Shown in pieces: positions 1 through 61,790 of a DNA stretch of 61,790 bases (position 1 is its first letter; every line of letters begins with the position of its first letter). The notes beneath the pieces are model-generated. The model did not search any database and had not been told where the DNA came from. It worked only from the letters and a program-made list of their open reading frames with translations. The stretch lies in contig NZ_JAOVZF010000146.1 of the NCBI RefSeq assembly GCF_026337845.1, positions 185,015 to 246,804 of the forward strand. The letters are read 5' to 3'. Position numbers and translations under genes: made by a program. This stretch comes from Paraliomyxa miuraensis (GTDB taxonomy: Bacteria; Myxococcota_A; Polyangia; Nannocystales; Nannocystaceae).

Positions 1-512
1 AGACCTTCGCCGTGTGGCTGGCTCCGCGCTCGAATTGGCGGCGCCAGTACGAGGGCTGGCCCGCGCTCGAGAAGCTCGAGTACGTCGACGAGCTCATGAA
101 CGAGCTGCGCGGCGTTCGTCCCCCCGTGCACAGCCGCGGGCGCCCGTACTCGCTGCCCTCGCTGCGCCAGCGCCTCGGCGAGTACTACGAGGAGAAGCGC
201 GCCCGCTACGGCCGCTCCACGCCGGGCGCCTACGACCAGCAGCTGCAGGTGCTGTTCAGCGCCGACCGCGGCCGCAACACGGCCGCTGCATTCCTCCGCA
301 AGCATCGCTCCGAGCTGCGGGCCCTGGTGGCCCGAGGCACTGGCCAGCATCCCGTCACCGTGGACCAGGTGCTCAAGGAGATGATCGCCCGCTGCCAGGA
401 GCTCCGGCTGCGCGCAGCCGGCAGCGAGCGAACCCTCTTGATGGAGATGGTCGTGCTGCTCACCGCACACACCGTCCATCGCATTCATACCTCGCAGTGG
501 CACGCCGTATGA
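1..512 (+). CDS. Hypothetical protein, 5'-truncated by the window edge (ORF frame 12..512). Its stop overlaps the start of the downstream ATP-grasp gene.
   Basis: Non-artifactual amino acid composition (K/E/Y/L present). ATGA start/stop overlap with the next gene at 509-512 implies translational coupling. Confidence 0.5.
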   Translation, partial: TFAVWLAPRSNWRRQYEGWPALEKLEYVDELMNELRGVRPPVHSRGRPYSLPSLRQRLGEYYEEKRARYGRSTPGAYDQQLQVLFSADRGRNTAAAFLRKHRSELRALVARGTGQHPVTVDQVLKEMIARCQELRLRAAGSERTLLMEMVVLLTAHTVHRIHTSQWHAV

Positions 513-1537
513 GTCGCAAGCTCCGCGTTCTGGTGATGATGCACCGCGACCTGATGCCCCCCGAGAGCCTCGAGGGCCTCAGCGACAAGGAGATCGAGCC
601 GTTCAAGACCGAGTACGACGTGGTGGTGGCGCTCGATCACCTCGACCACGAAGTGCACCAGATCGGCCTGCACGACGAGATCAAGCCCCTGCGCCTGGCG
701 CTGCAGGAGATCCGCCCCCACGTGGTCTTCAACCTGCTCGAGGAATTCCACGGCGAGGCCATCTACGACCACCACGTGGTCAGCTACCTGGTGCTCCAGC
801 GTCAGGCCTACACCGGCTGCAACCCCCGCGGGCTGGTGCTGGCCCGCGACAAGGCCCTGTCCAAGAAGATCCTGCACTACCACCGCATTCGCGTGCCCGG
901 GTTCGCGGTGGCACCCCGCGGCACTCGCTTTCGCCGCCCCCCTCGCCTGGGCTTTCCCCTCATCGTCAAGTCGCTGGTCGAGGAGGGCTCGCTCGGCATC
1001 GCCGAGGCCTCCGTGGTGCACAGCGACGCCAAGCTCATCGAGCGCGTCGAGTTCGTGCACGACAAGCTCGGCACCGACGCGATCGTCGAGCAATTCATCG
1101 ATGGTCGCGAGCTCTACTCGACGATCATGGGCAACCACCAGCTGCGGGTGTTTCCCCCGTGGGAGCTCATCATCAAGAATCGCCGCCCGGATGCCCCGCT
1201 CATCGCCACCGAGCGCACCAAGTGGGATCTCGACTACCAGGAGCGGCGCGGGGTCACCCTCGATCCCGCCCGGGTCGACGACGCCCTGCGCCAGCACATC
1301 GAGCGCACCACCAAGCGGATCTACCGGGCGCTCGGCATGTCGGGCTACGGGCGCATCGACTTTCGGCTCGACCCCCAGGGCGAGCTCTACTTCCTCGAGG
1401 CCAACCCCAACCCCGACGTGTCGCTGGGCAGCGAGCTGCACTGCGCCACCGAGGACGGCGGCATGACCCACGAGCAGGTGATCCAGAAGATCCTGGCGCT
1501 GGGCCTGCGTCAGGGCCGTCCGCCGCGGCGCGGCTGA
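509..1537 (+). CDS. ATP-grasp protein of the D-alanine--D-alanine ligase family (342 aa)
   Basis: Internal ATG at 509 in ORF 14..1537. Ddl-like features: 'KKILHYHRIRVPGF', 'IVKSLVEEGSLGIAEASVV', 'YGRIDFRLDPQGELYFLEANPNP'. Confidence 0.8.
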   Translation: MSRKLRVLVMMHRDLMPPESLEGLSDKEIEPFKTEYDVVVALDHLDHEVHQIGLHDEIKPLRLALQEIRPHVVFNLLEEFHGEAIYDHHVVSYLVLQRQAYTGCNPRGLVLARDKALSKKILHYHRIRVPGFAVAPRGTRFRRPPRLGFPLIVKSLVEEGSLGIAEASVVHSDAKLIERVEFVHDKLGTDAIVEQFIDGRELYSTIMGNHQLRVFPPWELIIKNRRPDAPLIATERTKWDLDYQERRGVTLDPARVDDALRQHIERTTKRIYRALGMSGYGRIDFRLDPQGELYFLEANPNPDVSLGSELHCATEDGGMTHEQVIQKILALGLRQGRPPRRG

Positions 1538-1662
1538 CTGGCGACCGCGCTCGGCCACGCAGCTTGCTGTCGAGCTTGGCCATCGAGCTGGGCCTCGATC
1601 TCGGCCATTTGGTGCCGGTGTCACGCGACGCCCTCGTGGGTGCGCGCTACCCTGCCGCTGAC

Positions 1663-2568
1663 ATGCCCCCCGCGTATGCACTGTTGGCCGAACCCACCGG
1701 AGTGCTCGAGCACCTCGACGTCAAGCTGTTCGAGGTCGGGGGCACGTCCGTCACCCTCGCCACTGCCCTCAGCGCCCTGCTGGTCATCACGTTCACCGCA
1801 TGGCTGGCCAAGGTCATGCGACGCCTGGTGCGCCGCGTGTTCGAGCGCCGCGGCCTGGGCGAGGGCACGGCCGGCACCGTCGGCGGCATTCTCTACTACG
1901 TCGTGCTGGTCACCGGTTTTGGCGTGGCCCTGCAGACCATCGGCATCGATCTGGCCGCGTTGTTCACCGCCGGGGCGATCTTCGCGATTGGGCTGGGCTT
2001 TGCCATGCAGAACATCGCCCAGAACTTCATGTCGGGCGTCATCCTGCTCACCGAGCGCGCCATCAAGCCCGGCGACGTGCTCGAGGTCGAGGGCGACGTG
2101 GTCAAGGTGCGGCAGATGGGCATTCGCGCCACCATCGTGCAGACCCGCGACGGCGAGGAGATCATCGTCCCCAACTCCGTGCTCGCGCAGTCGAGCGTGA
2201 AGAACTACACCCTCGAGGACTCCAAGTTTCGCCTGCGCGCCGCGGTGGGGGTGCTCTACTCGTCCGATCTCCGCCGCGTTCGGGCCCGCCTCGAGGAGGT
2301 GTCTCGCGAGCAGTCCTGGCGCCTGGCCGCGCACGAGCCCGAGGTCTACCTGTCCGAGTTCGGCGACAACGCCGTGATCTACGAGATCTTCGTGTGGATG
2401 TCCGACCCCTGGCGCGAGCGTGCGGCTCGCTCGTCGCTGCACGAGGCGATCTGGTGGGCGTTCAAGGAGGAGGGCGTGGTGATCGCGTTCCCGCAGCTCG
2501 ACCTGCACCTCGACGAGGACGTCGCGGGCAGCCTGCGCGCGCTCGGTGGCGCGCGGCGCGGCGCGTGA
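1663..2568 (+). CDS. Small-conductance mechanosensitive channel (MscS family)
   Basis: Three N-terminal TM helices followed by the MscS beta-domain signature 'IKPGDVLEVEGDVVKVRQMGIRATIVQTRDGEEIIVPNS'. ATG at 1663 in ORF 1159..2568. Confidence 0.85.
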   Translation: MPPAYALLAEPTGVLEHLDVKLFEVGGTSVTLATALSALLVITFTAWLAKVMRRLVRRVFERRGLGEGTAGTVGGILYYVVLVTGFGVALQTIGIDLAALFTAGAIFAIGLGFAMQNIAQNFMSGVILLTERAIKPGDVLEVEGDVVKVRQMGIRATIVQTRDGEEIIVPNSVLAQSSVKNYTLEDSKFRLRAAVGVLYSSDLRRVRARLEEVSREQSWRLAAHEPEVYLSEFGDNAVIYEIFVWMSDPWRERAARSSLHEAIWWAFKEEGVVIAFPQLDLHLDEDVAGSLRALGGARRGA

Positions 2569-2578
2569 GCGGGCACGC

Positions 2579-5638
<3,060 letters not shown>

Positions 5639-5663
5639 CGACGTCCCGTCCCGCCCGCCTCGC

Positions 5664-6881
5664 TCACCCGAACAACGCAGCGATCCTCGCGTGCTGCGCC
5701 TGGGCGTCGTGATAGCCCAGGTGCATCAGCGCCTTGGTGTAGTCGGGATCGAACAGCACGTAGCTGGCCAGGTCGTTCTCCGGCATCTCGTCGCCCAGCA
5801 TCGAGCGCCGTATCCACCGCGCCATCACCCCGCTGTAGCGCGACAGGTTCGAGCGCCGGATCACGTCGTGGGCGACCTCGCCGAGGTTCTGGCTCGGGCG
5901 GATGAGCAGCACCTCCATGGGCACGTAGGCTCGCCCGTGGCGCCCGGGGATCGCATCGCCGATGCGCGCGCCAAAGTCCGTCCCGTACAGATCCTGCCCG
6001 GCCGCGATGATCTCGTTGAGCCGCTCGATCCGGCGCAGGTCGGCCTCGAGCTTGTCGAGCATGAGCGCGTCGAGCAGCTTGCCGCCCATGAACACCGCGT
6101 TGGGGAAGATCGTGCGCGCCTTCTCCCGCGCGCGCTGCTGGGCCAGCGTCTGCGCATTCTCGTGGCGCAGGCCGATCACCAGCAGCCGGTTGGCCCCCAG
6201 CCGCATCGCCGGCCGCACCGGAGTGTTCTGCCGCAGGCTGCCGTCCACGTAGTAGCGCTCGGCCACCCGCACCGCGGGAAACAGCACGGGGATCGCCGCC
6301 GATGCCAGCGTGTGCGCGGGCGTGATGACGGTGGGCACCGCCTCGCCTCCCGGCTCGGCGGGCCACGGCGGCACCGCCCCTTCCCTGGCCTGCACGAACA
6401 CCGTGGTCTTGCCCGTGGCCAGCTCGGTGGCGCTGCACGCCATCGCATGCAGGTGCCCCTGCTCGATGTTGTCGCGCAGGCCCTTCCAGGGGATCCGCAG
6501 CCGCACGAAGTCCTCGATGTACGAGGAGTCGACCAGACCGCCGATCGTCTCCACGCGCCCGTCCTTGGGCAGGTGGCGGCCGAACAACACCTGCGGCAGG
6601 TGGCGCACCTGCGACCAGCCAAAGCGGTACATCTGGTCGAGATCGAGCTCGCTCCACACCCGCGCCAGCGGCCGGATCTGCGCGCGCGGCCGATCCAGCG
6701 TGGCCGCCACGTACGAGCCGTTGATCGCCCCCACGCTGCTGCCCGTGATCACGTGGAACGGACAGGGGCGCTTGATCTGCTCGCGAATGTAGCGGAGCAC
6801 TCCCACCTCGTAGGCCCCGCGCGCGCCTCCCCCGGAGAGCACCAGGCCCACGCGGGGTACGTCGTCCTTGACGTCGACCAC
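5664..6881 (-). CDS. Patatin-like phospholipase
   Basis: 'GLVLSGGGARGAYEVGVL' oxyanion/Gly-rich motif and 'GSSVGAING' (GxSxG nucleophile). GTG start at 6881. Lies 3 nt after the upstream lipoprotein gene and 25 nt before the kinase start. Confidence 0.85.
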   Translation of the reverse strand: MVDVKDDVPRVGLVLSGGGARGAYEVGVLRYIREQIKRPCPFHVITGSSVGAINGSYVAATLDRPRAQIRPLARVWSELDLDQMYRFGWSQVRHLPQVLFGRHLPKDGRVETIGGLVDSSYIEDFVRLRIPWKGLRDNIEQGHLHAMACSATELATGKTTVFVQAREGAVPPWPAEPGGEAVPTVITPAHTLASAAIPVLFPAVRVAERYYVDGSLRQNTPVRPAMRLGANRLLVIGLRHENAQTLAQQRAREKARTIFPNAVFMGGKLLDALMLDKLEADLRRIERLNEIIAAGQDLYGTDFGARIGDAIPGRHGRAYVPMEVLLIRPSQNLGEVAHDVIRRSNLSRYSGVMARWIRRSMLGDEMPENDLASYVLFDPDYTKALMHLGYHDAQAQHARIAALFG

Positions 6882-6884
6882 TCG

Positions 6885-7652
6885 CTAGAACCCGATCGGA
6901 TAGCAGGGGCAAGCGCCGCCGCGGCAGCTCTCGGGCGGGGCCGGGTTGCCCGGCAGGATGCTCACGTCGCGACCATCGGGGATCCGGCTGGTCATCTGCG
7001 GGTACTGCATCACCAGCTCGTCCACCGTGTCGGTGTCGTCGGGATCCATCGCGATGATCGTGGCGTCCGCGTTGGTGAGGAACGGGATCTCGAGCTTCAT
7101 GCTGCCGTTGATGGGCCCGCTGCTGGTCTCGGTGTCGATGTGGAATTCGATCTCGTTGGCGTACTGGCACGTCGCCGGGTCGAACGCCGAGAACGCGTCG
7201 GCGGGGCAGCCCGTGGGGGCCGAGGCGCCGACCGTCCACGTGAGCACCTGCGCGTCGCAGCGACTGCCCCGGCAGTGGAAGCCGTAGTCGAACTCGTACG
7301 AAGACGCGGACACGCAGGGGTGCAAGCACTGCCGCACCACCACCGGCATGCTCGCGCCCGACTGCACCTCGTGTGGCAGGCAGATCTCCCCGCGATGGAA
7401 CGCGATCACCTTGTTGGAGAAGCTGCCGGGGGCGGGACTCTCGGCCGTGCTCGCGTCGATCTCGGCCGCCACGCACTCGAAGACCTCGAGGTCGCAGACC
7501 TGGCCGCGCCCGCTACAGGGGGTGTTCTCGTCGCATCCCCCCTGATCGACCTGCGGCGCGCAGGCGCCGAGCACCAAGCCGGTCGTGAGCCCAACGCCCA
7601 TCCACCAGCCCCGTACGTCTCTACGCGCTCCTCGTCGTTTGCTGTGCTGCAT
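6885..7652 (-). CDS. Cys-rich lipoprotein, hypothetical (about 255 aa)
   Basis: Internal ATG at 7652 gives 'MQHSKRRGARRDVRGWWMGVGLTTGLVLGAC', a basic n-region plus lipobox. 18 Cys in the mature part. First gene of a lipoprotein-patatin-kinase run on the minus strand. Confidence 0.6.
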   Translation of the reverse strand: MQHSKRRGARRDVRGWWMGVGLTTGLVLGACAPQVDQGGCDENTPCSGRGQVCDLEVFECVAAEIDASTAESPAPGSFSNKVIAFHRGEICLPHEVQSGASMPVVVRQCLHPCVSASSYEFDYGFHCRGSRCDAQVLTWTVGASAPTGCPADAFSAFDPATCQYANEIEFHIDTETSSGPINGSMKLEIPFLTNADATIIAMDPDDTDTVDELVMQYPQMTSRIPDGRDVSILPGNPAPPESCRGGACPCYPIGF

Positions 7653-7892
7653 GGCTCGACCCTCGTCGTTGCTTCGCCGCGGCCGGACCGCCGACCCAGG
7701 TCGTCCGCGCAGCGAAGTCCCATCCCATCTTACGGCATGAACGAGGGTCCGGGCCAAGAACCGCGGTTTCAGCCCTGGACGCGTCAATTCCCACGTCGGA
7801 GGCAATTGCCCCTCGGGCCGGCACTATGGCAGCGTCCCTCGGTGACCAGCTGCATCGGGCGACGAGCCCAAGGGACAGCGGACGAAGGGACG

Positions 7893-8543
7893 ATGACCAT
7901 GACGTTGACGTTTGGATCGAGACTCGTGAATGGGCTCGCCCAGGGCCTTTGGGGCCTCGCGGCGCTGGCGATGGCGATGACGATGGAAGGCTGCGTGGTG
8001 GGGGGCGACGACGGCACCAACACCACCGTGGTCGACTCGGGGCCCGTGCCGACCACCGGCATGACGGCCACCGACGGCACGACGGCCGAGGAGAGCACCA
8101 GCTCGGCCACCACGATGCCGGCCGAGGAAACCGCCGACCCCGATACCTCGGGTGGCGTGACCTGCGACCCGCCCTGTCCGGCCGGCCAGATGTGCATCGA
8201 AGGCGCCTGCTTCGACATTCCTCCGGAGGAGACCACCACCGGCGAGCCGCCGCCGCCCACCGACAGCGACTACGGCCCCTGCAACATGTGCGCGGCCGGC
8301 GAGTCGCCGGTCCAGATCATGGGCCTCGATGGCTGCTTCTGCTCGCCGCCCTGCGATGGCGCCGGCTCGATGTGCGCCATGCCCAACGAGGGGACCGCGC
8401 AGCCCATGTGCGTGCTCGAACTCATGATGGGCGCCGGCCCCACCCAGTGCGCCCTGATCTGCATGGACGACACGAACTGCCCCGCCGGTGCCACTTGCCA
8501 GGCTGCCGGCGGCGCGGGCATCTGCGTGCATCCAGCTCCATAG
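7893..8543 (+). CDS. Secreted Cys-rich lipoprotein with a Thr/Gly-rich linker (216 aa)
   Basis: ATG at 7893 in the frame of ORF 5574..8543. Signal/lipobox 'LAALAMAMTMEGC', a T/G/S-rich low-complexity linker, then a Cys-rich C-terminal domain (CDPPCPAGQMC...). Confidence 0.6.
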   Translation: MTMTLTFGSRLVNGLAQGLWGLAALAMAMTMEGCVVGGDDGTNTTVVDSGPVPTTGMTATDGTTAEESTSSATTMPAEETADPDTSGGVTCDPPCPAGQMCIEGACFDIPPEETTTGEPPPPTDSDYGPCNMCAAGESPVQIMGLDGCFCSPPCDGAGSMCAMPNEGTAQPMCVLELMMGAGPTQCALICMDDTNCPAGATCQAAGGAGICVHPAP

Positions 8544-8880
8544 CCAGCCCCAGGAGTGGGCCCGTGGCCTCGAAGCGCAATGGTTCGGCTCGAACCGGAC
8601 CATTGCGTTCGGGAGCGATCCTCGCTTCAATCGTGCCCAACGAGGCGAAGGCCGTGAGAGGTGGAGACGACGATTCCAACGCGCGCTACACCGAAGGTGG
8701 CATCAACGTCGTCGCCCTCGATCGAAAGGGACGCGGCTTGCAGCGCGCTCGGCCGGAGCGCCGACTCGGCAGCGATCTCTTCCCTCGTGTGATCCCCCAG
8801 CCGGCGCGGCTGATTCCGGTCGGCCTCATCGTGACCGTGGTGGCGGTGATCGCCGCCGTCGTCGCCTGGATCGCATTCGC

Positions 8881-9201
8881 CTAGGACCGCGGCGACAAGA
8901 GCTGCGCCAGCTCGCCATTGGCGTCCATCTCGCGCACGATGTCGCAGCCTCCCACGAGCTCGCCATCGACGTAGAGCTGCGGGATCGTCGGCCAGTCGCC
9001 GTACTCCTTGATCCCTTCGCGCACGGCTTGGTCCTGCAGCACGTTGAAGTGGTGGAAGGTCGCCCCGTGCTTCTTGAGCACCTCGACCACCGCGGCCGAG
9101 AAGCCGCACTGCGGAAAGGTCGGGTTGCCCTTCATGAACAACATGACCTTGTTGCCCTTCACCAGGGTATCGATGAACTTGCGGGTGTCGTCGGCGAGCA
9201 T
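8881..9201 (-). CDS. grxD: Monothiol glutaredoxin (Grx4/GrxD family, CGFS active site)
   Basis: '[12 protein letters not shown]' CGFS motif and '[19 protein letters not shown]'. Typical length of 106 aa. Confidence 0.85.
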
Positions 9202-9453
9202 GGATCAGCTCCTCTAGGCTCGGCGCCCGGGGGCGCGGCAGCGATGAATGCGCTGTCACGAGCCTGACGTAGCGTTGGATAGTGCCGAATCCCGGCCCGT
9301 TCAAGGGGCGTGGGCGTGGGTCAGCGATGTTCCTGGCCTGTGCGCAATGCGCGCGTCGGCGAAATGTGCCGGGGACTTGGCACGTCCAGCCAACCGCGCC
9401 ATGGTGAGTCGGCCTCGGGGTCGCTGGGCCGCCAAGAGAAGGACGGTATACGC

Positions 9454-10275
9454 GTGGATCGCGAAGCTCTCGATGAGGAACTGGGGAACCAAGAGCACGG
9501 TGGGGGGCTGGGGCGTCGGCGCTGGTTGACCGGTCTGGCCGGCCTGGCGGGCGCCACCGCGCTGATGCGACCCGGAGTGGCCCGGGCCGATCGCTACGGC
9601 CCCCGCGGGGGCACCCGGGTGCTGGTGATCGGGGACAGCATGATCGCAGGGGGCTTCGGGCTCTACCTCGCCCGCGCCCTTGGCGAGGAGCGGGGCTACG
9701 ACGTGACCCGTCGCGGCAAGTCCAGCTCGGGCCTGGCCCGCCCCGACTTCTTCGACTGGATCGCCGAAGCCGCCGACCTCGTCGAGGAGGGCCCGTTCGA
9801 CGCCACCGCGGTGATGTTCGGGGGCAACGACGTGCAGGGCCTGTACATGGGCAAGGCCTCGGGCGCCGCAGAGTGGATCCGCTGGGAGGACGAGGGCTGG
9901 TCGGAGGAGTACGCCCGGCGCATCAACGCGCTCGCCGACGCCGTGGCACCCGATGGCCAGCACCTGTTCTGGATCGGCATGCCGGTGATGCGGCCCACCA
10001 AGTTCCACGCCCGGGTCCAGCGGGTCAACACCATCTACCGCGCCGAGATGGCCATCCGGCCCAATGCGCGGTTCGTCGACATCTGGTCGGTGCTCGCCGA
10101 CGAGGACGGCCAGTACGCCGACCGCATCTACCTCACGCCCGACGATGGCGAGACCAAACGCAAGAAGGTCACCGTGCGGGCCGGCGATGGCATCCACCTC
10201 ACCGTGGCCGGCGCGCACCACCTGACCACCCACGTCGAGCAGGTGATTCACGCCGAGCTGTCGGGCCAGGGCTGA
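9454..10275 (+). CDS. SGNH/GDSL-family hydrolase with a Tat-type signal peptide
   Basis: 'RRRWLTGLAGLAGATALMRPGVARA' twin-arginine signal and the GDS(M) block 'VLVIGDSMIAGG'. The start is uncertain: GTG 9310, ATG 9364 or GTG 9454 in the same frame. Confidence 0.7.
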   Translation: MDREALDEELGNQEHGGGLGRRRWLTGLAGLAGATALMRPGVARADRYGPRGGTRVLVIGDSMIAGGFGLYLARALGEERGYDVTRRGKSSSGLARPDFFDWIAEAADLVEEGPFDATAVMFGGNDVQGLYMGKASGAAEWIRWEDEGWSEEYARRINALADAVAPDGQHLFWIGMPVMRPTKFHARVQRVNTIYRAEMAIRPNARFVDIWSVLADEDGQYADRIYLTPDDGETKRKKVTVRAGDGIHLTVAGAHHLTTHVEQVIHAELSGQG

Positions 10276-10311
10276 GCCACCCAGGCCTGCGCGCGCCCGC
10301 GCCTGCGCTCA

Positions 10312-13131
10312 ATGCGCAGGTCTGATGTGCGCACGCAGACGTTTCGTGCGAGAGTCGCCCCCGTTTTGGCGGGGCCAAAACCACTCCGCGGTCGCGAGCC
10401 GCTGAGCGACCGCTGGATCCGCTGGGTCCTGCTACGCCATCGCGTCATCCTGCTCGCGGCCGCCGTTCTGACCCTGGTCGCGAGCCTGTTCGCCACCCGG
10501 CTGCAGATCAATGGCGACCTGCGGGTGCTCTTGCCGCCCGACCACCGGGTGGTGCGGAGCCTCGACCAGATCGAGTCCACGTTCGGCAGCATCAACAGCG
10601 TCAACATCGTCGCCAAGGACGGGACCCCGCAGGCGCGTCATGCCTTCACCGACGCGCTGCAGGCCCGCCTGCAGGGCCATCCGCTGTTCCGCGACGTCGA
10701 GCACGGGTTGCCCAGCGGGTTCTTCAGCGAGCGTGGGCTCTACTACCTCGCCGACGCCGAGCTCGACCGGCTCGAGCAGCTCGTCGAGGCCTGGAAGCAC
10801 TATCAGCTGTGCTCGCGGCAGGGTGACGCGTGCCTGACCGAGCCGGACCCCCGGGCTCCCGACGACCTGCGCGCCTTCATCGACGACAAGCGCGAGCAGG
10901 CCAACGCTCGCACCGGGTTCCGCGACCGCTACGAACGCGAGGGCATCGAGGCGGAGGTCATGCTCGTGCACCCATACGAGCCAGCCAACCGGCTCGAGGT
11001 CGCCCAGGATGTCACGCACGAGATCCGGGGCCTGGCCGCCGAGGTGTTCGACCGATCGGACGCACCGTGGGCCGGCACCGGGATGACCTACAACATCACC
11101 GGCCCCTACATCACCAAGGCCGACGAGCAGACCACCATCCTGCGCGACATGCTGCGCAGCGGGATCTTCGCCTTCGTGGGGGTGGTGGCGATCCTCTACT
11201 TCCTGTTCCGCTCCCACCGGGCGGTGCTGGTGCTGCTCGTTCCGCTCCTGTGCGGCGTGGTCTGGTCGCTCGGTGCCACGCAGCTCGTGCTCGGTCACCT
11301 CAACGTGATGACCAGCACCATCTCCACGGTGGTGATGGGGGTGGGCATCGACGCGGGCATCCACTTCTTCAGTCGCGCCAAGCGGGCGCGGCTCGAGCAC
11401 GACGACGGGGAGGCGATCCGCCGTGCCTTCGATGGGCTGGTGATCCCCCTGCTCGTGGCCTCGAGCACCACCATCGGCGCCTTTTGCAGCATGGCCAGCT
11501 CGGAGTTCCCGGCCTTTCGCGAGTTCGGGATCATCGCGGCCCTGGGGGTGGCGCTGTGTCTGTTGAGCATGGTCACCGTGCTGCCCGCGCTGTGCTTCTT
11601 GGTGGGGATCAAGAAGCGAGAGCAGCACTCGCGCGAGGAGCCCAGCCTTGCCGCTCGCCTGGTGCTCGCGCGACCCGGCCTGATGTTCATCATGCTCGTC
11701 GCCGTCAGCCTGGTGGCGCTGCAAGGCGCTCGCCACGTGGGCTTCGAATACAACGGACGCAGCCTGCAGTCGGACCACGCGCGAGAGAACACCGAGCCCG
11801 ATGCCAAGCTGATCTCCTCGATCTTCGGCAAGGACATCCACGCGGCCGTACTGGTGCGACCCACGCTGCAGGAGGCTCGCGCGACCCTCGAGCTGGCGCG
11901 GGCCCGGCACGCCGAGCGCGTGGCCGCGGACGACACGGTGGTGGCCGAGCTGTTCGGGGTGACCGACCTCTTGCCCGATCCCACCATCGACATGCAGGCA
12001 AGGGCGCGGTGGATCGCCCGGTTCTCCGCCGAGCATGGCGAGCTCGTCGACGAGCTGCGCGAGCGCGCCGGCCTACCGCCGCGCGAGCCTTCGCAGGGCA
12101 CCAAGGACGGCGACTGGGATGATTGGGACGACGATGGCGCTGCTGGCTCGGGTGGCACGCCTGCTCCGCCCGCGCCCCACGCCGACGATTGGGACGAGTG
12201 GGACGGTAGCGACGACGAGCCGGGCGCGCCTTCGCCTTCGCCGGGCGCGCCCGATCCAGCCTCGCCTGCGCCGGCCATGCCTTCGCCGGCCGCGCCCGAT
12301 CCAGCTGCGCCTGCGCCTTCGCCAGCCGCACCCGCGCCCCCGCCAGGGGCCGAGCCGCCCGAGCCTGCTGCGCCCGCAGCCGAGCCGGAGGAACTGTCCA
12401 AGGAGGACGCCGAGCTGCTCTTGGCCATGCTCGATGCCAAGCCGTTCACCGTCGACGATCTACCCGAGACGCTGCTGGCCAAGGTGCGCGCGTCCGATGG
12501 CTCGTACGGCCTGTTCGCCTACCCGGCGTTCGACGTGGCCGACATGCAACGCGGGCTCGTGTTCATGGACGAGACCTCGTCCTACCTCGACGACCCCGAG
12601 TCGGGCACCTTCGTGGGCGAGGCGGTCGTCTACGCGGCGATGTACCTGATGCTGCGCGAGGAGGCGCCGGTCGTGCTGGGCATGGCCGCGATCCTCATCG
12701 CGGTGCTGGTGTTCTGGCAGCTGCGCTCGATCCCCCTGATGCTCATGACCCTGGTGCCGCTGCTGCTGGCCATGGCGTGGCTGTTGGGGGTGATGGGCGC
12801 GATCGACATGCGCTTCACGCTGTTCAACCTGCCCATCCTCCCGGCGATCCTGGGCATCGGGGTCGACAACGGGGTCTACCTCACCGATCGGATCCGCCGC
12901 GCGCCCGCCACCGACGAGGGCCTGGTCGACGCGCTGCACGAGACCGGCGGGGCGATCCTCGCCGCCACCGCCACCACCGCCGTGGGCTTCGCCGCGTTCA
13001 TGGTCGCCGACTCTGGTGGCGTGCGGGGCATCGGCAGCCTCGCGGTGCTGGGGATCGTGCTCGCCGCCCTCGCGGCGCTCCTGGTGCTGCCCACGATCAC
13101 GGCGCTGGTCCAGCGACGGCTTCGGCGTTGA
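10312..13131 (+). CDS. MMPL/RND-superfamily exporter (939 aa) carrying an acidic W/D-rich plus Pro/Ala-rich insert
   Basis: Two 6-TM sterol-sensing-like bundles ('GIDAGIHFFSRAKRARLE', 'GIGVDNGVYLTDRIRRA') separated by large periplasmic domains. Low-complexity insert at about aa 600-700. Confidence 0.85.
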   Translation: MRRSDVRTQTFRARVAPVLAGPKPLRGREPLSDRWIRWVLLRHRVILLAAAVLTLVASLFATRLQINGDLRVLLPPDHRVVRSLDQIESTFGSINSVNIVAKDGTPQARHAFTDALQARLQGHPLFRDVEHGLPSGFFSERGLYYLADAELDRLEQLVEAWKHYQLCSRQGDACLTEPDPRAPDDLRAFIDDKREQANARTGFRDRYEREGIEAEVMLVHPYEPANRLEVAQDVTHEIRGLAAEVFDRSDAPWAGTGMTYNITGPYITKADEQTTILRDMLRSGIFAFVGVVAILYFLFRSHRAVLVLLVPLLCGVVWSLGATQLVLGHLNVMTSTISTVVMGVGIDAGIHFFSRAKRARLEHDDGEAIRRAFDGLVIPLLVASSTTIGAFCSMASSEFPAFREFGIIAALGVALCLLSMVTVLPALCFLVGIKKREQHSREEPSLAARLVLARPGLMFIMLVAVSLVALQGARHVGFEYNGRSLQSDHARENTEPDAKLISSIFGKDIHAAVLVRPTLQEARATLELARARHAERVAADDTVVAELFGVTDLLPDPTIDMQARARWIARFSAEHGELVDELRERAGLPPREPSQGTKDGDWDDWDDDGAAGSGGTPAPPAPHADDWDEWDGSDDEPGAPSPSPGAPDPASPAPAMPSPAAPDPAAPAPSPAAPAPPPGAEPPEPAAPAAEPEELSKEDAELLLAMLDAKPFTVDDLPETLLAKVRASDGSYGLFAYPAFDVADMQRGLVFMDETSSYLDDPESGTFVGEAVVYAAMYLMLREEAPVVLGMAAILIAVLVFWQLRSIPLMLMTLVPLLLAMAWLLGVMGAIDMRFTLFNLPILPAILGIGVDNGVYLTDRIRRAPATDEGLVDALHETGGAILAATATTAVGFAAFMVADSGGVRGIGSLAVLGIVLAALAALLVLPTITALVQRRLRR

Positions 13132-13188
13132 GAATCGGGCCGCCGCAGAACGGCGACGCGCTCGGCATCGCGTGGGTCGTGCCCGCGG

Positions 13189-13734
13189 CTAGAGCGCTGA
13201 CGAGTACACCGCGTGCCGCCCCACGCCGATCCGCTCGAGCCGCCCGTCCTTGACCAGCGCTGCGAGATGGCGTCGCAGCACCTTGCGATCGATCCGGCAG
13301 TACTCCTCGATGTCGTCGAACGTCACCTCGCCGTTGCCCTCCACGAAGGGAAGGACCTGGCGCGCGCACTCCTCGAAGTCGACGCCGTCGTCCTCTTCTT
13401 CCTCGACCTTGGCCTTGCCTTCCTTCTCGGCCTTCTCGGCGTAGGCATCCTCGAGCTCGTCCTCGAGGATCCGACGCTTGCGACGGCGACCCGTGGCCTC
13501 GGCCTCGGCCCGCGGCGGGGCAAAGGCATCGCGCAGGTCTCCGAGCGTGATCTTGGCGAACTGGGCCCACAGGCCGCGAGACTCGAGGTAGCCGACCAGG
13601 TCGCCCAGCGTGACCGTGTCGGGGCTACGCAGCCCCTTGAGCGTCTCGAGGGCGCTGAGGCGCTCGAGCTCGTCGTAGGTGCCGGCGTGGGACTGAAAGA
13701 TTGCGCTCGCGTCCTTGCGCATCATCGGGCTCAT
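13189..13734 (-). CDS. Hypothetical protein with a K/E-rich acidic linker and a C-terminal winged-helix-like segment
   Basis: ORF 13189..13914. The internal ATG at 13734 ('MSPMMRKD...') is preferred because the upstream part is G/P/R-rich junk. C-terminus 'VTFDDIEEYCRIDRKVLRRHLAALVKDGRLERIGVGRHAVY' looks like a DNA-binding wHTH. Confidence 0.5.
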   Translation of the reverse strand: MSPMMRKDASAIFQSHAGTYDELERLSALETLKGLRSPDTVTLGDLVGYLESRGLWAQFAKITLGDLRDAFAPPRAEAEATGRRRKRRILEDELEDAYAEKAEKEGKAKVEEEEDDGVDFEECARQVLPFVEGNGEVTFDDIEEYCRIDRKVLRRHLAALVKDGRLERIGVGRHAVYSSAL

Positions 13735-14383
13735 CGGGTTGGACCTCGATCCCGCGACCACGCCCGCTTGGCGGCTCGCCCAAAGGATTGGAGGCTCTTT
13801 GTCGTGGTTTTGCAGGACCTCGGGCGCGGGCGTCGTGCCATCCACGTCGCTCCGCGTCCGAGCCTCGACTTCTTTGCGCCGACGATCATGAGGCATGCCG
13901 CCGGGGTGGTGCAAGTGCCAGTGAGCCGCTTCCCATCGACCCCCGATGGAGGGCCCCGGCCATCGAGGGTTGGCCCGAGCGGACCAAGGCTTTCCCTTAC
14001 AATGATTCGGAGGGTCTACCTCACGATCTCGTCACGACAGGAGGGGGCGGAGGAGATCTCCTTCCTCCAACCACCTGGGGGCGAAGCGGCGCGGTGAACC
14101 CGCTTGATCGGTCGTCCTGGGGATGACCGGGGGATGGTTGGTCGGGTCGCAGGCGGTGGAGCGCCGTGGACGATCCCGCGGCTTCGCGACTGCGCGTTCC
14201 ACCCCCTCCCCCGGGACGGCGATCGGCCGCCGCATCGACCTGGATTGCGGAGCCACCGCAGCTTCGGGGATGGCTCCGGGTTGGGGACAACCCTGTGGAT
14301 CACTTGGGGATTCGCGAGGGCGGCCCACTGGCCGAAATAGTGGATGAAATCGTGGCCTCGGGTCGCGCCAGCTTCTTGCGTGG

Positions 14384-14399
14384 CCACCATATCTTGTGG
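14384..14399 (+). promoter_or_regulatory. Candidate NrdR box (CCACCATATCTTGTGG) in the long nrdJ leader
   Basis: 12 of 16 positions match the NrdR operator consensus acaCwAtATaTwGtgt and the site is palindromic. It lies about 410 bp upstream of nrdJ in a locally AT-richer patch. I found only one convincing box. Confidence 0.3.
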
Positions 14400-14807
14400 T
14401 TTATAGGTCCCCCGCCCCAAAGGGTTGGGGGTGGCGGTGTTCCGGGGAGACCCGCGGCACCGGTGCCGACCAGGGCCGAGCAACTCACCCCGCTCGGTCT
14501 CGTCCCAAGGATTCGGGTCCTCCAACTCGGGTCCTGCGAATCAGGACGATCACGAAGGTCTCGCTCGACCAGAGGTGCCCCCTTCCTCTGGCCGGCTAGG
14601 CAACGGGTGTCTTCGCTTCCCAACGAGGCACCCCCTCCGCAACCGACTTTGGAGCGTCACCCACGCCCAGCATGCCCCCAAGGGGCCCCCTCGTGATTCG
14701 AAGTCGCTGCGGTCGCCGACTCAACCCCCGACCGATTCCCTCCTCCTCTTCCTCCGGCCCTCACCCCCGGGCCATCCGCTCGCTCGCCTCTTCCGGAGTG
14801 CTCCCCC

Positions 14808-17800
14808 ATGAAGGTCACCCGCCTGTTCACCTCCGATCGCGCCCAACCCTTCGAAGGCATCGAATTCGAGGATCGCAGCTCTCGCATCGCCAACCCCGAC
14901 GGCTCGGTGGTGTTCGAGGCCAAGGACATCGCGGTGCCCAAGGGCTGGTCGCAGGTGGCGGTGGACATCCTGGCGCAGAAGTACTTCCGGAAGGCCGGAA
15001 TCCCCACCCGCCTGCGCCGGGTGCCCGAGCCCGACGTGCCGCAGTGGCTGTGGCGCAGCGAGGCCGACGAGGAGGAGCTGACCGATCTTCCCCCCGACGA
15101 GCGCACGTGCGGCGAGCAGGACAGCCGCGAGGTGTTCGGACGCCTGGCCGGCTGCTGGACCTACTGGGGCTGGCGTCACGGCTACTTCACCGACGAGACC
15201 TCGGCGCGGGCGTTCCACGACGAGATGCTGCACATGCTCGCCACCCAGATGGCGGCGCCCAACAGCCCGCAGTGGTTCAACACGGGGCTGAACTGGGCCT
15301 ACGGCATCACCGGTCCGGCGCAGGGCCACTTCTACTGCGAGCCCCAGACCGGCCACGTGCGTCGCTCCACCGACGCCTACACGCGCCCGCAGCCCCACGC
15401 CTGCTTCATCCAGTCGGTCGGCGACGACCTGGTCTCCGACGGCGGGATCATGGATCTGTGGGTTCGCGAGGCGCGGCTGTTCAAGTACGGCTCGGGCACC
15501 GGCACCAACTTCTCGAGCCTGCGCGCCGAGGGCGAGCCGCTGTCCGGCGGCGGCCGCAGCAGCGGCCTGATGAGCTTCCTCCGCATCGGTGACCGGGCGG
15601 CCGGCGCGATCAAGAGCGGCGGCACCACCCGACGCGCGGCCAAGATGGTCGTGGTCGACATCGATCACCCCGACATCGAGAAGTTCATCGACTGGAAGGT
15701 GGTCGAGGAGCAGAAGGTGGCGGCGCTGGTGGCGGGCTCCAAGGCGTGCAATCAGCACCTGAACGAGGTGCTCGACGCGGCCCACGGTGCCACCGAGCTC
15801 CCCGAGGACCGGCGGTTCGACGCCCAGAGGAACCGGGAGCTGCGCAAGGCCATCCGCGCCGCTCGCCGGGCCCACGTGCCCGAGAACTACATCCAGCGTG
15901 CGCTCCAGCTCGGTGAGCAGGGCGTGACCCAGATCGAGTTCGAGGAGTACGACACCGGCTGGGACTCCGAGGCCTACGGCACCGTCTCGGGCCAGAACTC
16001 GAACAACTCGGTGCGCCTGTCCAACGCGTTCCTCGAGGCGGTCGAGACCGACGGCCAGTGGAAGCTGACGCGCCGCATCGACGGCCAGCCGGCCAAGACC
16101 CTGCGCGCGCGTGAGCTGTGGGACAAGATCGCGATGGGGGCGTGGAGCTGCGCCGACCCCGGCCTGCAGTTCGACACCACCATCAACGAGTGGCACACGT
16201 GCCCGGCCTCGGGGCGGATCAACGCCAGCAATCCGTGCTCGGAGTACATGTTCCTCGACGACACGGCCTGCAACCTGGCGTCGCTGAACCTCATGCGCTT
16301 CGTGGCCGAGGACGGCGCCCTGGACATCGAGGCCATCCGCCACGCCTGTCGGCTGTGGACGATCGCGCTCGAGATCTCGGTGCTGATGGCCCAGTTCCCC
16401 AGCCGGATCATCGCCGAGCTCAGCTACCGCTACCGCACCCTGGGCCTGGGCTACGCCAACCTGGGCACCTACTTCATGGTCTCGGGCCTGCCCTACGACT
16501 CGCCCAAGGCGGTGGCGATCTGTGGGGCGGTCACCGCGGTGATGACGGGCGAGTGCTACGCGACCTCGGCCGAGCTGGCCAAGGAGCTGGGCGCCTTCCC
16601 CGGCTACGAGCGCAACGCCGACTCCATGCTGCGGGTCATTCGCAACCATCGACGCGCGGCCCACGATGCGCCCAAGCGCGAGTACGAGGGCCTGGCGATC
16701 GCGCCCATGGCCATCGATGCCAGCGTCTGCCCCGAGTACCTGCTCACGGCCGCGCGCAAGTCGTGGGACGACGCGCTGCAGGGCGGCCAGGCCCACGGCT
16801 ACCGCAACGCGCAGGTCACCGTGATCGCGCCCACCGGCACCATCGGCCTGTTGATGGATTGCGACACGACCGGCATCGAGCCCGACTTCGCGCTGGTCAA
16901 GTTCAAGAAGCTCGCCGGCGGCGGGTACTTCAAGATCATCAACCAGTCGGTCCCGCGCGCGCTGGCCCACCTCGGCTACGGCCCCGTGGAGATCGACGAC
17001 ATCGTGCGCTTCTGCCGGGGCGCGGGGAGCCTGGTGGGCAGCCCCCGCATCTCGCACGCGCAGCTCAAGGCCAGGGGCTTCACCGAGCTCCAGATCGCCA
17101 AGATCGAGCAGGAGCTGCCGCAGGCGTTCGAGATCGGGTTCGTGTTCAACCGCTGGACCCTGGGCGACGAGTTCTGCACCAAGGCGCTGGGCTTTTCCCT
17201 CGAGCAGCTCTCCGACCCCACCTTCGACATGCTGTCGGCGCTGGGCTTCTCCGCCGAGGACGTGCGCCTGGCCAACGACTACGTGTGCGGCACCATGACC
17301 CTCGAGGGAGCGCCGCACCTGCGGGCGGAGCACCTGCCGGTGTTCGACTGCGCCAACAAGTGCGGTCGCTACGGCAAGCGCTTCATCGCGCCCATGGCCC
17401 ACGTGCACATGATGGCCGCGGCCCAGCCGTTCCTCTCGGGCGCGATCTCCAAGACGATCAACATGCCGGCCGAGGCCTCGGTGGGCGACGTCGAGGAGGT
17501 CTACATGGCCTCGTGGAAGCTCGCGCTCAAGGCCATTGCGCTCTACCGCGACGGCTCCAAGCTCAGCCAGCCCCTGTCGGCCGCCCTGCTCGGCGAGCTC
17601 GAGGACGACATGGAGGACGAGGAGGACGACGACGACGAGCTCACGGTGGGCGACGAGCCCGACGGGCAGCTCCCGCTGGTGGCGCTGACCACCAGCCGTC
17701 CCAAGGTGGTCGAGAAGATCAGCGAGAAGATGGTCTATCGCTACCTCGCCAAGCGCCGCAAGATGCCCGATCGTCGCGGTGGCTACACGCAGAAGGCGAC

Positions 17801-18590
17801 CATCGGCGGCCACAAGGTCTACATCCACACCGGGGAGTACGCCGATGGTTCGCTGGGCGAGATCTTCATCGACATGCACAAGGAGGGCGCCGCCTTCCGC
17901 AGCCTGATGAACTGCTTCGCCATCGCGATCAGCCTGGGCATGCAGTACGGGGTGCCGCTCGAGGAGTTCGTGGATGCGTTCACGTTCACCCGCTTCGAGC
18001 CCAACGGCCCCGTGCAGGGTCACCCGCACATCAAGATGTCGACGAGCATCATCGACTACATCTTCCGCGAGCTGGCCATCAGCTACCTCGGCCGTCACGA
18101 CCTGGCCCACGTGCCACCCGACGATCTGGCGCCCGACACCACGGGCGATGACGACGACATGGAGCGCGGGGTCGACTATCGCGACGAGGAGGTCGTGGAC
18201 GAGCGCGTGGTCGAGGTGCGCGAGACCGAGGAGGTCGTGGAGCAACGGGTGGTCACTCCGGGTCCTCTCAAGCTCACGGTCGCTCCGCCGGCGGCGGCGC
18301 TCCTGGCCGATGCCGAGCGCAAGCGCACGATCGAGTTCGAGGATCGCACTCAGGGAGACGCTCAGGTTCAAGCGGTGGCGGAGCCAGCGCCCGCGGAGGG
18401 CAACGGCCGGAAGGAAAGGCGTCGCGCGGCCAAGCTCAAGGCGGCGGCCAGCCTCAGCGCGGAGGTGTCCAAGGCGCGCGCGCAGGGGTATACAGGGGAT
18501 GCGTGCCCCAACTGCCAGAGTTTCACAATGGTCCGCAATGGCTCATGCCTCAAGTGCGAGACCTGCGGAAGCACCAGCGGGTGCAGCTAA
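14808..18590 (+). CDS. nrdJ: Class II (adenosylcobalamin-dependent) ribonucleotide reductase NrdJ, with a C-terminal Zn-ribbon
   Basis: 1260 aa with the characteristic NrdJ N-terminus '[66 protein letters not shown]', active-site '[18 protein letters not shown]', and C-terminal '[22 protein letters not shown]'. Confidence 0.95.
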
Positions 18591-18660
18591 TCGCTTGCAC
18601 CGCGGCGGTGGAGCGCTAGGACGAGAGTTAAGAGAATCGGCAACTCGCGAGGGGGCACGG

Positions 18661-18690
18661 CGAATGGTCGCCGTGCCCCCTTCGCGTATT
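18661..18690. terminator. Bidirectional intrinsic terminator hairpin between convergent nrdJ and the 374-aa ORF
   Basis: Perfect 13-bp stem GGGGGCACGGCGA/TCGCCGTGCCCCC with a 4-nt loop. T-rich flanks on both strands (ttcgcgtatt on plus; ttgccgattctcttaactctc on minus). Confidence 0.5.
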
Positions 18691-18737
18691 GGCGCATGAC
18701 TGGCCGGGGCTCGCGGCTCGAGTTGAGTGGCGCGAAA

Positions 18738-19862
18738 TTAGTCTTCGGACTCGGAGATCACTCCAAACCCCCCAGGATCGCGCAGAACGTAGCGACGCCC
18801 CTCCTTGATCAAAGTGCCCATTACGCGCACGCGCCGGGCTTCTCGATGAGCAAGCATCGCCTGGGCATAGGCCTCCTGCGACAGCTTCATGTGCACCTTC
18901 GGGGTGCCCGGACGGTCCTCGATCGTAGCGATGAGAACGACGTCACCAGGCTGGGTCGGATCCGTGGCCTCTCGATCGAAGCTGGCAACGTAGCCCTCGA
19001 CCACCGTGCCCGGGGAAGGCGAAGACTCTCGCAGGACGCGGGCGATCTCGCCGAGTGGCTCGAAGACTCGATGGTCGAACGTCACCGAGCGAAACGGCAG
19101 GGACGGCGGTCTTCGTCGAGCGGCCCAGGAGAAGCCTATCACCAGCGTACCGCGACCTGGAGGGCGAAGCCCCGACAGAGCAGCCAGGAAGTTCGAACTC
19201 AAGCCCTTCTCGGCGCCTCTCAGCAGGTGCTTGTCGTCCCCCGCGCTCAGTGCCTCGGCAGCAATGTGCAGCGCGTTGGCCAGCATCGTGGTCACCCTGC
19301 GCGAGAACGGATCCTCGACCTCGGCATCCCCTACCTCGGGGGAAACGGGAACGAGTACGGGCGAGAGATAGCTTCCGATGCGCGAAGGTGCTTCGCGGCA
19401 CGAGGCGATGAACGCCGCGGGTTCCGAGCGAGAGAGTCGGGGATGGTGCGGCAGCGGCTCGATCACGGAGTGTGCCGTGGACAGCAGCAATCGCCTGCGC
19501 TCCTCACGAATGCGGATGCCGTCGTCGACCGAGATCGTACCGTCCTCGGTCTCTGCGCCGTGGTAGCGAAAAGAGAGCACGTCCGCACCCGGCTGGCCCA
19601 GCTCGAAGATGATGGCGCGAGCGGAGCGCTTCTCCACCAGGGTCAGGATCTCGATGAGCTCTGCGACTCGCCGGTCGTAGTCCACGAAGTCCTGGCGCTT
19701 GGGAACCTCGACCGATACCTGCCCCTGCGGGGTGGCTCGCGAGTAGCTCCAGTACGTTGCCGATTCGTTCTCGTCGTCGTCGACCCAGCCCGCGGCAACG
19801 AGATAGCGGCGTAGAGCCGATGGCGGCAGCCGTGCTGCGTCGCTGGCCCAATCCGGCTTCAT
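18738..19862 (-). CDS. Hypothetical 374-aa protein, partner of the upstream DUF4365 gene, with no recognisable domain
   Basis: Internal ATG at 19862 ('MKPDWASDAARLPPSALRRYLVAAGWVDDDENESATYWSY...') overlaps the DUF4365 stop as ATGA. No P-loop or obvious catalytic motif. Local GC about 60%. Confidence 0.55.
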   Translation of the reverse strand: MKPDWASDAARLPPSALRRYLVAAGWVDDDENESATYWSYSRATPQGQVSVEVPKRQDFVDYDRRVAELIEILTLVEKRSARAIIFELGQPGADVLSFRYHGAETEDGTISVDDGIRIREERRRLLLSTAHSVIEPLPHHPRLSRSEPAAFIASCREAPSRIGSYLSPVLVPVSPEVGDAEVEDPFSRRVTTMLANALHIAAEALSAGDDKHLLRGAEKGLSSNFLAALSGLRPPGRGTLVIGFSWAARRRPPSLPFRSVTFDHRVFEPLGEIARVLRESSPSPGTVVEGYVASFDREATDPTQPGDVVLIATIEDRPGTPKVHMKLSQEAYAQAMLAHREARRVRVMGTLIKEGRRYVLRDPGGFGVISESED

Positions 19863-20365
19863 AGGGGTTCCTTGCGGCTCACCTTCACCATGAGCGAGTG
19901 GAGCGCCGTGGGGGAGAGGACCTTTTGCTTGGGGATGCGGACGGTGGTGCTGTCCCTGGTGTCTTCGATGGGACCGCGGCCATGCAAGCTGTCCCAGTAT
20001 GCACATCGACGCAACACCAGGGACTCGGGTGAGTGGCGAACCCACTCGAGCTCTTCCTTGGGCAGCATGAGCACGACCAGGATTCGAGGTGAGCAGGCGT
20101 CGCTTCGCAGCTTGTCGTAGTGGCTCCTGGACAAGGACCAGGAGATGTAGTCATCGTGCACGTGGCGCTGATCGCTCGACGACTTCAGCTGGAGGTCGAG
20201 CTTCGGCCCAGCCAAGATCCCGCCTCCCAGGACGCCCGCAGACCCGATGGTGACGTCGAGGCAGTCGTCGTCCTGGCTCCAAACGCCGAGCTTGAAGCCA
20301 CAACGGGCGGCAATGGCGGCGACGTACGCCTTGCTGAGTTCCTCCCGTTGTTGCTCTGGTGTCAC
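19859..20365 (-). CDS. DUF4365-family protein (restriction-endonuclease-like fold), 168 aa
   Basis: N-terminal 'EELSKAYVAAIAARCGFKL...DDDCLDVTIG...LDLQLKSS' matches the PF14280/DUF4365 signature (a conserved acidic residue plus D..D..(Q/E)xK-like triad). Low-GC islet. Confidence 0.65.
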   Translation of the reverse strand: MTPEQQREELSKAYVAAIAARCGFKLGVWSQDDDCLDVTIGSAGVLGGGILAGPKLDLQLKSSSDQRHVHDDYISWSLSRSHYDKLRSDACSPRILVVLMLPKEELEWVRHSPESLVLRRCAYWDSLHGRGPIEDTRDSTTVRIPKQKVLSPTALHSLMVKVSRKEPL

Positions 20366-20460
20366 GAATGTGGGCTGCCTCGCGCCTCGGTGACGCGATC
20401 CTCTCGCAGCCCAACGTGAAGCTCAAGGCAACGCAAGGAGCACCCACTGTGGCCCATGGC

Positions 20461-21639
<1,179 letters not shown>

Positions 21640-22034
21640 CGCTGGGTTCGATGCCGCCTCGCGCTCGGACGCCGGGCGGTTCGGTACGGACGGACTGGTC
21701 GGTGCCGGTGCCGGAGCCATCGACCGCACACGAGGAGCCGGGGGCATCCGGCGGGCTCGAGTGGGCGGGGCGACATCGGCCATGGTCGTCCGCCAACTTC
21801 GCAAGCATCGTGCCCGTTGTCGTACCGAGCCGTGATCGAAGCGATCCAAGGGGTTGCGGCGGCGGATGGAGGGTGTAGCGCGGTCTGCGGATGACATGAT
21901 GTCAATCGTTCCCGACACGACTTGTCGACGTGTCCGCTCGGAACGAGAACGTCGCGAACGCGCAGCGGATCTTGCGCTGGCCAATTTTTGGACTCCTGGG
22001 GCCCAGGCGTGCTTGGAAGGTGGTCGGAGCAGCC

Positions 22035-22850
22035 ATGGCCATCATCGAGCTGAGCGACGTCACCATGACCTACGGGCGCGGCCCTGCGGCGCCGCCAGGC
22101 GACGCGCAGCGACGGGCCGCCAGGAAGGACGAGCGCCGGGCCGCGCTGCGCGAGGTGAGCGTGGCGGTAGAGGAAGGCGCGTTTGCGGTGCTGATGGGCC
22201 CCTCGGGGGCCGGCAAGAGCACGCTGCTCAAGCTGGTGCTGGCGATGGAGCGGCCCGACGAGGGCACGATCCGCGTGGCAGGGCGCGACATCCATCGGCT
22301 GCGCCGAAGCAGCATCCCGTATCTGCGCCGCAACGTGGGGGCCGTGTTCCAGGACTTCAAGCTGCTGTCCGATGCCTCGCCGCTGGAGAACGTGGCGCTG
22401 GCCCTGCAGGTGCTGGGCATGCCGCCGGGCGAGGTGAGGCGGCGGGCGGCTTCGGCCCTGAGCCAGGTGGAGCTGGATCCCGATGCGCATCGCCCCGCGC
22501 GGTGCCTGTCGGGCGGCGAGCAGCAGCGGGTGGCAATTGCCCGGGCGCTGGCGGGCGAGCCGGCGATCCTGCTGGCCGACGAGCCCACCGGCAACCTCGA
22601 CCCCCGCCTGACCCGAGAGATCCTGGATCTGCTGGCGCGGGTGCGCGAGCGAGGCACCACGGTGCTGCTGGCGACGCACGACCCGTTGGTGCTGGATCAT
22701 CCGGCGCTCACCCAGCAGATCCACCTCGAGCACGGGCGCCTGGTGTCGCTGCATCAGGCGACGCGGGCCTACGGTCGGTGCGAGGACGAGGACGGGATCC
22801 CGGCGATCCTGCCCGCCGCATGGCCCGAACCGGCGGGGGCGGTGGCGTGA
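22035..22850 (+). CDS. ftsE: Cell-division ABC ATPase FtsE
   Basis: Walker A 'GPSGAGKST', ABC signature '[15 protein letters not shown]', Walker B '[11 protein letters not shown]'. Stop overlaps the ftsX start (TGATG). Confidence 0.9.
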
Positions 22851-23788
22851 TGGACCGGAGCACGATGAGCCACAGCTTGATGAGCCGGTTCCGACCGTTG
22901 TTCTCGTTGGGCTACGTGGTGAGCCGCGGGCTGCGGGGCATGGCCCAGGCACCAGTGGTGCAGCTGTTGGCGGTGAGCACGATGGCGGTGTGCATGCTGC
23001 TGCTGGGCGTGGTGATGCTGGTGTGGAGCAACGCGCAGGGCATCGTGCATGCGTGGGGGCTGGACGTGCCGGTGACGGTGTACCTGGTGGACCACGCCGA
23101 GCCTGCGGCGGTGGATCTGATGGTGGAGCGCATCGGGGCGTTGCCCGAGGTGACCCGCGTGGAGCGGGTGTCGTCGGAGCAGGCGCTGGAGCGCTTGGCC
23201 GAGGGCCTGGGCGAGGACGGTGCCTTGGTGGAGGGGCTCGATCCCGCGGTGCTGCCACCATCGCTGGAGATCGAGCTGGCCCCGGGCATCGACCCCGACT
23301 TCGGGCACGTGCTGGCGGAGGGGCTGGCCGAGCAGCCGATGGTGGAGGAAGTGGCGGTGGCGGGAGCCTGGGCCGGCCGCGCGCACGATCTGCTGCGCAC
23401 GCTGGAGGACCTGGCGCTGGGCGCGGGGCTGCTGGTGAGCCTGGCCTGCATGGCGATCGTGTGGAGCACGATCCGGCTGGGGGTCTACGCGCGGCGGGCC
23501 GAGCTGCAGATCCTGCGGCTGGTGGGGGGCACCGATCGCTTCGTGCACGGGCCGTTCGTGTTCGAAGGAATGGTGCAGGGAGCGCTGGGCGCTGGGCTGG
23601 CCCTGGGCATCCTTTGGGTGGGCTTCGATGCGGCGGCGCCGTTCCTCGAGCGTGGGCTGTCGCTGCTGTTTGCGGGGGGTGCCTTGCGCTTCTTCTCGCC
23701 GCAGGAGCTGGCGATCGGCGTGGCGCTGGGCGCTGGGCTGGGCCTGTTGGGCGCTCGGGCGGCGGTCGGTCGCTACGCGGAGGTCTAG
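22850..23788 (+). CDS. ftsX: Cell-division permease FtsX
   Basis: 4-TM topology with a large first periplasmic loop. Lies immediately after ftsE with a 1-nt overlap. Confidence 0.85.
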   Translation: MDRSTMSHSLMSRFRPLFSLGYVVSRGLRGMAQAPVVQLLAVSTMAVCMLLLGVVMLVWSNAQGIVHAWGLDVPVTVYLVDHAEPAAVDLMVERIGALPEVTRVERVSSEQALERLAEGLGEDGALVEGLDPAVLPPSLEIELAPGIDPDFGHVLAEGLAEQPMVEEVAVAGAWAGRAHDLLRTLEDLALGAGLLVSLACMAIVWSTIRLGVYARRAELQILRLVGGTDRFVHGPFVFEGMVQGALGAGLALGILWVGFDAAAPFLERGLSLLFAGGALRFFSPQELAIGVALGAGLGLLGARAAVGRYAEV

Positions 23789-23794
23789 GACGAA

Positions 23795-24973
23795 ATGGCA
23801 CGGCTCGCACGAATGCTCGGTGCACCGCGGAGCCCTCGACGGGAGGGACGGAGGCGTCGGCTGGGCTGGGCGCTGGCCGGGCTCGGCATGGCGCTGTCGG
23901 TGGCGGTGCCCGTGCACGCGCGCGTGGGCTGGAAGGAAGCGGCCAGCCGACTCGAACGGGCGATCGACGCGGAGCTGGGCCTGACCCGGCAAGCGGTGGA
24001 TCTCGAGCGAGCGGTGGCGACCCTGGAGCACGAGCAGGATGGCGCGAAGTACGGGGCGGCCATGCTCGACCACGCGGGGCGCGAGAGCATGCGCAGGCTC
24101 GATGCCTATCGGGCCGGACGAGCGGAGCGCGAGCGGGTGGTGCGGCAGCGTGCCCGCGCGATGGCGAAGGCGGCCCGAGGGGGCATTGCCCGGATCGTGC
24201 TCGACGAGGGAGATGGCGATCGGGATCGAGCCGATCGGCTGGCGCGTGGACGCGATCTGCGATGGCTGGTGCGGCACGATCTGCGCGAGCTGTCGGCCTA
24301 CCAGCGCGCCGAGCTGCGCGCACGCAACGAGCTGCTCGATGCCGAGCGCCAGCTCCAGGCGCTGTCGGTGCTCGCGACGGTGCACGACGTGCAGGGCGAG
24401 CTCATCGGCGCGGCGCAGGGGGCCACGGGGGCGGCGTTGGCCCGAGCCCACGGCGAGCGCGATGCGCTGCTGTCGAAGGCGTCACCACGGGCCCGCGCGC
24501 GGGCGGCTCAGAAGACGCGCCTGGCCGAGCTGCGCGCGAGTCGGGACGAGCTCGAGCGGCTGCAGCACACGGGGGGCGAGGGGCTGGTTCGGCCGGTCCG
24601 TGGTCGGGTGGTGGGGCGGTTCGGTCACTACTCCGATCCGATCCTGCGCCTGCCCATGCTGCGCAACGGCGTGGAGCTGGCCGCGCGCCGCGACGAGGAC
24701 GTACGCGCGCCCGCGGACGGCCAGGTGGTGATGGTGGCCGAGCTGCCGGGCTTCGAGCAGGTGGTGGTGATCGATCTCGGCGATGGCCGACTGGTGATGC
24801 TGGGGCGGCTGTGGAAGGCCACGGTGGCCGAGGGTGATCCGGTGACGGCGGGTGAGATGATCGCGTCGGCGGCCCCCAAGGTCCTCGACGACGGGCTGGG
24901 CTCGAGCGTGTACCTGGAGCTGCGCCACGGGGACAAGCCGGTCGATCCGGCGCCGCTCTTGCGGCGAAGGTGA
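23795..24973 (+). CDS. M23/LytM-family peptidase-domain protein with N-terminal coiled coil (EnvC-like murein hydrolase activator)
   Basis: Signal peptide, long coiled-coil region, and C-terminal LytM block 'RNGVELAARRDEDVRAPADGQVVMVAELPGFEQVVVIDLGDGRLVMLG'. Canonical position after ftsEX. Confidence 0.8.
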   Translation: MARLARMLGAPRSPRREGRRRRLGWALAGLGMALSVAVPVHARVGWKEAASRLERAIDAELGLTRQAVDLERAVATLEHEQDGAKYGAAMLDHAGRESMRRLDAYRAGRAERERVVRQRARAMAKAARGGIARIVLDEGDGDRDRADRLARGRDLRWLVRHDLRELSAYQRAELRARNELLDAERQLQALSVLATVHDVQGELIGAAQGATGAALARAHGERDALLSKASPRARARAAQKTRLAELRASRDELERLQHTGGEGLVRPVRGRVVGRFGHYSDPILRLPMLRNGVELAARRDEDVRAPADGQVVMVAELPGFEQVVVIDLGDGRLVMLGRLWKATVAEGDPVTAGEMIASAAPKVLDDGLGSSVYLELRHGDKPVDPAPLLRRR

Positions 24974-27048
24974 TGGAGAGCAGGCGCCCCATGCACGCGC
25001 CGGGCTCCTCCGTCGAAGGCTGGGACCGCCGAAGCTGGGCGTGGCTGCTGGTGGTGCTCGCGGCCGGGGCGGTGGTGCTGCTGTGGGGGCTGGAGGGCGG
25101 GACCATGCGGGTCTACGACGAAGGCCTCTACGGCCAGCTCGGGCGCAACGCCCTGGAGCACGGCCAGTTCATGCATGCGGTGGATCGGGAGGGAGGGCTC
25201 TACCCGGGATTCACCAAGCCGCCGCTGTCCATCGCCTGCGTGGCGCTGTCGTTTCGCGCGCTGGGGGTCTCGATGTTGGCGCTGCGACTGCCGTTTGCCC
25301 TGTCGATGCTGGGGCTGTGCGCGGTGGCCTTTTGTTGGGGGCGCCGGATCGGGGGCCTGGCGATGGCGGTGGGCTGGGCCGGGTGCCTGCTGGGGGTGGC
25401 GGCGTGCATGCGCTGGGGCCGAGTGGCGTGCGTCGAGCCGATGCTGATGCTGTGGATCGTGCTGGGGCTGTGGGCCTACCACGAGGCGCTGGTGCGTCGG
25501 GGCGGCTCGGGCCTGCTGTGGGCGGTGGGGGCCGGCGTGGCGCTGGCGCTGGCGATGGCGACCAAGCAGGTGGTGGTGGGGCTGGCGGTGGTGCCGATCG
25601 TGGGGCTCGAGCTGCATCGTCGCGAGGGGCGGCGGGCGCTTCCGCGGCTCGCCCTCGCGCTGGGACCCGCGGTGGTCGTGGGCGTGGCATGGCTTTGGTG
25701 GATGACGAGCCGCTTTGGCGACGCGGCGATCGACCTCTACGTGCGCACGGGCGTGGTGCGGCGCGTCGCCGGGTTCGAGTCGGGACACGGGGCGCGCTCG
25801 CTCAACGAGCTGGCGCGCACGGTGAGCGAGGCGTGCGAGCCGTTCCCCTGGGTGCTGGGGGTGGCGGGGCTGGTGTTGCTGCTGTTGATGCGCCCCGCGG
25901 ATGACCGACGTGACGATGGCGCGCCGTTGCTGGCGGGGCTGCTGGTGACGGCGGTGGTGGTCTACGACAATCTGTCGCAGTCGCTGGTACCCTGGTATGC
26001 GCTCGACGTGGTGGTGCCGCTGACGGCGGGGCTCGGGTTCCTGGTGGCGGGGGTGGTGGAGACCCGCGGGGATCGACTGGGGATGGCGCGGACGGCCGGC
26101 GGTGTGCTCGCCCTGGGGGTGGGTGCGGTGGGGATGTTGGGGTCGGTGGTGTCGCAGCTCGACGTGGCGGTGCTCGTGGGCGTGGCGGCGCTGGGGGTGA
26201 TGCGACGCCCGGCGCTCGCCGGAGCGGGGCGCGTGGCGCTGATGGGGGCGGCGGCGGTGGCGTTCGTGGTGGGTACCCTGCACGATCCCACGCTGTGGCT
26301 TCCGCCCGGTGGCCACGAGCAGCTCATGCGGACGCTGGCGGCCCGCGGGGTGACGAGGGTCGACGTGGACGCCGACACCAGGCTCGGCGGCGAGTACCCG
26401 CTGGTGACCTACTATGGCCCTGCGGCCCGGGTGGTGAGGCGGCCGCCGTGGCGGGGTGAGGGCGACGAGGCCCCGCAGGCGTATGTGACGAGTGCGCTGT
26501 GGCCCCTGGAGCTGCATCCCGAGGATGGCAGCGAGATCGTGCGCGCGCCGGGGGTGATGGCGTTCTTGGGCGGGGATCCGCGCCGTGCTGCGTGGACCTC
26601 CGCAACGCTCGATGCGTTGCTCGACGCCGGCCCGCTGACCTTCGAGGCCGAGCACATGCCGAGCCAGCGCGATGACACGCTCCGGTCCGATCCGACGGCC
26701 TCGGGCGGTCGCGTCCGTGCACGGGTGCCCGATGGGCCGCGCGAGAGTCCGTTCGTGCTGACGCATGGCCCCGACCTCGGGCTGCCCAGGGGGCGCTACG
26801 TGGCGAGGTTCTGGCTGCGCTGGGATTGCGGTGGTGCGGTGGGCGGGCAGCCGGCGGCGCAGGTGCGGGTGATCGCGAGCAACGCGATCGTGGCCGAGCG
26901 CGAGGTGGGCTGCGAGGACGGCGAGCCGTCTGGCGGCTTCGAGCCGGTCGAGGTCGACGTGGTGCTCCCGCGCAAGGCGGTGGTGGAGCTGCGGGTGCAC
27001 TACGTCTCGGGCGCGGTGTGGCACGATCGCACCGAGCTCGTCCGATGA
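24973..27048 (+). CDS. Glycosyltransferase family 39 (ArnT/PMT-like) integral membrane protein
   Basis: N-terminal multi-TM domain with 'RVYDEGLYGQLGRNALEHGQFMHAV...GFTKPPL' (DE-motif loop typical of GT-C/GT39) and a long C-terminal soluble domain. Start is GTG 24970 or ATG 24973, overlapping the envC-like stop. Confidence 0.8.
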   Translation: MESRRPMHAPGSSVEGWDRRSWAWLLVVLAAGAVVLLWGLEGGTMRVYDEGLYGQLGRNALEHGQFMHAVDREGGLYPGFTKPPLSIACVALSFRALGVSMLALRLPFALSMLGLCAVAFCWGRRIGGLAMAVGWAGCLLGVAACMRWGRVACVEPMLMLWIVLGLWAYHEALVRRGGSGLLWAVGAGVALALAMATKQVVVGLAVVPIVGLELHRREGRRALPRLALALGPAVVVGVAWLWWMTSRFGDAAIDLYVRTGVVRRVAGFESGHGARSLNELARTVSEACEPFPWVLGVAGLVLLLLMRPADDRRDDGAPLLAGLLVTAVVVYDNLSQSLVPWYALDVVVPLTAGLGFLVAGVVETRGDRLGMARTAGGVLALGVGAVGMLGSVVSQLDVAVLVGVAALGVMRRPALAGAGRVALMGAAAVAFVVGTLHDPTLWLPPGGHEQLMRTLAARGVTRVDVDADTRLGGEYPLVTYYGPAARVVRRPPWRGEGDEAPQAYVTSALWPLELHPEDGSEIVRAPGVMAFLGGDPRRAAWTSATLDALLDAGPLTFEAEHMPSQRDDTLRSDPTASGGRVRARVPDGPRESPFVLTHGPDLGLPRGRYVARFWLRWDCGGAVGGQPAAQVRVIASNAIVAEREVGCEDGEPSGGFEPVEVDVVLPRKAVVELRVHYVSGAVWHDRTELVR

Positions 27049-27965
27049 ACGCCCCGCTGCTGCCCCCGCTGGCCGACCTGCACCGCCACCTCGATGGCTC
27101 GCTGCGCCCGAGCACCTTCGCCGAGCTCGCAGCGCCGCTCGGACTCACGATCCCCGAGGACTTCGGCTTCCATCCCGGCATGGGCTTGCAAGCCGCGCTC
27201 GATTGCTTCGGGCTCACCCTGCGCGTGCTGCAGACGCCGGCGGCGGTGGAGCGGGTGGCGTGCGAGATCTGCGAGGACGCCCGGGCCTCGGGGGTGAGCA
27301 CGCTGGAGCTGCGCTTCGCCCCCCAGCTCCACCAGGCGGCCGGTGCCTCGATGGACTCGATCCTCGACGCCGCGGTGGCGGGCTGTGCGGGGCGAGCCGG
27401 GATCATCCTGTGCGGTCTCTACGGTGACCCGCCGGAGCTGGTCGAGCAGCTGGTCGCGCTCGCCCGGCCCCGCCGCGGCGTGGTGGGGCTCGATCTGGCG
27501 GGTGGCCCCGCGCCGGGTCATCGCTTCGGCATGGAGGCCTACGTGCCGGCGTTTCGTCGTGCGCGCGACCTCGGGCTGGGCCGTACCGTTCACGCAGGGG
27601 AAGGGCGGCCTCCGGCGGAGCTCCGCGTGGCGATCGAGCTGCTGCTGGCGCAGCGGATCGGTCACGGCACGACCCTGCTCGAGGACCCGGCCGTGACCGC
27701 GCTGGTGATCGAGCGCGGGGTGACCCTCGAGGCCTGCGTGACCTCCAACCTGCACACCGGGGTGATCCCGAGCATCACCGCGCACCCGATCGCCTCGTGG
27801 ATGGCCCGGGGAGTGCGGGTCTGCATCGCGACCGACAACACCTCGATGTCGCACGTGGACGCGCCACGGGAGCACGCGCGCGTGGCCGAGATTCCCGGCA
27901 TGACGCGGGCTCGGCTGCACCAGGCCATCGCCCAGGGCCATGCCGCCGCGTTCGACCGGCGATGA
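27045..27965 (+). CDS. add: Adenosine deaminase family protein
   Basis: 'LADLHRHLDGSLRP' (HxHxDG metal-binding start), 'GLDLAGGP', 'TVHAGEG', 'RIGHG', 'CIATDNTSMSH'. ATGA overlap with the upstream gene. Confidence 0.8.
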   Translation: MNAPLLPPLADLHRHLDGSLRPSTFAELAAPLGLTIPEDFGFHPGMGLQAALDCFGLTLRVLQTPAAVERVACEICEDARASGVSTLELRFAPQLHQAAGASMDSILDAAVAGCAGRAGIILCGLYGDPPELVEQLVALARPRRGVVGLDLAGGPAPGHRFGMEAYVPAFRRARDLGLGRTVHAGEGRPPAELRVAIELLLAQRIGHGTTLLEDPAVTALVIERGVTLEACVTSNLHTGVIPSITAHPIASWMARGVRVCIATDNTSMSHVDAPREHARVAEIPGMTRARLHQAIAQGHAAAFDRR

Positions 27966-27969
27966 GGCT

Positions 27970-28923
27970 ATGATGCGCCCGATGGTGCCCCCGCTTCGCT
28001 CCGCCCCGTTGCGCTCCACCCTCGGGCTGGCCCTGGTGCTGGCCTTCATGCCGGCCTGCGACCAGCGCAGCGACGAGGAGCTGCGCTCGATGATGAGCGA
28101 GGTGGCGTCGAGCCAGGTGAGCGCGGTCGAGAGCAAGCTCGGCGCGGCCAACGACGACCAGACGCGCCGGCTCGAGACGCTCGAGCGCGAGGTCGCGGAG
28201 CTGCAAGGGCAGCTCGCCGGGCTCGAGGGGCAGCTCGCAGGGGCGAAGGCGGAGCTCGAGGAACTCGGCAAGGCGCCGCCTCCCAAGCCGACCACGCCCA
28301 GCATGGCGGGCCGGCCCGATCCCGCGTCGACCTATCGCGTGGAGCTCGGCGACGCGCAGACGATCGGACCCGCCGACGCGCTGGTCACCATCGTCACGTT
28401 CTCCGACTTCCAGTGCCCGTTCTGCTCGCGGGTGTCTCCCACGATTGCCGAGCTGCGCAAGTCCAACGGCGACGACCTACGCTACGCGTTCAAGCACAAC
28501 CCGCTGGGCTTCCACAAGGACGCGCGGGCGGCTGCGATCGCGGCCGAGGCGGCGGGGGAGCAGGGCAAGTTCTGGGAGATGCACGACAAGCTGTTCGAGA
28601 ACCAGCGCTCGCTGACCGAGTCGAACTTCGTGGCGTGGGCGCGCGAGCTGGGCCTGAACGTCAAGCAGTTCGAGCGCGATCTCGCGAGCACCGCGATCGC
28701 CGACCGGGTCGATCGCCACCAGCGGCAGGCCAACGATCTCGGCGCGCGCGGCACTCCGGCGTTCTTCATCAACGGGCGCTTCTTGTCGGGTGCGCAGCCG
28801 CGCGAGAGCTTTCAGCGGCTCATCGACGAGGAGAAGGCCAAGGCCGCGGCCAAGGTCGCGACCGGAACCCCGCGCTCGGGCGTCTACGCGGCGATGATCG
28901 CGGGCGGCAAGACCGAGCCCTGA
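27970..28923 (+). CDS. DsbA-family thiol:disulfide oxidoreductase lipoprotein
   Basis: Lipobox 'LVLAFMPAC', coiled-coil linker, thioredoxin-fold motif 'FSDFQCPFCSR', C-terminal 'RGTPAFFINGRFLSG'. Confidence 0.8.
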   Translation: MMRPMVPPLRSAPLRSTLGLALVLAFMPACDQRSDEELRSMMSEVASSQVSAVESKLGAANDDQTRRLETLEREVAELQGQLAGLEGQLAGAKAELEELGKAPPPKPTTPSMAGRPDPASTYRVELGDAQTIGPADALVTIVTFSDFQCPFCSRVSPTIAELRKSNGDDLRYAFKHNPLGFHKDARAAAIAAEAAGEQGKFWEMHDKLFENQRSLTESNFVAWARELGLNVKQFERDLASTAIADRVDRHQRQANDLGARGTPAFFINGRFLSGAQPRESFQRLIDEEKAKAAAKVATGTPRSGVYAAMIAGGKTEP

Positions 28924-28975
28924 AGACTCGGGCGCAGGCGATCGCGGCGGCGGGGATCGGCCTACGCAGGGGTGC

Positions 28976-30199
28976 TCAGGTCACGGCTGGCTCGCGAAGG
29001 AGACCCGGGCTCCACGCCAGCCCCACCGCGAGCAGGCTGACCACGCCGCCGAGCACGAAGTTGGGACCGTAGCCGAGCCAGTGCGCGGTGAACCCACCGA
29101 GCGCGGCGGAGCCCAGCGAGGCGAGCACCACGAGCGAGGCCTGCAGGGTGTAGTCGGTGGCCGCGTGCTCGGGGCGGCAGCGGTCCATCATCAGGGTGAA
29201 CAGGGCGGCGGTGGCCAGGCCGCTGGCGAGGTGTTCGAACACGACGGGGCCGTAGAGCTGCATGGGCCCTGCGCTGGGATCCACGCTGAGCGCGTAGCTG
29301 GCGACCGAGAGCGCCTGCAGGGTGCCGAACCCGAGCAGCGCACGCCTTCGCCCCAGGCGCTCCACCAAGGCGCCGCCGAGCAGCGCGCCGCACAGGCCCG
29401 CGCAAAAGCCCACCGTGCCGAGCAGGAGCCCCAGGTCGGCCAGGCCCAGGCCGCGGTCGACGTAGAACGGGCGCAGCATGCTGGTGCCGAGATAGTCGCC
29501 GGCCTTGTAGACGACCAGCACCGCGAGCCATCGTCGTCGCGCGGGGTCGGCCGCGAAGCGGCGCAGTGAGTCGAGCACGCTGGGCTCGGAGGTCGTGGGG
29601 CGCGGGCGCGGTGGCTCGCAAAATCGCCACACGGGGATGGTCGCGAGCAGCAGGATCCCGGCGGCGCAGGTGAAGGTCCACGCCCAGCCCCAGTGCTCGA
29701 ATGCGACGAGCAAGGCGCCGCCGCCCACGATCATCCCCACGCGATAGCCGGCCACCTGTACTCCGTTGCCCAGGCCGCGCTCGTGCCGAGCCAACAGATC
29801 GACGGCGAGGCCGTCGGTGGCGATGTCCTGGGTGGCGGCCACCAGGTTGGTGAGCAGCACGCCGAGCATCAGCCAGGACAGCGAGTGCGAGGGATCGGCG
29901 AGGGCGAGCGAGAGCAGCACTACCACGCTGGTCAGCTGCAGCGGCACGATCCACGCCCGTCGCGAGCCATGGCGATCGACCATGGGCGCCCACAGGGCCT
30001 TGAGCGCCCATGGCAGGGCGAGCAGGGTGCTGCTTCCGATCACCGCCAGCGACACGCCTTGCTGGCGCATCACCGCGGGCAGGGCCTGGGTGAAGAACCC
30101 GAACGGCAGGCCCTGCGAGAGGTAGAGCGCGGTGAGCAGGCCGAGCTTGCGCGGAGTGGTGAGCGACACGGGCGAGGCTATTTGGATCGGGCTCATCAT
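28976..30199 (-). CDS. MFS transporter (AmpG/LplT-like)
   Basis: Internal ATG at 30199 (MMSPIQIASP...). 12 predicted TM helices. 'LALPWALKALWAPMVDRHG' is a typical AmpG-family motif. ATGA overlap with the upstream TetR gene. Confidence 0.8.
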   Translation of the reverse strand: MMSPIQIASPVSLTTPRKLGLLTALYLSQGLPFGFFTQALPAVMRQQGVSLAVIGSSTLLALPWALKALWAPMVDRHGSRRAWIVPLQLTSVVVLLSLALADPSHSLSWLMLGVLLTNLVAATQDIATDGLAVDLLARHERGLGNGVQVAGYRVGMIVGGGALLVAFEHWGWAWTFTCAAGILLLATIPVWRFCEPPRPRPTTSEPSVLDSLRRFAADPARRRWLAVLVVYKAGDYLGTSMLRPFYVDRGLGLADLGLLLGTVGFCAGLCGALLGGALVERLGRRRALLGFGTLQALSVASYALSVDPSAGPMQLYGPVVFEHLASGLATAALFTLMMDRCRPEHAATDYTLQASLVVLASLGSAALGGFTAHWLGYGPNFVLGGVVSLLAVGLAWSPGLLREPAVT

Positions 30200-30795
30200 C
30201 CACGCCTCCCGGTCAGCGTGCGCCGCAACGAGCGGCGCAGCTCGGGGGCGGCGCTGCCCGGGGGGACGACCTTGGTGCTGGCCGCGAGCTGGTAGTAGCC
30301 CTCGATCGTGGCCAGGGTGAGCACGGCCAGGCCCTGGGCATCGACGCGCACGTCGTGCTCGCGGGCGACCTCGTGCAGCAGCGCGGTGAGCTGCTGCAGG
30401 CGGCGCTCGACCACCGCCCGGTAGCGCTCGCGCACGTCGTCGTCCTTGAGGGCCTGGGCGCCGATCCACACCCAGGCGGCCACCGCGTCGGGCTCGGCAT
30501 CGTCGCCCTGGGCGAGGTGGGCGTCGATCCAGGCCTCGAGCCGCCCCCACGCCCCGCGGCGGCGGGCCGACTGGCGCTCGTATCGGGAGGTAACCAGCAC
30601 CTCGAGGTGGTCGAGCAGCGCGTGGAGGATCTCCGCCTTGTTGCCGAAGTGGTGGTGCAGCAGGCCCGCGGCGAGCCCGGCCTCCTTGGCGATGGCCTGG
30701 ACGGAGGCGCCGTCGAAGCCGGTGCGCGCCATCACCCGGAGGGTGGCCTCGACGATCTGCAGGCGGCGCTCGGAGGCGTTGGAGGGGCGGCCCAT
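30196..30795 (-). CDS. TetR/AcrR-family transcriptional regulator
   Basis: HTH 'ERRLQIVEATLRVMARTGFDGASVQAIAKEAGLAAGLLHHHFGNKAEIL'. Start ATG 30795 (MGRPSNASE...). Confidence 0.8.
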   Translation of the reverse strand: MGRPSNASERRLQIVEATLRVMARTGFDGASVQAIAKEAGLAAGLLHHHFGNKAEILHALLDHLEVLVTSRYERQSARRRGAWGRLEAWIDAHLAQGDDAEPDAVAAWVWIGAQALKDDDVRERYRAVVERRLQQLTALLHEVAREHDVRVDAQGLAVLTLATIEGYYQLAASTKVVPPGSAAPELRRSLRRTLTGRRG

Positions 30796-30832
30796 AAGTT
30801 GATTGTATAACCAACCAATGAACGACGGAGAA

Positions 30833-30850
30833 GGACCCCGCAAGTGCGGG
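30833..30850 (-). terminator. GC hairpin (CCCCGCA-agt-GCGGGG) downstream of abiEii, possible operon terminator
   Basis: 7-bp perfect stem followed on the minus strand by a moderately T-rich tract (ttctccgtcgttcattggtt). Confidence 0.3.
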
Positions 30851-30968
30851 GACTCCGCGGCTCTTCAGGAGGCCGCGCATGCTCGATGGGACGGGTGATA
30901 CGAAACGCCGGTGATTATGAGCGATGTTTAAACGTTTCGTATCGTACGTCCGATTGTCTCCACGACCA

Positions 30969-31895
30969 CTACTCCGGATTCGATCGCCACGGACCGCCCG
31001 CTTGCCATCGAGTCGCGGGAAACGCCGAAGCCTGGGCGGCCATCCGAAGCGGCATCTCGACGAATGCGGCGATCGTGGTGATCGTGTCTGACAAGCTGCC
31101 AGCATCGACCGCACCCGACTTGCGAACGAAGCCGGTCCACTGAACGTTCTTGCCTGCGTCATCGGCAAACGCCGTCGTGAGTGCAAGTGGAAGTCCCCGG
31201 GGCAGTGGCGTTCGTCGTCGCTCGAATGTTGTTCGAATGGCGCGCGACAGCACTCGTCCGTCGAAGTCGAACATCCTCGCGATCAAGGCGAGGTCGTAGA
31301 AGTCCTTCATTCGGCTGTTGGCCATTCCGAGCTGCACCATGGCTTCGAGCTTCTCTGCGACGACCGTCTCGCGCGGGTACACTCGCAGCCGAGGCGCAGG
31401 GAAATCGAGTAGCGACGGAAGTTCGACCAGCACCGCCTTCGGCGTGATCGCATCCCCGAAGCCCACATCGACCTGTAGCCGCAGCTTCGCGGACGTGACG
31501 TGGGCGATGACCTCGACCCGGACACCACCGTATACTTGGTCCTCGCGAATGGGTCCGACTTCCATGGAATTCGGATCGAACACGACACCGTCCTCGACGG
31601 TGGGCGCCAAGACCTGCGTGAAGACCTCGCGAATGTGCGCCTCACTGCAATCGCCGAGGCCAAGAAGATCCACGTCTCGCGTGGCTCGGTGGGGCTTGCC
31701 GGTCCAGAACGTGAACAGAGCAGCGCCCTTGAGCACGAAGGAGCGCCCATGCGGCGATGCTCCGAGTCGGAAGAGGAGGCGCTCATTGGCATAGCGCGTG
31801 AGCAGACGCTGAAAGTCCTCGCCGTGCGCGCGCGCCAGCCGAAGCAGACGACCACGTACCGACGCGCCACGATCCCTGGGCGGCTGTTTCGTCAT
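30969..31895 (-). CDS. AbiEii/AbiGii-family nucleotidyltransferase toxin (type IV TA system)
   Basis: Internal ATG 31895 (MTKQPPRDRGASVRGRLLRLA...). DUF1814/AbiEii hallmarks: 'FVLKGAALFTFWTGKPHRATRDVDLLGLG', 'GVRVEV'. ATGA overlap with the abiEi stop. Local GC about 60%. Confidence 0.8.
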   Translation of the reverse strand: MTKQPPRDRGASVRGRLLRLARAHGEDFQRLLTRYANERLLFRLGASPHGRSFVLKGAALFTFWTGKPHRATRDVDLLGLGDCSEAHIREVFTQVLAPTVEDGVVFDPNSMEVGPIREDQVYGGVRVEVIAHVTSAKLRLQVDVGFGDAITPKAVLVELPSLLDFPAPRLRVYPRETVVAEKLEAMVQLGMANSRMKDFYDLALIARMFDFDGRVLSRAIRTTFERRRTPLPRGLPLALTTAFADDAGKNVQWTGFVRKSGAVDAGSLSDTITTIAAFVEMPLRMAAQASAFPATRWQAGGPWRSNPE

Positions 31896-32500
31896 GCAAG
31901 CGCCTCGACGTACGGACGCATGACCGTCTGGATGCGGTCGGCACGGGCCGCATCCATCAGAGCGTCGAGCCCGCTTCGCCGCTGGCGAAGGTAGGCCCGA
32001 AGGGCTGCGATCGCGACGTCGAGACCGACGTGGCGTCGGTATCGAAAGCAGTCGGCGACGGTCTTGGCCGGAGTCGTGAGCCGCAGCTCCACACCCTCGA
32101 TCGTTCGTGTCTCGATGCCATGCTCGCGCGCGGCACCGCTGGCACGAACGACCTCGAGCCTTGGGTACTCGATCTTCGGCGTACGCGCGTGCCCGTCGAT
32201 GAGTATCCACACCGCGTGCGGTGCCTCGGTGGTCAGCCCGTGGACCTGCAGTGCGCTCAGCAGACAGATGATGGCGTGAGGCACACGCTTGGCCACCTGG
32301 GCGAGTGAGTGGAGCTCGGTGACGGGTGCGTCGACGAGTCGATAGAGTCCGCGGTCGACCTGCTCGAGCACGCCACGTTCACAGAGGCGTCCGAGATAGG
32401 CACGTGGGATACCCGCTCGATCGAGGTCGCGCGCGCGTATCGGCCCCAGCTGGGCGAGCCGGAGCAGCGCTTCGGTCTTCGTTGGCGGGTTCTGCGGCAT
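31892..32500 (-). CDS. AbiEi-family antitoxin/transcriptional regulator (type IV TA system)
   Basis: 202 aa with an N-terminal wHTH region and a C-terminal domain typical of AbiEi_4. Sits immediately upstream of, and translationally coupled to, the AbiEii gene. Confidence 0.8.
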   Translation of the reverse strand: MPQNPPTKTEALLRLAQLGPIRARDLDRAGIPRAYLGRLCERGVLEQVDRGLYRLVDAPVTELHSLAQVAKRVPHAIICLLSALQVHGLTTEAPHAVWILIDGHARTPKIEYPRLEVVRASGAAREHGIETRTIEGVELRLTTPAKTVADCFRYRRHVGLDVAIAALRAYLRQRRSGLDALMDAARADRIQTVMRPYVEALA

Positions 32501-32544
32501 GATACTTGACGTCGGCTATTGACGCTTTTAACATGCACTTCGTA

Positions 32545-33204
32545 TCAATCGCCGTCCAGCTCGCTCTTCCGTAGCTCCCTGACCTCCCGGGCCCAGCGCT
32601 CGAGGTCCTCGACCGAGACCTCGGGAGCCTCGCCGCCGCGAGCCCCGACGTAGGCGAGCAGCTCGCGCTGGACCTGCTCGCGCAGGCGCTGGAGCCCTCG
32701 CTGGAGACGCCCGCGCACGGTGCCCTCGGGGATGCCGAGCACCTCGCCGATCTCGCGGCCGCTGAGGCCGTCGAAGTACATCAGCTCGAGCACCACCTGG
32801 TCGCCCACGGGGATCCGGCGCAGCGACTGCACGAATGCCTGCGCCTCGCGGCGACGCATGACGATCGAGGAGGCCGAGCGCGGGTCGAGCTCGTGCACGC
32901 ACACGGTGGCGAAGTCGAGCTGCTCGCGCTGGCGCTTGCTCTTCTTGCGGATGTACGTGTAGAGCACGTTGTTGGCCACGCGAAACAGGAAGCGCCGCAC
33001 GCTGGTCTCGCCGCGAAAGCCCTCGGCGGCCTGAAGGCACCCGAGGAAGGTCTGGCTCACCAGGTCGGCCACGTCGGTCTCGTTGCAGACCTTGTTGCGG
33101 AAGAACCAGGTGATCTCGCCGATGCGGCGGCGCACCAGCGCGTTGCCGGCCTCGCGGTCACCGCCCTGCCAGCGCTCCAGCAGCTCGCGATCGGGGTCGC
33201 TCAC
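32545..33204 (-). CDS. ECF (sigma-24 type) RNA polymerase sigma factor
   Basis: Region 2 'ELLERWQGGDREAGNALVRRRIGEITWFF', region 4 HTH 'LELMYFDGLSGREIGEVLGIPEGTVRGRLQRG'. GTG start at 33204. Confidence 0.75.
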   Translation of the reverse strand: MSDPDRELLERWQGGDREAGNALVRRRIGEITWFFRNKVCNETDVADLVSQTFLGCLQAAEGFRGETSVRRFLFRVANNVLYTYIRKKSKRQREQLDFATVCVHELDPRSASSIVMRRREAQAFVQSLRRIPVGDQVVLELMYFDGLSGREIGEVLGIPEGTVRGRLQRGLQRLREQVQRELLAYVGARGGEAPEVSVEDLERWAREVRELRKSELDGD

Positions 33205-33405
33205 CCGATGAAGCGTACACCCGGGCCCTGGGGCCGTCGTCGGGTGCGATCGTAGGCCCAGGAAAGCGAGATCACCCGGGTGCGCACGATTTGGCGGCCC
33301 GCTTCTCCAGGGGCCCGCTTCGGCGCTATCGTCGGCTCCGCGCCGCGCTCGGGGCCGTTCCCGAGGCACTCCTTTCGATTCGCGGCGCGGGGAGAAGGAC
33401 GCACG

Positions 33406-34518
33406 ATGAAGGTCAAGGCCGCCGTTGCTCATGCCGCAGGACAACCGCTCACGATCGAGGAGGTCGACCTCGACGGACCCCGCGCTGGCGAGGTGCTCAT
33501 CGAGATCAAGGCGACCGGGGTGTGCCACACCGACGCTTACACGCTGTCGGGTGCCGACCCCGAGGGGCTGTTTCCCAGCGTGCTCGGACACGAGGGTGCT
33601 GGCGTGGTCGTGGACGTGGGACCCGGCGTGACCTCGCTGAAGAAGGGCGACCACGTGATCCCGCTCTACGTGCCGGAGTGTCGCCAGTGCGACTACTGCA
33701 CCTCGGGCAAGACCAACCTGTGCCAGGCGATCCGCTCCACCCAGGGCAATGGGCTGATGCCCGACGGCTCCTCGCGGTTCTCGGCCGAGGGCGGCAAGAC
33801 GCTGTTCCACTACATGGGCACCTCGACCTTCGCCCAGTACACGGTGGTGCCCGAGATCGCGGTGGCCAAGATCCGGCAGGACGCGCCGTTCGACAAGGTC
33901 TGCTACATCGGCTGCGGGGTCACCACGGGCATCGGCGCGGTGATCAACACGGCCAAGGTGGCGCCGGGTGACAACGTGGTGGTGTTCGGGCTCGGCGGCA
34001 TCGGGCTCAACGTGATCCAGGGCGCGCGCATGTCGGGTGCCAACATGATCGTGGGGGTCGACATCAACCCCGCCCGCAAGGCGCTGGGCGAGAAGTTCGG
34101 CATGACCCACTTCGTGAACCCGACCGAGGTGGAGGGCGACCTGGTGCCCTACCTGGTCGAGCTCACCAAGGGCGGCGCCGACTACTCGTTCGAGTGCGTG
34201 GGCAACGTGAAGGTGATGCGCCAGGCGCTCGAGTGCTGTCACAAGGGCTGGGGCACCTCGGTGATCATCGGGGTGGCCGGAGCCGGCGAGGAGATCGCGA
34301 CGCGCCCGTTCCAGCTGGTGACGGGCCGGGTGTGGAAGGGCACCGCCTTCGGTGGTGCCAAGGGCCGCACCGACGTGCCCAAGATCGTCGACTGGTACAT
34401 GGACGGGAAGATCGACATCGATCCGCTCATCACCCACACCATGCCGCTCGAGAAGATCAACGAGGCGTTCGAGCTGATGCACCACGGCGAGTCGATCCGC
34501 AGCGTGGTGGTGTTCTAG
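33406..34518 (+). CDS. frmA: S-(hydroxymethyl)glutathione dehydrogenase / class III alcohol dehydrogenase
   Basis: Zn-ADH motifs '[12 protein letters not shown]', 'GHEGAGVV', '[15 protein letters not shown]', NAD fold '[15 protein letters not shown]'. Shine-Dalgarno ggagaagga 7 nt upstream of ATG 33406. Confidence 0.9.
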
Positions 34519-34603
34519 GCGATCGGCGCCCAAGACGCCGGCGGGGCGACCCTCGACGGCGTTTGGTGGCCAACGGGGCGGGGTGGGGTAGGCTCGGGCG
34601 GCC

Positions 34604-35977
34604 ATGGCCTCGACGCACGACCAGAGCTCTGCCGACGACCTCCCGCCCGCCGAGCGGTCGGTCGTGATGCCGATCGATCGCGTACTGGCGCCGATGCGCG
34701 TGTTCGCGGCGCACAAGCTCGCGGGGGCGGGCCTGCTGCTGCTGGCCACCGCGATCGCGATCGCGTGGGCCAACTCGGCGTGGGCCGAGGCCTACGAGCA
34801 CCTGCTGCACCTGCCCACGAGCATCTCGCTGGGATCGCTGACGCTCGAGAAGTCCCTGCATCACGTCATCAACGACGGGCTGATGGGGATCTTCTTCTTC
34901 CTGGTGGGCCTGGAGATCAAGCGGGAGATCCTCGTGGGCGAGCTGTCGACCCCGGGCCAGGCCGCGCTGCCGGCCGTGGCGGCGCTGGGCGGGATGCTGG
35001 TGCCCGCGCTGCTCTACTTCGCCATCAACCCCGAGCCCCCGCTGCGCGACGGCTGGGGCATCCCCATGGCCACCGACATCGCCTTCGCGCTGGGGGTGCT
35101 GGCGATCGTGGGCGACCGCGTGCCCTCGGGCCTCAAGGTGCTGCTGACGGCGCTGGCGATCGTCGACGACATCGGTGCGGTGCTGGTGATCGCGATCTTC
35201 TACACCGATCAAATCGCCACCAACCTGCTGCTGCTGGGGCTCTTGGGCTTTGGCGTCTCGGTCCTGATGAACATCCTGGGCGTGCGCAGCTGGCAGGCCT
35301 ACCTCGTGGTGGGGCTGCTCGTGTGGCTGGCATTCTTGCAGTCGGGGGTGCACGCCACGATCGCGGCCCTGCTGATGGCGTTCACGATCCCGGCGCGCAC
35401 GCGCATCGACGGCGAGCTGCTGATGGGGCGGCTCGAGCGAGCCGTGAAGCGCCTGCGCCGGGTGGGACCCCCCACGACCTCGGGCCTCAACACGCACGCG
35501 CAGGAGGACGCGTTGCACGACCTGGTGGTGATCCACGACTCGGCCACGGCGCCGCTGCAGCGGCTCGAGCATGCGATCGTGGGGCTGGTGACGTTCGTGA
35601 TCCTGCCGGTCTTCGCGCTCGCCAATGCGGGCGTGAGCTTCTCGGGGATCGGCCTGGGGGCGCTCGGGGAGGGCATCGCGCTCGGCGTGGCGGTGGGCCT
35701 GGTGGTCGGCAAGCCCGTGGGCATCGTGGCGTTCTCGTGGGTGGCCGTCAGGCTGGGGATCTGCCGCCTGCCTCAGGGCGTCGCGTGGCGGCACGTGCTC
35801 GGCATCGGCCTGCTGGGCGGGATCGGCTTCACCATGGCGCTGTTCATCGGAGGGCTCGCGTTCGGCAGCCCGGCCGAGCTCGCGGCGGCCAAGCTGGGGA
35901 TCTTGAGCGCCTCGGTGGTCGCGGCGGTGGCGGGGTTGGTGGTGCTGCGCGGTGCGGGGCAGCGCGCGCAGACCTGA
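34604..35977 (+). CDS. nhaA: Na+/H+ antiporter NhaA
   Basis: 'INDGLMGIFFFLVGLEIKRE' and 'MATDIAFALGVLAIVGDRVPSGLKVLLTALAIVDDIGAVLVIAIFYT' are the conserved NhaA helix IV/XI crossover motifs. Confidence 0.9.
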   Translation: MASTHDQSSADDLPPAERSVVMPIDRVLAPMRVFAAHKLAGAGLLLLATAIAIAWANSAWAEAYEHLLHLPTSISLGSLTLEKSLHHVINDGLMGIFFFLVGLEIKREILVGELSTPGQAALPAVAALGGMLVPALLYFAINPEPPLRDGWGIPMATDIAFALGVLAIVGDRVPSGLKVLLTALAIVDDIGAVLVIAIFYTDQIATNLLLLGLLGFGVSVLMNILGVRSWQAYLVVGLLVWLAFLQSGVHATIAALLMAFTIPARTRIDGELLMGRLERAVKRLRRVGPPTTSGLNTHAQEDALHDLVVIHDSATAPLQRLEHAIVGLVTFVILPVFALANAGVSFSGIGLGALGEGIALGVAVGLVVGKPVGIVAFSWVAVRLGICRLPQGVAWRHVLGIGLLGGIGFTMALFIGGLAFGSPAELAAAKLGILSASVVAAVAGLVVLRGAGQRAQT

Positions 35978-36009
35978 GGCCCGCGGGTTCGTGCTCGCGG
36001 TTCGCCTGC

Positions 36010-36675
36010 CTAGCGACCGCGGCGAGCGACCACTGCGAGGCGGATGACGCCGACGAGCGCGAGGGTGATGCCCACGGAGGTCGCGGCGACTCCGGCTCGG
36101 CCCACCCCCTGCCAGCGCCGTGCATGGGCCGAGAAGGCGTCTTCGTCGATGGTGGGGGGCGGATGGGCGAGCTCGTGGGCGGCTCCGATCCACAAACCGG
36201 AGCCCACCGCCCCCACCACGAGGCCACTGCCGGCCAGGGACCATCCCACGGGGTCTCGCGTCCAGTGCCGTGCGCGGGGCTTGGAGGCGTCGGGCTCCAG
36301 CGCCGTCGACGTGGCGGGAGGCTCGGCGGGCTCGGCGGGCTCGGCGGGTCCAACGGGCTCGGTCGGCTCCACGACGCACTGTTCCCGGACCGAGCGGGAG
36401 GCGTCGAGGATGGCGGCCGGGGGCTGGCTGGCCTCGAGCGCGTCGAGCAGCGCATGGGCCCGCTCGCAGTGCCCCATGGCCACCTCGGCCCGCGCATGAC
36501 CGAACAGGTACTCGGGCCGTGGGTCGTCGCGATGGGCCCGCTCGAACAGCTCGGCCACGGCGGCGTTGTCCCCCGCGTCCCATAGCTGCTGCGCGCGGGT
36601 GATGATCTGCTCGAAGCTCTCGGGCGCGGGCGTGCTCACGACCGTCGCGAGGATCGAGATCAGCAGCAAACCCAT
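36010..36675 (-). CDS. Hypothetical membrane-anchored protein (signal peptide, TPR-like helical segment, C-terminal TM)
   Basis: ATG 36675. 'MGLLLISILATVVSTPAPESFEQ...', Pro/Ala/Glu linker, and C-terminal hydrophobic segments. Lies 6 nt downstream of the kinase gene. Confidence 0.5.
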   Translation of the reverse strand: MGLLLISILATVVSTPAPESFEQIITRAQQLWDAGDNAAVAELFERAHRDDPRPEYLFGHARAEVAMGHCERAHALLDALEASQPPAAILDASRSVREQCVVEPTEPVGPAEPAEPAEPPATSTALEPDASKPRARHWTRDPVGWSLAGSGLVVGAVGSGLWIGAAHELAHPPPTIDEDAFSAHARRWQGVGRAGVAATSVGITLALVGVIRLAVVARRGR

Positions 36676-36681
36676 CCGGCT

Positions 36682-38100
36682 CTAGCCCCCCTCCATCCAC
36701 GGGAACAGCGGCTCGCGCTTGGCATCGGCCGGCGGCTTGGAGGCGCCGCGGCGAGACTTTCGCTTGCTGCCCTTGGAGCGCGCAGCGGCTGGCGCCGCGG
36801 AGCTGGCCGCATCGGCGGCGGACGAGGCCTTGGCCGGCTCGGTGCTGGCATCGCGCTCGACGGTCTCGGGGGCGTCGACGCGCTCCGTGGGGCCGGCGGG
36901 CTCGGGAGCGCCCGCCTGCACCACGGGCGTTGGCGACGACTGGGGGGTGGCGTCGTTGGCCGTGGGCAATGGATCGGGCAGTGGATCGGATGCAGGCTCG
37001 TCGTCGTGCGTGGCGAGGGCCGAGAGCCCATAGGCGCCGGCGATCACCGAGAGGACGCCGACGAGGCCCACGCGGCTGGCCCAGCCCCATCGTCGCACGC
37101 GCGTGCTCTCCTCGGTGACGGGCTCGACGTCGAGGTCGAGCGGCGCCGGGGCAGGTACGTGGGCTTCCATCCAGGCCGCGAGCTCGAGCTCGGAGAGGTG
37201 GATCGAGCATGCTCGCGCCACCTCCTCGATGCGCTGATGGAGCTCCAGCGCGGACGCGGGGCGCCCGGTGGGGTCGGTGCACAGGGCCTGGGCGATGACG
37301 CCCTCGAGCGCGGCCGGGTACCCCGGCACGACCTCCGAGGGTGGCATGTAGCGGCCATCGTTGATCCGGCTCATGACCTCGAACACGTTGGTGCCGCCAA
37401 AGGCACGACGGCCGGTCGTGGTCTCGTACAGCAGGATGCCGAGGTTGAAGATGTCGGAGCGATGGTCGAGCTTGCTGCCCCGGCACTGCTCGGGCGACAT
37501 GTAGCCCGCCTTGCCCTTGACGGTGCCGGTGGCGGTCATCGAGGTCTGGGCCATGGCCTTGGCGATGCCGAAGTCGACCACCTTCACCTGGCCGTCGGGT
37601 CGGATCATGACGTTCGAGGGCGAGACGTCGCGGTGCACGATGCCCATGCGGCAGCCATCGGGCCCGAGCGCGGTGTGGGCGTGGTGCAGGGCGCGGCAGA
37701 TCGCCATCACGATGGTGAGGGCCGCGGACAGCGGCAGCGGTCCGTGGGCGCGGCCCAGCACGGTGCGCAGGGTGTGGCCGTGGACGTACTCCATGGCGAT
37801 GTACGTGTCGCCGCGCTCGCGACCCAGCTCGTAGATCTGGATGATGTTGGGGTGGTCGAGCAGCGCGGCGATCTTGGCCTCGTGCTCGAACAGGGCGATG
37901 AATCGCTCGTCGCCGGCGAGGTGGGGCAGCACCAGCTTGAGCGCCACCGCACGACGAAATCCGCGGATGCCCTCGGCCCGCCCCAGGTACACCTCGGCCA
38001 TGCCCCCCATGGCCAGGCGCCGAATGATGGTGTACCGACCGAAGCGGGTGCCGGCCGGGATCTCGGCCCGCTCGCGCTGGTTTAGGACGGGGCTCCTCAC
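36682..38100 (-). CDS. Ser/Thr protein kinase with a C-terminal TM segment and a Pro/Ala-rich tail
   Basis: 'LAMGGMAEVYLG', 'VALKLV', 'HRDVSPSNVMI', 'DFGIAK', 'GKAGYMSPEQ'. TM 'VGLVGVLSVIAGAYGLSALA'. GTG start. Confidence 0.85.
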   Translation of the reverse strand: MRSPVLNQRERAEIPAGTRFGRYTIIRRLAMGGMAEVYLGRAEGIRGFRRAVALKLVLPHLAGDERFIALFEHEAKIAALLDHPNIIQIYELGRERGDTYIAMEYVHGHTLRTVLGRAHGPLPLSAALTIVMAICRALHHAHTALGPDGCRMGIVHRDVSPSNVMIRPDGQVKVVDFGIAKAMAQTSMTATGTVKGKAGYMSPEQCRGSKLDHRSDIFNLGILLYETTTGRRAFGGTNVFEVMSRINDGRYMPPSEVVPGYPAALEGVIAQALCTDPTGRPASALELHQRIEEVARACSIHLSELELAAWMEAHVPAPAPLDLDVEPVTEESTRVRRWGWASRVGLVGVLSVIAGAYGLSALATHDDEPASDPLPDPLPTANDATPQSSPTPVVQAGAPEPAGPTERVDAPETVERDASTEPAKASSAADAASSAAPAAARSKGSKRKSRRGASKPPADAKREPLFPWMEGG

Positions 38101-38154
38101 TCGACGGCAGTGTATATCGCAGCGCCGCGGCGCCGCCGGGGTGGGGCGCGATCG

Positions 38155-38757
38155 CTAGGCGAGCGAGCGGAGCCAGCGATCGAAGTCGTCGGCGATGGCC
38201 CTGCCGCGCTGCGGGCCGAGCCCCGCCTCGATGCGGGCGCCCACCAGCTCGCGCGCACGCGCCAGGCGCGAGGTCACGGTGCTCGGCGGGACCGCGAATA
38301 CTTGCGCAATTTCCGCTACTTTCATCGACTCCCAGTAGTAGAGCTGGAGCGTCATCTGCAGCTGCACGGGCAGCGTGGCCAGGCCCTCGAGCATGGCGGA
38401 CTGCTCCTGCCGGAGCGCGGCACAGCGGCTGGGCGTGAGCACGGTGTCGGGGCCCTGCGCGGCTCGAAAGCCGTACATGCGTTCCTGGCGCTCCTGACTG
38501 CGCAGGTACAGCAGCAGCCGTCGACGGGCGATGCCAAACAGGAACGACTTGAACGAGGCGTCGCCGCGGAAGCGCTCGCGGCTCTCCATGCAGGCCAGCA
38601 GCGTGGCCTGGGTGAGATCGTCGGCGACCTCGGGCGCCTTGACCTCGAAGAAGCGGCGCAGCGACGGCACATGGCGTCGCAGCAGGCGATCGCCCGCGCG
38701 ACGGTTGCCCTGCGCCCACTGCGCTAGCAACGCGTAGTCGTCGGGTCGTCCAAGCAC
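38155..38757 (-). CDS. ECF RNA polymerase sigma factor
   Basis: Region 2 'DDYALLAQWAQGNRRAGDRLLRRHVPSLRRFF', region 4 'LYYWESMKVAEIAQVFAVPPSTVTSRLARARELV'. GTG 38757. Directly upstream of the kinase gene. Confidence 0.75.
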   Translation of the reverse strand: MLGRPDDYALLAQWAQGNRRAGDRLLRRHVPSLRRFFEVKAPEVADDLTQATLLACMESRERFRGDASFKSFLFGIARRRLLLYLRSQERQERMYGFRAAQGPDTVLTPSRCAALRQEQSAMLEGLATLPVQLQMTLQLYYWESMKVAEIAQVFAVPPSTVTSRLARARELVGARIEAGLGPQRGRAIADDFDRWLRSLA

Positions 38758-38804
38758 CGGGCCTTTGGTTACACTATTTCGGCGGACGCGTGAGCAACAC
38801 GAGC

Positions 38805-40118
38805 ATGCAGGGATCCCGGCGAGCGCGGAGGGGTCGAGGCTCGCCGCGGGGGTGGGTGCTGGGGCTGTCCGCGGGCCTGGGCCTGGGTGCTTGCCTCGAG
38901 CCCACGACGCGACCCTGCCGCGCCGACGAGGAGTGCCGCCTCGACGACCGCAAGGGCACGTGCGAGCCCGATGGCTACTGCGCCTATCCGAGCGCCGAGT
39001 GCCCCTCGGGGTCGCGCTACGGGCCGTTCGCGGCCCAGGCGAGTGCATGCACCGTGGACTGCACGGAGGTGAGCCCCGAGCTGGCGTGCGCCGACGATCC
39101 CGGCTGCCCGGCGACGTGCGAGCGCGGCGATCCGGTGCTGCTGATCACGTGGAGCCGGCCGGGGGCGGCGGTCGAGCCCGTTGCGCTGGCGGCAGGGCGC
39201 AGCGGCCTGGTGGCGGTGACCGGGGCGATCGACGGCGAGCCTCTATTGGTGCTGCTGCGCGACGACGGCACGGTGCTGCGCGACGACGTGGCGCTGACGC
39301 CCGGCACCACGGGGCGCGCGGCGGCGGTGGGCGGTGACGATGCGGTATGGGTCGCGCTGCAGACCACCGATGGCTCGCAGCCCGGGTCGCGGGTGAGCCT
39401 GCATCGGCTCGATGGCACGGGGGCCGTGCTGGGCGGCGTGGGCTGGGCGACGCGGGGCGAGCAGGGCGTGGTGGGCCTGGGCGTGGACGATGATGATGCG
39501 GTCACGGTGGGAGGCCGGCTCGACGGGCGCGCGTGGCTCGAGCGACGCAGCTCCGGTGATGCGCTGGTGTTCGGCGAGACCTGGCCGGAGGACGATCGCT
39601 CGATCGAGCTGGTCGACCTGGCGGTGACGCGCGGCGGACGGGTGGCGCTGGTGGGCGCGAGCGCCGACGGCGAGGCCGGGCTGTGGCTGGTCGATCCCGG
39701 CGGTGCGCTGGGGCTGCGGCTCGGGCTCGAGGAGCTCGGCGCGCGCACGACCCCCGGGGCCGTCGCGCTGGGGCCCAGCGGCATGGTGATCGCGGGCACC
39801 GGCGCGGGATTGCCCTGGGCGCTGTTGGTGGGCAACGCGGGCACGCCGGGCTGGCTCGTCGAGCCCGAGGGCGTGGAGCGGCTGGCCGACGTGGTGCTCG
39901 ACGATCAGGGGAGGGCCACGCTGATCGGCACGGGCGAGGGCGGCACGGCGGCGTGGATCGAGCAGCGCGACTGGGCGGGGGAGCTGCGCTGGAAGCGTAG
40001 GCTGCCGCCCGAGGCCGGGCGGGCGGTGGCGGTGGCGCTCGATGCCGAGCAGCGCCCGCTGGTGCTGGGGGCGACGCCCTCGGGCGATGGGCTGTGGCTG
40101 CGGAGGTTCGAGCCATGA
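38805..40118 (+). CDS. Hypothetical lipoprotein, G/A/D-rich, probably a beta-propeller-like fold
   Basis: ATG 38805 'MQGSRRARRGRGSPRGWVLGLSAGLGLGAC' lipobox. Cys-rich N-terminal part (11 Cys) followed by repetitive Gly/Val/Asp-rich strands. ATGA overlap with the next gene. Confidence 0.6.
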   Translation: MQGSRRARRGRGSPRGWVLGLSAGLGLGACLEPTTRPCRADEECRLDDRKGTCEPDGYCAYPSAECPSGSRYGPFAAQASACTVDCTEVSPELACADDPGCPATCERGDPVLLITWSRPGAAVEPVALAAGRSGLVAVTGAIDGEPLLVLLRDDGTVLRDDVALTPGTTGRAAAVGGDDAVWVALQTTDGSQPGSRVSLHRLDGTGAVLGGVGWATRGEQGVVGLGVDDDDAVTVGGRLDGRAWLERRSSGDALVFGETWPEDDRSIELVDLAVTRGGRVALVGASADGEAGLWLVDPGGALGLRLGLEELGARTTPGAVALGPSGMVIAGTGAGLPWALLVGNAGTPGWLVEPEGVERLADVVLDDQGRATLIGTGEGGTAAWIEQRDWAGELRWKRRLPPEAGRAVAVALDAEQRPLVLGATPSGDGLWLRRFEP

Positions 40119-41977
40119 GGATCCGCGTGGGGCTGGCGGTGCTGGTGGGGGCGGGGCTCCTGGGGTGGTCCCCGTGCGCGGACGCGTGCCAGTGGTTCGT
40201 CGACGGCGACGCCGAGCCCGGGGGTGATGGCACCGCCTCGTCGCCGTTCGACTCGATCGCGCAGGCGCTGGCGGCCCCGCCGAGCCCCGGCGACGTGGTG
40301 TGCCTGCAAGAGGCCGACGAGCCCTACCCGGGTTTCATGATCACGGGGGTCGACGGTACGGCACAGCTGCCCATCGAGCTGGCCGCGGCCCCGGGCCATG
40401 CGCCGATCATCGGCGACACGGTGGTGGTGCGCGACGTGAGCCACTGGGTGCTGCGCGGGCTGACCTGGGACGGCCGCGAGGTGGGCGAGGGCCGGGCCCT
40501 CACGGTGGAGGCGATCGGCGCCGATGTGATCGGCCTCGAGGTCCGCGGCTGCACGATCGTGCACTGGCCCAACCATGGGGTGGTGGTGGGCCCTCCGCAG
40601 AACGGCTTGGCGATCCGCGACGTGGTGGTGGCCGACAATCGCATCCGCGACGTGACCTACGCGGGCATCGAGCTCGACGGGGTCGACGACGGGGAGGTGG
40701 TGGGCAACGTCGTCGAGCAGGTCCGCTGCGGTGACAACGGCTACAACTCGTACGCGGGCATCCAGCTCGGCTACGGGGCGCAGCGCATCACGGTGGCCCA
40801 CAACACGGTGCGAGATCAGCCCGAGTGTCTCGAGCTCGAGGGCGTCCACACCCAGGGCATCGAGGTGCGGGAGGGCGCGGCCGACGGGGAGATCCACCAC
40901 AACCTGATCGAGGACATCCGCAGCATCTCTACGCCGAGCGGGTTCGCGGGCGGGATCTCGCTGCACGACGGGGCCAGCCGCTGGTGGGTGCACCACAACG
41001 TGACCCGGGCGATCGGGCTGCAGGGTGGTGGATGCAGCCTGTGCGACGCGGCCGATCACTATGCCGGCAACGCCGGCGACGACTGCGATGCTCCCGGCTG
41101 CAACGCCGACAATCGCTGGGAGCACAACACGGTGGTCGACGCGGCGACGGGCATTCGCCTGGGCAAGACGCTCGGCACGGTGGTGTCGAGCAACGTGGTG
41201 GTGGCACACACCACGCTGGTGCAGGCGTTCCGCGACGATGCGGAGTTCACGATCGACCACCAGCTCTACTGGCAGCACGGCAATCCGCTGCTGTTCAAGC
41301 GCAACGGCGATCGAGCGAGCCTGGAGGAGTGGCAGGGGGCCTGCGAGTGCGACGCGGCCTCGCAGGTGGCCGACCCGCGGCTCGACGTGGGTGATGGCGT
41401 GACGCCGATGCCGGACGGCCCGGCGATCGACGCGGCGCCGTCGTTGCTGCCGCATCACGGAGCCGCGCCAGATCTGGGGGCCCTCGAGGCGCCGGTGGTG
41501 CGTGCGGCCACGGTGGAGGCCAGCGATCCTTCGCGGGTGCGACTGACGGTGGAGTCCCGCGTGGCGCCCCCGCTCGAGCCCCTGGGGGGCTGCGAGGGCC
41601 TCGAGGTCCAGGTGGGCGGCCAGGTGGTGGTGGCGACGGGGTGCACGGCCACGCTCGACGAGCCTGCGGGCGAGGTCACGGTGATGCTGTCGCTGCTCGA
41701 GCCGCTGTGGCGCGACGCCGAGGCCACGCTCGTCCACACCGGCACGCTGACCGACGTGGCACGCATCGGGGGACGCATGGGTGCTCGCGTGCCGGGGTTC
41801 GTGCTGGCGCTGGACACCAGCGGCCTGCCCGAGCGCATGGACGAGCCGGTCGGCAACGGGCTCGGCGAGGACGAGGACGGCTGCCACCTCGTGCCCGCCG
41901 CGGAGGGCCCGCTGGGGCTGCTGGGGCTCGTGGGGCTGCTGGCGCTGGGGTGGCATCGCCGACCGAAGAATCGGTGA
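40115..41977 (+). CDS. Secreted right-handed parallel beta-helix (pectate-lyase-fold) repeat protein with a MYXO-CTERM-like sorting tail
   Basis: Signal peptide 'MRIRVGLAVLVGAGLLGWSPCADA'. Repeated 'NxxxxDNRI/GIEL/NVV' beta-helix rungs. C-terminus 'GCHLVPAAEGPLGLLGLVGLLALGWHRRPKNR' (Cys + hydrophobic + basic) resembles TIGR03901. Confidence 0.7.
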   Translation: MRIRVGLAVLVGAGLLGWSPCADACQWFVDGDAEPGGDGTASSPFDSIAQALAAPPSPGDVVCLQEADEPYPGFMITGVDGTAQLPIELAAAPGHAPIIGDTVVVRDVSHWVLRGLTWDGREVGEGRALTVEAIGADVIGLEVRGCTIVHWPNHGVVVGPPQNGLAIRDVVVADNRIRDVTYAGIELDGVDDGEVVGNVVEQVRCGDNGYNSYAGIQLGYGAQRITVAHNTVRDQPECLELEGVHTQGIEVREGAADGEIHHNLIEDIRSISTPSGFAGGISLHDGASRWWVHHNVTRAIGLQGGGCSLCDAADHYAGNAGDDCDAPGCNADNRWEHNTVVDAATGIRLGKTLGTVVSSNVVVAHTTLVQAFRDDAEFTIDHQLYWQHGNPLLFKRNGDRASLEEWQGACECDAASQVADPRLDVGDGVTPMPDGPAIDAAPSLLPHHGAAPDLGALEAPVVRAATVEASDPSRVRLTVESRVAPPLEPLGGCEGLEVQVGGQVVVATGCTATLDEPAGEVTVMLSLLEPLWRDAEATLVHTGTLTDVARIGGRMGARVPGFVLALDTSGLPERMDEPVGNGLGEDEDGCHLVPAAEGPLGLLGLVGLLALGWHRRPKNR

Positions 41978-42090
41978 GACCACCCCGTGCGATTACTTCG
42001 TGGACGGATCGGCGCCAGGGGTTACTTGGTCCGTGAAGCCGGGCCGACGGCGACCGCCGCAGCCGAGCTTCCCCAGACCGGAGCCTTCCC

Positions 42091-43806
42091 ATGTCCCGAT
42101 CCACGCATCGCCGCCCTCGCGGCCGGGCGTGGGCGTCGCCGCGCCCTTCCGTGCGCCTCGACCCCGCGCTCGTCCTCGCCAGCCTCCTGCTCGTCCCCGG
42201 GTGCTACCAGGGGCTGTCCTCGTTCGACCAGCAAGATCCCACCGATGGTGGCTCCTCGAGCGGGGCCGACGGTGCCGATGACGACGAGAGTGGCGGGGAC
42301 GACGGCCCCGCCGCCGCGTGCGTGCCCGGCCAGGTCGTGGCGGCCCGTGCCCCGCTGCGCAGCCTCACCACCACGCAGTACCGCCACGCGGTGACGGATC
42401 TGCTGGGGACGAGCGTGGTCACCGAGGAATCGCTGCAGCACCTTCAGCTCATCACCGACGGCGCGCAGGGGGGCTTTGCCTCGACCACGGCCGGCTTCGA
42501 CCCCGAGCTGACGCGCCGCTACCTCGAGCTGGCCGAGGGTCTGGCCGAGGTCTACGTGAGCGACCGGCTCCCGCAGGTGCTCGCGTGCGACTGGGCGCAG
42601 ACCAGCTGCATCGACACGCTGCTCGACGGCCTGGGTCGGCGCGCGTTCCGACGCCCGCTCGATCCGAGCGAGCGGGCCGACTTCGTCGGGCTCTACACCT
42701 CGTTGCGCGACCAGCAGGGGCCATCGATCGCGGTGCAGGCCCTGGTGACCGCGCTGCTGGCCTCGCCCGCGTTCCTCTACCTCGAGGAGGAGGTGGTCGA
42801 GCTGCCTGGCGACGGCCAGGAGGGCGTGGTGCTGCTCGATCCCCATGCCACGGCCTCGCGGCTGTCGTTCTTCCTGTGGAGCAGCGTGCCCGACGACGCG
42901 CTGCTCGACGCGGCGGAGGCCGGCGAGCTCGACGAGCCCGAGCAGATCGAGGTGCAGGTGCTGCGCATGATGGACGATCCCCGGTTCCTGCGCACGGTGG
43001 AGAGCTTCCACACCCAGTGGCTCGGCGTCGGGCACCTCGACGACCTCGAGCTGGGCGACTCGATGACCCGCGAGCTCGTCACCTTCGTCGACGACCTGTT
43101 CACCGCGGGGGACTCTCGCATCGAGACGCTGCTGGGCTCGAGCCACACGTTCGTCGACGCGGACCTGGCTGCGCTCTACGGGGTGGAGCCGCCCGCCGAG
43201 CCGTTCGGGCGCGTGGAGCTCGACCCGCAGCAGCGCGCGGGCGTGCTCACCCAGCTGGGCTTCTTGCAGCACACGGGGGCGATCTTCCCCGAGGTCCATC
43301 GCGGGATCTTCGTGCGCGAGAGCCTGCTGTGCAGCACCTTGCCTCCGCCGCCCGAGGGGGCGGTCGACGCCAACGCGGGGCTTGAGACCTCGCGGGTCGA
43401 GGATCCGGTGTGCGGTGCGTGCCACCGCTGGACCGACCCCATCGGCCACGGCTTCGACAACTACGACGGCCTGGGGCGCTTCCAGTCGCTCGACGCCGAC
43501 GGCGATCCACTGCAGGCCGACGGCGAGATCGAGCCCATCGGCGCAGACGGGGTGGAGGGCACGTTCGAGACCATCCCCGAGCTGGCCCAGCTGCTCATCG
43601 GCGAGCCCGAGGTCAATCGCTGCTTTGCGATCCAGTGGTCGCGCTACGCCCTGCAGCGGCTCGACACCAGCGCCGAGCGCTGCACGATGGATGCCTTCTC
43701 CGAGATCGTGGCCACCAGCGACGGAGACCTGCGCTCGCTGGTGGTCGCCATCGCCACCTCGGAGTGGTTCCGCTCGCGTGCCGCCAGCGACTTCCAAGCC
43801 CCTTGA
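42091..43806 (+). CDS. DUF1592/DUF1588/DUF1585-family lipoprotein (usual partner of DUF1552 proteins)
   Basis: Lipobox 'LVLASLLLVPGC'. Conserved blocks 'RLSFFLWSSVPDDALL' and 'RAGVLTQLGFLQHTGAIFPEVHRGIFVRESLLC'. Followed after 31 bp by the DUF1552 gene with a good SD (aggaga). Confidence 0.75.
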   Translation: MSRSTHRRPRGRAWASPRPSVRLDPALVLASLLLVPGCYQGLSSFDQQDPTDGGSSSGADGADDDESGGDDGPAAACVPGQVVAARAPLRSLTTTQYRHAVTDLLGTSVVTEESLQHLQLITDGAQGGFASTTAGFDPELTRRYLELAEGLAEVYVSDRLPQVLACDWAQTSCIDTLLDGLGRRAFRRPLDPSERADFVGLYTSLRDQQGPSIAVQALVTALLASPAFLYLEEEVVELPGDGQEGVVLLDPHATASRLSFFLWSSVPDDALLDAAEAGELDEPEQIEVQVLRMMDDPRFLRTVESFHTQWLGVGHLDDLELGDSMTRELVTFVDDLFTAGDSRIETLLGSSHTFVDADLAALYGVEPPAEPFGRVELDPQQRAGVLTQLGFLQHTGAIFPEVHRGIFVRESLLCSTLPPPPEGAVDANAGLETSRVEDPVCGACHRWTDPIGHGFDNYDGLGRFQSLDADGDPLQADGEIEPIGADGVEGTFETIPELAQLLIGEPEVNRCFAIQWSRYALQRLDTSAERCTMDAFSEIVATSDGDLRSLVVAIATSEWFRSRAASDFQAP

Positions 43807-43836
43807 TGCTCGACTCGTATCGCAGGAGACCTCGCC

Positions 43837-45258
43837 ATGACCCGCGCCAATTCCACCGCTTCCCGTCGCCGCCGCTCCACCAAGACCAGCCGCCGCACCT
43901 TCCTCGGCTCGCTGTGCAGCACCGCGGCTGCCGTTCCCTTCCTTCGCTCGTTCACCGTGGGCGCCCAGGACGATGGCCTCGTTCCGCTGCCCAAGGTGCT
44001 GTTCGTGGGCTTCCCCAACGGCCCCCTGGTGGGTCCCACGGGGGGCTCGGGCTACGCGGGCTGGCGGCCCGCGAGCGCGTCGGCCGGCGACACGCCGCTG
44101 CCGCTCGACGAGGCCGGCTTCCCGCACATCTTCAAGCCGCTGCACCCGTTCCGCGACCGTCTGGTGTTCCTGGAGAACATCGCGTGGATCGACGGCGCCA
44201 ACCCTCATCGGCAGACCTCGGCGCTGCTGACCGGGCGCAGGCGCTACGTGGCGGGCGACATCAAGGACTACACCTCGACGGGGATCTCCATCGATCACTA
44301 CCTCGCCAACCAGTTCGCGGGCGACCCCGACCTCGCCACCAACGTGCTCAACACCGCGTTCCGCATCCAGGGCTACGTGCCCGGCGAGAGCTACTGGTCG
44401 TACACCGGGCCCGGCGAGCGCGTGGAGCCGATTCAGAACCCCGTGGACACCTACCAGCGCGTGTTCGGTGAGGGCCTCGACCAGACCGAGCTCGAGCTGG
44501 TGATCGACCGGCGCAAGAGCGTGCTCGACGTGATCGCCAAGGACCTCGGCCGCATGATGAGCCGCGTGCCCGCGGCGGATCGCCCGCGGCTCGAGCAGCA
44601 CCTCGACAGCGTGCACCAGGTCGAGCAATCGCTGCAGGCGGCGGTGTGCGAGGGAGGCGCCCCGCTGTCGGACTACGACTTCCTCGCGCACGCCAACGGC
44701 CCTCGCGTGATGCGGGACCACGCCGAGCTCATCGCCCAGGGCATGGCCTGTGGCCACACGCGCATCGCGACCCTCCAGTTCAGCGCCTTTGGTGGCCCCT
44801 GCCGCCCCGACTGGGCGGAGCTCGGCATCGCCCACTCCGGTCACGACGAGCACGCGATCTGCCACGCATTCGCCGGCATCGAGAGCCCTGGCGGCGGCCC
44901 GCTGTCGCAGCAGGCTGGTCGAGACCTCGGAGTCGCCAAGGAGGTTGCGTTCAGCAAGATGTTCGCCGACGTGCTCGCACGCCTCGAGGCCACGCCCGAC
45001 ATCGACGGCTCGTCGCTGCTCGACAACACCATGGTCGTCTACGTGCGCCCGATGGGCCGAAACCACGACTCCGACCGCATCCTCTGGATCGTGGCCGGTG
45101 GCGCGGGTGCGGGCGTGAACGGCGGGCGCTGGCTGCAGTTCGCCGACGACGAGAAGCACTACAACGACGTGCTGACCGCAGTGTGCAACCGCATGGGGCA
45201 CCCGGTGGACACCTTCGGCGAGGCGCAGTTCTGCGACACCCCGGTGCCGCTGGGGTAG
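43837..45258 (+). CDS. DUF1552-domain protein with a Tat signal
   Basis: 'SRRTFLGSLCSTAAAVPFLRSF' twin-arginine signal. Typical DUF1552 core 'VLFVGFPNG...LENIAWIDGANPHRQTSALLTG'. Confidence 0.75.
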   Translation: MTRANSTASRRRRSTKTSRRTFLGSLCSTAAAVPFLRSFTVGAQDDGLVPLPKVLFVGFPNGPLVGPTGGSGYAGWRPASASAGDTPLPLDEAGFPHIFKPLHPFRDRLVFLENIAWIDGANPHRQTSALLTGRRRYVAGDIKDYTSTGISIDHYLANQFAGDPDLATNVLNTAFRIQGYVPGESYWSYTGPGERVEPIQNPVDTYQRVFGEGLDQTELELVIDRRKSVLDVIAKDLGRMMSRVPAADRPRLEQHLDSVHQVEQSLQAAVCEGGAPLSDYDFLAHANGPRVMRDHAELIAQGMACGHTRIATLQFSAFGGPCRPDWAELGIAHSGHDEHAICHAFAGIESPGGGPLSQQAGRDLGVAKEVAFSKMFADVLARLEATPDIDGSSLLDNTMVVYVRPMGRNHDSDRILWIVAGGAGAGVNGGRWLQFADDEKHYNDVLTAVCNRMGHPVDTFGEAQFCDTPVPLG

Positions 45259-45279
45259 GCACGAGGCGGTCTCGTCCGC

Positions 45280-46230
45280 TCAGCGAAGCATCAGCCAGCG
45301 CGCCGCGAGCCCGACCACCGCGAGCACCACCCCGAGCACCAGCCAGCGCAAGGACCGAGGGCGGCTGGGTGCCTCGGCCTCGTGCTCTTCCTCGTCGACC
45401 GACGACTCCGAGAACGCGCCGCCCGAGGGCCGCGCCGCTTCCCTTGCGGCCTCCGCCTGGGCTTCCTTGGCTGCTGCCCGCGCGGCCGCCTCCTTTGCTG
45501 CCGTCTCTCGCTCGGCCGCGCGCACTCGGGCTTGTCGTTGCTGCTCGCGCCTTTCCTCTTCGAGTCGAAGCCACGCCTGCTCCAGCCAGTCGTCGGGAGG
45601 TGCGTAGCCCTCGACCACCTCGCGCAGGACGTTTCGCAGCCCCACGAAGCGCCTTGCGTCCTCGCGGATTGCTGCCCAGTCCGACGCATCCTCGCTCAGG
45701 CGGTTGCCCTTGGGTCGCTGGCCCGGCCCGATCTTGCCGCCTTCGACGACCGAGCCCACGTTGCGCCAGCCACGGCTCGTGCGCATCACCAGTCGTGCGC
45801 TCGGCTGCCCGCACACCCGCTCGAGCTCGGCCCACGACAGCCCCAGCAGCGAGCGCAGCACGATCGCATCGCGTCCCACCGGTCGCAGGTGCGCGAGGGC
45901 TCGCACTGCGTTCGCCTGCACCGCCGACAAGCCCTGCCCGTTGGGAGGTCGTCCTCCCGTGCGGCTGCGCTCGAGGCAGCGGTTGTGCCCGACTGCCAGC
46001 ACCACCAGCCGCTCCGAGCCCGCCTCGAGCTCGTGGGCGTGGTCTTGCAGGTGCCCGAGGATCGTGGGTAGCAGCGCCCGTGCCCCCTCGGTCCCCAGCA
46101 TTGCCACGCAGTAGCGATACAGCTCGGGCCCATGCTCTGCGAGCAGTCGTTCCACGAGAGCTCGGCGCTCTTGGGGTTCGGCGGTGGCTGGCACCGGGGT
46201 GAGGGGTTCCGATGGTGTCCGTGCGGTCAC
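45280..46230 (-). CDS. ECF-sigma-like protein fused to a C-terminal coiled-coil and TM anchor
   Basis: Region-2-like 'RALVERLLAEHGPELYRYCVAMLG', region-4 HTH 'GRDAIVLRSLLGLSWAELERVCGQPSARL', then E/R/A-rich coiled coil and 'LRWLVLGVVLAVVGLAARWLML'. GTG start 46230. Confidence 0.55.
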   Translation of the reverse strand: MTARTPSEPLTPVPATAEPQERRALVERLLAEHGPELYRYCVAMLGTEGARALLPTILGHLQDHAHELEAGSERLVVLAVGHNRCLERSRTGGRPPNGQGLSAVQANAVRALAHLRPVGRDAIVLRSLLGLSWAELERVCGQPSARLVMRTSRGWRNVGSVVEGGKIGPGQRPKGNRLSEDASDWAAIREDARRFVGLRNVLREVVEGYAPPDDWLEQAWLRLEEERREQQRQARVRAAERETAAKEAAARAAAKEAQAEAAREAARPSGGAFSESSVDEEEHEAEAPSRPRSLRWLVLGVVLAVVGLAARWLMLR

Positions 46231-46270
46231 GGGCTCGCCAGTCTACCGCGGGCGTCTATCATCGTGGTCC

Positions 46271-47140
46271 GTGCCCGAGTCTTCGACCTCCGATCTCCCC
46301 GACGCGCGCTCTTGTCCCGCCTGCGGCTCATCGCGGTCGACCTGGGCCTTCGTGGTCGCTGGCTTCCCTCACGTGCGTTGTCGCGGCTGCGGCACCGTAT
46401 TCGTCTCCCCCCTGCCTCCCCCTCGCGTGGTCCAGGCGACCTATCTCGATCCCGGGTATCATGGTGACGTTGCTGCGTCCGAGGAGCGCATGCGCGCCGA
46501 GGCGCAGGCGCGGGCCCGGGTCATGCACGATCGTGGTTGTCGTCGCGTGCTCGAGGTGGGTTGCGGTGCTGGTTTCTTCGTAGAGGCCTTGCTCGAGCTT
46601 GGCATCGACGCCGAGGGAGTCGACCCAGGCCCTCAGGCTCAGCGCGCCGCCGCCCGAGGCCTCCCGATCCACCCCATATGGCTCGAGGACCACCATCCTA
46701 GCGCCCCCTATGACGGTGTCGCCATGTTCGAGCTCCTCGAGCACCTACCCGAGCCCGTCGACGCCTTGCGCTGGTGTCATCGTTGGATGTCATCCCGTGC
46801 CACCCTTGCGCTCTCGACCCCGAGTGCCAGCGGCTTGCCTGCCCGCATCCTGGGTCGTCGCTTCCCCATGCTTTGTCCTCCCAACCACCTCGAGGTCTTC
46901 ACGCGTCGGGGAGTAGCTGCTCTTCTCCAGCGCGGAGGTTTTCGCCCCTTCCGCTGGCAGAGCTTCTCCAACCTCGATCATGCCGCTCTCCAGCGCAGCC
47001 TCCAGCGTTTCTTCCTCGGCACTTCCCCCCCCGCCCAATGGGCCTCCGCCGCCATCGCCACCCTGGCCCACCCCCCCGTCCAGCTCATCGACCGCATCGG
47101 CCTAGGAATCTCCTTCGAGGTCTACGCCGAGAACCACTAA
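46271..47140 (+). CDS. Class I SAM-dependent methyltransferase with an N-terminal Cys4 zinc-ribbon
   Basis: 'CPACGSS...CRGCGT' ribbon. Motif I 'VLEVGCGAGFF'. Post-I acidic 'FELLEHLPEP'. GTG 46271 is chosen to avoid overlap with the divergent gene. Confidence 0.7.
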   Translation: MPESSTSDLPDARSCPACGSSRSTWAFVVAGFPHVRCRGCGTVFVSPLPPPRVVQATYLDPGYHGDVAASEERMRAEAQARARVMHDRGCRRVLEVGCGAGFFVEALLELGIDAEGVDPGPQAQRAAARGLPIHPIWLEDHHPSAPYDGVAMFELLEHLPEPVDALRWCHRWMSSRATLALSTPSASGLPARILGRRFPMLCPPNHLEVFTRRGVAALLQRGGFRPFRWQSFSNLDHAALQRSLQRFFLGTSPPAQWASAAIATLAHPPVQLIDRIGLGISFEVYAENH

Positions 47141-47230
47141 CCGCCCCGACTCGCCGCGCCCCGATTCGCCGCACTCCGACTCGCACTCCGACTCGCCGCG
47201 CCCCGACTCGCCGCACTCCGACTCGCAGCG
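47141..47230. repeat. Tandem array of about 6 copies of a 15-bp unit CYCCGAYTCGCCGCR (one unit shortened to 12 bp)
   Basis: Read directly: ccccgactcgccgcg / ccccgattcgccgca / ctccgactcgca / ctccgactcgccgcg / ccccgactcgccgca / ctccgactcgcagcg. Begins 1 nt after the methyltransferase stop (TAA). Confidence 0.6.
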
Positions 47231-47264
47231 GCCCCCGATGTCCCTTGCCACGCCACGCCGATCG

Positions 47265-47401
47265 CAGCGTTGGTGTTTCCGCCCGCGCGCAGTTTGTAGC
47301 GCCGGTTCCAGGCCTTGGTCCTTCAACCATCGCGTAGCGCGGACGTACGCATTCGCGGGGCGCGACCAACTGTTTGAGCACGGGCGGAAACACCAACGCT
47401 G
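47265..47401. repeat. Perfect 21-bp inverted repeat (CAGCGTTGGTGTTTCCGCCCG ... CGGGCGGAAACACCAACGCTG) enclosing a 95-nt spacer
   Basis: Both arms read directly at 47265-47285 and 47381-47401. No ORF support. Could be a structured RNA, a MITE-like element or a recombination site. Confidence 0.6.
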
Positions 47402-47886
47402 CGAAGAGGCGCCCCCGCCGTCACCTCCATCCGCCCGCCAGCCCCCGCCCCTCTCAACCCGCCCCCCCGCCCCGCCCCAGAACCAGAAAGGAAGGGCCGG
47501 GCTCGGACGAGCTCCCAACTCGTCCGCGCCCGGCCTCGTCACTCCGGCCCCGCATTCGGGCTCCCTCACCCTCCCGCACGGCCTCACTCGACGGCCCCTC
47601 GTCTCACTGACCAAGCAGGCCCCGACCACCACATCGGGCTCCCCTGCTCATCCGCGCCAGCGACCTCTGATCCCGCCGATGTCATCTACATTACACCAAC
47701 TTTCCACGATGATCACGTCCCAAGTTGGATAACTAAGCCCCCCCTCCCGCCCCATTGAAGGCCAACTTCGTCAGGTTTCCACCCCCCACCCAACCTCGCC
47801 CCCCAAGATCCTGCACGAAATGTAGTACCGAGTAGGAAATCATCGCCACCCCGGTGTCTCTCCCTTGCAAGCAGGGGACGCCACCG

Positions 47887-49176
47887 ATGACGACCGCACC
47901 GACGCCCGCCGATCGCATCCACCAAGCCGCCGCCTACCAGGCCCAGGCCGCCGCGTGGGCCGCCGCCGGCCGCCCCGATCACGCCGTACACCTCTACGTT
48001 GCCGCCCTCGACCTCCGCCCCGACGACGTCCGGGTGCGAATGATGCTCGCCGACTGCCTCGTCCGCTGCAATCGCCGCTCACCCGCCGCCGCCGAGTACC
48101 TCCGCGTCGCCGTCGCCTTCGGGCAGGCCCGCCGCGACGTCGAGGCGCTCGCATTGCTCCACCAGGTGATCAACCTCGACGCCAGCCAGCTGGTCTACGT
48201 GGTCGTGGCCGACGTGCTGCGCCGGATCGGCCGCCAGGCACGCCCCCTGTGTGCTCGCGCCGCCGAGGCCCACCTGCGAGCCGAGCGCTGGGCCGACGGC
48301 CTCAACATGCTGCGGCTGGGCGCCGAGATCGACGACCGCAACCCGGAGGTTCGCCGCACCCTCGCTCGGCTCTACCTCGGTCGCCACATGATCACCGAAG
48401 CCGTGACCTTGCTGGCCGAGGCCGGCCGCCTGCTGCTGGCCGCGGGCAACAACGCCGAGTACATCGAGGTCGCCGAGCTGATCCTCCAGCACGACCCGCG
48501 CCACCTCGAGACGCTTCGCGAGCTGCCGCGCGTGTACGTGCGCGTCGGCGAGGCCCAGCGCGCCGTGGTCAGGCTCGCCGACCTCATGCGCGTCAGCCCT
48601 GGCGACACCATCGGCTACGAGACCCTGGCCCAGACGTTTGCGGCGATCGGTCGCGTGCCCACGGCGCTGTCGGTGCTCGAGCGCCTGGTCACCGAGCTGC
48701 GCTCGACCGGGCGCACCGCTCAGGCCGATGCGATCATCGGTCGTGCGCTGGGGTGGCGTCACGACGATCCCGGGTTCGTCGAGGCGGTGCGAGCGCTGCG
48801 TGCCCCCCGGCGGGTCACCCCGCCTCCGGTGCCCCGCCCTTCGCGACCGACCACCGCCGAGGGCACGGTGGTGCTCGACATCCGCGACCTCATGGTTGCC
48901 GAGGCCAAGGCCGAGGCCACTCAGATCATCGATCTCGGCGACATCGAGCTCGAGGAGGACACCCAGGTCCATCGCCGGATGACCGCCGACGTGGTGGAGC
49001 TGGTGCTCGACGAGGACTCGGCTGAGCTGGGAGACCGCCGCCGCTCGGGCACTCCCCCGCTGCCGCCCGCCCGCTCGGTCGTGTCGCCCGCTCGCCCTGC
49101 TCCCGCGGCGCGGCCCCGCCGTGGTGCAGTCCTCCCTCCGCCGCCTCGCGCGGTGGCTCGCGCGGTCGGGTGGTAG
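47887..49176 (+). CDS. TPR-like helical repeat protein, hypothetical
   Basis: ATG 47887 (MTTAPTPADRIHQAAAYQAQAAAW...). Repeated Ala/Leu/Arg-rich helix pairs. Pro/Arg-rich tail. Confidence 0.5.
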   Translation: MTTAPTPADRIHQAAAYQAQAAAWAAAGRPDHAVHLYVAALDLRPDDVRVRMMLADCLVRCNRRSPAAAEYLRVAVAFGQARRDVEALALLHQVINLDASQLVYVVVADVLRRIGRQARPLCARAAEAHLRAERWADGLNMLRLGAEIDDRNPEVRRTLARLYLGRHMITEAVTLLAEAGRLLLAAGNNAEYIEVAELILQHDPRHLETLRELPRVYVRVGEAQRAVVRLADLMRVSPGDTIGYETLAQTFAAIGRVPTALSVLERLVTELRSTGRTAQADAIIGRALGWRHDDPGFVEAVRALRAPRRVTPPPVPRPSRPTTAEGTVVLDIRDLMVAEAKAEATQIIDLGDIELEEDTQVHRRMTADVVELVLDEDSAELGDRRRSGTPPLPPARSVVSPARPAPAARPRRGAVLPPPPRAVARAVGW

Positions 49177-49260
49177 CGCGGCGGGATCCGGCTCGCATCC
49201 AGCACGGCGTCTAGTAGGATCTCGGGCACCTGCCCCGGTTCCTTCCCGGGGTCCGTGCCC

Positions 49261-50754
49261 ATGGTCAGCGAGAGCGCCGTCCTCTTCAAGCTCGGGACCC
49301 ACCCGGTCACGCCCAGCGACGTCGTGGGCCTCGCCGATGGGCGCTATCGCGCGGTGCTCGACGAGGACGACGCCCACCGCAAGCGACTGCGACGCGGAGC
49401 CGAGATCGTCACGCGCCGGCTCGAGGCGGGCGACGCCCTGACCGGGCTGCTCGACGGCACCGAGCACCAGCCCGACGACGCCTGGGGTCTGATCCAGCGC
49501 CACACCACCGCGACCGAGCCGATGCTGCGCGACCGCGAGTCGGCGGCGGTGTTGGCCGTGCGCCTGGTGGTGCTGGCGCGCGGCTACTCGGGCGTTCGCC
49601 TCGAGGTGCTCGAGCTGCTGTGCGAGCTGCTCAACCGACGGGTACTGCCGAGGATCCCCGCGAGCACCCCGGGCTCGGGCGACGGCGGGCTGGTGCCCAT
49701 GTCGTACGTGGCGGCCACGCTGCTGGGCAAGCGCGAGGTGAGCTACCTGGGCCGGGTGGTGCTGGCCACCGAGGGCCTGCGCGCGGCTCGGCTCCAGCCC
49801 GTGGAGCTGCGGCCGAGGGAGGCCATGGCCATCATGAGCGGCACGTCCATGGCCACCGGTCTGGGCTGCCTGGGCTGGGATCGTGCGCGTCGCCTGGCCC
49901 GGTTCTCCACGGCGCTGATTGCGATGGCCTACGACGTGACCCAGGGCAACCCGCGTCACCTCGATCCGCGCCTCGACGGGCTCAAGCCCCACGAAGGCGT
50001 GCGCACGGCGGCGCAGTGGCTGCGCGAGGACATCGAGCAGAGCAAGCGCGGCGACGAGCGCAAGCCCGTGGATCCCGGGGTGCTGCGCTGCGCCCCGCAG
50101 GTGCTGGGCGTGCTGGTCGACGCGGCACGCAGCACCGCCGCCACGCTCGAGGTGGAGCTCGCCAGCGTCAGCGACGCCCCGGTGGTGCACCCCACCACCG
50201 GCGAGCTGCTGGTGGGGGGCAACAGCCACGGGGCCCACGTGGCCTACGTGCTCGACGGGCTCAAGAGCGCCGTGGCCGCGACGGCCAGCTTGCTCGAGTG
50301 CTCGCTGGCCCTGGTCTGCGATCCCGATGCGAGCCGGGGCCTGCCTCGCGATCTGGTGGCCGACCCGGCCACGGGCCGCCCGGGCTTTCGCTCGCTGCGG
50401 TCGAGCGCCGCGGGGCTCGCGGCACAGGTCCGCAAGCATGCCCTCCCCGGCACCGGCTTCCTCACGGCGCTCGGCCCCGAGCACGACCTGCCCTGTCCCG
50501 CCCAGCTCGCGGCCATCGACTGCCTGCGCGTGCTGTCGCTGGCCGAGACGATCGCCTCGATCGTGGCCCTGGCCATGTGTCAGGCGGTGGATCTGCGCGA
50601 CGGCCAGGGCTGTCATCGCCGCGCCAGTGCGCTCTACGGGGCCGTGCGTCAGCTGGTGCCCATGCTCACCGAGGATCGTGCGCAGGACCGCGACGTGGTG
50701 ACCGTGCTGGAGCTGTTCCGCGCCGGCCTGCTGCCGCTGGGCTCCTTCGACTGA
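49261..50754 (+). CDS. Aromatic amino acid ammonia-lyase/aminomutase family homolog (HAL/PAL/TAL-like) with an atypical MIO region
   Basis: Family blocks 'GYSGVRLEVLELLCELLN', 'SGTSMATG' (for NGT), 'VLRCAPQVLG' (for YSxRCxPQ). The MIO position reads 'TPGSGDGGLVPMSY' rather than 'GASGDLAPLSH'. Confidence 0.8.
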   Translation: MVSESAVLFKLGTHPVTPSDVVGLADGRYRAVLDEDDAHRKRLRRGAEIVTRRLEAGDALTGLLDGTEHQPDDAWGLIQRHTTATEPMLRDRESAAVLAVRLVVLARGYSGVRLEVLELLCELLNRRVLPRIPASTPGSGDGGLVPMSYVAATLLGKREVSYLGRVVLATEGLRAARLQPVELRPREAMAIMSGTSMATGLGCLGWDRARRLARFSTALIAMAYDVTQGNPRHLDPRLDGLKPHEGVRTAAQWLREDIEQSKRGDERKPVDPGVLRCAPQVLGVLVDAARSTAATLEVELASVSDAPVVHPTTGELLVGGNSHGAHVAYVLDGLKSAVAATASLLECSLALVCDPDASRGLPRDLVADPATGRPGFRSLRSSAAGLAAQVRKHALPGTGFLTALGPEHDLPCPAQLAAIDCLRVLSLAETIASIVALAMCQAVDLRDGQGCHRRASALYGAVRQLVPMLTEDRAQDRDVVTVLELFRAGLLPLGSFD

Positions 50755-50806
50755 TGGAGTCGGAGGCGAGGCCTCGCGGAAGCTGGTAGGGTGACGGGCC
50801 GTGAGC

Positions 50807-52462
50807 ATGCGCTGCCCTCGCTTCGGGATGCAGTGGTTGGGCGCCCTGGCGGTGCTGTGTGCGGTGGGCTGCGCCGACGAGTCCGCAGACGTCGTGCGCA
50901 AGACCATCGGGATCGACGGTGGCCTCATCAGCTCGCACGACGAGGTGCTGACCCTCGTGTTCCAGCCCGGCGCGCTCACCCGCGACCACGAGATCGAGAT
51001 CTTCCCCAGCGACGAGCCCCCGCTCGTGTTCGGCCCCGCCTATCGCGTCAAGCCCGACATCGAGCTGTTGGTCGACGTGGAGGTCACCTACCGCCGCGCG
51101 CTGCCCAACGACACCGAAGCGGTCGCCGTGGCGGCGATCCGCCTCGACGACTACACCGCGGAGGAGGGTCACTGGGTGCCGCTGCCGCGGCTGACGATCG
51201 ACGTGGCCTCGGGAGCGCTGCTGGCCAGCGACTCCGAGCTGTCGCTCTACTACGGCATGCTCGAGGGCAGCGGGGGGATCACCACCGCCACGACCACGAG
51301 CGACACCGGCCAGGGACCGGGCGGGCCGACCGATGGCAGCGGCGAGGAGACCACCGCGGGCACGACCGACGAGCCCACCACGAGCGATCCCACCACCGCG
51401 CCCGGCTGTGGAGACGGCTCGGTGGAGCCCGGCGCGCCGTGCTTCGGGAGCACCGACTTCACCATGGGCGGAGCGCCCGTCGGCGTGGCGCTGGGCGACT
51501 TCGACGGCGATGGCGACCTCGACGTGGCCACGGCCAACGCCGAGGGCAGCTACAGCGTGCGCCTGGGCAACGGGCAGGGCGGCCTGGGGACCGAGCTGGG
51601 CGACGCCGTCGGCACCGGGCCCACCGCGATCGGGGCCGGTGATCTCGACGGGGCGATGGGCGACGACCTCGTGATCGTCGCGGCGGGCGCGGGCCAGATG
51701 GCCCTGCTGCAATCGCAGGGCGACGGCACCTTCTCGCTGATCCCGGTGCCGCTGTCCGAGAGCGACCCGGCCGCGGTGCTCCTGGCCGATCTGACCGACG
51801 ACGGCGGGCCCGACATCGTGATCGCCAACCGCGGGAGCGGCTCGATCACCTACTTCTCGTTCATGGGAGGCCTGGGCGGCGAGACCGTCTACTCGGCGGG
51901 GATGGTGGCCGCGCCCGCGGGGCTGGCCTACGGCCAGTTCGATCTCGACAACGACATGTTCGAGGACGTGTTCGCGTTTGGTGGGGGCAGCTACTCGGCC
52001 CTGCCCGGCGATGGCTTCGGGCTCGCCGACGCGCCCGTGGGCGGCTCGCTGGGCACGGACCTGCGCGGGGCGGTGGGCGGCTCGCTGGGCGGAACCGACG
52101 CGGGGGATGCGGCGGTGGCCGATCACGCCGAGGGAGGCGTGTACGTGCTGCTGGGCAGCGGAGCGCCCAATGGCTTCACCGCCATGGACTTCCATGCCAC
52201 CGGGGCCGGGGCCATCGACGTGGCCGCGGGCGACGTGACCGGCGACGGCGAGATCGATCTGGTCGTGGCCAACCAGGATGACGACACGGTGACCGTGCTC
52301 GAGAAGACCGGCGCCAGCAGCTGGGGCAACGCCACCGACGTCGCCGTGGCCGGGGGTCCCTCGGGCGTGGCGGTGGGCGACCTCGACGGGGATGGGATCG
52401 CCGACATCGTGGTGTCGTGCGAGACGGGCAATGCCATCACCGTGCTGATCTCGAACCCATGA
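50807..52462 (+). CDS. FG-GAP/VCBS-repeat (integrin-alpha-like beta-propeller) lipoprotein
   Basis: Lipobox 'LAVLCAVGC', T/G-rich linker, then repeated 'GDFDGDGDLDVA', 'GDLDGDGIADIV', 'DVTGDGEIDLVVAN' FG-GAP Ca-binding motifs. Confidence 0.75.
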   Translation: MRCPRFGMQWLGALAVLCAVGCADESADVVRKTIGIDGGLISSHDEVLTLVFQPGALTRDHEIEIFPSDEPPLVFGPAYRVKPDIELLVDVEVTYRRALPNDTEAVAVAAIRLDDYTAEEGHWVPLPRLTIDVASGALLASDSELSLYYGMLEGSGGITTATTTSDTGQGPGGPTDGSGEETTAGTTDEPTTSDPTTAPGCGDGSVEPGAPCFGSTDFTMGGAPVGVALGDFDGDGDLDVATANAEGSYSVRLGNGQGGLGTELGDAVGTGPTAIGAGDLDGAMGDDLVIVAAGAGQMALLQSQGDGTFSLIPVPLSESDPAAVLLADLTDDGGPDIVIANRGSGSITYFSFMGGLGGETVYSAGMVAAPAGLAYGQFDLDNDMFEDVFAFGGGSYSALPGDGFGLADAPVGGSLGTDLRGAVGGSLGGTDAGDAAVADHAEGGVYVLLGSGAPNGFTAMDFHATGAGAIDVAAGDVTGDGEIDLVVANQDDDTVTVLEKTGASSWGNATDVAVAGGPSGVAVGDLDGDGIADIVVSCETGNAITVLISNP

Positions 52463-53976
52463 GCCGGACGAGGGCATGGCTTCTTGGGGCGACGGCCGGG
52501 CTGGCCTGCACGGTCGGCCGCGGGCCGCAGCCGCAGGAGCCGCGGCCGGTGCCTCCGTCTGCGGTGGCCGGCGACTCTCGATCCGAGCCGCCGCCCTCGT
52601 TGCCGCCCGAGCCTCGCGAGCCCCCGCGGCTGCTCACCGATCCGGGATCGGGCGTGTTCGTGGCGTGGTCGGGAGCGGCGGCCGCCTCGGCGGTGGCGGG
52701 CTCCGAGCTGGTGGTCGTCGAGACCGACCTCCGCCACCTCTCGGCCTACGACTGGCGCGACGGTGAGCCACGCTGGCGCATCGAGCTGCCGGTGAGCCCG
52801 GCGGTGCGGATCCGCGGCCTGGACGATCGCGTGCTCCTGCACGACGGCGATCGCGTGGTCGTGGTCGAGGCCGCGCGCGGGCGGGTGCTCGGTCGCCACC
52901 CGGCTCCCGTCTCCAGTGCCTGGCCCCAGGGACACGAGACGCAGCTGCGGCAGGGCGCGTGCGCGTGGGTGGGCCAGTGCGGGATCCAGGCGTTCGACTG
53001 CGCCGATGGAGCACCCCGCGGGCCCTACCTGGCCTCGGAGCAGCTCCACCTCTACGGCATGTCGGACGACCCCAGCGAGCACAGCACCTCGTGCACCCCC
53101 GAGCCCTGGTTGCTCGGAGCGTTCGGTGAGGCCACGGTCGTGGTGGCCAGCGCGCCCGCGGGCGGGGCCTCGGCGAGCGGATCCGCGGGTGGTCCGGCGC
53201 TGCTGGGGCTCGACCGCGAGCGCGGCGAGGTGGTGTGGCAGCAGGCCCTCGCCGAGGGCGAGGCCAGCGTGGGCGCGACGCCCGACGGCGCGTGCTGGCT
53301 CGTCGATCGCGAGTCCGACGATGCCCGGCTGCGGGTGCTCGACTGCGCCAGCGGGCAGCCGCGCTGGGAGCGAGCGCTGGGGGCGGGCACGCTGGAGATC
53401 CACGGCATCGACGGGAGCGTGGTGGTCGGCAAGGAGCAGGGCGGGCGCTGGCGCGTGAGCGCTCATGCGACCGCCGATGGTCGCCCGCAGTGGAGCGCCC
53501 GCCTCGCTCGACGTCAGCGTCCGCTGTTTCCCGAGGGTCCGATCCCGGGCGCCCAGACGCCGGGCACGAGGCGATCCTATGGGCTCGTGGATCCGTCCGA
53601 GGGACGCGTGGTGGGCGAGCTGGTGGCGGGTCGCGAGGAGAGCCTGTGGCGCGATCCCATGGGGGGGTTCGTGCTGATCGGTCGCGACCTCCGCGAGCTC
53701 GATCGCGAGGGACGCCTCGTGCGGCAGCGGCCGTTCACGGCGGCACGGGTCTACGCGGTGACCGCCGCGCACGTGCTCGTGCACGAGGGGGAGGCGATCG
53801 AGATCTTCGATCGCGATCAGCTGCGCGAGCGCGCTCGGCTCGAAGGGCGGCTGTCGATCGACGCGACGGCCAAGCTGCCCGACGATCGCCTGCTGCTGCA
53901 GCGCCACGGCGAGGACGGGGTCGCGCTGCTGCTCGGGCTCGATCCACCCGCCCGCGGCGCCGGGCGCCGCGAGTGA
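52459..53976 (+). CDS. PQQ-like beta-propeller lipoprotein (BamB-like fold)
   Basis: ATG 52459 overlaps the upstream stop (ATGA). Lipobox 'LLGATAGLAC'. Repeated 'G(E/Q)PRW...' and 'DGRPQWSARL' blade motifs. Confidence 0.65.
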   Translation: MSRTRAWLLGATAGLACTVGRGPQPQEPRPVPPSAVAGDSRSEPPPSLPPEPREPPRLLTDPGSGVFVAWSGAAAASAVAGSELVVVETDLRHLSAYDWRDGEPRWRIELPVSPAVRIRGLDDRVLLHDGDRVVVVEAARGRVLGRHPAPVSSAWPQGHETQLRQGACAWVGQCGIQAFDCADGAPRGPYLASEQLHLYGMSDDPSEHSTSCTPEPWLLGAFGEATVVVASAPAGGASASGSAGGPALLGLDRERGEVVWQQALAEGEASVGATPDGACWLVDRESDDARLRVLDCASGQPRWERALGAGTLEIHGIDGSVVVGKEQGGRWRVSAHATADGRPQWSARLARRQRPLFPEGPIPGAQTPGTRRSYGLVDPSEGRVVGELVAGREESLWRDPMGGFVLIGRDLRELDREGRLVRQRPFTAARVYAVTAAHVLVHEGEAIEIFDRDQLRERARLEGRLSIDATAKLPDDRLLLQRHGEDGVALLLGLDPPARGAGRRE

Positions 53977-54004
53977 TCGGCGTACGGGCGGCCCCGCCCC
54001 GCCG

Positions 54005-55390
54005 TCACGGACACTCGCTCTGGCCGATCCCGTCGGCGAAGAACGGCACCATGTACGTGTTCAGCACGGACCCGCCCATGTCGAATTCGATCACCGTGTT
54101 GCTCTGGGTGCCGGTGCCACCCTCCGAGTTGGTCACCAGCCCGAAGAAGTGGCCCGAGGCCTGGTGATAGGCGAAGTCGACCACGTTGGTGTTGACGCCC
54201 ATGCCCATCGGGTTGGCGATCATCTGCTGGAAGGCGAACGCGGCGTCGTAGCGCACGAAGTAGGAGTTGGCCCCGTTCCAGAAGCTCGCCCAGAACTGCA
54301 CGCCATCGGTGGCCATGCCCTGCCCGATGCCGTTGCCCGTGGCCAGCGAGCCCTGCTCCACGCCGGCCTGGGAGTACCAGTGCAGCGTGGCGTCGTTGCG
54401 GCTCATCACCACGATGTCGCCGTTGTACACGGTGATGTGCTTGGGATAGGCGTAGGGAGTGGGGTACTGCGAGTCGAGGCCCATGCCCGCGCCGGGGGTG
54501 AACGAGCCGAAGTAGTCGGCGGAGTGCCAGGGGATCCACGCCGAAGGCGAGCCCTCGGCGAGGTTGCAGTCCACGTCGTTGGCATCGGTCGAGTGGTAGA
54601 GCGACGTCATCCCCGTGATGGGATCCCACTGCCAGATGTTCGGAGAGTTGCGCTCCGTCAGCAGGAACATGCCCATCGACGGCGGCACGCAGCCGCCGTT
54701 GATGCACTCCTCGTCCACCGCGCAGGTGGTCATGCAGTTGCCACAGGTGGCCGGGTTGGTCAGGTCGGTCTCGCAGCCGTCGGCGAGCAGATCGTCGTTG
54801 CAGTCGCCGGTGCCCTCGAGGCAGGTCGCCGTGCACGCCGAGCAATCGAATCCCGGGCCGTCTTGCTCGCACTGCTCGCCCGCGGTGGGGTTGATGGTCC
54901 CGTCGCCGCAGGCGGCCGGCGTGCAGTCGGCATCGCAGGTGGCGCTCTCGCCCTCGTCGTCGCAACCCTCTTCGCCCGCCCACAGCAGGCCGTCGCCGCA
55001 GATCGCCTGGAGGCAGGCGCTGGTGCAGGCGTGCGTGTTGCCGTTGTCGGGGCCGTCGTCGCACTCCTCGTCGCCCTCGACCACGCCGTTGCCACACACC
55101 GCATCGGCGCCGCTCGAGGAATCGAGGCCGGGATCGGTGGTGGTCGACGTGCCCTCGCCTTCGCCCTCGGTCTCCGTCGTGGGATTGCCGCTCGTCGTCG
55201 GATCGATGGGTCCGGTGGTGCTCGGATCGAAGGTCGGGTCGGTGGTGGTGACGGTCTCGCTCTGGTCGGGATTGAAGCAGCCGACCAGCGTGGGTAGCAG
55301 CGCGAGGCCCAGGCCCACGCGAGGGCGGGGCGCGGGCGTGGTCCTTGGCTCCGAGGTGGAGCTCGGGGTGACGATGGTGGAGCGTGGCAT
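54005..55390 (-). CDS. Lipoprotein with myxobacterial Cys-rich repeats (CGDG...CDDGxxN; DUF4215/TIGR02232-like) and a C-terminal globular domain
   Basis: ATG 55390. Lipobox 'LALLPTLVGC', T/P-rich linker, then about 4 'CGNGVVEGDEECDDGPDNGN / CGDGLLWAGEEGCDDEG / CGDGTINPTAGEQCEQDG' units. Confidence 0.7.
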   Translation of the reverse strand: MPRSTIVTPSSTSEPRTTPAPRPRVGLGLALLPTLVGCFNPDQSETVTTTDPTFDPSTTGPIDPTTSGNPTTETEGEGEGTSTTTDPGLDSSSGADAVCGNGVVEGDEECDDGPDNGNTHACTSACLQAICGDGLLWAGEEGCDDEGESATCDADCTPAACGDGTINPTAGEQCEQDGPGFDCSACTATCLEGTGDCNDDLLADGCETDLTNPATCGNCMTTCAVDEECINGGCVPPSMGMFLLTERNSPNIWQWDPITGMTSLYHSTDANDVDCNLAEGSPSAWIPWHSADYFGSFTPGAGMGLDSQYPTPYAYPKHITVYNGDIVVMSRNDATLHWYSQAGVEQGSLATGNGIGQGMATDGVQFWASFWNGANSYFVRYDAAFAFQQMIANPMGMGVNTNVVDFAYHQASGHFFGLVTNSEGGTGTQSNTVIEFDMGGSVLNTYMVPFFADGIGQSECP

Positions 55391-55510
55391 GGTGGACTCG
55401 AGGGGAGCCCGAAGAGTACAGGGTCTCGCGCTTCGACGGGCCGCTCGTCGACGGGCGCGTGGTCGCACCTCGAGTGTGGCGGTCAGGCTCGTCGAGGGAT
55501 ACCTTCCCGC

Positions 55511-56542
55511 GTGGCCATGGCCCAGATCGTCGTCGAGGACCTGCGCAAGCGCTTCGTCGTGGCCGAGCGGCGCGCGGGCATGCTCGGAGCGCTCGCTGGG
55601 GTCGTGCGTCGTCGACATCGCGTGGTCGAGGCGCTCGCCGGCGTGGGCTTTCGGGTCGACGAGGGCGAGCTGGTCGGCTACATCGGGCCCAACGGCGCGG
55701 GCAAGTCCACCACCGTCAAGGTGCTCGCGGGGATCCTCGTGCCCGACGGCGGTCGCTGCGAGGTGCAGGGGCGCGTGCCCTGGCTCGAGCGCGTCGAGCA
55801 CGTGGCCCGCATCGGCGTGGTGTTCGGGCAGCGCACCCAGCTGTGGTGGGATCTGCCGGTGGTGGAGTCCTTCGAGCTGCTGCGCGAGATCTACCGCGTC
55901 GATCGCCAGCAGTACCGGGTGCGCCTCGATGCCTTGGTGAACGCGCTCGACGTGGGGGCCGTGCTCGACGTTCCGGTGCGTCAGCTCAGCCTGGGCCAGC
56001 GCATGCGCTGCGACGTGGTCGCGGCGCTGCTGCACGCCCCGCAGCTCTTGTTCCTCGACGAGCCCACCATCGGCCTCGATGCTCCCGCCAAGCTCGCCGT
56101 GCGCGAGTTCGTGCGCCGGCTCAATCGCGAGCGCGGCACCACGGTGATCCTCACCACCCACGACATGGACGACATCGAGGCGCTGTGCTCGAGGGTGGTG
56201 GTGATCGACCACGGACGGATCTCCTGCGACGGCAGCCTCGATCACCTGCGCGAGCGCGCCGGGGTGGGCCGTCGCATCATCGTGGACCTCGAGCGCGACG
56301 AGCCGCTCGCACCCACCGACGCGCGCGTGGTCTCGCGCGAGGGCACGCGGGTGGTGCTCGCCTTCGATCCCGTGCGTACGCCCGCGGCGGCGCTCGTGGC
56401 CCGCATCACCCGGGAGCATGCGGTGCGCGACTTGTTCGTGGAGAATCCGCCCATCGAGGAGATCGTGGCGCGGCTCTACGGCGAGGCCGATGCGCGCGGC
56501 GAGGCCGAGCCCCGCCCCGAGCCACGCGAGGACCCGTCATGA
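55511..56542 (+). CDS. ABC transporter ATP-binding protein
   Basis: Walker A 'GPNGAGKST', signature 'LSLGQRMRCDVVAALL', Walker B 'LLFLDEPTIGLD', H-loop 'TTHDM'. The start may be ATG 55517. Confidence 0.9.
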   Translation: MAMAQIVVEDLRKRFVVAERRAGMLGALAGVVRRRHRVVEALAGVGFRVDEGELVGYIGPNGAGKSTTVKVLAGILVPDGGRCEVQGRVPWLERVEHVARIGVVFGQRTQLWWDLPVVESFELLREIYRVDRQQYRVRLDALVNALDVGAVLDVPVRQLSLGQRMRCDVVAALLHAPQLLFLDEPTIGLDAPAKLAVREFVRRLNRERGTTVILTTHDMDDIEALCSRVVVIDHGRISCDGSLDHLRERAGVGRRIIVDLERDEPLAPTDARVVSREGTRVVLAFDPVRTPAAALVARITREHAVRDLFVENPPIEEIVARLYGEADARGEAEPRPEPREDPS

Positions 56543-57330
56543 GGGCCTACGTGGCGATCTTCGAGGCCCGCTTCCGGGCGCTCTTGCAGTATCGCGCCGC
56601 GGCCCTGGCGGGCCTGGCCACGCAGGTGTTCTGGGGCCTGGTGCGGGTGATGATCTTCACCGCCTTCTATGCATCGAGCACCGGTGCGCAGCCCATGACC
56701 CTGCCCGAGGTGATCACCTACGTGTGGCTCACCCAGGCGCTGCTGATGATGCTGCCGTGGCGGCCCGACCCCGACGTGGAGCAGCTCATCCGCAGCGGCA
56801 ACGTGGCCTACGAGCTGGTGCGCCCCGTCGATCTCCATGGCCTGTGGCTGGCCCGTGCGGTGGCCCAGCGCACCGCGCCCGTGCTCTTGCGGTGCCTGCC
56901 GATGGTCGTCCTGGCCTACAGCGTGTTCGGCATGGCGGGGCCCGCGGGTCCCCTGCCCGCGCTCGCGTTCGCGGTGTCGCTGTGTGCCACCGTGGCGCTG
57001 TCGGCCGCCCTCACCGCGCTCTTGTCGGTGTCCACGTTCTTCACCCTCACCGGTCGCGGACTCCACAGCCTCGTGATCGGCGTGCTCAACCTGATGTCGG
57101 GGGCGATCATCCCGCTGCCGCTGCTGCCCGAGTGGATCCAGCCGCTCGTTCGGGTGCTGCCGTTTCGCGGGCTCCTCGACACCCCCTTTCGTCTCTACAT
57201 GGGGCACCTGCCGCCCGAGGCCGCGCTGCAGGCCGTGGGGCACCAGCTGCTGTGGACCGTGCTGCTGGTGCTCGCGGGTCGCTGGCTGCTCGCGCGTGCG
57301 CTGCGGCGCGTGGTGGTGCAAGGGGGATGA
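56539..57330 (+). CDS. ABC-2 family transporter permease (6 TM)
   Basis: ATGA overlap with the ATPase stop. Hydrophobic 263-aa protein. Confidence 0.75.
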   Translation: MRAYVAIFEARFRALLQYRAAALAGLATQVFWGLVRVMIFTAFYASSTGAQPMTLPEVITYVWLTQALLMMLPWRPDPDVEQLIRSGNVAYELVRPVDLHGLWLARAVAQRTAPVLLRCLPMVVLAYSVFGMAGPAGPLPALAFAVSLCATVALSAALTALLSVSTFFTLTGRGLHSLVIGVLNLMSGAIIPLPLLPEWIQPLVRVLPFRGLLDTPFRLYMGHLPPEAALQAVGHQLLWTVLLVLAGRWLLARALRRVVVQGG

Positions 57331-58136
57331 GCGCCATGCTCGAGTCGCTGCGGGTCTATGGATGCTACGTGGCCGTCGCCTTGCGCGGGCAGCTGCAGTA
57401 CCGCGGCTCGGTGGTGATGGGGGCGCTCGGCAACCTCATGGTCACCGGCGTGGAGCTGTTTGGCCTGTGGGCCCTGTTCGATCGCTTCGGCCAGATCCAG
57501 GGCTGGACCCTGGCCGAGGTCGCGCTGCTCTACGGCATGGCCAACGTCTCGCTCGCGCTGGCCGAGATCGTGGGACGCGGGTTTCGGGTGTTCGATCAGC
57601 TCGTCAAGAGCGGAGACTTCGACCGCCTGCTGCTGCGGCCGCGCGGTACCGCCTTTCAGGTCGCGGCCCAGCACTTCGAGCTCGCCCGCGTTGGCCGGCT
57701 GATCCAGGGTCTTGCCGTGCTGGTCTACGCCTTGGTTGCGCAGGGGCTCTTGCGGCCCGGGGCCGAGCTGGTCCTCGTGGTCGGTTCGATCGTGGGTGGC
57801 GCGTGCACCTTCATGGGCGTGTTCGTGCTGCAGGCCACCGTTGCGTTCTTCACCATCGAGAGCCTCGAGCTGTTTGCGATCATCACGTATGGCGGTGTGG
57901 AGACGGCACAGTATCCGCTGTCGATCTACGGTGATGGATTGCGGCGGTTCTTCACGTGGGTGGTTCCGCTGGCCTTTGCCAACTTCGTACCCGGTGTGGT
58001 GGTGCTGGGGCGACCCGAACGCTTTGGGCCCGAGTGGTTGGCGTGGGCCTCGCCGCTGGTGGGGGTGGGGTTCTTTTGGGTGTGCCTTCGGGTGTGGCGG
58101 GTGGGGGAACGGTACTATCGGTCTACGGGGAGCTGA
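57327..58136 (+). CDS. ABC-2 family transporter permease, second subunit
   Basis: ATGA overlap with the preceding permease. 269-aa hydrophobic protein. Confidence 0.75.
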   Translation: MSAMLESLRVYGCYVAVALRGQLQYRGSVVMGALGNLMVTGVELFGLWALFDRFGQIQGWTLAEVALLYGMANVSLALAEIVGRGFRVFDQLVKSGDFDRLLLRPRGTAFQVAAQHFELARVGRLIQGLAVLVYALVAQGLLRPGAELVLVVGSIVGGACTFMGVFVLQATVAFFTIESLELFAIITYGGVETAQYPLSIYGDGLRRFFTWVVPLAFANFVPGVVVLGRPERFGPEWLAWASPLVGVGFFWVCLRVWRVGERYYRSTGS

Positions 58137-58349
58137 GGGGGTGTTTTGGGAGGTCCGTAGCTCTGCGCTACTTGCGCCAAATCGGCAAACGTTTGCCGAT
58201 TTGGGCAGCTGGGAAGCCCCAGCGACTGGGGATGACCATCGGTCGAGCCGCCCTCCGCGGAGAGGAAGCCTTCGCCGTCGGCGGTGAGGAACACGGGATC
58301 CTCGTCGATGGCATGGATCATGGTGGTGAAGCCCTCGAAGTCCAGCTCA

Positions 58350-60812
58350 TCAAAGGTATGACACCGACCCGGCCGAGCTCGGGGTTTCGTTGTCGCCGAT
58401 GTACATCGTGTAGCCGTAGCCGAGCGCGCCAGCGCCGTTGTTGCCCCAGCAGCGGATCGTCGCGCCACTCCGCGCACAGCTGTGAGAGGCGAAGCCGCCG
58501 ATGCTCAGATCGTCCGCGTCGATGCCGAGATCGATGAAGCCGTAGCTCGACGGCAGCTCGTCGTCGCCGAGGTGCGCCGTCGAGGCTTGGCCGTTGCGAC
58601 CCTCGCTACCAAAGCCCCAACATTTCACTTCGGTCTCGACGCGCACGCAGGTGCTCTCGTAGCCTGCTGACAGCTGATCGACATCGCCTCCGACGCTGAC
58701 GGTGCCGAGGGAGCTCGGGAGCTCGTCGTCGCCGATGTCGAGGGTGTTGCCATAGCCGAGTTGCCCGGAGGGGTTGGCACCCCAGCAGCGAATGGTGTCG
58801 TCTTCGTGGCGCACACACACGTGACGGAAGCCCGCGGAGATATCGACGACCGGCGTGTTGCCGAGGCTGATCGCAGGGACGCTGCTCGGGAGCTCGGTGT
58901 CGCCGATATGCACGGTGTGGCCGAGGCCGAGCTGGCCGTAGTCGTTGCGTCCCCAACAACGGACCGCGCCGGAGTCGAGCAGCGCGCAGGTGAAGTAGCC
59001 GCCGGCGCTGAGCTTGGCCACCGTGCCGCCGAGGCTGACGGTGCCGGCGATCGCCGGTGTTTCGTCGTCTCCGATGTTGTTGGAGTGGCCGTAGCCGAGC
59101 TGGCCGTAGCCGTTGTAGCCCCAGCAGCGCACGGTCCCTTGATCGGTCAATGCACAAGTGTGGAAGTAACCACCCGTGACCGCGACAGCGTCGTCGCCGA
59201 GGTCGACCGAACCGACACTGGATGGGAGTTCGTTGTCGCCAATGTTCTCGACGTTGCCGTAGCCGAGCCGACCGAGGTTGCCGTGCCCCCAGCACTTCAA
59301 CGAGGCGTCATCCAGGAGCACGCAGGTGTGCCAGGTGCCGGCCGTGATGTCGACCGCGGTGCCGCCGATGTCGACGGTGCCGACGCTGGAGGGGAGCTCG
59401 TCGTCGCCAATGTGGTCGGTGTTGCCGTAGCCGAGCCGACCGGAGCTGCCGTTCCCCCAGCACTTGACCTGTCCGCTCCACAACAGCACGCAGATGTGCT
59501 GGCCACCAGCCGCGATCTTCATGGCACCGACCGAGGTCGTACAGTCGTTCTCGCAGCCGTCGCCACCGTTCATGTTGCCGTCGTCGCAGTTCTCGTTGTT
59601 GGTCCATACGAAGCCGTCGCCGCAGCTGGCGGCCACGCAGGTGGTCAGGCAGGCGTCGGTGTTCTGGAGATCACCGTCGTCACAATCCTCGCCGCCCTGG
59701 ACGATTCCGTCGCCACAGACGGCCAGCGTACAGGCGTTGGTGCAGGCATCGTCGTCGACGAGGTTGGCGTCGTCGCATTCTTCCACGCCGACCCACACGA
59801 ACCCGTCGCCGCAGGCGGCCGGGTCGCACGTGGTGGGACAGGCGTCGGAATCGACGAAGTTGCCGTCGTCGCAGGTCTCCACACCCGCATGGATTGCACC
59901 GTCGCCGCAGCTGGCGAACTGGCAGGTGTTGATGCAGGCGTCGGTGTCGTCGAGGTTGGCGTCGTCGCACTGCTCCACGCCGGCCCAGGCGATGCCGTCG
60001 CCGCACATCGCGGGCATGCACGAGTTGGTGCAGTCATCGGTGTCGTCGAGGTTGGCGTCATCGCACTGCTCCACGCCGGCGTGGAGGTGGCCGTCGCCAC
60101 AGATCGCGAGCGCGCAGGTGCTGGTGCAGTCATCGGTGTCGTCGAGGTTGGCGTCGTCGCACTGCTCTCCGGCCTGGACGATCCCATCCCCGCAGTCGGG
60201 GAGGACGCAGCCGTTGGTGCAGTCGTCGTCGTCGATGAGGTTGCCGTCATCACACTGCTCGACGCCGGCCCACACGACTCCATCGCCACAGCTGGCGGCG
60301 ACGCAGGTGGTCAGGCAGTCATCGGTGTCGTCGAGGTTGGCGTCGTCGCAGGTCTCCATGCCGGCCCACGTGAAGCCGTCGCCGCAGCTGGCGGAGACGC
60401 AGGTGCTCGGGCAGTCATCGGTGTCGTCGAGGTTGGCGTCGTCGCACTGCTCGCCGCGGTCGACCACACCATCGCCGCAATGACCCCCGGTGTCGGTGCC
60501 CGTCTCGTCGACGCCCTCGGTGGTGTCGGCCCCCTCGGTGGTGTCAGCCCCCTCGGTGGTGTCAGCCCCCTCACAAACGCAGGGATCGTAGGCCGAGCCA
60601 TCGGGCAAGCAGACCTGGACGCCCAGGTCGGCTCCCGTGCAGGCGCAGGAGATCGACTGCCCGGGTACGCAGGCCGCGTCGCTGTCCGTCTCGCTTCCAT
60701 CGGAGGTGCTGGTGTCGGTATCGGTCGACATCGTGGCCACGGGGTCGGCGTCGGGACATCCGGCGAGGAACGTGGACAGCGCGATGAAGAAGGATGGGCG
60801 AAACTGGGCCAT
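58350..60812 (-). CDS. Large lipoprotein: about 10 myxobacterial Cys-rich repeats (CGDG...[12 protein letters not shown]) followed by an RCC1 (seven-bladed propeller) repeat domain
   Basis: ATG 60812 '[19 protein letters not shown]' lipobox. Repeated 27-28-aa Cys units. The C-terminal half has reiterated 'CWG.N..GQLGYG...IGD.E.P' RCC1 motifs. Confidence 0.8.
59650..60480 (-). repeat. Intragenic tandem DNA repeats (period about 81-84 bp) encoding the Cys-rich units
   Basis: Near-identical blocks such as 'cagtcatcggtgtcgtcgaggttggcgtcgtcgcactgctc' recur at about 59941, 60041, 60121, 60311 and 60411. This is a likely substrate for repeat expansion or contraction. Confidence 0.5.
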
Positions 60813-61047
60813 GGGTGGGTCCTGCAAGCGGCAAATGGAGGCTCGAAGGGCTTGCTCGACGAGTAGTTCGTTTCGGGTGCGCCGAGTGATCCCGAATTTC
60901 TTCCGTGGGCGGCATCACGTTTCGCGGCGACGGTGTGCGGTCGGCGAGGCCCAGGTTCTCGTGAGACACGCGGCACTCCGGGTCGCGCCGTCTCGAATGC
61001 TCGACCCGTCCGAGGGGTCCCGCGCACATTCCGACGAGGGTCGGTGA

Positions 61048-61390
61048 TCTTCGAGCCCAGCCCGCGAAGCCGGTGAGCGTGCTCTCCAGCACGCGGGGCG
61101 AGGACGCGAGCTCGGAGAGCTCCTGCTCGAGCTGCTTGCGGACCGTGACTTCAAGCCGGAGAACGTGATCGTGGGCGACGACGGGCGCACGCGCGTGCTC
61201 GACTTCGGCCTCGCGCGGGCGCCCGGCTCCGGCTCTGGCTCGTGGCGAGACGGGGACGAACCCCAGACGAGCGATGGACGGGCCACCAGCGGAGAGGGCC
61301 ACGAGCTGTTGACGACGGAGGGCGCGCTGCTCGGCACGCCCGCTTACATGGCCCCGGAGCAGCTGCGCGGCGAGCCCTGTGACGCTCGCA
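61048..61390 (+). pseudogene. Remnant of a Ser/Thr kinase gene (subdomains VIb-VIII only), disrupted upstream and downstream
   Basis: This frame reads '...[26 protein letters not shown]...[23 protein letters not shown]'. It lacks the N-lobe (Gly loop, VAIK). The catalytic-loop His is missing (ADRDFKP instead of HRDFKP). An in-frame stop lies at 61045 and the frame ends shortly after subdomain VIII. Confidence 0.4.
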
Positions 61391-61639
61391 GCGATCGGCG
61401 AGTTCTGGAACCAGACGCGGGTGATTGCGAACCGCTCGGGTACGCTCGAGATCGAGAACGAGAGTGGTGACGATGTGACGCTGGTGTTCGTCAACGGCGC
61501 TGGTTCGAAGCTCGAGATCCCCGTCGCCTCCAAGGGCCTCATCAGCATCGGAATCGGATCGGACTACACCCTGTCGGGAGGTAGCCTGACCATCGATGGC
61601 TCGAGCGCAGACCGCATAGACCTCGACATCACACCGTGA
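61379..61639 (+). CDS. Short ORF or C-terminal fragment of unknown origin overlapping the kinase remnant in another frame
   Basis: '...[67 protein letters not shown]' has ordinary (non-GC-artifact) composition and high GC3. It is followed by a palindromic GC hairpin. Confidence 0.3.
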
Positions 61640-61644
61640 CGATC

Positions 61645-61680
61645 TCCCGGGCGCCCGGGAGAGGGCGCCCGGGAGAGCGC
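61645..61680. terminator. GC-rich palindromic hairpins (CCCGGGCGCCCGGG plus a direct repeat of GGGCGCCCGGGAGAG) between convergent ORFs
   Basis: 14-bp perfect palindrome at 61646-61659. The unit GGGCGCCCGGGAGAG is repeated twice in tandem. Confidence 0.3.
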
Positions 61681-61720
61681 CCGAGACCGATGCTCGGGCG
61701 CCCTCGCGTGCTCGGCCAGC

Positions 61721-61790
61721 CTAGTACGCCGAGATCGTGATGTCGTCCACGTTGATCCAGTCGGAGTCGTTCGAGGCATCGCAGCGGAAC
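61721..61790 (-). CDS. 3' end of a minus-strand gene running off the window (...FRCDASNDSDWINVDDITISAY*)
   Basis: Stop TAG at 61721-61723 (minus). Protein-like composition. Too short to characterise. Confidence 0.3.
   Translation of the reverse strand, partial: FRCDASNDSDWINVDDITISAY

What the first reader, a model, noticed from the sequence alone, without database searches (positions are those of the whole stretch)
18738..20365. Low-GC two-gene cassette: DUF4365 protein translationally coupled to an unannotatable 374-aa partner, a candidate novel defence or toxin module
Two co-directional ORFs overlap as ATGA (19859-19862). They sit in a ~1.7 kb patch whose GC (~60%) is clearly below the ~70% of the flanks. 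The patch is wedged between the nrdJ bidirectional terminator and the stop codon of a Ser/Thr kinase gene, the layout expected of an inserted islet. The upstream protein carries the DUF4365 (PF14280) signature of a restriction-endonuclease-like fold (EELSKAYVAAIAARCGF... D..D..LQLK). The partner has no P-loop, no nuclease or protease motif and no family I can place. DUF4365 occurs as an accessory nuclease-like module in abortive-infection and defence contexts. I do not recognise this pairing as any named system.
Basis: partly seen in the sequence, partly recalled or inferred. Interest (0 to 1): 0.72.

Follow-up and report, generated by a model that had tools for sequence, protein, structure and literature searches.

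The report
Catalogued, untested nuclease defence gene pair
The two overlapping genes are real and look like a mobile phage-defence or toxin module built around a DNA-cutting enzyme, but the pairing is already listed, untested, in the PADLOC defence database as candidate PDC-M02, so it is a new example of a known candidate rather than a new system.

Summary
Two minus-strand genes, A (19859-20365, 168 aa) and B (18738-19862, 374 aa), overlap by ATGA. They lie in a patch of 64.4% GC, not about 60%, against a window mean of 70.3%. A is a DUF4365/DREN PD-(D/E)xK nuclease (Pfam 1.1e-17) with its D..D..DxQxK residues intact. B has no Pfam family but is not an orphan: a profile search finds 5092 clusters. 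Both proteins match PADLOC's PDC-M02A and PDC-M02B models over their full length (2e-53, 1e-82). PDC-M02 is a two-gene "phage defence candidate" from Payne et al. 2024, with 894 RefSeq instances and no experimental test, so the pairing is catalogued.

New here:
- An AlphaFold model of B shows a HicA-like N-domain, an alpha/beta middle and a C-terminal OB fold, with no catalytic motif.
- The pair is co-inherited with a conserved NTGA overlap across phyla, on plasmids and in Mycobacterium abscessus prophages.
- In the Paraliomyxa lineage it has sat beside nrdJ through deep divergence (B dS 0.8-1.5), so the insertion is old.
- A was inactivated three separate times while B stayed intact.

Best reading: an abortive-infection or toxin-antitoxin-like module in which B controls nuclease A. 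Interest is moderate.

The parts
19859..20365 (-). Gene A: stand-alone 168-aa DUF4365/DREN-type PD-(D/E)xK nuclease (PADLOC PDC-M02A), the presumed effector or toxin
   Evidence: Pfam PF14280 at 1.1e-17, residues 8-159. PDC-M02A at 2.1e-53 over the full length. phrog_27905 at 5e-24. 220 homologues of about 165-170 aa. dN/dS 0.10-0.25.
20183..20272 (-). Codons 32-61 of A, carrying the predicted active site D32, D37, D57-x-Q59-x-K61
   Evidence: D32, D37, Q59 and K61 are invariant and D57 is present in 14 of 15 loci. They match the DUF4365 D..D..QxK signature. Mutating those residues abolishes toxicity or activity in EAT16 (PMC11297309) and in TmuRE Q62/K64 (PMC10810196).
19859..19862 (-). ATGA overlap: the start codon of B overlaps the stop codon of A (translational coupling)
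   Evidence: Sequence. The same NTGA junction occurs in 14 of 15 distinct loci from several phyla.
18738..19862 (-). Gene B: 374-aa partner (PADLOC PDC-M02B), no Pfam family, the presumed sensor or regulator of A
   Evidence: PDC-M02B at 1.2e-82 over the full length. 5092 clusters at E<=1e-3, nearly all 365-400 aa. AF2 model with pLDDT 86. dN/dS about 0.1.
19593..19862 (-). B residues 1-90: HicA-like (dsRBD-like alpha-beta-beta-beta-alpha) domain without a conserved catalytic His
19017..19592 (-). B residues 91-282: alpha/beta middle domain of uncertain fold, holding most of the conserved polar residues (D94, S164, R188, S222, N224, W246)
18741..19016 (-). B residues 283-374: OB-fold domain
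18650..18681 (.). Perfect 14-bp stem with a 4-nt loop between the convergent stop codons of nrdJ and B; probably a bidirectional terminator
   Evidence: the repeat finder I1. Terminator function is inferred. There is no T tract, so the consensus scan missed it.
20366..20460 (-). 95-nt spacer between the kinase stop codon and the start of A, with a GAGG about 12 nt upstream of the GTG; the promoter is unknown
   Evidence: Sequence. No sigma-70 consensus. No Rfam match.

Best explanation
The cassette is a member of PADLOC's two-gene phage defence candidate PDC-M02, a horizontally mobile conflict module. Gene A encodes a small stand-alone DREN/DUF4365 PD-(D/E)xK nuclease and is the toxic effector. 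Gene B is translationally coupled to A and probably made with it as a complex. B has no catalytic motif and carries three binding-type domains: a HicA-like N-domain, an alpha/beta middle and a C-terminal OB fold. B acts as the sensor or regulator that keeps A silent until a trigger appears, such as a phage or plasmid nucleic acid or protein. A then becomes active, probably by forming oligomers as DREN does in SPARDA, and degrades DNA non-specifically, which aborts the infection.

Shown here: family membership, the intact active-site residues of A, the domain folds of B, the conserved gene coupling, co-inheritance of the two genes, presence on mobile elements and in defence islands, and repeated loss of A.

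Inferred: a physical A:B complex, the nature of the trigger, the activation step, and the anti-phage phenotype itself.
For: - PDC-M02A and PDC-M02B HMMs hit full length at 2e-53 and 1e-82. The PDC set was derived from genes embedded in BREX, DISARM or type I R-M systems, and this cassette was counted 894 times.
- A hits Pfam DUF4365, and D32, D37, D57, Q59 and K61 are conserved.
- The DUF4365/DREN domain is an experimentally shown non-specific nuclease. It is toxic in E. coli. The isolated domain is a monomer and inactive, and it becomes active as a tetramer when its sensor assembles (PMC10810196, PMC12205087, 10.1101/2025.04.08.647717, PMC11297309).
- B shows HicA-like and OB folds and no catalytic motif.
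- B lies directly downstream of A at every fetched locus whose contig extends past A. The NTGA overlap is present in 14 of 15 loci. A and B pairwise identities correlate at r = 0.94.
- In L008-L011 the pair sits in a defence island with a PIN pair, the SIR2 candidate PDC-S65 and type I HsdR.
- The pair forms genes 1-2 at the left end of M. abscessus prophages and occurs on 10 plasmids.
- GC3 is below the flanks in every host.
- A was inactivated three separate times, by a 98-nt deletion in L002, a near-complete deletion in L023 and an IS1 insertion in L112, with B intact each time. This fits a costly effector.
- The only other low-GC patch of the window is an AbiE system.
Against: - No member of PDC-M02 has been tested. 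I found no paper naming it, and Payne et al. call the 145 PDCs untested.
- In this genome the neighbours are housekeeping genes (nrdJ, a kinase, ftsEX), not defence genes, and there are no integration scars, tRNA or flanking repeats.
- The cassette has stayed beside nrdJ through deep divergence (B dS 0.8-1.5), which is unusually stable for a defence gene.
- A is not detectably similar by HMMER to the solved SPARDA DREN chains. Transferring the tetramer-activation mechanism to A is therefore an analogy within one Pfam family.
- B remains under purifying selection in two lineages without A (dN/dS 0.11 for L002 against L023). This suggests B may have a role of its own.
Confidence: 0.55

Rival explanations
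1. A classical type II-like toxin-antitoxin (addiction) pair. A is a nuclease toxin and B is a stoichiometric protein antitoxin that neutralises it. The main role of the pair is to stabilise itself and the mobile element that carries it, not to sense phage.
For: - Two translationally coupled genes with the toxin first, as in hicAB or higBA.
- Carried on plasmids and prophages.
- DUF4365 proteins are toxic in E. coli (PMC11297309).
- Only A is ever found broken. B is intact in all 18 distinct loci and stays under purifying selection even without A, as expected for an antitoxin that cannot be lost first and that may persist as an orphan 'anti-addiction' gene.
Against: - B is 2.2 times larger than A, has three domains, and has no HTH or RHH autoregulatory domain.
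- The loss asymmetry rests on 3 events, and most loci were found by searching for intact B. It is not statistically significant: 0 of 7 B losses in A-ascertained loci against 2 of 11 A losses in B-ascertained loci.
- The pair has been stable on the chromosome beside nrdJ for a long time, where addiction gives no obvious benefit.
- Many TA-like pairs are in fact abortive-infection systems, so this rival overlaps the main explanation.
Confidence: 0.25
2. A domesticated housekeeping nuclease and DNA/RNA-binding factor pair, for example in repair or recombination, or nucleic-acid turnover linked to dNTP supply by nrdJ, that has no conflict function in this lineage.
For: - Conserved position next to nrdJ in five related lineages, counting this genome, over deep divergence (B dS 0.8-1.5).
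- Purifying selection on both genes.
- No neighbouring defence genes and no mobility scars.
Against: - Distribution is patchy. The pair is absent downstream of nrdJ in the next-nearest relatives L025 and L026.
- It sits in unrelated contexts in Enhygromyxa, Nannocystis, L021 and L115.
- It occurs on plasmids, in prophages and in defence islands.
- A was lost three times without loss of the lineage.
- GC3 is persistently below host level.
Confidence: 0.08
3. B is the active component, for example an unrecognised RNA-binding toxin or enzyme built on its HicA-like domain, and A is an accessory or immunity nuclease.
For: - The HicA fold is that of an mRNA interferase toxin.
- B is retained intact and under constraint where A is gone.
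- The conserved polar residues D61, R65, E77, D94, S164, R188, N224 and H339 could form an active site that has not been recognised.
Against: - There is no conserved His in the HicA-like domain and no HicA profile hit in 50 family members.
- No catalytic fold was matched in the middle domain.
- A carries a complete nuclease active site of a type known to be toxic.
Confidence: 0.07

Closest known systems
PADLOC phage defence candidate PDC-M02 (Payne, Hughes, Fineran, Jackson 2024, bioRxiv 10.1101/2024.01.29.577857; cassette CAS_00021, FAM_01850>>FAM_00842)
   Same: Both proteins match the A and B HMMs over their full length, and the gene order, strand and adjacency are the same. This is the family the cassette belongs to.
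   Different: Nothing structural differs. This copy is not embedded in a BREX, DISARM or R-M system, which was the criterion used to discover the family. The family itself has no experimental validation or described mechanism.
SPARDA (short prokaryotic Argonaute + DREN-APAZ)
   Same: The effector belongs to the same Pfam family (DUF4365/DREN) and has the same D..D..QxK active site. It is likewise paired with a non-catalytic partner that may bind nucleic acid. The likely logic is also shared: the nuclease is silent until the sensor is engaged.
   Different: There is no Argonaute (MID-PIWI) gene and no APAZ domain. A is a free 168-aa protein, not a fusion. B has HicA-like and OB domains instead. 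A is too diverged for HMMER to link it to the solved SPARDA chains.
HicAB type II toxin-antitoxin
   Different: The HicA-like domain is the first of three domains in the larger, downstream protein. It lacks the catalytic His and any HicA profile signal. There is no HicB. The partner is a PD-(D/E)xK nuclease.
Divona (integron-cassette defence gene with DUF4365 plus an Mrr-like nuclease fused to crr6) and the eCIS toxin EAT16 (DUF4365)
   Same: Both use a DUF4365 nuclease domain as a defence or toxin effector.
   Different: Both are single-gene fusions with different partner domains, and neither has a B-type protein.
AbiE (AbiEi/AbiEii), present about 11 kb away in the same window
   Same: A two-gene, low-GC, toxin-antitoxin-type abortive-infection islet in the same chromosome region.
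   Different: The proteins are unrelated: a nucleotidyltransferase toxin and a winged-helix (wHTH) antitoxin.

Membership tests
PADLOC PDC-M02 (two-gene phage defence candidate) | A protein matching a PDC-M02A HMM | tested here: met
   Best hit PDLC04278 at 2.1e-53, residues 1-166 of 168 against model positions 1-165 of 167. In all, 25 PDC-M02A models hit.
PADLOC PDC-M02 (two-gene phage defence candidate) | A protein matching a PDC-M02B HMM | tested here: met
   Best hit PDLC04298 at 1.2e-82, residues 8-371 of 374 against model positions 10-376 of 380. In all, 36 models hit, and the 25 shown are all PDC-M02B.
PADLOC PDC-M02 (two-gene phage defence candidate) | A and B adjacent on one strand in the order A>>B | tested here: met
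   4-nt ATGA overlap at 19859-19862. The supplement of Payne et al. lists the order as FAM_01850>>FAM_00842.
PADLOC PDC-M02 (two-gene phage defence candidate) | Embedded in or next to BREX, DISARM or type I R-M (the discovery criterion, not required for detection) | tested here: not met
   The window neighbours are nrdJ, a Ser/Thr kinase and ftsEX. Homologous loci L008-L011 do sit beside HsdR genes and PDC-S65.
PADLOC PDC-M02 (two-gene phage defence candidate) | Confers protection against phage | not testable with these tools
   The family is listed as untested, and no paper mentions PDC-M02.
Pfam PF14280 DUF4365 / DREN PD-(D/E)xK nuclease | Profile match above the gathering score | tested here: met
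   64.8 bits against a cut-off of 24.3, profile positions 1-136 of 139.
Pfam PF14280 DUF4365 / DREN PD-(D/E)xK nuclease | Conserved D..D...QxK active-site signature | tested here: met
   D32, D37, D57, Q59 and K61 are present. D32, D37, Q59 and K61 are invariant in 15 loci and 34 homologues. The signature is as described in PMC11297309 and PMC10810196.
Pfam PF14280 DUF4365 / DREN PD-(D/E)xK nuclease | Metal-dependent nuclease activity | not testable with these tools
   Needs biochemistry.
SPARDA (short pAgo + DREN-APAZ) | Adjacent short Argonaute (MID-PIWI) gene | tested here: not met
   B hits only PDC-M02B models in the 25 of 36 PADLOC hits shown (the database also holds pAgo models), and it has no Pfam family. 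The B folds are HicA-like and OB.
SPARDA (short pAgo + DREN-APAZ) | DREN fused to an APAZ domain | tested here: not met
   A is 168 aa and the DUF4365 match covers residues 8-159.
HicAB toxin-antitoxin | HicA fold | tested here: met
HicAB toxin-antitoxin | HicA_toxin sequence profile and conserved catalytic His | tested here: not met
   No PF07927 hit in B or in 50 family members at E<=1. There is no conserved His among residues 1-90.
HicAB toxin-antitoxin | HicB antitoxin partner | tested here: not met
   The partner is a DUF4365 nuclease.
Generic type II toxin-antitoxin | The toxin is neutralised by direct binding of a co-expressed antitoxin that usually carries a DNA-binding autoregulatory domain | tested here: inconclusive
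   The coupling and the loss asymmetry fit. No HTH or RHH domain was found in B. Binding and neutralisation cannot be tested here.

The most novel reading that the evidence does not exclude
PDC-M02 is a genuine, widespread abortive-infection system that amounts to an Argonaute-free SPARDA. In it, a free DREN nuclease is licensed by a new kind of guide-independent sensor, made of a HicA-like domain, an alpha/beta domain and an OB fold. The sensor recognises a phage nucleic-acid or protein cue and assembles the nuclease into its active oligomer. If true, this would define a new sensor family of more than 5000 clusters at 50% identity and a second, independent route to activating DREN.
Probability: 0.25. 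Interest if true: 0.65.

Novelty: new member of a known kind. Interest (0 to 1): 0.4.

Why it matters
For the genome scan, this finding should be marked down from "unrecognised pairing" to "instance of PADLOC candidate PDC-M02".

The family itself still deserves attention. It is abundant: 894 RefSeq cassettes and more than 5000 clusters of B at 50% identity. It spans Myxococcota, Actinobacteria, Alphaproteobacteria, spirochaetes and planctomycete-like genomes, and it rides on plasmids and prophages. It has never been tested.

Its effector belongs to the DREN family, whose collateral nuclease activity in SPARDA is being developed for nucleic-acid detection. A compact, guide-free way of switching on that nuclease would interest both researchers working on mechanism and those developing applications.

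The domain map of B and the repeated loss of A give concrete hypotheses: A is the costly effector, and B is a non-catalytic controller. Mutagenesis targets follow directly: A D32, D37, D57, Q59 and K61, and B W26, D61, R65, D94, S164, R188, N224 and H339.

Tried and rejected
- **Sequence searches of solved structures.** Nothing was found for B (profile, best E 1.8) or for A (single sequence and profile). A could therefore not be aligned directly to the SPARDA DREN structures.
- **Family libraries.** NCBIfam gave nothing significant. Pfam on 50 diverse B members gave only scattered noise.
- **Genome-contig scans.** The closer alignment found only 4 Nannocystaceae-type loci and not the source genome.
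- **Metagenome scan with the nrdJ C-terminus.** It returned 80 loci. None of them carries A or B, and only L025-L027 are reasonably close. L025 and L026 have different genes downstream of nrdJ, so they do not give a clean empty-site comparison.
- **Megablast of an enterobacterial-type copy** (L107) against 5426 complete E. coli genomes found no match.
- **Further viral scans** with three B proteins only recovered loci already in hand.
- **Consensus promoter and terminator scan** was uninformative for this high-GC organism.
- **Mobility and RNA checks.** There is no Rfam match, no tRNA, and no flanking direct or inverted repeats beyond chance-size matches.
- **The downstream SIR2 gene in L008-L011** was considered as a third component and rejected. 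It is a separate PADLOC candidate, PDC-S65, and is absent from the window and from most loci.
- **A functional link to the neighbouring kinase** was considered and rejected. The kinase is absent from most loci, and in the closest relative L113 a TPR protein takes its place.
- **The plus-strand 372-aa ORF at 18696-19814**, antisense to B, is taken as a high-GC artefact, because all homology and selection signals lie in the minus-strand frame.
Full report
**1. Observation**

The region holds two co-directional minus-strand genes at the stated coordinates. A runs 19859-20365 (168 aa, GTG start). B runs 18738-19862 (374 aa), counted from the ATG inside the ATGA at 19859-19862. Homologues and family HMMs begin at MTP.QQREE for A and at M/VKPDW for B, which fixes both start codons.

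The patch is 64.4% GC, with A at 62.7% and B at 65.1%. The window mean is 70.3% with sd 2.4%, which puts the patch in the lowest 0.7% of 1.6-kb windows. GC3 is 0.81 for A and 0.76 for B, against 0.94 for nrdJ and 0.85-0.91 for the kinase, depending on the start used.

B converges on a class II ribonucleotide reductase gene (nrdJ, 14808-18590). A perfect 14-bp hairpin lies between the two stop codons at 18650-18681. A starts 95 nt downstream of the stop codon of a Ser/Thr kinase gene on the same strand. The window's B protein is identical to a hypothetical protein of Paraliomyxa miuraensis, so the source is that marine myxobacterium.

**2. What the proteins are**

*Protein A.* A matches Pfam DUF4365 at 1.1e-17 over nearly the whole protein. 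An alignment of 34 homologues shows E8, D32, D37, D57, Q59 and K61 as invariant. Across 15 independent loci D32, D37, Q59 and K61 never change.

This is the D..D..QxK signature of the family. Mutating it abolishes the toxicity of the eCIS toxin EAT16 (PMC11297309), and Q62A/K64A inactivates the SPARDA effector TmuRE (PMC10810196). DUF4365 is the DREN nuclease of SPARDA, a PD-(D/E)xK, Mg/Mn-dependent, non-specific nuclease. The isolated domain is a monomer and inactive. It becomes active only as a tetramer on the target-induced Argonaute filament (PMC12205087; bioRxiv 10.1101/2025.04.08.647717).

*Protein B.* B has no significant Pfam or NCBIfam hit, but it is not an orphan. A profile search of 1.84 billion representatives found 5092 clusters at E<=1e-3 and 1475 at E<=1e-30. 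Nearly all of the 150 best hits are 365-400 aa and match along their full length.

Residues conserved across 146 diverse members are W26, D61, R65, E77, D94, G108, A130, G163-S164, R188, S222, N224, W246, G290, G306, Y332, A335, A338-H339 and G349. There is no P-loop and no recognisable nuclease or protease motif.

AlphaFold models are confident: pLDDT 86 for the full length and 89 for residues 1-282. Fold searches give three parts:
- The middle domain gives only weak, generic ferredoxin-like or RAMP-like matches.

**3. The pairing is already catalogued**

Against PADLOC-DB v2, A hits 25 PDC-M02A models (best 2.1e-53). B hits 36 models (best 1.2e-82), and the 25 shown are all PDC-M02B. The best hit to each protein spans nearly its full length.

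PDCs are "phage defence candidates" defined by Payne et al. 2024 (bioRxiv 10.1101/2024.01.29.577857). They started from genes embedded in BREX, DISARM or type I R-M systems and then collected homologous cassettes across RefSeq. Their supplement lists CAS_00021 (FAM_01850>>FAM_00842), count 894, "Assign as candidate PDC-M02". The 145 PDCs are explicitly untested. No paper in the library mentions PDC-M02 by name.

It remains true that nobody has shown what the pair does.

**4. Linkage, mobility and context**

*Linkage.* I collected 21 distinct loci that carry the pair or B. HMM scans were run on the first 18. Three more, L113/L114 and L115, came later through gene tables and tblastn.
- B lies immediately downstream of A at every locus whose contig extends past A.
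- The stop-start junction is ATGA, GTGA or TTGA in 14 of the 15 loci examined.
- Pairwise identities of A and B correlate at r = 0.94 over 105 locus pairs.

*Hosts.* These include Enhygromyxa salina, Nannocystis and Nannocystaceae MAGs, TARA marine Myxococcales, a planctomycete-like genome, and a 5.5-Mb genome in which the pair sits between a PIN pair, the SIR2 candidate PDC-S65 and type I HsdR genes.

*Mobile elements.* The pair is on ten plasmids of Methylobacterium, Gluconobacter, Phaeobacter, Paenarthrobacter, Streptomyces, Entomospira and Pigmentibacter. It forms genes 1-2 at the left end of Mycobacterium abscessus prophages prophi102-2 and prophiGD54-1, next to a WXG toxin cassette. Both proteins hit small PHROG families.

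*Composition.* In every host the two genes have lower GC3 than their neighbours, for example 0.40/0.41 against 0.57-0.58 in a 52%-GC MAG. Low GC is therefore a property of the cassette and not evidence of recent arrival.

**5. History at this locus**

Four metagenomic relatives carry the cassette convergent with nrdJ, so with this genome the position is shared by five lineages. Full-length nrdJ is 85-87% identical in three of them, and an end fragment in L113 is 88.6% identical.

| Locus | B identity | State of A | Upstream gene |
|---|---|---|---|
| L113 | 86% | intact | TPR protein |
| L020 | 77% | intact | kinase |
| L002/L003 | 78% | internal deletion | kinase |
| L023/L024 | 76% | almost entirely deleted | kinase |

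Synonymous divergence of B among these lineages is 0.8-1.5, so the insertion is old. The next-nearest nrdJ relatives, L025 and L026 at 75-77%, have unrelated genes downstream of nrdJ and no A or B. L021 (B 74%) and L115 (B 61%) carry the pair in other contexts. There is no tRNA, flanking repeat or Rfam element at the window locus.

**6. Recurrent loss of A**

A has been inactivated three separate times while B stayed intact:
- L002/L003 has a 98-nt internal deletion that removes the GVLGGG..KLDLQLK core and shifts the frame.
- L023/L024 has lost all of A except its last ~35 nt, leaving B 124 nt after the kinase gene.
- L112, a low-GC IMG/VR contig, has an IS1 element (InsA/InsB ORFs) inserted in A.

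B is intact in all 18 scanned loci. It has dN/dS of about 0.1, including between the two A-less lineages (0.11). Where A is intact its dN/dS is 0.10-0.25.

This pattern is what one expects if A is the costly or toxic partner and B is harmless or protective. The caveat is that most loci were found by searching for intact B. In A-ascertained loci B is broken in 0 of 7, and in B-ascertained loci A is broken in 2 of 11. The asymmetry is suggestive and not significant.

**7. Most likely mechanism**

A is a DREN-type non-specific nuclease and the effector. B is made in step with A through translational coupling. It has no catalytic motif and has three domains of kinds that typically bind nucleic acids or proteins, so it is the controller.

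Two versions remain open:
- B is a sensor that assembles or releases A on a phage cue. DREN elsewhere needs induced tetramerisation to become active.
- B is an antitoxin-like inhibitor, and infection compromises its hold on A.

Both versions give abortive-infection-type defence, and they differ in whether A alone is toxic. I give about 0.55 to the combined [quoted passage not shown]. I give about 0.25 to a mainly addictive TA role, and small weights to a domesticated housekeeping role or to B being the effector.

The A:B complex, the trigger, the activation step and the phenotype are all inferred.

**8. Comparison with known systems**

- The cassette is a member of PDC-M02. All detectable criteria are met.
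- It is not SPARDA. There is no Argonaute and no APAZ domain, and A is free-standing and too diverged for HMMER to link it to the solved SPARDA chains. It may still work like SPARDA at the effector end.
- It is not HicAB. The similarity is of fold only.
- Divona and EAT16 share only the DUF4365 domain.

**9. Verdict**

The novelty class is a new member of a known, catalogued and untested kind. Interest is moderate at 0.4. A specialist running PADLOC would recognise the pair at once.

The family is nonetheless large, mobile and mechanistically unexplored, and it uses a nuclease of current biotechnological interest. The domain map of B and the repeated loss of A are new, testable leads.

Noticed in passing
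window 30800-32500 (minus strand; ORFs 31892..32500 and 30969..32210): The only other strongly low-GC patch of the window (0.59-0.66 GC) is an AbiE type IV toxin-antitoxin / abortive-infection system. AbiEi hits Pfam PF13338 at 3.9e-12 and PADLOC at 1.4e-75. AbiEii hits PF08843 at 1.4e-42 and PADLOC at 5.2e-112, and that domain starts at residue ~109-144 of the listed ORF, so the true start is probably near 31900. A TetR regulator lies beside it at 30196..30843. Both low-GC patches in this 62-kb window are therefore two-gene defence-type modules.
   Followed up: partly
L002 9596-10004 (= L003 682-1087); L023 5321-5445 (= L024); L112 5992-7275: The nuclease gene A has been inactivated three separate times while B stays intact. 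L002 has a 98-nt deletion that removes the catalytic core. L023 has a near-complete deletion that leaves ~35 nt of A's 3' end. L112 has an IS1 insertion (InsA/InsB ORFs at 6243-6940). B still shows dN/dS of about 0.11 between the two A-less lineages.
   Followed up: yes
L008-L011, 7631/7637-9403 (downstream of B): In one bacterial lineage a 580-588-aa SIR2_2 protein follows B directly, with a 2-nt gap or a 4-nt overlap. It is PADLOC candidate PDC-S65 (9e-217) and has weaker similarity to Argonaute-associated SIR2 effectors. The same island holds a PIN pair, DpnII-MboI and fragmented type I HsdR genes.
   Followed up: partly
L105 (MW584173.1 Mycobacterium phage prophi102-2) 398-2160: The A+B pair forms genes 1 and 2 at the extreme left end of two Mycobacterium abscessus prophages. 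Both genes are annotated as hypothetical and sit next to a WXG-motif polymorphic toxin cassette. This could be prophage-encoded defence in a clinically relevant host.
   Followed up: partly
window 18696-19814 (+), 14721-18371 (-), 21501-24323 (-) and others: Very long ORFs run antisense to, or out of frame with, real genes. Examples are a 372-aa ORF antisense to B and a 1216-aa ORF antisense to nrdJ. These are the usual artefacts of a 70%-GC genome and should not be called as genes.
   Followed up: no
L113 3-2345 versus window 20461-21984: In the closest metagenomic relative (B 86% identical) the gene upstream of A is a TPR-repeat protein and not the Ser/Thr kinase seen in the window, L002, L020 and L023. 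The nrdJ side of the junction is therefore more stable than the upstream side.
   Followed up: partly
L021/L022 (Logan SRR9673766, SRR25212038): The B copy in L021 is as close to those of L020, L002 and L023 (dS 0.6-0.8) as they are to each other. It nevertheless lies in a different neighbourhood, between UbiA and a 622-aa protein on one side and an acyltransferase on the other. Either the cassette moved within this clade or the host genome was rearranged.
   Followed up: no
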